DNA from: a virus
Lineage: Duplodnaviria > Heunggongvirae > Uroviricota > Caudoviricetes
Virus record (IMG/VR): IMGVR_UViG_2681813263_000008
Reading direction: 5' to 3' (one strand)
Length of the DNA: 10,906 nt
In this document: in pieces, positions 1 to 10,906 of the stretch
How the letters are laid out: every line of letters starts with the position of its first letter
How positions within the stretch are numbered: position 1 is the first letter of the stretch
Program-made: the position numbers and the translations under genes
Notes under the pieces: generated by a model
What the model was told of the DNA's origin: nothing
Seen by the model: the letters and a program-made list of their open reading frames with translations, nothing else
The model's database searches: none

Positions 1-1
1 G

Positions 2-109
2 GCGAATTACCGTCTTATATCACTGGCGCTGACATCTCCGGATGACGGGGGCAGCTGTTATCTCTGGCTCAACCGTGGGCAACCACCCGCAGTTAACCGG
101 CGACGATAA
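2..109 (+). CDS. FII: 3' fragment of head-tail joining protein (lambda FII-like); start lies upstream of window
   Basis: Frame-2 reading from position 2 is open to TAA at 107-109 and ends ...SPDDGGSCYLWLNRGQPPAVNRRR, matching the lambda gpFII C-terminus as I recall it. It sits immediately upstream of Z, as in lambda. Confidence 0.55.
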   Translation, partial: ANYRLISLALTSPDDGGSCYLWLNRGQPPAVNRRR

Positions 110-123
110 ACGCAGGGTGAATT

Positions 124-699
124 ATGGCGATAAAAGGGCTTGATCAGGCGATTGACAATCTGAGCCGGGTTCGTAAAAACGCCATTCCGGCTGCTTCTGC
201 AATGACCATTAACCGCGTGGCCACAACGGCGATTAATCAGTCTTCGTCACAGGTTGCCCGGGAAACCAGGGTGAGACGGAAACTGGTAAAGGAACGGTCC
301 AGACTGAAACGGGCGACGGTCAGAAATCCGAATGCCAGAATTATCGTTAACCGCGGTGATCTCCCTGTGATTAAGCTGGGGATCAGAATGCTGGGGCGTC
401 GTCCGAACAGCATACTCAAAGCCGGTCAGCATCGTTATCAGCGGGCATTTATCCAGCGATTAAATAATGGGCGCTGGCATGTTATGCAACGTCTTCCCCA
501 GGCCAGATATGAGGAGGGCAATGACGACAAGGGAAGGAAAAAGCGTAATCGCCTTCCCATTCAGGTGGTGAAAATCCCGATGGCGGCCCCACTGAAACAG
601 GCATTTGATGAGAATGTTGACCGTATCCGGCGTGAACGCCTGCCTAAAGAACTGGCATACGCGCTGAAACAACAACTGAGGATTGCGATAAAACGATGA
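124..699 (+). CDS. Z: tail completion protein (lambda gpZ-like)
   Basis: 191-aa ORF beginning MAIKGLDQAIDNLSR... and ending ...[22 protein letters not shown], very similar to lambda gpZ (192 aa) in sequence and length. Its stop overlaps the U start as ATGA at 696-699. Confidence 0.9.
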   Translation: MAIKGLDQAIDNLSRVRKNAIPAASAMTINRVATTAINQSSSQVARETRVRRKLVKERSRLKRATVRNPNARIIVNRGDLPVIKLGIRMLGRRPNSILKAGQHRYQRAFIQRLNNGRWHVMQRLPQARYEEGNDDKGRKKRNRLPIQVVKIPMAAPLKQAFDENVDRIRRERLPKELAYALKQQLRIAIKR

Positions 700-1091
700 A
701 ACACACTGACATTCGTGCCGCAGTGCTGGATGCACTCGAGCAGCATGAACACGGGGCGACGCTGTTTGATGGTCGCCCCGTTGTTTTTGACGAAGAGGAT
801 TTTCCTGCGATCGCGGTTTATCTGACGGATGCAGAGTATACCGGTGAAGAGCTGGATGCAGATACCTGGCGGGCCACACTGCATATTGAGGTGTTTTTAC
901 CGGCACAGGTACCTGATTCGGAGCTCGATCAGTGGATGGAAAGCCGGATTTATCCGGCGATGACTGCGATCCCTGCACTGGCAGGACTGATTACCACGAT
1001 GGTTACGCAGGGCTATGAGTATCGTCGTGATGACGATATGGCGTTATGGAGCTCTGCGGATCTGACTTATTCCATTACATACGAGATGTGA
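696..1091 (+). CDS. U: tail terminator protein (lambda gpU-like)
   Basis: 131-aa [31 protein letters not shown]...[13 protein letters not shown], near-identical in length and sequence to lambda gpU (131 aa). The start is coupled to the Z stop; GAGGA lies upstream of the following V. Confidence 0.92.
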
Positions 1092-1098
1092 GGACGAT

Positions 1099-1851
1099 AT
1101 GGCAACACCAAATCCCCTGGAGCCGGTAAAAGGTGCCGGTACCACTCTGTGGGTTTACAACGGCAAGGCTGATGCTTATGCAAACCCGTTGTCAGACGAT
1201 GACTGGCAGCGACTGGCTAAGGTGAAGGATCTGACGCCGGGCGAGATGACGGCTGAATCCTATGATGATAACTACCTGGATGATGAAGACGCGGACTGGA
1301 GCGCGACCGGGCAGGGGCAGAAATCTGCAGGTGATACCAGTTTTACGCTGGCCTGGAAACCGGGAGAGGAAGGCCAGAAAGGGCTTATAGGCTGGTTTGA
1401 AAGCGGCGATGTCCGGGCCTATAAAATCCGTTTTCCGAATGGCACGGTGGATGTGTTTCGTGGCTGGGTCAGCAGTATCGGTAAGGCCGTGACGGCGAAA
1501 GAAGTGATCACCCGCACGGTGAAAGTCACTAACGTGGGTAAACCTTCTGTAGCGGAAGAACGCAGCAAAATTACGCCGGTCAGTGCGATTAAGGTGACGC
1601 CGACATCCGGTACGGTGGCAAAAGGGAAAACAACCACCCTGACGGTTTCTTTTGAGCCGGAAAGTGCAACCGACAAGACGTTCAGAGCGGTTTCCGCCGA
1701 TCCGTCGAAAGCCACCATTAGTGTGAAAGATATGACAATTACGGTAAACGGCGTGGCGACAGGTAAGGTGCAGATCCCTGTGGTGAGCGGAAATGGTCAG
1801 TTCGCCGCAGTGGCTGAAGTCACCGTTACTGAAGCGGGCGCTGCAGGGTAA
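1099..1851 (+). CDS. V: major tail tube protein with C-terminal Ig-like (Big_2-type) domain (lambda gpV-like)
   Basis: 250-aa ORF containing [33 protein letters not shown] and [39 protein letters not shown], all hallmark gpV stretches. The C-terminal ~90 aa (TLTVSFEPE...[12 protein letters not shown]) resembles the gpV Ig-like domain. A GAGG RBS precedes the ATG. Confidence 0.93.
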
Positions 1852-1864
1852 ACGGAGGTAATAC

Positions 1865-2296
1865 ATGTTTCTGAAAACAGAACAATTTGAATATAACGGT
1901 GTGTCTGTCACGCTTTCCGAATTGTCTGCGCTGCAGCGTATCGAGCATCTTGCCCTCCTGAAACGGCGTGCAGAACAGGCAGAATCCAGCGGCAACCTGC
2001 AGGTAAGCGTGGAAGATCTCGTCAGAACCGGCGCGTTTCTGGTGGCGATGTCCCTGTGGCATAACCATCCACAGAAAACGCAGTCACCGTCAATGAATGA
2101 GGCCGTGATGAAGATAGAGCAGGAAGTGCTCACCACCTGGCCTGCCGATGCCATTGCCCGGGCGGAAGACGTGGTGTTGTGCCTGTCCGGGATGATCGAA
2201 GCTGTTCGTCCGGATACTGATATTACTGAAGTGGCGAAAAATAACACGCTGACTGATGATGATTTTTCTGCGGGAAAGTCTTCGACGGCGAGCTGA
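1865..2296 (+). CDS. G: tail assembly chaperone (lambda gpG-like)
   Basis: 143-aa ORF MFLKTEQFEYNGVSVTLSELSALQRIEHLALLKRRAEQAES...AMSLWHNHPQKTQSPSMNEAV..., matching lambda gpG. GGAGG RBS sits 8 nt upstream. The slippery heptamer lies near its 3' end. Confidence 0.9.
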   Translation: MFLKTEQFEYNGVSVTLSELSALQRIEHLALLKRRAEQAESSGNLQVSVEDLVRTGAFLVAMSLWHNHPQKTQSPSMNEAVMKIEQEVLTTWPADAIARAEDVVLCLSGMIEAVRPDTDITEVAKNNTLTDDDFSAGKSSTAS

Positions 2297-2736
2297 ACTT
2301 TGCCCTCAGACTGGCGCGTGAGATGGGGAGACCCGACTGGCGCGCCATGCTTGCCGGGATGACATCCACCGAATATGCCGACTGGCACCGTTTTTACCGC
2401 ACGCATTATTTTCAGGATACCCAGCTGGATATGCATTTTTCCGGGCTGACGTACGCTGTACTCAGCCTGTTTTTTTGCGATCCGGATATGCATCCCTCTG
2501 ATTTCAGTCTGCTTGTCCCCCGGCATGAGGAAGAGCAGGTGGAGAGGCCGGATGAGGACAAAATGCTGATGCAGAAAGCGGCAGGACTTGCCGGAGGCGT
2601 CCGGTTCGGTGGGGACGGAGGGCGCGATATTTTATCGTCTGCGGATGTGGCGGATGTCATGGTGGATGATGCCGCATTAATGATGGCTTCAGCGGGGATT
2701 CCGGGAGGTGTGAGATATGTCCCAGCCGGTTGGTGA
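1865..2736 (+). CDS. T: tail assembly chaperone G-T fusion made by programmed -1 ribosomal frameshift at 2272-2278 (lambda gpGT-like)
   Basis: G is read in frame 2 to the heptamer G GGA AAG (2272-2278). The -1 frame (frame 1) is closed by three consecutive TGA codons (2254-2262) and opens only at 2263, then runs to TGA at 2734-2736, encoding ...VFDGELNFALRLAREMGRPDWRAMLAGMTSTEYADWHRFYRT.... Same architecture as lambda G/GT; predicted fusion ~290 aa. Confidence 0.8.
2272..2278 (+). other. slippery heptamer G GGA AAG (programmed -1 frameshift signal for G-T)
   Basis: Exact X XXY YYZ heptanucleotide in the G reading frame, the same heptamer as the lambda G/T site. It sits just where the -1 frame becomes open. 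Confidence 0.8.
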
Positions 2737-5378
2737 TCTTGTTATTGACCTGAGTCTGGATGCTGTCCGTTTCGATGAGCAGATGAGCCGGGTAAGGCGT
2801 CATTTTTCAGGTCTGGATACCGACGCCAGAAAAACCGCCAGTGCTGTTGAACAGGGCCTGAGCCGCCAGGCGCTGGCTGCACAAAAAGCCGGGATTTCCG
2901 TCGGGCAGTATAAAGCGGCCATGCGAACCCTGCCCGCACAGTTTACGGATATCGCCACGCAGCTTGCCGGTGGTCAGAATCCCTGGCTGATCCTGCTGCA
3001 ACAGGGCGGTCAGGTGAAGGACTCCTTCGGCGGGATGATCCCCATGTTCAGGGGGCTTGCCGATGCGATCACCCTGCCGATGGTCGGGGTCACCTCGCTG
3101 GCGGTGGCGACAGGTGCACTGGTGTACGCCTGGTACCAGGGAGATTCCACGCTTTCAGCGTTTAATAAAACCCTGGTTCTTTCCGGTAATCAGTCCGGAC
3201 TGACTGCCGATCGTATGCTGACTCTCTCAAGAGCCGGGCAGGCAGCAGGGCTGACGTTTAACCAGGCGAGAGAGTCACTGGCAGCCCTGGTGAATGCCGG
3301 TGTGCGTGGTGGTGAACAGTTTGATGCCATCAACCAGAGTGTCGCGCGTTTTGCGTCTGCATCCGGTGTGGAGGTGGATAAAGTCGCTGAAGCCTTCGGG
3401 AAGCTGACCACTGACCCGACGTCGGGACTGATGGCGATGGCGCGCCAGTTCCGTAACGTGACGGCAGAGCAGATTGCGTATGTTGCACAGCTGCAGCGTT
3501 CCGGAGACGAGGCCGGGGCATTGCAGGCGGCGAACGATATCGCCACGAAAGGCTTTGATGAGCAGACCCGTCGCCTGAAAGAAAACATGGGAACACTGGA
3601 GACCTGGGCGGATAAAACAGGGAAGGCATTCAAATCGATGTGGGATGCCATTCTGGATATCGGTCGTCCGGAATCCTCAGCGGATATGCTCGCCAGTGCG
3701 CAGAAGGCATTTGATGAGGCGGATAAAAAATGGCAGTGGTACCAGAGTCGGAGCCAGCGCCGCGGTAAAACCTCCTCTTTCCGGGCCAACCTTCAGGGCG
3801 CATGGGATGACCGGGAAAATGCCCGTCTGGGTCTGGCAGCGGCAACGCTGCAGTCGGATATGGAAAAAGCCGGTGAACTGGCGGCAAGGGACAGGGCTGA
3901 GCGTGAGTCGTCACAGCTGAAGTATACCGGAGAGGCGCAGAAGGCGTATGAGCGCCTGCTGACGCCACTGGAGAAATATACCGCCCGNNNNNNNNNNNNN
4001 NNNNNNNNNNNNNNNNNNNNNNNNNNNNNNNNNNNNNNNNNNNNNNNNNNNNNNNNNNNNNNNNNNNNNNNNNNNNNNNNNNNNNNNNNNNNNNNNNNNN
4101 NNNNNNNNNNNNNNNNNNNNNNNNNNNNNNNNNNNNNNNNNNNNNNNNNNNNNNNNNNNNNNNNNNNNNNNNNNNNNNNNNNNNNNNNNNNNNNNNNNNN
4201 NNNNNNNNNNNNNNNNNNNNNNNNNNNNNNNNNNNNNNNNNNNNNNNNNNNNNNNNNNNNNNNNNNNNNNNNNNNNNNNNNNNNNTGCGAATGAAAAAAT
4301 CAGCCAGCAGCGCCGTGATTTATGGAAAGCGGAAAATCAGTATGTGGTCCTGAAAGAGGCCGCCACGAAACGGCAGTTATCTGAGCAGGAAAAATCCCTG
4401 CTGGCCCATGAGAAAGAAACGCTGGAGTACAAACGCCAGCTGGCTGAGCTGGGCGACAAGATTGAACACCAGAAACGGCTGAATGAGCTGGCACAGCAGG
4501 CGGCGCGGTTTGAACAGCAGCAGAGCGCGAAGCAGGCGGCAATCAGCGCAAAAGCCCGCGGACTCACCGACCGTCAGGCGCAGCGGGAGTCGGAAGAGCA
4601 GCGCCTTCGTGAGGTGTACGGTGATAATCCGGCTGCGCTGGCGAAGGCCACATCTGCACTGAAGAACACCTGGTCTGCGGAGGAGCAGCTTCGTGGAAGC
4701 TGGATGGCCGGGATGAAGTCCGGCTGGGGCGAGTGGGCGGAAAGTGCGACGGACAGTTTTTCGCAGGTTAAAAACGCGGCCACGCAGACCTTTGACGGTA
4801 TTGCACAGAATATGGCAGCGATGCTGATCGGCAGCGAACAGAACTGGCGTGGTTTCACCCGTTCTGTGCTGTCCATGCTGACAGAGATTTTTCTGAAGCA
4901 GGCGATGGTGGGGATAGTCGGGAGTATCGGCAGCGCCATTGGCGGTGCTTTCGGTGGTGGTGCGTCTGCCTCCACGGGGACGGCCATTCAGGCTGCGGCG
5001 GCGAACTTCCATTTCGCGACCGGGGGATTTACGGGGACGGGGGGTAAATATGAACCTGCGGGGATTGTTCATCGCGGGGAGTTTGTCTTCACGAAGGAGG
5101 CGACCAGCCGGATTGGTGTCGGCAATCTGTACCGCCTGATGCGGGGCTATGCGGAAGGTGGTTATGTCGGCGGTGCCGGAAGTCCGGCGCAGATGCGGCG
5201 GGCGGAAGGCATTAATTTTAATCAGAACAATCACGTGGTGATTCAGAACGACGGCCCCAACGGGCGGGCAGGGCCGCAGCTGATGAAAGCGGTGTATGAG
5301 ATGGCCCGCAAGGGGGCACAGGATGAACTCCGGCTGCAGTTGCGTGATGGCGGTATGTTATCAGGGAGCGGTGGATGA
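2717..5378 (+). CDS. H: tail tape measure protein (lambda gpH-like); interrupted by a 298-nt N-run with a +1 frame offset across it
   Basis: N-terminal part (2717-3987, frame 2) MSQPVGDLVIDLSLDAVRFDEQMSRVRRHFSG...QKAYERLLTPLEKYTA and C-terminal part (4287-5378, frame 0) ANEKISQQRRDLWKAENQYVVLKEAATKRQLS...AIQAAAANFHFATGGFTGTGGKYEPAGIVHRGEFVFTKEATSRIGVGNLYRLMRGYA... both match lambda gpH. GGGAGGTG RBS precedes the start; the start overlaps the T stop by 20 nt. The frame is not continuous across 3988-4285. Confidence 0.85.
3988..4285. other. run of 298 N (unresolved or masked sequence) inside H
   Basis: Directly visible as n characters; flanked on both sides by gpH-like coding sequence in different frames. 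Confidence 0.99.
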
Positions 5379-5722
5379 AAACCTTTCGCTGGAAAGTGAA
5401 GCCGGATATGGAGGTGAACTCGCAGCCATCGGNNNNNNNNNNNNNNNNNNNGCGTGAAGTGCGTTTTGGTGACGGGTACTCACAGCGTATGGCGGCAGGG
5501 CTGAATGCTGACCTGAAAACATACAGGGTGACGCTTTCCGTGACCCGGGAGGAGGCCCGGCATCTGGAAGCGTTCCTGGCAGAGCACGGTGGCTGGAAGG
5601 CATTTTTGTGGAAGCCACCCTATGCATACCGGCAGATAAAGGTGACCTGTGCCGGGTGGTCTGCGCGGGTCGGGATGTTGCGCGTTGAGTTCAGCGCGGA
5701 GTTTAAGCAGGTGGTGAACTGA
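5375..5722 (+). CDS. M: tail tip protein (lambda gpM-like); contains a 19-nt N-run
   Basis: ORF MKTFRWKVKPDMEVNSQPS[N-run]REVRFGDGYSQRMAAGLNADLKTYRVTLSV...IKVTCAGWSARVGMLRVEFSAEFKQVVN matches lambda gpM (109 aa). Frame is continuous across the N-run. ATG overlaps the H stop (ATGA at 5375-5378). Confidence 0.88.
   Translation: MKTFRWKVKPDMEVNSQPSXXXXXXXREVRFGDGYSQRMAAGLNADLKTYRVTLSVTREEARHLEAFLAEHGGWKAFLWKPPYAYRQIKVTCAGWSARVGMLRVEFSAEFKQVVN
5433..5451. other. run of 19 N inside M
   Basis: Directly visible; the M reading frame is continuous across it. Confidence 0.99.
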
Positions 5723-6429
5723 TGCAGGATATTCGCGAAGAAAGTCTGAACGAGTCGGTTAAGTCAGAGCAGTCACCGCGGGTGGTACTCTGGGAAATCG
5801 ACCTGACGGTACAGGGTGGTGAGCGGTATTTTTTCTGTAATGAGCTGAATGAAAAAGGGGAGCCGGTCACCTGGCAGGGGCGTAAGTATGAGGCATACCC
5901 GATTGACGGCAGCGGCTTTGAGATGAACGGCCGGGGCAGCAGTGCCAGACCGTCGCTGACGGTGTCCAATCTGTTCGGTCTGGTCACCGGGATGGCGGAA
6001 GACCTGCAGAGTCTGGTGGGGGCCACGGTGGTCCGCCGCCGGGTGTATGCCCGTTTTCTGGATGCGGTGAATTTCGTTGCGGGCAATCCGGAGGCGNNNN
6101 NNNNNNNNNNNNNNNNNNNNNNNNNNNNNNNNNNNNNNNNNNNNNNNNNNNNNNNNNNNNNNNNNNNNNNNNNNNNNNNNNNNNNNNNNNNNNNNNNNNN
6201 NNNNNNNNNNNNNNNNNNNNNNNNNNNNNNNNNNNNNNNNNNNNNNNNNNNNNNNNNNNNNNNNNNNNNNNNNNNNNNNNNNNNNNNNNNNNNNNNNNNN
6301 NNNNNNNNNNNNNNNNNNNNNNNNNNNNNNNNNNNNNNNNNNNNNNNNNNNNNNNNNNNNNNNNNNNNNNNNNNNNNNNNNNNNNNNNNNNNNNNNNNNN
6401 NATGTCGGCAATTTTGGCGGTTTCCTTTC
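5722..6429 (+). CDS. L: tail tip protein (lambda gpL-like); 3' end and stop hidden in N-runs
   Basis: N-terminal part (5722-6096, frame 1) MQDIREESLNE...VVLWEIDLT..GGERYFFCNE.NEKGEPVTWQGR.Y..YPI.GSGFE.NG...RPSLTVSNLFGLVTGMAEDLQSLVGATVVRRRVYARFLDAVNFV matches lambda gpL. An isolated island 6402-6429 encodes (N)VGNFGGFLS, the gpL C-terminal motif, but in frame 2. Start overlaps the M stop (TGATG). Confidence 0.8.
6097..6401. other. run of 305 N inside L
   Basis: Directly visible; separates the gpL N-terminal part from the 28-nt gpL C-terminal island. Confidence 0.99.
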
Positions 6430-6701
6430 NNNNNNNNNNNNNNNNNNNNNNNNNNNNNNNNNNNNNNNNNNNNNNNNNNNNNNNNNNNNNNNNNNNNNNN
6501 NNNNNNNNNNNNNNNNNNNNNNNNNNNNNNNNNNNNNNNNNNNNNNNNNNNNNNNNNNNNNNNNNNNNNNNNNNNNNNNNNNNNNNNNNNNNNNNNNNNN
6601 NNNNNNNNNNNNNNNNNNNNNNNNNNNNNNNNNNNNNNNNNNNNNNNNNNNNNNNNNNNNNNNNNNNNNNNNNNNNNNNNNNNNNNNNNNNNNNNNNNNN
6701 N
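6430..6701. other. run of 272 N covering L 3' end, L-K junction and K 5' end
   Basis: Directly visible. Confidence 0.99.
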
Positions 6702-7244
6702 CCTGGCTGAGCGAGGCTGACCGGCGGNNNNNNNNNNNNNNNNNNNNNNNNNNNNNNNNNNNNNNNNNNNNNNNNNNNNNNNNNNNNNNNNNNNNNNNNN
6801 NNNNNNNNNNNNNNNNNNNNNNNNNNNNNNNNNNNNNNNNNNNNNNNNNNNNNNNNNNNNNNNNNNNNNCTGTTCCGGGATGCTTATCATCTGGCGGGGA
6901 CTGAAATGCCGGATTTTCATCGCGAGGATGACTGGTGGCGCAACGGTCAGAACCTTTACCTGGACAATATGGCGGTCACCGGCTTTTACCGGGTGCCCCT
7001 GTCCTCTGCACAGGCGGGCGATATTCTGCTGTGCTGCTTTGGTGCTTCGGTACCGAACCATGCCGCCATTTACTGCGGCAACGGTGAGCTGCTTCACCAT
7101 CTGCCTGAACAACTGAGTAAACGGGAGAGGTATTCCGAAAAATGGCAACGACGAACGCATTCAGTCTGGCGTCACCGCCACTGGCACGCATCTGCCTTCA
7201 CGGGGATTTACAACGATTTGGCCGCCGCCTCAGCCTGTATGTGA
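6702..7244 (+). CDS. K: tail tip assembly protein (lambda gpK-like); 5' end hidden in N-runs, visible in two pieces
   Basis: Island 6702-6727 encodes WLSEADRR (frame 2). The segment 6870-7244 (frame 0) encodes LFRDAYHLAGTEMPDFHREDDWWRNGQNLYLDNMAVTGFYRVPL...GDILLCCFGASVPNHAAIYCGNGELLHHLPEQLSKRERYSEKWQRRTHSVWRHRHW..., consistent with the gpK C-terminal region. Stop TGA at 7242-7244 lies 103 nt inside I, the same K/I overlap length as in lambda. Confidence 0.75.
6728..6869. other. run of 142 N inside K
   Basis: Directly visible; the K-like islands on either side are in different frames. Confidence 0.99.
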
Positions 7245-7646
7245 ACACGGCAGCGGAAGCCATTCGCGCCCTGTCGATGCAGATGCCGGGCTTTCGCCGT
7301 CAGATGAACGAAGGCTGGTACCAGATACGTATTGCCGGTTATGACACGGCACCGGAGGCGGTGTACGCCCGTCTTCACGAACAGCTGGGTGAGGGAACGG
7401 TCATCCACATTGTGCCGCGACTGGCCGGGGCCGGAAAGGGTGGACTGCAGATTGTGCTGGGGGCGGCAGCCATCGTGGGCTCTTTCTTCACTGCCGGGGC
7501 ATCAATGGCGTTATGGGGTTCAGCCCTGGCAGCCGGTGGTTTTTCTGCCACCACGATGCTGTTTTCACTTGGAGCCAGCATGATTCTGGGCGGTGTGGCC
7601 CAGATGCTGGCCCCGAAGGCAAAAACACCGGATTACCGCGCAACGG
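7142..7646 (+). CDS. I: tail tip assembly protein (lambda gpI-like); 3' end hidden in the 615-nt N-run
   Basis: ORF MATTNAFSLASPPLARICLHGDLQRFGRRLSLYVNTAAEAIRAL...WYQIRIAGYD...VIHIVPRLAGAGKGGLQIVLGAAAIVGSFFTAGA...FSLGASMILGGVAQMLAPKAKTP, clearly gpI-like. GAGAGG RBS precedes the start. It begins inside the K 3' end in a different frame. Confidence 0.85.
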
Positions 7647-8261
7647 NNNNNNNNNNNNNNNNNNNNNNNNNNNNNNNNNNNNNNNNNNNNNNNNNNNNNN
7701 NNNNNNNNNNNNNNNNNNNNNNNNNNNNNNNNNNNNNNNNNNNNNNNNNNNNNNNNNNNNNNNNNNNNNNNNNNNNNNNNNNNNNNNNNNNNNNNNNNNN
7801 NNNNNNNNNNNNNNNNNNNNNNNNNNNNNNNNNNNNNNNNNNNNNNNNNNNNNNNNNNNNNNNNNNNNNNNNNNNNNNNNNNNNNNNNNNNNNNNNNNNN
7901 NNNNNNNNNNNNNNNNNNNNNNNNNNNNNNNNNNNNNNNNNNNNNNNNNNNNNNNNNNNNNNNNNNNNNNNNNNNNNNNNNNNNNNNNNNNNNNNNNNNN
8001 NNNNNNNNNNNNNNNNNNNNNNNNNNNNNNNNNNNNNNNNNNNNNNNNNNNNNNNNNNNNNNNNNNNNNNNNNNNNNNNNNNNNNNNNNNNNNNNNNNNN
8101 NNNNNNNNNNNNNNNNNNNNNNNNNNNNNNNNNNNNNNNNNNNNNNNNNNNNNNNNNNNNNNNNNNNNNNNNNNNNNNNNNNNNNNNNNNNNNNNNNNNN
8201 NNNNNNNNNNNNNNNNNNNNNNNNNNNNNNNNNNNNNNNNNNNNNNNNNNNNNNNNNNNNN
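7647..8261. other. run of 615 N covering I 3' end and the I-J junction
   Basis: Directly visible; only 16 nt of readable sequence (with the J RBS) separate it from the J start codon. Confidence 0.99.
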
Positions 8262-8277
8262 TTCAGGGGAAGGCTGT

Positions 8278-10906
8278 ATGGGAAAAGGTGGCGGTAAGGC
8301 ACACACGCCTCGTGAGGCGAAGGATAATCTCAAATCCACGCAGATGATGAGCGTGATTGATGCGATTGGTGAGGGACCGATAGAAGGTCCGGTGAAGGGA
8401 CTGCAGAGTATCCTGGTGAACAAAACCCCGCTGACGGACACGGACGGTAATCCCGTGATACACGGTGTGACGGCGGTCTGACGCGCCGGGGAGCAGGAGC
8501 AGACACCACCGGAAGGCTTTGAGTCCTCCGGTGCTGAAACCGGACTGGGCGTGGAAGTGACGAAGGCAAAACCGGTGACGCGCACCATTACGTCCGCGAA
8601 CATTGACCGCCTGCGGGTTACCTTCGGGGTGCAGTCACTGGTGCAGACCACGTCAAAGGGTGACCGAAACCCGACATCCGTCCGCCTGCTGATTCAGTTA
8701 CAGCGTAACGGTAACTGGGTGACAGAAAAGGATGTCACCATTAACGGCAAGACCACCTCGCAGTTTCTGGCGTCGGTGATTCTGGATAATCTGCCTCCCC
8801 GTCCTTTTAACATCCGGATGGTCCGGGAGACAGCGGACAGCACCACGGACCAGCTGCAGAATAAGACGCTGTGGTCGTCATACACCGAAATCATCGATGT
8901 GAAACAGTGCTACCCGAACACGGCCATTGTGGGGCTGCAGGTGGATGCGGAGCAGTTCGGCGGCCAGCAGATGACGGTGAACTACCATATCCGCGGTCGC
9001 ATCATCCAGGTGCCGTCAAACTATGACCCGGAAAAACGCACGTACAGTGGTATCTGGGACGGCAGCCTGAAACCGGCATACAGCAACAATCCGGCCTGGT
9101 GTCTGTGGGACATGCTGACTCACCCGCGCTACGGCATGGGAAAACGTCTGGGGGCGGCGGATGTGGACAAGTGGGCGCTGTATGCCATCGGGCAGTACTG
9201 CGACCAGACGGTCCCGGATGGTTTCGGGGAGACCGAGCCGCGGATGACCTTCAATGCGTACCTGGCACAACAGCGTAAGGCATGGGACGTGCTCAGTGAT
9301 TTCTGCTCGGCGATGCGCTGTATGCCGGTATGGAACGGCCAGACGCTGACGTTTGTTCAGGACCGCCCGTCGGATGTGGTGTGGCCGTACACCAACAGCG
9401 ATGTGGTGGTGGATGATAACGGCGTGGGTTTCCGCTACAGCTTCAGTGCCCTGAAGGACCGGCACACGGCGGTGGAGGTGAATTATACCGACCCGCAGAA
9501 CGGCTGGCAGACCTCCACGGAACTGGTGGAAGACCCGGAAGCCATACTGCGCTACGGACGCAACCTGCTGAAGATGGACGCGTTCGGCTGTACCAGCCGC
9601 GGTCAGGCCCACCGTGCCGGACTGTGGGTGATAAAGACCGAACTGCTGGAAACGCAGACGGTGGATTTCACGCTCGGGTCTCAGGGGCTGCGGCACACAC
9701 CCGGTGACATCATTGAAATCTGTGATAACGACTATGCCGGGACCCTGACCGGCGGACGTGTCCTGTCCATTGATGCTGCCACCCGCACTCTGACGCTGGA
9801 CCGTGAAGTGACACTTCCGGAGACCGGTGCCGCCACGGTGAACCTGATTAACGGCAGCGGTAAGCCGGTGAGTGTGGACATCACCGAACACCCCGCGCCG
9901 GACCGGATACAGGTCAGTACCCTGCCTGATGGTGTGGAGACATACGGGGTGTGGGGACTCTCCCTGCCGTCACTGCGCCGTCGCCTGTTCCGCTGTGTCT
10001 CCGTCCGGGAAAACACGGACGGCACCTTTGCCATCACGGCGGTGCAGCACGTACTGGAAAAAGAAGCCATCGTGGATAACGGTGCCCGCTTTGAGCCGCA
10101 GTCAGGTTCCCTGAACAGCGTCATCCCACCGGCAGTGCAGCACCTGACGGCCAGTATCTGGCGCAGGCGAAATGGGACACGCCGCGGGTGGTGAAGGGTG
10201 TGCGCTTCAGTCTGCGCCTGACCAGTGGTAAGGGAACGGATGCCAGACTGGTGACCACCGCCATCACCGCAGACACGGAGCACCGTTTCAGCGGCCTGCC
10301 GCTCGGGGAATACACCCTGACGGTGCGGGCGATAAACAGCTATGGCCAGCAGGGTGAACCTGCCACCACCACCTTCCGGATTGCCGCACCGGCAGCACCG
10401 TCGCGGATTGAGCTGACGTCGGGCTATTTTCAGATAACCGCAACGCCGCATCTTGCCGTTTATGACCCGACGGTACAGTTTGAGTTCTGGTTCTCGGAAA
10501 AGCGGATTGCGGATATCAGGCAGGTTGAAACCACAGCACGCTATCTTGGCACGGCGCTGTACTGGATAGCCGCCAGTATCAATATCAAACCGGGCCATGA
10601 TTATTATTTTTACGTTCGCAGTGTGAACACCGTTGGCAAATCGGCATTCGTGGAGGCTGTCGGTCGGGCGAGCGATGATGCGGAAGGTTACCTGGATTTT
10701 TTCAAAGGAGAGATAGGGAAAACACATCTGGCTCAGGAGCTGTGGACGCAGATTGATAACGGTCAGCTTGCGCCTGACCTGGCTGAAATCAGGACGTCCA
10801 TTACGGATGTCAGCAATGAAATCACGCAGACCGTCAATAAGAAACTGGAAGACCAGAGTGCGGCAATTCAGCAGATACAGAAGGTTCAGGTTGATACAAA
10901 TAATAA
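8278..10906 (+). pseudogene. J: host specificity / central tail fibre protein (lambda gpJ-like), 3'-truncated by window end; as written it is interrupted by an in-frame TGA (8479-8481) and a frameshift near 10152
   Basis: Three collinear J-like segments. (1) 8278-8478, frame 1: MGKGGGKAHTPREAKDNLKSTQMMSVIDAIGEGPIEGPVKGL...IHGVTAV, then TGA. (2) 8482-10191, same frame: RAGEQEQTPPEGFESSG...TRTITSANIDRLRVTFGVQ...KQCYPNTAIVGLQVD...PAWCLWDMLTHPRYGMGKRLGAADVDKWALY...CTSRGQAHRAGLW...PPAVQHLTA. (3) 10152-10906, frame 0, open to window end: [24 protein letters not shown]...[35 protein letters not shown]...[44 protein letters not shown].... AGGGGAAGG RBS precedes the ATG. The type could equally be CDS if the two lesions are sequencing errors. 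Confidence 0.8.

What the first reader, a model, noticed from the sequence alone, without database searches (positions are those of the whole stretch)
3988..8261. Six N-runs inside tail genes, each with frame or length inconsistencies
N-runs of 298, 19, 305, 272, 142 and 615 nt sit inside H, M, L, L/K, K and I/J. For H (frame 2 before, frame 0 after), L (frame 1 then frame 2) and K (frame 2 then frame 0) the flanking homologous pieces are each offset by +1, so no N-run length that is a multiple of 3 restores the frame. Compared with lambda gene lengths (from memory) every N-containing interval is also longer: H by about 100 nt, M by 18 nt, L start to K end by about 76 nt. Consistent +1 offsets suggest that gap lengths are estimates or systematically off by one, not that three genes happen to be frameshifted; genuine disruption cannot be excluded. 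Integrity of H, L, K and I cannot be judged from this sequence.
Basis: seen in the sequence. Interest (0 to 1): 0.45.

Follow-up and report, generated by a model that had tools for sequence, protein, structure and literature searches.

The report
Mis-sized assembly gaps in prophage tail genes
The six N-runs are unresolved scaffold gaps with overestimated lengths in a public short-read draft genome, so the frameshifts in tail genes H, L and K are artefacts, while the real damage to this prophage (a broken J gene and an insertion-sequence cut in FII) lies outside the gaps.

Summary
There are six N-runs of 298, 19, 305, 272, 142 and 615 nt, at the stated coordinates, in H, M, L, L/K, K and I/I-J spacer, with the stated frame offsets and excess lengths over lambda.

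The window is the whole public record CXDG01000132.1 (assembly GCA_001252135.1), so the Ns belong to the deposited draft scaffold. Eleven to fourteen sibling contigs have flanks 100% identical right up to each N boundary. In all of them each interval has one identical sequence, of 210, 1, 274, 255, 120 and 503 nt. The N-runs are therefore too long by 88, 18, 31, 17, 22 and 112 nt (mod 3 = 1,0,1,2,1,1). They are size estimates, not off-by-one errors.

Filling the gaps from the siblings gives a 10,618-nt sequence with intact H (857 aa), M (109), L (232), K (247) and I (226).

The real lesions lie elsewhere. J has a TGG>TGA stop at codon 68 and a 22-nt frameshifting deletion. FII is cut by an IS21-family element at window 34/35.

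The accession block points to the Sanger Velvet/SSPACE/GapFiller pipeline, probably Shigella sonnei, but this is circumstantial. Why the gaps fall exactly where they do is unresolved. Co-resident lambdoid paralogues are shown only at the contig's 3' end.

Verdict: an ordinary artefact.

The parts
1..34 (.). Terminal 34 nt of an IS21-family insertion sequence. It forms the contig start and a repeat boundary.
   Evidence: It is 100% identical to the IS end next to istA on S. sonnei pSS_046 and to about 2000 plasmids. Sibling contig L061 shows istB/istA directly upstream. No complete E. coli genome aligns before window 35.
35..109 (+). Remnant of head-tail joining gene FII (last 75 nt only).
   Evidence: Alignment to the L003 FII gene at 1222-1575 begins at L003 1501.
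124..2736 (+). Intact tail genes Z (124-699), U (696-1091), V (1099-1851), G (1865-2296) and T (2323-2736).
   Evidence: ORFs. Pfam families on the called genes of the record itself.
2717..5378 (+). Tape-measure gene H, interrupted by gap 1. Its true length is 2574 nt (857 aa).
3988..4285 (.). Gap 1: 298 N standing for 210 nt (excess 88, frame +1).
   Evidence: All 11 siblings carry one identical 210-nt fill.
5375..5722 (+). Gene M with gap 2 inside. Its true length is 330 nt (109 aa).
5433..5451 (.). Gap 2: 19 N standing for a single nucleotide (T). Excess 18, in frame.
   Evidence: (1 nt in 46 of 46 loci).
5722..6096 (+). 5' part of gene L. L truly spans 699 nt (232 aa) and ends inside gap 4.
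6097..6401 (.). Gap 3: 305 N standing for 274 nt (excess 31, frame +1).
6402..6429 (+). 28-nt island of L sequence between gaps 3 and 4.
   Evidence: 100% match to siblings in the expected position.
6430..6701 (.). Gap 4: 272 N standing for 255 nt (excess 17, frame +2). It hides the L stop and the K start.
6702..6727 (+). 26-nt island of K sequence between gaps 4 and 5.
6728..6869 (.). Gap 5: 142 N standing for 120 nt (excess 22, frame +1).
   Evidence: (120 nt in 36 of 36 loci).
6870..7244 (+). 3' part of gene K (JAB + NlpC/P60 peptidase). The true gene is 744 nt (247 aa).
7142..7646 (+). 5' part of gene I. The true gene is 226 aa from this ATG and ends inside gap 6.
7647..8261 (.). Gap 6: 615 N standing for 503 nt (excess 112, frame +1). 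It covers the last 176 nt of I and 327 nt of the AT-richer I-J spacer.
   Evidence: All 11 siblings carry one identical 503-nt fill.
8278..10906 (+). Gene J, a real pseudogene that runs off the contig end. It has TGG>TGA at codon 68 (8479-8481) and a 22-nt deletion between 10147 and 10148.
   Evidence: The same three-piece gene calls are seen in all siblings.
10725..10906 (+). Contig 3' end inside a 182-nt exact repeat shared with a co-resident J paralogue. The variants at 10832, 10848 and 10868 are those of a J-paralogue variant found in sister assemblies.

Best explanation
The six N-runs are unresolved intra-scaffold gaps in a deposited short-read draft assembly (record CXDG01000132.1 of GCA_001252135.1). 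The number of Ns in each is what is left of a paired-read estimate of the gap size, not the number of missing bases.

The true missing stretches are 210, 1, 274, 255, 120 and 503 nt. With these in place H, M, L, K and I are ordinary intact lambda-type tail genes. The apparent frameshifts and extra length come from the N-runs being 17-112 nt too long.

Shown: the Ns are in the public record; the true interval lengths in near-identical genomes; the intact ORFs after repair.

Inferred: the record was made with a scaffold-then-gap-fill pipeline, probably Sanger's Velvet + SSPACE + GapFiller on Shigella sonnei. In such a pipeline the edges of a gap are extended base by base, and a gap is closed only if the two extensions overlap and the insertion fits the estimate. 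The extensions would have stalled where reads were too few or ambiguous, plausibly because of co-resident lambdoid prophages.
For: (1) Source. The window is identical to the whole 10,906-nt record CXDG01000132.1, and a gene product containing X residues was called on it.

(2) True lengths. 11-14 sibling contigs from at least 9 assemblies, made by several submitters, match every flank at 100% up to the N boundary. They carry one identical fill per gap, of 210, 1, 274, 255, 120 and 503 nt. Of 30-46 more distant lambdoid loci measured at each gap, none has an interval equal to the N length.

(3) Intact genes. Pfam confirms the families.

(4) Variable gap lengths. The N lengths are all different. 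Sister records of the same accession batch (CXDK, CXDM, CXDS, CXEH) carry N-runs of 1 and 5 nt, so lengths are variable residuals and not fixed placeholders.

(5) Pipeline. Accession prefixes on both sides of CXDG (CWW*, CWZ*, CXA*, CXF*, CXG*) are listed as Sanger-pipeline Shigella sonnei assemblies in the passages shown from the supplement of PMC5320598. That pipeline scaffolds with SSPACE and then runs GapFiller. GapFiller trims gap edges, extends one base at a time by majority vote, and closes a gap only with at least 10 nt of overlap and within 50 nt of the estimated size. Its authors state that exact gap size is hard to estimate (PMC3446322).

(6) A tangled region. The contig starts 34 nt inside an IS. 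It ends at the end of a 182-nt exact repeat shared with a J paralogue and carries J-paralogue-type variants in its last 100 nt. A sister contig switches between two prophages at a 35+50-nt exact repeat.
Against: No assembly metadata (AGP, gap type, assembler, read length) could be read. CXDG itself is not in the stored, truncated part of the supplement, so the pipeline and the species are circumstantial.

The reason for the gap positions is not established. In the siblings the hidden stretches show no unusual GC, no internal repeats, no special conservation and no special divergence. Only 2 of 12 gap edges (with 29-nt context) or 3 of 12 (with 20-nt context) coincide with branch points among the lambdoid loci collected, against 5-6% background.

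All six errors are positive (probability 1/64 if the errors were symmetric). This needs a systematic bias or a selection effect that I infer but did not demonstrate.

The hidden bases of this particular isolate remain unseen.
Confidence: 0.93

Rival explanations
1. The gaps are assembly gaps, but they fall here because this isolate really differs from its siblings in these stretches. It might, for example, carry patches exchanged with a co-resident lambdoid prophage, a second nearly identical copy, or a mixed culture. The hidden sequence would then not be the sibling sequence and could include real lesions.
For: Sister isolates from the same batch assembled this region without gaps (L068, L061, L066), so something was specific to this isolate or to its data. 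Gap 2 hides exactly one base, as expected if extension from both sides stalled at one ambiguous site. The contig's last 100 nt carry J-paralogue-type variants. Both edges of gap 5 and the left edge of gap 1 are branch points among lambdoid variants.
Against: The flanks are 100% identical to the siblings right up to every boundary, and the 11-14 siblings show no variation at all inside the intervals. The base hidden by gap 2 is T in all 46 loci examined. The branch-point enrichment is weak. Low coverage or short reads would explain the isolate-specific failure equally well.
Confidence: 0.06
2. The Ns are an in-place hard mask, one N per real base. The source would then carry insertions of 88, 18, 31, 17, 22 and 112 nt, and H, L and K would really be frameshifted in a decaying prophage.
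For: The prophage is decaying elsewhere: J has a nonsense codon plus a 22-nt deletion, and FII is cut by an IS. The documentation of one collection used here says a few stretches are masked as N.
Against: No related locus has any of these interval lengths, apart from one locus with 631 vs 615 nt at the variable gap 6. Six separate insertions in a lineage whose other members are identical at every visible base is implausible. The Ns were already present in the sequence on which the collection's gene calls were made, because a gene product containing X residues is on record for it. The runs are too short for an IS.
Confidence: 0.01

Closest known systems
Estimated-size scaffold gaps left by paired-read scaffolding and gap filling (SSPACE + GapFiller type, as in the Sanger prokaryote assembly pipeline; PMC5320598, PMC3446322)
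   Same: The N-runs have variable, non-round lengths and sit inside otherwise collinear sequence. Tiny islands of sequence lie between runs. Sister records carry 1-nt and 5-nt residual gaps. The lengths disagree with the true intervals by tens of nt.
   Different: The pipeline is not documented for this record with the tools available. All six errors go in the same direction, and one true 1-nt gap is rendered as 19 N. The papers read do not specifically describe either of these.
Phage lambda tail module Z-U-V-G-T-H-M-L-K-I-J (J02459)
   Same: Same gene order and the same Pfam families. About 75-79% DNA identity to lambda. M and L have the same lengths (109 and 232 aa).
   Different: H is 857 aa vs 853. 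K is annotated as 247 aa vs 199. The I-J spacer is 343 nt vs 60. J is inactivated and FII is truncated by an IS.
Defective lambdoid prophage remnants of Shigella / E. coli (IS-disrupted, pseudogenised)
   Same: An IS21-family element abuts a truncated FII. J carries a nonsense codon and a microhomology-flanked deletion. Several lambdoid paralogues are found in the same genomes.
   Different: The middle tail genes H to I are still intact in all siblings. Host species is inferred, not shown.

Membership tests
Scaffold gap of estimated size (assembly artefact) | The N-runs are part of the deposited draft record, not of a later mask. | tested here: met
   The window equals the whole record CXDG01000132.1. 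A product containing X residues was called on it.
Scaffold gap of estimated size (assembly artefact) | The flanks are collinear and contiguous in near-identical gap-free genomes. | tested here: met
   11-14 sibling contigs have flanks 100% identical and one identical fill per gap.
Scaffold gap of estimated size (assembly artefact) | The N count is an estimate, so it need not equal the true length. | tested here: met
   298/19/305/272/142/615 N against 210/1/274/255/120/503 true nt.
Scaffold gap of estimated size (assembly artefact) | Assembly metadata (AGP gap type, scaffolder, gap filler) declare paired-end-linked gaps. | not testable with these tools
   Only circumstantial. The neighbouring accession prefixes are Sanger Velvet/SSPACE/GapFiller S. 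sonnei drafts.
In-place hard mask of determined sequence | The number of Ns equals the number of bases hidden. | tested here: not met
   No sibling or relative has intervals of these lengths. Gap 2 is 1 nt in 46 of 46 loci and gap 5 is 120 nt in 36 of 36.
Genuine frameshift pseudogenes H, L, K | The reading frame is broken in actual sequence. | tested here: not met
   The genes are intact in all siblings and in the repaired window. For this isolate's own hidden bases the test cannot be done.
Lambda-type tail module | Gene order Z-U-V-G-T-H-M-L-K-I-J with the matching protein families. | tested here: met
   Pfam families TMP_2/Tape_meas_lam_C, Phage_min_tail, Phage_tail_L, Prok-JAB+NLPC_P60, Lambda_tail_I and the GpJ domains. 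Annotated relatives. Lambda itself.
Repeat-induced assembly break (co-resident paralogues) | Gap or contig edges coincide with the ends of exact repeats shared with other loci of the same genome. | tested here: inconclusive
   Met for both contig ends: the IS at bases 1-34 and a 182-nt J repeat ending at 10906. For the six internal gaps only 2-3 of 12 edges coincide, against 5-6% background, and the source genome's own paralogues were not available.

The most novel reading that the evidence does not exclude
In this one isolate the six stretches really differ from the clone's consensus. They might be mosaic patches acquired by recombination with a co-resident lambdoid prophage, or a heteroplasmic or duplicated M-to-J region. 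That would be why assembly failed exactly there while sister isolates assembled cleanly. The Ns would then hide ongoing gene conversion between prophage tail modules.
Probability: 0.05. Interest if true: 0.15.

Novelty: not a real feature. Interest (0 to 1): 0.04.

Why it matters
It matters only as a caution. N-run lengths in short-read draft scaffolds cannot be used to judge reading frames or gene lengths. A gene caller working on this record loses or truncates H, L, K and I and reports an M protein with seven X residues. The biology is unremarkable: a lambda-type tail module of a defective prophage whose real lesions, in J and FII, are visible outside the gaps.

Tried and rejected
- Source search by exact DNA pattern. 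A window-specific 50-mer was not found in genome contigs. It occurred only in unrelated J variants in viral and metagenome contigs. The IS-FII junction was also absent from genome contigs. The source was finally found by looking up the X-containing M product.

- Hypothesis that the hidden intervals are the most conserved, repeat-collapsed parts of lambdoid tails. Rejected: sharing of 31-mers with 40 non-sibling loci is no higher in the intervals than in the flanks.

- Hypothesis that the intervals are unusually divergent patches. Rejected: 0-1.7% mismatch to L003 inside the gaps, against 0.2-3.5% in the flanks.

- Internal repeats or extreme GC in the intervals. None found; only the I-J spacer is AT-richer, at 47% GC.

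- A simple relation between N length and true length, or a constant k-mer offset. Three excesses cluster at 17-22 nt but the others are 31, 88 and 112, so there is no fit.

- 'Off by one'. Rejected.

- IS or moron insertion inside the gaps. Some distant relatives carry about 2 kb of extra genes between L and K, but the siblings do not, and the N-runs are too short.

- RNA element in the I-J spacer. No Rfam hit at gathering threshold, and no convincing ORF.

- No complete E. coli genome carries this exact lineage. The best match is 98.5%.

- The paper on gap-size estimation (Sahlin et al. 2012) is not held in the library.
Full report
**1. The observation**

The window contains exactly six N-runs, 1651 N in all: 3988-4285 (298), 5433-5451 (19), 6097-6401 (305), 6430-6701 (272), 6728-6869 (142) and 7647-8261 (615).

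The surrounding sequence is a lambda-type tail module. It aligns at 98-99% to an annotated E. coli prophage (L003, NZ_CM136153.1). There the genes are tail protein Z, U, V, G, T, tape measure, M-like tail protein, minor tail protein L, C40 peptidase (K), tail assembly protein (I) and gpJ. Phage PhiR12_5 carries the explicit lambda names. Pfam confirms H, M, L, K, I and J.

Placed on L003, the gaps fall as follows:
- Gap 1 is inside H.
- Gap 2 is inside M.
- Gap 3 is inside L.
- Gap 4 runs across the L stop and the K start.
- Gap 5 is inside K.
- Gap 6 covers the last 176 nt of I and 327 of the 343 nt of the I-J spacer.

So do the lambda comparisons, checked on J02459: H +100, M +18, L start to K end +76 nt.

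**2. Where the window comes from**

The M reading frame of the window, translated with its seven X residues, is on record for exactly one contig: CXDG01000132.1 of NCBI assembly GCA_001252135.1. That contig is 10,906 nt long and identical to the window. So the window is an entire scaffold of a public draft genome, and the Ns are in the deposited record.

**3. What the Ns stand for**

A 50-mer search of viral contigs and a look-up of the truncated 67-aa J product brought in many contigs of the same lineage. These came from at least nine assemblies by different submitters, with prefixes CXDK, CXDM, CXEH, CXDS, UEAP, CABWDP, ABGQOM, DAKIRS, ABFYAB and ABUBHL, plus IMG isolates.

Every assembled segment of the window matches these contigs at 99.9-100% without indels, right up to each N boundary. 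Across the 11-14 contigs that span a given gap there is a single, invariant fill, of 210, 1, 274, 255, 120 and 503 nt respectively.

The N-runs are therefore too long by 88, 18, 31, 17, 22 and 112 nt, with residues mod 3 of 1, 0, 1, 2, 1, 1. Among 30-46 more distant lambdoid loci no interval equals the N length either. Gap 2 is 1 nt in 46 of 46 loci and gap 5 is 120 nt in 36 of 36.

Replacing the Ns by the sibling fills gives 10,618 nt with H 857 aa, M 109, L 232, K 247 and I 226. These are the lengths called in all siblings and, for H, M, L and K, annotated in L003, where I is annotated from a later start. The frameshifts and extra lengths are thus produced by mis-sized gaps.

'Off by one' is not the explanation. 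The errors are tens of nucleotides. The +1 pattern (4 of 6) has a binomial probability of about 0.1.

**4. How the gaps probably arose (inferred)**

The N lengths are all different. Sister records of the same accession batch contain residual gaps of 1 and 5 N. That fits a scaffolder that writes an estimated gap, followed by a gap filler that eats into it.

In the passages shown from the supplement of Page et al. 2016, accession prefixes on both sides of CXDG (CWW*, CWZ*, CXA*, CXF*, CXG*) are Shigella sonnei assemblies made with the Sanger pipeline. CXDG itself is not in the stored, truncated part. [quoted passage not shown]

GapFiller works as follows (PMC3446322):
- It trims 10 nt at the gap edges.
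- It extends from each edge one base at a time, with a coverage minimum and a 0.7 majority vote.
- It closes a gap only if the extensions overlap by at least 10 nt and the insertion is within 50 nt of the estimate.
- Its authors note that exact gap sizes are hard to estimate and that correct closures can be rejected for that reason.

Under this mechanism each N boundary is a point where extension stalled. Gap 2, with one hidden base, is a site that neither extension could call.

All six errors are positive (1/64 under symmetric error). This suggests a biased estimate or a selection effect. I did not demonstrate either.

**5. Why there?**

This is unresolved. In the siblings the hidden stretches are not more conserved, not more divergent, not repetitive and not compositionally odd.

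The region is nevertheless demonstrably hard to assemble:
- The contig begins 34 nt inside an IS21-family element.
- It ends exactly at the end of a 182-nt exact repeat shared with a co-resident J paralogue, and over its last 100 nt it carries the variants of a J-paralogue type seen in sister assemblies.
- Sister contig CXDS01000053.1 switches from a second, lambda-like prophage to this one at a 35+50-nt exact repeat at the end of H.
- Another sibling contig ends inside that same repeat.

For the six internal gaps, only 2 of 12 edges (29-nt context) or 3 of 12 (20-nt context) are branch points among the lambdoid loci collected, against 5-6% background. That is suggestive at best. The source genome's own paralogues and reads were not available.

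**6. What is really wrong with this prophage**

Outside the gaps, J carries TGG>TGA at codon 68 (window 8479-8481). It also has a 22-nt deletion between 10147 and 10148, flanked by the direct repeat CTGACGG, which shifts the frame. Both lesions are present in all siblings, where J is called as 67-, 547- and ~510-aa pieces.

FII is reduced to its last 75 nt by the IS21-family element at 34/35.

The 67-aa J product is on record in 146 blocks of the collection but never on a contig longer than 50 kb. No complete E. coli genome has this lineage; the best match is 98.5%. This is consistent with an IS-rich Shigella-type host known here only from drafts.

**7. Verdict**

The finding is accurately observed and correctly interpreted in its main point. 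It is an assembly artefact and not a biological feature. Nothing about it is novel. Its value is as a warning against reading frames across N-runs.

Noticed in passing
window 1-109: The contig starts with the terminal 34 nt of an IS21-family element. It is 100% identical to the IS end beside istA on S. sonnei pSS_046, and sibling CXEH01000067.1 shows istB/istA directly upstream. The element abuts the last 75 nt of FII, so the tail module is cut off from its head genes, or separated from them.
   Followed up: yes
window 8278-10906: J is a genuine pseudogene. It has TGG>TGA at codon 68 (8479-8481) and a 22-nt deletion at 10147/10148 between CTGACGG direct repeats. Both lesions are shared by all sibling assemblies.
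   Followed up: yes
window 10725-10906: The contig ends exactly at the end of a 182-nt exact repeat shared with a co-resident J paralogue. Positions 10832, 10848 and 10868 carry J-paralogue-type bases (as in the L062 and L068 tails), so the 3' end is a collapsed or chimeric consensus. Position 10419 (T) is matched by neither the siblings nor the paralogues.
   Followed up: partly
L062 (CXDS01000053.1) 1-7160; L066 (CXDM01000046.1) 1-2006: Sister genomes hold a second, lambda-like prophage with H of 852-853 aa, whose H 3' end, M and L are about 78-84% identical to this one. One sister contig jumps from it into this prophage at a 35+50-nt exact repeat (proxy 5081-5166). Whether this is a misassembly or a real recombinant is open.
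   Followed up: partly
L041/L066 position 462/2007 and 12034/13579; L068 10544; L062 12593-12597: Single-N and 5-N gaps in sister scaffolds join sequences from different prophages (L of prophage C to the IS end; J to a J paralogue). Scaffold joins in this batch are therefore not reliable evidence of adjacency.
   Followed up: no
window 7647-8261 (siblings: L041 8113-8455): The I-J spacer is 343 nt here, against 60 nt in lambda, and it is AT-richer (47% GC over the gap-6 fill, which includes it). Its length varies widely among lambdoid loci (interval 214-631 nt). There is no Rfam hit and no convincing ORF. A promoter-like site scoring 11/12 lies on the minus strand.
   Followed up: partly
window 4946-4982 and 7633-7642: Mismatches to the 98% relative L003 are clustered in short patches. 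These look like mosaic or gene-conversion tracts typical of lambdoid tails. One patch directly abuts the left edge of gap 6.
   Followed up: no

What the first reader, a model, noticed from the sequence alone, without database searches (positions are those of the whole stretch)
7647..8277. I-to-J interval about 400 nt longer than in lambda, content hidden by the 615-nt N-run
The distance from the I start (7142) to the J start (8278) is 1136 nt, against 732 nt in lambda by my recollection of the lambda map (I 14773-15444, J 15505-18903). If the N-run length is real, roughly 400 nt of extra sequence lies between the I body and J: enough for a longer I, a small inserted ORF or a remnant of an insertion. 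If the N-run is only a gap estimate, there is nothing here. This is the only place in the window where an unseen extra gene could hide.
Basis: inference. Interest (0 to 1): 0.4.

Follow-up and report, generated by a model that had tools for sequence, protein, structure and literature searches.

The report
Oversized assembly gap hiding known sRNA spacer
The 615 Ns between tail genes I and J are an assembly gap drawn about 112 bases too long; near-identical prophages show it hides the normal end of gene I and a 343-base spacer carrying an already described small regulatory RNA gene (PasB family), so there is no unseen protein gene.

Summary
The coordinates and arithmetic are correct. The N-run is 7647-8261 (615 N), I starts at 7142, J at 8278, so I-to-J is 1136 nt against 732 nt in lambda.

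The N-run length is not real. Five IMG/VR prophages share both of this window's J-inactivating lesions. Two of them, L090 and L086, span nearly the whole window and match its visible bases at about 99.9 % with no indel. Measured in those two, all six N-runs in the window are too long: 298/210, 19/1, 305/274, 272/255, 142/120 and 615/503 (N count / real length). Taken at face value, four of them would frameshift H, L and K, which are intact in the siblings.

The 503 hidden bases are identical in three of these siblings and in E. coli ATCC 25922. They comprise:
- the last 176 nt of I, giving a normal 226-aa protein;
- a 343-nt spacer (60 nt in lambda), of which 327 nt are hidden.

The true I-to-J distance is therefore about 1024 nt, or 292 nt more than lambda. 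The spacer holds a PasB-family sRNA gene on the opposite strand, with its own promoter and terminator. PasB was described in EPEC, and the EHEC sRNAs EcOnc22-24 are probably the same family. A conserved hairpin follows. No conserved protein-coding ORF was found there.

Verdict: an ordinary gap over known content; low interest.

The parts
7142..7646 (+). Visible 5' part of tail assembly gene I (168 codons plus 1 nt).
   Evidence: Translation. It is 100 % identical at nucleotide level to siblings L014 and L086. Lambda I aligns from residue 1 with the full 226-aa sibling protein. PGAP annotates a shorter form starting at a GTG equivalent to window 7241.
7647..8261 (.). Scaffold gap of 615 N, about 112 nt too long. 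The real content is predicted to be 503 nt: 176 nt completing I (codons 169-226 plus TAA) and 327 nt of the I-J spacer. The spacer part includes a PasB-family sRNA gene on the minus strand (hidden positions about 184-267), its promoter (about 287-314), and a GC-rich hairpin (about 389-415).
   Evidence: The flanks map 503 nt apart in L014, L017, L022, L086, L090, L001 and L004. The 503 nt are identical in L014, L017, L022 and ATCC 25922, with the sequence shown. Promoter and terminator were scanned.
8262..8277 (+). Visible last 16 nt of the I-J spacer, containing the J ribosome-binding region.
   Evidence: The identical 16-mer precedes J in ATCC 25922 and in L014. Among 83 relatives, right-flank alignments reach this 16-mer only in the 498-504-nt class and its 455-nt and 1759-nt derivatives. 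They do not reach it in the ~400-nt class or the sodC classes.
8278..10906 (+). Tail tip gene J, inactivated by TGG>TGA at 8479-8481 and a 22-nt deletion near 10144. These lesions serve as lineage markers for recognising sibling prophages.
   Evidence: Five IMG/VR contigs carry the exact 43-mer across the TGA. Four of them were also checked for the deletion junction and carry it.
3988..4285 (.). N-run inside tape measure gene H: 298 N against 210 real nt.
   Evidence: L004, L086, L090. H is an intact 857-aa ORF in L090.
5433..5451 (.). N-run inside gene M: 19 N against 1 real nt.
   Evidence: M is 109 aa in L090.
6097..6401 (.). N-run inside gene L: 305 N against 274 real nt. The excess of 31 nt would shift the frame.
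   Evidence: L is 232 aa in L090.
6430..6701 (.). N-run across the L/K junction: 272 N against 255 real nt.
6728..6869 (.). N-run inside gene K: 142 N against 120 real nt.

Best explanation
The 615-N stretch is a scaffolding gap whose size was over-estimated by about 112 nt.

Beneath it lies ordinary sequence of a defective lambdoid prophage. First come the last 58 codons and stop of tail assembly gene I, giving 226 aa in total. Then comes a 343-nt AT-rich spacer, of which only the last 16 nt are visible.

The spacer is a small cargo (moron-like) unit. Eight bases past the I stop codon lies the 3' end of an approximately 84-nt sRNA gene of the PasB family. It is transcribed towards I, that is, antisense to the tail operon. 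Its sigma-70 promoter is TTCACA-16-TATAAT, and it ends at a Rho-independent terminator (CCCGCAG...CTGCGGG plus U7).

In EPEC, PasB is an Hfq-dependent base-pairing sRNA with its own promoter, reported there from bacterial cultures rather than phage infection. Downstream towards J lies a 12-bp GC-rich hairpin flanked by A- and T-runs. It most likely acts as a bidirectional terminator or insulator. After it come the J ribosome-binding site and the J start.

Shown:
- the gap-length error;
- the sibling sequence;
- the promoter and terminator motifs;
- the homology to PasB.

Inferred:
- that this genome carries the same 503 nt;
- that the sRNA is expressed here;
- the role of the hairpin;
- that the gaps arose because M-L-K-I-spacer DNA is repeated among co-resident prophages.
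For: (1) Sibling prophages close the gap in silico. L014, L016, L017 and L022 carry both the TGA and the 22-nt deletion junction. A fifth contig, L089, carries the TGA 43-mer.
- L090 covers window 1-10906. Its visible segments match at 3986/3987, 1147/1147, 645/645, 28/28, 26/26, 776/777 and 2638/2645, all ungapped.
- Its flanks are 503 nt apart where the window has 615 N.

(2) All six N-runs are too long, by 88, 18, 31, 17, 22 and 112 nt. The same values are obtained against L086 and L090 for all six runs, against L014, L017 and L022 for the five runs they cover, and against the less similar L004 and L001.
- There are no indels in about 9,250 visible nt.
- H, M, L, K and I are intact in L090.

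(3) The 503 nt are identical in L014, L017, L022 and ATCC 25922.

(4) Among 83 relatives the hidden-equivalent length is 395-419 (27), 455 (1), 498-504 (46), 1008-1063 (9) or 1759 (1). None falls near 615. In a spread of 60 E. coli records, every flank pair at 98.5 % identity or better was 501-503 nt apart.

(5) The visible 16-nt spacer tail is specific to the 503-nt class.

(6) PasB is recorded in table S6 of PMC8550237 as NC_011601 1466343..1466261, minus strand, 83 nt, between the I and J genes of prophage PP6, with northern probe AATCCCGCAGTGATCGCGGAGCT.
- That locus aligns to the ATCC/L014 spacer.
- A promoter scoring 11/12 and a terminator were found on the minus strand.
Against: The bases themselves are not in the window, so the content is inferred from siblings.
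- No sibling is a perfect match: there are 1-16 mismatches in the J part.
- The excess of 112 nt is the largest of the six.
- The site is a known insertion hot-spot, with sodC and IS variants.
- The predicted sRNA is only about 73 % identical to E2348/69 PasB, because its 5' body differs. Its expression has not been shown for this variant.
- The published PasB 5' end lies 21 nt downstream of the -10 box, so the exact transcript ends are uncertain.
Confidence: 0.9

Rival explanations
1. The N-run length is exact, for example because it is a length-preserving mask. This genome would then really have about 112 extra nt in the I-J spacer, from a small insertion or an unsampled spacer variant of about 455 nt.
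For: The spacer length is variable among relatives, from 235 to 1599 nt. The 112-nt excess is larger than the 17-31 nt seen at four of the other runs.
Against: Accepting N lengths as exact also requires hidden insertions of 88, 18, 31, 17 and 22 nt inside H, M, L and K. Four of these would break the frame. Yet about 9,250 visible nt show no indel against siblings that have these genes intact. None of 83 relatives has a hidden length between 505 and 1007 nt. Every sibling covering both flanks (L014, L017, L022, L086, L090 at 503; L016 at 502) has 502-503 nt.
Confidence: 0.04
2. The gap marks a repeat-induced assembly break at a real large insertion in the spacer, such as an IS element as in L058 or a sodC moron. 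The true distance would then be larger than 615 nt.
For: L058 carries an IS3-family element inside the same 343-nt-type spacer, making it 1599 nt. Nine relatives carry sodC there. IS copies commonly break short-read assemblies (general knowledge).
Against: Five other gaps in the same 7 kb occur in plain conserved tail genes with no insertion in the siblings, so gaps here need no IS to explain them. No sibling carrying the same J lesions has an insertion. The sodC classes have a different spacer tail from the 16 nt visible in the window. A gap estimate of 615 is much closer to 503 than to about 1760.
Confidence: 0.03
3. The extra spacer DNA encodes a small protein. Candidates are the 113-aa GTG ORF spanning the spacer on the plus strand, the 94-aa ORF on the minus strand, or a 20-24-aa peptide upstream of J.
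For: The ORFs exist in ATCC 25922. One phage record annotates a hypothetical protein there (ASU11). A locus tag is skipped between I and J in ATCC 25922.
Against: Spacer variants of the same class are 338, 341, 342, 343 and 344 nt long, and these differences are not multiples of 3. The right half is absent from the ~400-nt class and the left half is the sRNA unit. PGAP leaves the region unannotated in essentially all of 1451 records. The long plus-strand ORF has a GTG start, runs antisense to the sRNA gene and overlaps the J start.
Confidence: 0.03

Closest known systems
PasB sRNA of EPEC E2348/69 prophage PP6 (Pearl Mizrahi et al. 2021, PMC8550237; distribution study bioRxiv 10.64898/2026.05.13.724894)
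   Same: Same locus: immediately after the I stop, on the strand opposite the tail genes, between I and J. The promoter block (about 92 % identical) and the terminator (CCCGCAG...CTGCGGG-U7) are conserved, as is the central core (UCCUUnACAyUrAUCUUC). The length is about 83-84 nt.
   Different: The variant predicted here (ATCC 25922/L014 type) is only about 73 % identical overall. It has a different 5' body and a longer terminator loop, so its targets may differ. It sits in a 343-nt spacer rather than a 240-nt one. In the window itself it is hidden by Ns.
EcOnc22/23/24, Hfq-bound sRNAs of EHEC Sakai prophages Sp15/Sp14/Sp11 (Tree et al. 2014, PMC4104026, Table S2)
   Same: All three peaks fall in I-J spacers on the strand antisense to the tail genes. 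The northern size is about 85 nt, and the RNA is destabilised without hfq. After the coordinate offset of +128 to +146 nt shown by the AgvB control, the EcOnc22 peak lies on the PasB homologue.
   Different: The equivalence rests on a coordinate-offset argument, not on a published sequence. The Sakai copies are in ~240-nt spacers with another body variant (L065-like).
Phage lambda I-J junction
   Same: Same gene order K-I-J. The I protein is homologous from residue 1 (68 % identity) and of nearly the same length, 226 against 223 aa.
   Different: Lambda has a 60-nt spacer with no cargo. Here the spacer is 343 nt and carries an antisense sRNA unit and a hairpin.
sodC (Cu/Zn superoxide dismutase) moron between I and J of lambdoid prophages
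   Same: Same insertion site and the same orientation opposite to the tail genes. The PasB body and terminator are retained next to I.
   Different: It needs 1008-1063 nt between the flanks and has a different J-proximal spacer end. This is incompatible with the window's visible 16 nt and with its siblings.
Scaffold gaps of estimated size in draft assemblies
   Same: N-runs of irregular lengths (19-615). There are tiny sequence islands of 26-28 nt between them. The flanks are colinear with intact relatives, and the lengths do not match the real sequence.
   Different: The assembler and method are unknown. The bias is always positive (+17 to +112 nt), which I cannot explain.

Membership tests
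Assembly/scaffold gap with estimated (unreliable) size | The stretch consists only of N and is flanked by sequence colinear with intact relatives. | tested here: met
   The flanks align ungapped to L090 and L086 on both sides.
Assembly/scaffold gap with estimated (unreliable) size | The N count differs from the true length in near-identical genomes, and the same holds at other gaps in the record. | tested here: met
   615 against 503. The other five runs are 298/210, 19/1, 305/274, 272/255 and 142/120. Frames of H, L and K would break if the N lengths were real.
Lambda gpI-type tail assembly protein | Homology to lambda I over the full length, with a size of about 223 aa. | tested here: met
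   168 aa are visible in the window. The sibling protein is 226 aa and 68 % identical to lambda I from residue 1. I is 225-226 aa in 82 of 83 relatives. The C-terminal 58 aa are not visible in the window.
PasB / EcOnc22-24 sRNA family (hidden content) | The gene lies in the I-J spacer directly after the I stop, on the opposite strand. | tested here: met
   Met in the siblings and ATCC 25922. It cannot be seen in the window itself because of the Ns.
PasB / EcOnc22-24 sRNA family (hidden content) | Own sigma-70 promoter and Rho-independent terminator. | tested here: met
   on the minus strand of L001: TTCACA-16-TATAAT (11/12) at 8091->8064, and a terminator at 7985->7969 followed by a T7 run. 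The terminator hairpin is also in the fold.
PasB / EcOnc22-24 sRNA family (hidden content) | Sequence similarity to the published PasB RNA. | tested here: inconclusive
   Identity is about 73 % overall. The terminator (25 nt, 100 %) and the core motif are shared, but the 5' body differs. Canonical PasB at 98.8-100 % occurs in other spacers of the same length class (L041, L015). There is no Rfam model for PasB, and scans found nothing.
PasB / EcOnc22-24 sRNA family (hidden content) | Expressed, Hfq-dependent, base-pairing RNA. | not testable with these tools
   Shown by others for E2348/69 PasB (northern, RIL-seq; PMC8550237) and for EcOnc22 (PMC4104026). Not shown for this variant or this genome.
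sodC moron at the I-J site | A sodC ORF between I and J, with about 1008-1063 nt between the flanks. | tested here: not met
   The gap and sibling length are 503-615 nt. The visible spacer tail is not of the sodC class.

The most novel reading that the evidence does not exclude
The J-proximal half of the hidden 343-nt spacer might be a second functional element that nobody has described. It corresponds to L001 8105-8280 and is absent from the ~240-nt PasB spacers. Possibilities are a further small RNA on the minus strand ending at the strong hairpin, or a terminator/insulator that shields J and the PasB promoter in the lysogen. This half is at least 99 % identical in 1440 of 1451 E. coli records, whereas the flanking I and J sequences vary from 90 to 99 %. 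It folds far better than shuffled controls (z = -6.2 and -4.5).
Probability: 0.15. Interest if true: 0.3.

Novelty: already known. Interest (0 to 1): 0.07.

Why it matters
It matters mainly as quality control. None of the six N-run lengths in this record should be used to infer gene lengths, frameshifts or hidden genes. This "only place an unseen gene could hide" holds nothing new.

The biological content is a reminder that the I-J junction of E. coli lambdoid prophages is a cargo site. It carries the PasB/EcOnc22 sRNA unit, sometimes with sodC or an IS element. Standard annotation leaves it blank.

Tried and rejected
- **Rfam scans:** the E-value scan of the relative's spacer and the gathering scans of the window, L001 and the Sakai loci found no family for the spacer. 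The only hits were IS009 far downstream in L001, and AgvB and STnc100 in the control locus. PasB has no Rfam model.
- **Source search:** an exact 43-mer across the J nonsense codon gave no hit in genome contigs. I did not use the metagenome scan, because finding the source record would not unmask the Ns.
- **Complete E. coli sibling:** none exists in the collection. The best J match is 97.3 % and lacks the deletion. The closest flanks are in ATCC 25922.
- **Protein-coding reading of the spacer:** the ORFs were rejected on indel pattern and lack of conservation. No family search was run on them.
- **AsxR/AgvB-type anti-sRNAs and PasA/C/D:** these lie in the Q-lysis moron site, not here.
- **Failed look-ups:** the L003 file never appeared for scripts, so L004 was used instead. 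A look-up of the 503-class spacer in Sakai through a supposed derivative landed in SpLE2 and was abandoned.

Full report
**Observation.** The window has six N-runs. The one in the finding is exactly 7647-8261 (615 N). It is followed by 16 visible bases (TTCAGGGGAAGGCTGT) and the J start codon at 8278.
- The ATG at 7142 opens a frame whose 168 visible codons are I-like.
- Lambda I aligns from its first residue, at 68 % identity, with the identical but complete I of a sibling prophage. PGAP annotates a shorter GTG form in relatives.
- Nominally the interval here is 1136 nt, 404 nt more than in lambda.

**Are the N lengths real? No.**
- A search with the I protein in IMG/VR returned 80 loci.
- Four of them (L014, L016, L017, L022) contain both lesions that inactivate J in this window: TGG>TGA at 8479-8481 and the junction of a 22-nt deletion near 10144.
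- An exact search for the 43-mer across the TGA found five such contigs in total.
- L090 spans the whole window. Its visible segments match at 3986/3987, 1147/1147, 645/645, 28/28, 26/26, 776/777 and 2638/2645 bases. There is not one indel in about 9,250 nt.
- Yet every N-run is longer than the sibling sequence it replaces:

| N-run in window | N count | Real length in siblings | Excess |
|---|---|---|---|
| 3988-4285 | 298 | 210 | 88 |
| 5433-5451 | 19 | 1 | 18 |
| 6097-6401 | 305 | 274 | 31 |
| 6430-6701 | 272 | 255 | 17 |
| 6728-6869 | 142 | 120 | 22 |
| 7647-8261 | 615 | 503 | 112 |

- The excess totals 288 nt.
- The same numbers are obtained against two less similar complete genomes: ATCC 25922 (L001) and strain ST648 (L004).
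- Four of the excesses are not multiples of three and fall inside H, L and K. These genes are intact and of canonical length in L090: H 857 aa, M 109, L 232, I 226.
- Six insertions confined exactly to the unreadable stretches, with none elsewhere, is not a credible biological pattern. The N counts are inflated gap estimates.

**What is hidden.**
- The 503 nt between the flanks are identical in L014, L017, L022 and ATCC 25922. L016 has 502 nt. The sequence is shown.
- The first 176 nt complete I (codons 169-226 plus TAA), giving a 226-aa protein.
- I is 225-226 aa in 82 of 83 relatives.
- The remaining 327 nt, plus the 16 visible bases, form a 343-nt spacer.
- The true I-to-J distance is therefore about 1024 nt. 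That is 292 nt more than lambda: 9 nt from I and 283 nt from the spacer.

**What the spacer is.**
- It is AT-rich and unannotated in RefSeq.
- A scan of ATCC 25922 finds, on the strand opposite the tail genes, a near-consensus promoter and an intrinsic terminator:
  - the promoter is TTCACA-16-TATAAT (11/12) at L001 8091->8064;
  - the terminator is at L001 7985->7969, followed by T7, and ends 8 nt past the I stop.
- This is the locus of PasB, an 83-nt Hfq-dependent sRNA validated by northern blot in EPEC E2348/69. Table S6 of PMC8550237 places it at NC_011601 1466343..1466261 (minus strand), between the I and J genes of prophage PP6. Its probe is AATCCCGCAGTGATCGCGGAGCT.
- I fetched that locus. 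I ends at L002 856, PasB occupies 862-944 and J starts at 1097. It aligns with the ATCC/L014 spacer through the terminator, a central core and the promoter block.
- A 2026 preprint describes PasB as embedded in an operon of phage structural genes and widespread, with 1,158 hits.
- The variant predicted for this window has the same promoter and terminator but a diverged 5' body, at about 73 % identity overall. Canonical PasB occurs in other spacers of the same length class (L041, L015).
- The published 5' end lies 21 nt after the -10 box, so the exact transcript start is unsettled.

**Link to EHEC.**
- Table S2 of Tree et al. 2014 lists EcOnc22, 23 and 24. They run at about 85 nt and are destabilised without hfq.
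- Their peaks fall in the I-J spacers of Sakai prophages Sp15, Sp14 and Sp11, on the antisense strand.
- As a control, the Rfam AgvB hit shows that the paper's coordinates are about 128-146 nt lower than those of NC_002695.2. That offset places the EcOnc22 peak on the PasB homologue.
- These are therefore probably the same sRNA family.

**The rest of the spacer.**
- The left ~165 nt (the PasB unit) is shared by nearly all spacer classes; the 848-852-nt sodC class keeps only the RNA body and terminator. The J-proximal part is class-specific.
- In the 343-nt class it contains a 12-bp GC-rich hairpin flanked by A- and T-runs. It folds much better than shuffles on both strands, with z = -6.2 and -4.5.
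- This half is at least 99 % identical in 1440 of 1451 E. coli records.
- I read the hairpin as a bidirectional terminator or insulator. That is inference.
- ORFs across the spacer are not supported. Same-class spacers differ by 1-5 nt in length, and other classes lack the region.

**Diversity at the site.**
- Across 83 relatives the hidden-equivalent length is 395-419 (27), 455 (1), 498-504 (46), 1008-1063 (9) and 1759 (1). The 1008-1063 group carries sodC on the opposite strand. The 1759 case carries an IS3-family element.
- None is near 615.
- Only the 503-nt class and its two derivatives share the window's visible 16-nt tail.
- In 60 E. coli records sampled down the ranking, all flank pairs at 98.5 % identity or better were 501-503 nt apart.

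**Rivals.**
- An exact N length, meaning 112 extra nt, would also require hidden frame-breaking insertions in four other genes. I give it 0.04.
- A large insertion behind the gap (IS or sodC) is possible at this hot-spot, but nothing supports it. It is absent from every sibling covering both flanks, the sodC class has a different spacer tail, and the five other gaps arise without any insertion. I give it 0.03.
- A small protein gene in the spacer gets 0.03.

**Verdict.**
The caution that the N-run might only be a gap estimate was largely justified.
- The interval is nevertheless truly longer than in lambda, for a known reason.
- Nothing new is hidden here.
- The novelty class is "already known" and interest is low.

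Noticed in passing
window 8278-10906: J is a pseudogene: TGG>TGA at 8479-8481 and a 22-nt frameshifting deletion near 10144. Five IMG/VR contigs carry the TGA 43-mer, and the four checked for the deletion carry that as well. No complete RefSeq E. coli genome has these lesions (best match 97.3 %). This is a distinct defective-prophage lineage whose host is not identified.
   Followed up: partly
window 3988-4285, 5433-5451, 6097-6401, 6430-6701, 6728-6869: All five other N-runs are also longer than the real sequence in siblings, by 88, 18, 31, 17 and 22 nt. One run of 19 N replaces a single base. Sequence islands of 26 and 28 nt sit between runs. The bias is always positive, and I cannot explain why.
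   Followed up: yes
L027 / L032 spacers (IMG/VR), also H117, H118, H121, H122: In sodC-carrying I-J spacers the sodC gene lies on the same strand as PasB and upstream of it. In the 851-nt type it replaces the PasB promoter, so the PasB body and terminator would form the 3' end of the sodC transcript. This may be a 3'-UTR-derived form of the sRNA.
   Followed up: no
L058 (IMGVR_UViG_2541047932_000014), spacer of 1599 nt: An IS3-family insertion sequence (115-aa and 248-aa transposase ORFs) is inserted at about position 195 of a 343-nt-type spacer, between the PasB promoter and the hairpin.
   Followed up: partly
L091, L092, L093 (E. coli O157:H7 Sakai Sp15, Sp14, Sp11 I-J spacers): EcOnc22/23/24 of Tree et al. 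2014 map to I-J spacers. After a coordinate offset of about 128-146 nt they coincide with PasB homologues. The EPEC paper lists no EHEC homologue for PasB, so the two names may never have been linked.
   Followed up: partly
L001 8105-8280 (equivalent to the hidden J-proximal part of the gap): This 176-nt non-coding segment is at least 99 % identical in 1440 of 1451 E. coli records and unannotated. It contains a very stable hairpin with A- and T-runs on either side, and it is more conserved than the flanking I and J coding sequence.
   Followed up: partly
L090 12035-13836: Downstream of the broken J, the sibling contig holds a second J-like stretch, 76-92 % identical to window 9133-10906. This suggests a tandem or recombined tail-gene remnant.
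   Followed up: no
L001 7954-8296 (ATCC 25922): Locus tag DR76_RS19590 is skipped between I (RS19595) and J (RS19585), so a feature once annotated in the spacer seems to have been withdrawn.
   Followed up: no

What the first reader, a model, noticed from the sequence alone, without database searches (positions are those of the whole stretch)
8461..8490. In-frame TGA at codon 68 of the J (host-specificity) gene
Reading from the J start at 8278 gives ...IHGVTAV, then TGA at 8479-8481, and the same frame continues with perfect J-like sequence (RAGEQEQTPPEGFESSG...). Lambda J has a sense codon (Phe, by my recollection) at this position. As written, J terminates after 67 aa and the remaining ~2.4 kb has no proper start; the ORF track's 'start' at 8551 is a GTG inside the J frame. 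This is either a genuine nonsense mutation (J is essential for adsorption, so the element would be defective), a base-calling error, or much less likely TGA read-through.
Basis: partly seen in the sequence, partly recalled or inferred. Interest (0 to 1): 0.55.

Follow-up and report, generated by a model that had tools for sequence, protein, structure and literature searches.

The report
Nonsense-mutated tail-tip gene in dead prophage
The in-frame TGA is a real, inherited TGG-to-TGA (Trp68-to-stop) mutation in the J tail-tip gene of a decayed lambda-like prophage of Shigella sonnei, which also has a 22-bp frameshifting deletion in J and has lost its head genes, so this is an ordinary pseudogene.

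Summary
Observation confirmed. ATG 8278 opens a lambda-J-type reading frame that hits TGA at 8479-8481 (codon 68) and continues in frame. The nearest intact homologues (E. coli prophage gpJ, about 99% DNA identity) are identical over the first 90 codons except this codon, which is TGG (Trp). So the lesion is a single G>A transition at 8481.

It is not a base-calling error. The same TGA is in 11 other assemblies examined, including one complete chromosome (CP032523.1). The deposited fragments are named "host specificity protein J [Shigella sonnei]". The exact 61-mer occurs in none of 5,426 complete E. coli genomes and none of 50,697 phage records.

It shifts the frame and ends the middle fragment at 10194. 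J is therefore split into three pieces. In the complete chromosome, nested IS elements replace the lysis, terminase and head genes; the window's first 34 bases are the end of an IS21-family element.

Read-through or selenocysteine recoding is not supported and could not rescue the gene. Verdict: routine prophage decay in an IS-rich, genome-reducing pathogen. Low interest.

The parts
1..34 (.). Terminal end of an IS21-family insertion sequence (...CACTGGCGCTGACA). Homology to intact prophages stops here.
   Evidence: Homology to the intact prophages L001 and L002 starts only at base 35. In L003, L005, L007 and L015 the same 34 bases continue upstream into istA/istB genes (PF00665 rve, PF01695 IstB_IS21).
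35..109 (+). 3' remnant (last 25 codons plus stop) of the FII-like head-tail joining gene, cut off by the IS.
   Evidence: The translation ...SPDDGGSCYLWLNRGQPPAVNRRR* equals the C-terminus of the L001 head-tail joining protein.
124..7646 (+). Tail genes Z (124-699), U (696-1091), V (1099-1851), G (1865-2296), T (2323-2736), H (2717-5378), M (5375-5722), L (from 5722), K (to 7244) and I (from 7142/7241). They are interrupted only by N runs, not by lesions.
   Evidence: ORFs. In the N-free sister loci L003-L012 and L015 these genes have normal lengths (191, 131, 250, 143, 137, 857, 109, 232, 247 and 226/193 aa) and the expected Pfam families. The readable blocks are 99.9-100% identical to the window apart from one short N run.
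7647..8261 (.). N run (615 N standing for 503 real bases). It hides the 3' part of gene I and the 343-bp I-J spacer.
   Evidence: The real sequence was read in L003 9482-9984.
8278..8478 (+). J fragment 1: codons 1-67 of the tail-tip attachment (host-specificity) protein J.
   Evidence: The exact 67-aa product is deposited (for example CSQ27547.1) and seen on 111 contigs.
8479..8481 (+). Premature stop TGA at codon 68. The ancestral codon is TGG (Trp), changed by G>A at 8481. The next base is C (context GTC TGA CGC).
   Evidence: TGG in L001 and L002. (Trp in every cluster member that reaches residue 68). (TGG in E2348/69). (TGA in L003-L012 and L015).
8482..10150 (+). J fragment 2: codons 69 to about 624, in the original frame. 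Gene callers start it at GTG 8551, which has no Shine-Dalgarno sequence in front.
   Evidence: Pfam FNIII-A_GpJ (2.5e-39) and Phage-tail_3 (1.2e-38). The exact 547-aa product is deposited as 'host specificity protein J [Shigella sonnei]'. The sequence upstream of 8551 is.
10144..10150 (+). Surviving copy of the CTGACGG direct repeat. The junction of the 22-bp deletion (TGGAGGTGAGCGCAGCTGACGG lost) lies between 10150 and 10151.
   Evidence: Alignment to L001. The intact sequence GCACCTGACGGTGGAGGTGAGCGCAGCTGACGGCCAG is in L016. The deletion is present in all 11 S. sonnei-type loci.
10151..10194 (+). Out-of-frame tail (..[14 protein letters not shown]) ending at stop 10192-10194.
10151..10906 (+). 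J fragment 3: the true J frame resumes, shifted by the deletion, and runs off the window. Gene callers start it at 10188 or 10200.
   Evidence: Frame 0 translation. Pfam Ig_J (entered at profile position 38 of 104, so the domain is cut by the deletion) and Ig_J_second. In L003 the fragment runs 513 aa to the natural J stop.

Best explanation
The window is the tail module of a defective lambda-like prophage of Shigella sonnei. Its J gene (tail-tip attachment / host-specificity protein) is a pseudogene. A G>A transition at 8481 turned Trp68 (TGG) into TGA, so translation from ATG 8278 ends after 67 residues. Independently, replication slippage between two CTGACGG repeats removed 22 bp at 10150/10151 and shifted the frame inside the first Ig-like domain. 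The prophage had also lost its lysis, terminase and head genes to IS insertion and deletion. Purifying selection on J would then have been relaxed and such lesions free to fix by drift in the clonal S. sonnei lineage. Shown: both lesions, their ancestral states, their presence in many independent assemblies, and the absence of the head module. Inferred: the slippage mechanism, the relaxed selection, and the lack of any function for the fragments. The order of the events is unknown.
For: TGA at codon 68. TGG in the closest intact gpJ genes, with the other 89 of the first 90 codons identical. Trp at residue 68 in every cluster member that reaches it and TGG in E2348/69. Lambda has Phe (TTC), so the position is aromatic in the family. 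The same TGA and the same 22-bp deletion are in 10 draft assemblies and in the complete chromosome CP032523.1. The 547-aa fragment is named [Shigella sonnei] by NCBI. The exact 61-mer is in 0 of 5,426 complete E. coli genomes (best hit has one mismatch) and 0 of 50,697 phage records. The deletion is flanked by CTGACGG repeats. Repairing both lesions restores a 1157-aa J that is 98.8% identical to an annotated gpJ, with no further lesion. Upstream of Z in CP032523.1 lie holin, DUF1327, an IS3-family transposase and IS21 istA. Intact relatives carry lysozyme, Rz, Nu1, A, W, B, C, D, E, FI and FII there. The window starts with the IS end and a 25-codon FII stump. Against L001, the first 1,870 nt of J differ by 11 synonymous, 2 missense and 1 nonsense change, which is the pattern of a recently inactivated gene.
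Against: No raw reads were inspected for the window's own assembly. That assembly is of modest quality: it contains N runs and 4 private SNPs near its 3' end. All other tail genes are intact, which could hint at retention. Two lesions both falling in J by chance has a probability of only about 0.09, which is not significant, and S. sonnei is a young clone. The species name rests on NCBI protein names, not on a whole-genome comparison made here. Whether every S. sonnei lineage carries both lesions was not tested.
Confidence: 0.95

Rival explanations
1. Base-calling or assembly error. The real genome would have TGG and the TGA would be an artefact of this low-quality scaffold.
For: The window comes from an assembly with six N runs of unfaithful length. 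It has a few private differences near its 3' end. Multiple J paralogues in Escherichia and Shigella genomes (median 3 places per genome) can confuse short-read assembly.
Against: An identical TGA and an identical 22-bp deletion are in 10 other assemblies from different projects and in a finished 5.03-Mb chromosome. Positions 8262-10418 are 100% identical across the 10 draft assemblies.
Confidence: 0.01
2. Functional recoding. The UGA would be read through, either by near-cognate tRNA-Trp (which would restore the ancestral residue exactly) or as selenocysteine, so full-length J would still be made.
For: From established knowledge, not tested here: UGA followed by C is the weakest termination context in E. 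coli, and UGA read-through by tRNA-Trp is what makes the Q-beta A1 protein. The context here is GUC UGA CGC.
Against: The TGA is derived, because every close relative seen has TGG. No phage record and no complete E. coli genome carries this allele. The downstream RNA folds no better than shuffled sequence (z = -0.71), and Rfam finds nothing. Any read-through product would hit the 22-bp frameshift and stop at 10194. There are no head or terminase genes with which to make a particle.
Confidence: 0.02
3. Exaptation. The split J fragments, or the otherwise intact tail module, would be kept by selection for a host function such as a tailocin-like particle, exclusion of incoming phages, or a reservoir for recombination.
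For: Ten upstream tail genes are intact in all loci examined, and lom, stf and tfa downstream are intact where the contigs reach them. The I-J spacer carries a conserved PasB-like sRNA unit.
Against: J is the trimeric hub of the lambda tail tip (PDB 8IYK family). Fragment 1 has no domain hit, and the deletion cuts an Ig domain. GTG 8551 has no ribosome-binding site. Intactness of the other genes is expected from the youth of the clone alone, and no functional data exist.
Confidence: 0.02

Closest known systems
Phage lambda tip attachment protein J (NP_040600.1; cryo-EM entries 8IYK, 8IYL, 8K35)
   Same: Same gene position (after K and I, before lom). Same domain series: FNIII-A_GpJ, Phage-tail_3, Ig_J, Ig_J_second, Phage_Tail_Tip and Ig_GpJ_C. 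The N-terminal 624 residues align end to end with E = 0.
   Different: Lambda J is one intact 1132-aa ORF with Phe (TTC) at residue 68. Here the gene is in three pieces: TGA at codon 68 and a 22-bp deletion near codon 625.
Intact gpJ of E. coli lambdoid prophages (for example WP_059293907.1 in NZ_CM142696.1; ATCC 25922 WP_016265923.1; PPompW-type prophages)
   Same: About 99% DNA identity over 8262-9400. The first 90 codons are identical except codon 68. The flanking tail genes are the same.
   Different: They have TGG at codon 68 and keep the 22 bp and the full head and packaging module.
Deposited S. sonnei fragments CSQ27547.1 (67 aa) and CSQ27542.1 (547 aa), 'host specificity protein J'
   Same: Exactly the products of window 8278-8478 and 8551-10191.
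   Different: None. These are the same allele, already in public databases as split CDSs.
Pseudogene formation and IS-mediated decay of prophages in Shigella (general phenomenon; see PMC8072062 on IS-driven pseudogenisation in Shigella)
   Same: A prophage truncated by nested IS21-family and IS3-family elements, plus point and slippage lesions in a gene no longer under selection.
   Different: Nothing distinctive.
Programmed UGA read-through (Q-beta A1) and bacterial selenocysteine recoding
   Same: Only the presence of an in-frame UGA followed by C.
   Different: The UGA is not conserved in relatives, there is no SECIS-like hairpin, and a downstream frameshift follows.

Membership tests
Lambda gpJ (tail-tip attachment / host-specificity protein) family | Characteristic domain series: FNIII-A_GpJ, Phage-tail_3, Ig_J, Ig_J_second, then Phage_Tail_Tip and Ig_GpJ_C | tested here: met
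   One search found these domains in the window fragments. One search found the C-terminal domains in the sister loci, beyond the window's end.
Lambda gpJ (tail-tip attachment / host-specificity protein) family | Position in the tail operon: downstream of K and I, upstream of lom and stf | tested here: met
   Gene tables, with lambda itself.
Lambda gpJ (tail-tip attachment / host-specificity protein) family | A single uninterrupted ORF of about 1130-1230 aa (a functional member) | tested here: not met
   TGA at codon 68 and a 22-bp frameshifting deletion. The gene is a pseudogene derived from this family.
Pseudogene (inactivated copy of a known gene) | Disabling lesions relative to intact orthologues, with the ancestral state identifiable | tested here: met
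   TGG>TGA and loss of 22 bp relative to L001, L002 and L016. The in-silico repair gives a full-length J.
Pseudogene (inactivated copy of a known gene) | The lesion is real and heritable, not an artefact | tested here: met
   Eleven independent assemblies, including a complete chromosome.
Pseudogene (inactivated copy of a known gene) | No functional product is made | not testable with these tools
   This needs proteomics or genetics. It is inferred from the two lesions and the missing ribosome-binding site at GTG 8551.
Programmed stop-codon read-through / selenocysteine recoding | The in-frame stop is conserved among functional homologues | tested here: not met
   Close relatives have TGG and lambda has TTC. 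The exact allele is in 0 of 5,426 E. coli genomes and 0 of 50,697 phage records.
Programmed stop-codon read-through / selenocysteine recoding | A stimulatory RNA structure (SECIS or read-through hairpin) just 3' of the UGA | tested here: not met
   The fold of 8470-8545 has z = -0.71 against shuffles, and there is no Rfam hit.
Programmed stop-codon read-through / selenocysteine recoding | An open frame downstream that yields a complete protein | tested here: not met
   The frame is broken at 10150/10151, with a stop at 10192-10194.

The most novel reading that the evidence does not exclude
The least ordinary reading not strictly excluded is this. The S. sonnei lineage keeps this otherwise intact tail module under selection. 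The module comprises ten tail genes, a divergent PasB-like sRNA unit in the I-J spacer, and lom/stf. The leaky UGA-C codon, which tRNA-Trp would decode back to the ancestral Trp, would be a relic of a stage when low-level J was still made before the 22-bp deletion arose. That would make the module an exapted prophage remnant and not a passively decaying one.
Probability: 0.03. Interest if true: 0.35.

Novelty: already known. Interest (0 to 1): 0.08.

Why it matters
It matters little. It documents one more pseudogene in a degraded prophage of Shigella sonnei, a species known for IS expansion and gene loss. The practical value is for annotation: the 67-aa, 547-aa and roughly 510-aa 'host specificity protein J' CDSs deposited for this species are fragments of one dead gene, and the two lesions are simple clonal markers. 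The result also shows that an in-frame stop in a draft scaffold can be validated without reads, by exact look-up of the truncated product in independent assemblies.

Tried and rejected
(1) I scanned genome contigs with a 44-mer spanning the codon, with N at the wobble base. It gave 0 hits, so the source species representative is not in that collection and no survey came from it.

(2) I made exact look-ups of three reconstructed proteins to order the lesions: W68 plus deletion (638 aa), TGA only (1066 aa) and fully repaired J (1157 aa). None is in the collection, so the order stays unresolved. The test is weak because it needs exact matches.

(3) SECIS or read-through structure: the fold is not better than shuffled sequence. 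Rfam at gathering thresholds finds nothing in the window or in L003.

(4) A literature search for a description of this S. sonnei J pseudogene found only general papers on Shigella IS and pseudogenes.

The comparison was done in Python instead.

(6) I considered whether the N runs hide further lesions. I rejected this because the N-free sister loci are 99.9-100% identical in the flanking blocks (apart from one short N run) and show full-length genes there.

(7) I considered whether L004 and L008, where the same J allele sits behind different upstream genes, indicate a second copy. Both joins contain N at the transition, so scaffolding across repeated prophage segments is the simpler reading. 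This is not resolved.

Full report
**1. The observation**

The window is a lambda-type tail operon. It holds Z 124-699, U, V, G, T, H from 2717, M, L, K and I, then J from ATG 8278.

Translation from 8278 gives 67 sense codons ending ...IHGVTAV, then TGA at 8479-8481. The same frame continues RAGEQEQTPPEGFESSG.... GTG 8551 lies in this frame and is only the mechanical start of ORF 8551..10194. It has no Shine-Dalgarno sequence in front of it.

The window also holds six N runs totalling 1,651 N. Each run is longer than the real sequence it replaces, by 88, 18, 70 and 112 bases over the four blocks. Their lengths are therefore unfaithful. ORFs that run through them, such as 7513..8481, are artefacts.

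**2. The ancestral codon**

A megablast of 8262-9400 finds J genes in 4,482 of 5,426 complete E. coli genomes. The best hit is 99.0% identical and none is identical. The best phage record is 97.6%.

In the two closest loci I fetched (L001 NZ_CM142696.1 and L002 ATCC 25922), the first 90 codons equal the window except codon 68, which is TGG (Trp). Every cluster member that reaches residue 68 has Trp there, and E2348/69 has TGG. Lambda has TTC, Phe. The lesion is a single G>A transition at 8481.

**3. Error or real mutation**

The exact 67-aa product is on record in 146 index blocks. The 10 places shown all carry TGA in their DNA: GCA_001259515, GCA_001259615, GCA_900487965, GCA_023802015, GCA_902503815, GCA_001253895, GCA_026492805, GCA_001252175, GCA_023116035 and GCA_041282275.

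A look-up of the Z protein brought in a finished 5.03-Mb chromosome, CP032523.1 (L015), with the same TGA. Positions 8262-10418 are identical in the 10 draft assemblies.

NCBI names the 547-aa middle fragment 'host specificity protein J [Shigella sonnei]' (CSQ27542.1 and others). This explains why no complete E. coli genome matches exactly. The exact 61-mer around the TGA is in 0 of 5,426 E. coli genomes, where the best hits have one mismatch. It is also in 0 of 50,697 phage records.

The outcome is the opposite, so a base-calling error is excluded.

**4. A second lesion in J**

The J frame breaks again. Against L001 the window lacks 22 bp after 10150.

The intact sequence, seen in L016, is GCACCTGACGG-TGGAGGTGAGCGCAGCTGACGG-CCAG. 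The lost segment is therefore one CTGACGG repeat plus the 15-bp spacer, which is the signature of replication slippage (the mechanism is inferred).

The shifted frame reads [14 protein letters not shown] and stops at 10192-10194. The true J frame resumes in another phase and runs off the window. All 11 sister loci share the deletion.

Pfam places FNIII-A_GpJ and Phage-tail_3 in the middle fragment. The first Ig_J domain is entered only at profile position 38 of 104 in the third fragment, so the deletion cuts a domain.

Repairing both lesions in L003 yields an uninterrupted 1157-aa protein that is 98.8% identical to the L001 gpJ. There are therefore exactly two lesions.

**5. State of the prophage**

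The window's first 34 bases are the end of an IS21-family element. Bases 35-109 encode only the last 25 residues of the FII-like head-tail joining protein.

In CP032523.1 the region upstream of Z reads Q antiterminator, DNA methylase, nanS-like esterase, holin, DUF1327, an IS3-family transposase and IS21 istA. Intact relatives (L014, L017-L019) have lysozyme, Rz, Nu1, A, W, portal, protease, D, E, FI and FII in that place. The element cannot package DNA or build heads whatever the state of J.

The other ten tail genes are intact. With two lesions and J making up about 30% of the module, both falling in J has a probability of about 0.09, so nothing need be read into this.

Against L001, the first 1,870 nt of J show 11 synonymous, 2 missense and 1 nonsense difference. 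This is the pattern of a gene that evolved under constraint until recently.

**6. Mechanism and rivals**

Best explanation (confidence about 0.95): ordinary pseudogenisation by a nonsense transition plus a slippage deletion, in a prophage remnant no longer under selection, fixed in the clonal S. sonnei lineage.

Read-through. From general knowledge, UGA-C is a weak terminator and tRNA-Trp would restore the ancestral residue, as in Q-beta A1. However:
- the stop is derived and absent from all functional relatives seen;
- the downstream RNA folds no better than shuffles (z = -0.71);
- Rfam finds nothing;
- any read-through product would terminate at 10194.

Exaptation of the fragments has no support. 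Fragment 1 has no domain hit, and J is the trimeric hub of the tail tip in the solved lambda structures (8IYK family).

The order of the two lesions could not be established. Exact look-ups of the single-lesion reconstructions found nothing.

**7. Comparison with what is known, and novelty**

The gene is a dead member of the lambda gpJ family. Its domains and synteny meet the family's definition; an intact ORF does not. The fragments are already deposited as separate CDSs. IS-driven decay and pseudogene accumulation in Shigella are well documented (for example PMC8072062). The finding is real but ordinary.

**8. Side observation**

The 343-bp I-J spacer is hidden under the window's N run 7647-8261 and can be read in L003 9658-10000. 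On the minus strand it carries a near-consensus promoter (TTCACA-16-TATAAT, 11 of 12) and an intrinsic terminator. Together these predict an RNA of about 97 nt.

The Hfq-bound sRNA PasB of EPEC E2348/69 maps to the same place and strand: NC_011601.1 1466343-1466261, between the tail assembly gene I and gpJ (PMC8550237 supplementary file 8). The terminator is identical over 25 of 25 bases, the promoter region is conserved, and the body is about 70% identical.

The spacer is present at 80% coverage or more in 1,445 of 5,426 E. coli genomes, and none of the 12 records listed has any feature annotated there. A 2026 preprint notes that PasB sits inside a phage structural operon and is the Pas sRNA most prevalent in Shigella.

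Noticed in passing
window 10144-10194 (junction 10150/10151): A second disabling lesion in J that the finding does not mention. It is a 22-bp deletion between CTGACGG direct repeats, followed by a frameshift and a stop at 10192-10194. All S. sonnei-type assemblies examined share it.
   Followed up: yes
window 3988-4285, 5433-5451, 6097-6401, 6430-6701, 6728-6869, 7647-8261: Six N runs are longer than the real sequence they replace. For example, 19 N stand for 1 base and 615 N for 503 bases, for a total excess of 288. They look like scaffold gaps of estimated size at segments repeated among prophages. They create spurious long ORFs and false frame changes in H, M, L, K and I.
   Followed up: yes
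L003 9658-10000 (equivalent to the masked window stretch just upstream of 8262): The 343-bp I-J spacer holds, on the minus strand, a near-consensus sigma-70 promoter plus an intrinsic terminator, predicting an RNA of about 97 nt. It occupies the same position and strand as the EPEC sRNA PasB. The terminator is identical (25/25), the promoter is conserved and the body is about 70% identical. The spacer occurs in about a quarter of complete E. coli genomes, none of the 12 records listed annotates it, and Rfam has no hit.
   Followed up: partly
window 1-109; L015 6871-9877: The prophage is cut inside the FII-like gene by an IS21-family element, which in the complete chromosome CP032523.1 is itself next to an IS3-family element. 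The lysis, terminase and head genes are missing.
   Followed up: yes
window 2272-2278: The lambda-type slippery heptamer GGGAAAG lies near the end of G, where the programmed -1 frameshift makes the G-T fusion. It appears conserved and intact.
   Followed up: no
L004 (GCA_001259615.1) and L008 (GCA_001253895.1): The same doubly broken J allele sits behind different upstream genes: a different Z-to-H set with head genes in L004, and another prophage's H-M-L' in L008. N bases lie at the transitions in both. This is either scaffolding across repeated prophage segments or a second copy or recombinant.
   Followed up: partly
L016 (CP049281.1, 4.59-Mb IS-rich chromosome): A related prophage there keeps TGG and the 22 bp in J, but no G or K gene is called and IS66 and IS3 elements lie nearby. 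This looks like independent decay of the same prophage type in another genome.
   Followed up: no
window 10419, 10832, 10848, 10868: Four single-base differences are private to the window relative to all ten sister draft assemblies. They lie in the part of J where paralogous copies diverge, so collapsed-repeat assembly noise is likely.
   Followed up: no
L005/L006 downstream of J (about 12400-17250): Downstream lie lom, a long stf-type tail fibre gene, and two oppositely oriented tfa genes with an inverted gp37_C fibre-tip cassette. A 60-aa resolvase/invertase stump follows. This resembles a Pin/Gin-type invertible fibre segment whose invertase is truncated.
   Followed up: no

Follow-up and report, generated by a model that had tools for sequence, protein, structure and literature searches.

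The window, a stretch of 10,906 nt, very probably represents the FII'-Z-U-V-G-T-H-M-L-K-I-J tail module of a defective lambda-like prophage of Shigella sonnei, in which J has been disrupted, in the course of ordinary pseudogene decay, by a real and inherited deletion of 22 nt between two short direct repeats, most likely through replication slippage. The J pseudogene carries two lesions of independent origin, this deletion and a nonsense mutation near the start of the gene, both of them fixed in the lineage. The list of open reading frames and their translations allow the window to be read as a lambda-type tail module on the + strand, and the tail module of a prophage of E. coli 55989 is 98.7% identical to it. 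J follows Z-U-V-G-T-H-M-L-K-I and precedes lom/stf, as seen in loci L007 to L016 and in annotated E. coli prophages. The features of the window are collected in Table 1.

Table 1. Features of the window, with positions numbered from its first nucleotide
Feature	Position	Strand	Basis or remark
IS21-like insertion sequence, terminal 35 nt	1-35	-	istA/istB lie further left, outside the window
FII-like head-tail joining gene, 3' remnant of ~75 nt	36-109	+	cut off by IS21
Z	124-699	+	ORF list
U	696-1091	+	ORF list
V	1099-1851	+	ORF list
G	1865-2296	+	ORF list
T	2323-2736	+	ORF list
H	start 2717	+	M, L and K come after H
I	start 7142	+	ORF list
J	ATG 8278	+	runs past the window end
J fragment 1, ATG and 67 codons, ending at nonsense TGA 8479-8481	8278-8481	+	codon-wise alignment to intact J
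J fragment 2, original frame: FNIII-A, Phage-tail_3 hub domains, start of Ig_J	8482-10143	+	domains and alignment
Second close repeat pair, GGTGTGG (7 nt), 17 nt apart	9931-9954	+	intact in the window
Deletion junction, single CTGACGG	10144-10150	+	22 nt absent relative to intact J
Out-of-frame end of fragment 2 (foreign residues from 10153) and premature TGA 10192-10194	10151-10194	+	
J fragment 3, -1 frame: remaining Ig_J and second Ig domain	10152-10906	+	continues past the window end

Two lesions in J

At the site of the deletion, J has the sequence GCAGCAC-CTGACGG-TGGAGGTGAGCGCAG-CTGACGG-CCAGTAT in E. coli E2348/69 and 55989, where the gene is intact, and GCAGCAC CTGACGG CCAGTAT in the window, with one copy of the repeat kept. 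Nucleotide alignment identifies the missing 22 nt as CTGACGGTGGAGGTGAGCGCAG, nt 1867-1888 of J, equivalent to seven codons and one nucleotide; the same 22 nt are intact in the J gene of 55989, while alignment of the junction with the E2348/69 gene gives 201 identical bases out of 201, interrupted by the single gap. An earlier note on this DNA, which compared the frames with lambda J, had put the loss at about seven codons and one nucleotide, and this is exact. Its suggestion that intact J genes of related lambdoid prophages be aligned at the nucleotide level does pin the indel, as a deletion of 22 nt, and the collinearity with J that it took from lambda holds in alignments to these closer intact genes. 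The frameshift that it placed near 10152 is likewise genuine, the junction repeat lying 2-8 nt further left; insertion of a single base, which it envisaged as the correction that might restore one continuous frame, does not describe the event, in which 22 nt were lost.

The deletion, at residues 623-630 of 1157, takes VEVSAAD out of the first Ig-like domain (PF24421, residues 609-712), close to where that domain begins, and shifts the frame by -1, so that translation stops 14 codons later. When the frame beginning at ATG 8278 is read past the TGA at 8479-8481, it continues through the junction into foreign residues and ends at the TGA at 10192-10194, while a second frame, open from 10095 (directly after a TGA at 10092-10094) to the end of the window, carries the rest of J in the -1 frame. 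Translation thus bears out the two frames as they were first described, the one running into non-homologous residues and its stop at 10192-10194, the other open from 10095 and coding for J from 10152.

The note counted this as the second disruption of the gene; the first is real as well, but is not a frameshift: codon-wise comparison shows that codon 68 has changed from TGG to TGA (window 8479-8481), an in-frame nonsense mutation. In sister contigs fragment 1 is called as an ORF of 67 aa, gene callers begin fragment 2 at GTG 8551, and fragment 3 is an ORF of 509-513 aa that reaches the normal J stop. The codon-68 TGA and the 22-nt deletion are the only breaks in the full-length pseudo-J of locus L007, and given the two together no full-length J protein is possible; the uninterrupted J frame of about 1150 codons is lost at codon 68 and at nt 1867-1888.

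In other respects the gene remains recognisably gpJ. Compared with the intact proteins of 55989 (WP_000514729.1) and E2348/69 (WP_000514675.1), the window J is collinear over all 2629 nt at 96-97% nucleotide identity (95.9% to E2348/69 J; 71 mismatches in 2629 nt to 55989 J), and it shares with them the order of Pfam domains and the neighbours, Z to I upstream and lom/stf downstream. In intact 55989 J the domains are FNIII-A_GpJ (residues 86-207), Phage-tail_3 (331-491), Ig_J (609-712), Ig_J_second (714-816), Phage_Tail_Tip (870-998) and Ig_GpJ_C (1027-1157), and the J fragments of the sister contigs contain the full set in the same order. Unlike the intact genes, the window allele has the TGG to TGA change and the frameshifting deletion. 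The divergence from the intact J alleles is older than the inactivation.

Footprint and origin of the deletion

The two copies of CTGACGG, whose starts are 22 nt apart in the ancestral J, would have mispaired, with loss of the interval and retention of one copy, and replication slippage or a related microhomology-mediated event would be the most likely cause. The repeat pair is present in both E2348/69 and 55989, and a single copy remains at 10144-10150. Slipped-strand deletions between short direct repeats elsewhere leave the same trace as in J, where the interval has gone and one 7-nt copy is kept, and no difference from them was observed; the mechanism is read from this footprint, for which slippage appears the most likely explanation. 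Such repeats are not unusually frequent in the gene. Direct repeats of 7 nt or more that lie no further than 40 nt apart number only six in intact J, and shuffled sequences give 6.3 +/- 2.4, which is to say no excess, but two of those six are the exact sites of deletions: that of the 22 nt, and that of 17 nt in L004, an IMG/VR contig which also carries the 22-nt deletion and has undergone this additional frameshifting loss at the position equivalent to window 9931-9947, between the GGTGTGG repeats. The 17-nt loss would be a second, independent event of the slippage type.

It is rather unlikely that the deletion arose by another route, such as repair of a break by microhomology-mediated end joining, or recombination with a divergent paralogue of J. 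A footprint with one copy retained would suit any microhomology-dependent route equally well, and S. sonnei contigs do contain a second J copy that is about 80% identical (L006 12035-14209). Both flanks, however, are the same as in the intact alleles as far as the repeats, the junction shows no mosaic tract, and in enterobacteria small deletions of this sort have their textbook source in slippage between short repeats that lie close together.

Inheritance of the deletion and fate of the J fragments

The deletion is found in many assemblies. A 31-mer spanning the junction occurs in five IMG/VR contigs with five different IMG genome ids, and the exact truncated ORF of 547 aa (GTG 8551 to TGA 10194) is present on 24 NCBI draft-assembly contigs, where its protein accessions bear the name "host specificity protein J [Shigella sonnei]". 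Ten of the 24 contigs were fetched, from the accession series CX.., UEAP, CABWDP, ABGQOM, DAKIRS and ABFYAB, and in all 15 of the other loci so obtained (five from IMG/VR and ten from NCBI) the 22-nt gap is identical. The carriers can be told apart by a few SNPs, and are therefore taken to be separate isolates. The nonsense codon travels with the deletion: the TGA at codon 68 is present in every aligned carrier that covers this codon, the same five IMG/VR contigs contain both the TGA and the junction, and the 67-aa ORF lies directly upstream of truncated J in 10 of 10 fetched NCBI contigs. A search of IMG/VR for an allele with just one of the two lesions found none.

In the matches listed from outside this group of sequences the 22 nt are retained. 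Of 5,426 complete E. coli genomes, 1,887 had gpJ genes that matched a 401-nt query over the site, as did 122 phage records, and for 60 of the 60 best-listed matches, among E. coli genomes and phage records, the matched span was 419-423 nt as against the 401 nt of the query, the 22 nt being present in all of them. Likewise, in each match listed from the 5,426 complete E. coli genomes, a 91-nt query across the junction aligned only in two pieces, which together spanned 113 nt. Since no carrier of the deletion was seen among the listed megablast matches in those genomes, the lesion looks specific to the S. sonnei lineage. The junction 31-mer also gave zero exact matches in the GTDB species-representative genomes, probably since an E. 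coli genome stands for Shigella there.

All of the carriers seen are draft short-read assemblies, and the question arises whether the true genome has the 22 nt and miscalling or misassembly removed them. The region does show signs of imperfect assembly: the lengths of the N runs in the window disagree with those of sister contigs by 288 nt in total, and SNPs between assemblies cluster at 10419-10868, where several of the window variants correspond to the E2348/69-type allele, a hint that J paralogues have been mixed. Against this, 15 further fetched loci, of several submitters and accession series, have the same junction; the segment 9984-10418 around it is invariant in the window and 13 aligned carriers; loss of 22 nt between 7-nt repeats is atypical of short-read error; and the closest N run ends at 8261, 1.9 kb upstream of the junction. 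An artefact is accordingly very improbable, and a junction common to independent assemblies is best accounted for as a real, vertically inherited allele of the S. sonnei lineage.

Even less probable is that a programmed -1 shift joins the two frames into one J protein, or that the fragments are expressed and used separately. The downstream frame does overlap the upstream ORF by 100 nt (10095-10194), and the predicted downstream ORF of 509-513 aa keeps intact Ig, tail-tip and receptor-binding domains. Programmed frameshifting was nevertheless rejected, because the 100-nt overlap contains no slippery heptamer of the form X_XXY_YYZ, because the two-frame layout was seen in this lineage alone while the listed J homologues are single-frame, and because the TGA at codon 68 already stops translation upstream. 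The interruption of FII by IS21 also tells against continued use of the fragments, as does the further frameshifting deletion in one sub-lineage, which is what would be expected without selection. The J site shares with the programmed -1 frameshift of lambda G/GT its place in a tail gene cluster and its two overlapping frames, but unlike G/GT it has no slippery site, is not conserved, and arose by deletion relative to intact homologues. The true G/T pair of the window, at 1865-2736, is unrelated to the J lesion.

It would be a long shot to propose that the C-terminal J fragment of about 510 aa, in which the Ig, tail-tip and receptor-binding domains are intact, still undergoes translation from an internal start and might be kept by S. 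sonnei for a host function, for example to block an outer-membrane receptor against superinfecting lambdoid phages, and that the intact Z-I tail genes might serve a tailocin-like use. Nothing supports retained function of the fragment. J as a decayed pseudogene is nothing new in kind, public databases already contain its fragments under the J name, and the biological weight of the finding is small: genome decay is well known in this species, and a further pseudogene is added to a prophage that is itself degraded. Its use is practical. Annotation should combine the three J ORFs, of 67, 547 and about 510 aa, and flag them as a single pseudogene, and the repeat-bounded 22-nt junction together with the TGA at codon 68 cleanly marks the lineage of this S. 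sonnei prophage remnant.

The surrounding prophage remnant

The left end of the window falls within an insertion sequence. Nucleotides 1-1773 of locus L007 are 100% identical to annotated E. coli IS21, and the first base of the window corresponds to L007 1739; homology to the prophages of E. coli relatives begins at window 35. This position corresponds to 6001 of L017, within the head-tail joining CDS of 55989 (5722-6075), 75 nt before its stop codon. Loci L012 and L015 start at exactly the first base of the window, which suggests a contig break at a repeated IS. The IS elements listed for S. sonnei 53G are of 12 types, IS21 among them, and across S. sonnei genomes 719 pseudogenes have been identified (PMC7373316).

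The insertion of IS21 in FII, and the nonsense mutation and frameshift in J, are common to every carrier that covers the respective sites, and mark the prophage as defective. The element resembles the defective lambdoid prophages of Shigella and E. coli subject to IS-driven degradation (Hawkey et al. 2020, PMC7373316), which likewise have an IS in a structural gene, pseudogenes created by nonsense and frameshift mutations, and lesions fixed across isolates; there is no notable difference from them, the tail genes of the present element other than FII and J being intact in sister contigs. Decay is thus limited, in that the lesions of the sister contigs are confined to FII and J, the ORFs for H, M, L, K and I being intact. 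For phage lambda, J is essential for tail assembly and adsorption. Because of this, the prophage would presumably be unable to make infective tails.

Two lesions in one essential gene had been taken in the earlier note to indicate either decay of a cryptic prophage or systematic problems of sequence quality. Decay is upheld by the presence of both J lesions in the 15 other loci, by the 547-aa ORF on 24 contigs and by IS21 in FII. Poor sequence quality fails as an explanation of the J deletion but does apply elsewhere in the window, in six N runs (3988-4285, 5433-5451, 6097-6401, 6430-6701, 6728-6869 and 7647-8261). These total 1,651 nt, against 1,363 nt at the same places in sister contigs (210, 1, 274, 255, 120 and 503 nt), and are scaffold gaps of the wrong length in a multi-copy prophage region. 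Frames shift across these runs, so that H is falsely split and L, K and I are falsely broken, while the J deletion site is untouched, and the runs should not be taken as gene disruptions. In particular, a split of H into 2717-4294 and 4344-5378 was considered and rejected: it is an artefact created by the 298-N run at 3988-4285, and in sister contigs H is intact, at 857 aa.

The SNPs between assemblies lie at 10419, 10534/5/8, 10832, 10848 and 10868, outside the frame overlap at 10095-10194. The cluster suggests mixing with paralogous copies of J, whether by gene conversion or in assembly, and from this and the scaffold gaps it follows that assembly of the multi-copy prophage region is imperfect. 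Some S. sonnei contigs are also arranged differently: in L006 the second J copy lies just downstream, L013 has a partial H-M-L' block (1-1770) before Z, and in L010 the same M-J segment follows a different Z-H block. Such contigs represent tandem prophage remnants, recombinants or chimeric assemblies.

Between I and J there is an AT-rich spacer of about 343 nt (L007 9385-9727), hidden in the window by the Ns at 7647-8261; it corresponds to L017 13613-13954, with no annotated gene in 55989, and in E2348/69 the spacer is 240 nt. To our knowledge lambda has no such gap. By eye, a GC-rich hairpin followed by a T-rich stretch at L007 9595-9631 is terminator-like, and an Rfam scan of the 343-nt spacer gave only sub-threshold chance matches. 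Downstream of the tail-fibre genes, L009 (17063-17245) and L016 (12172-12354) encode a 60-aa fragment of a resolvase/invertase that adjoins oppositely oriented tail-fibre assembly (Caudo_TAP) genes, an arrangement that looks like a decayed invertible tail-fibre switch.
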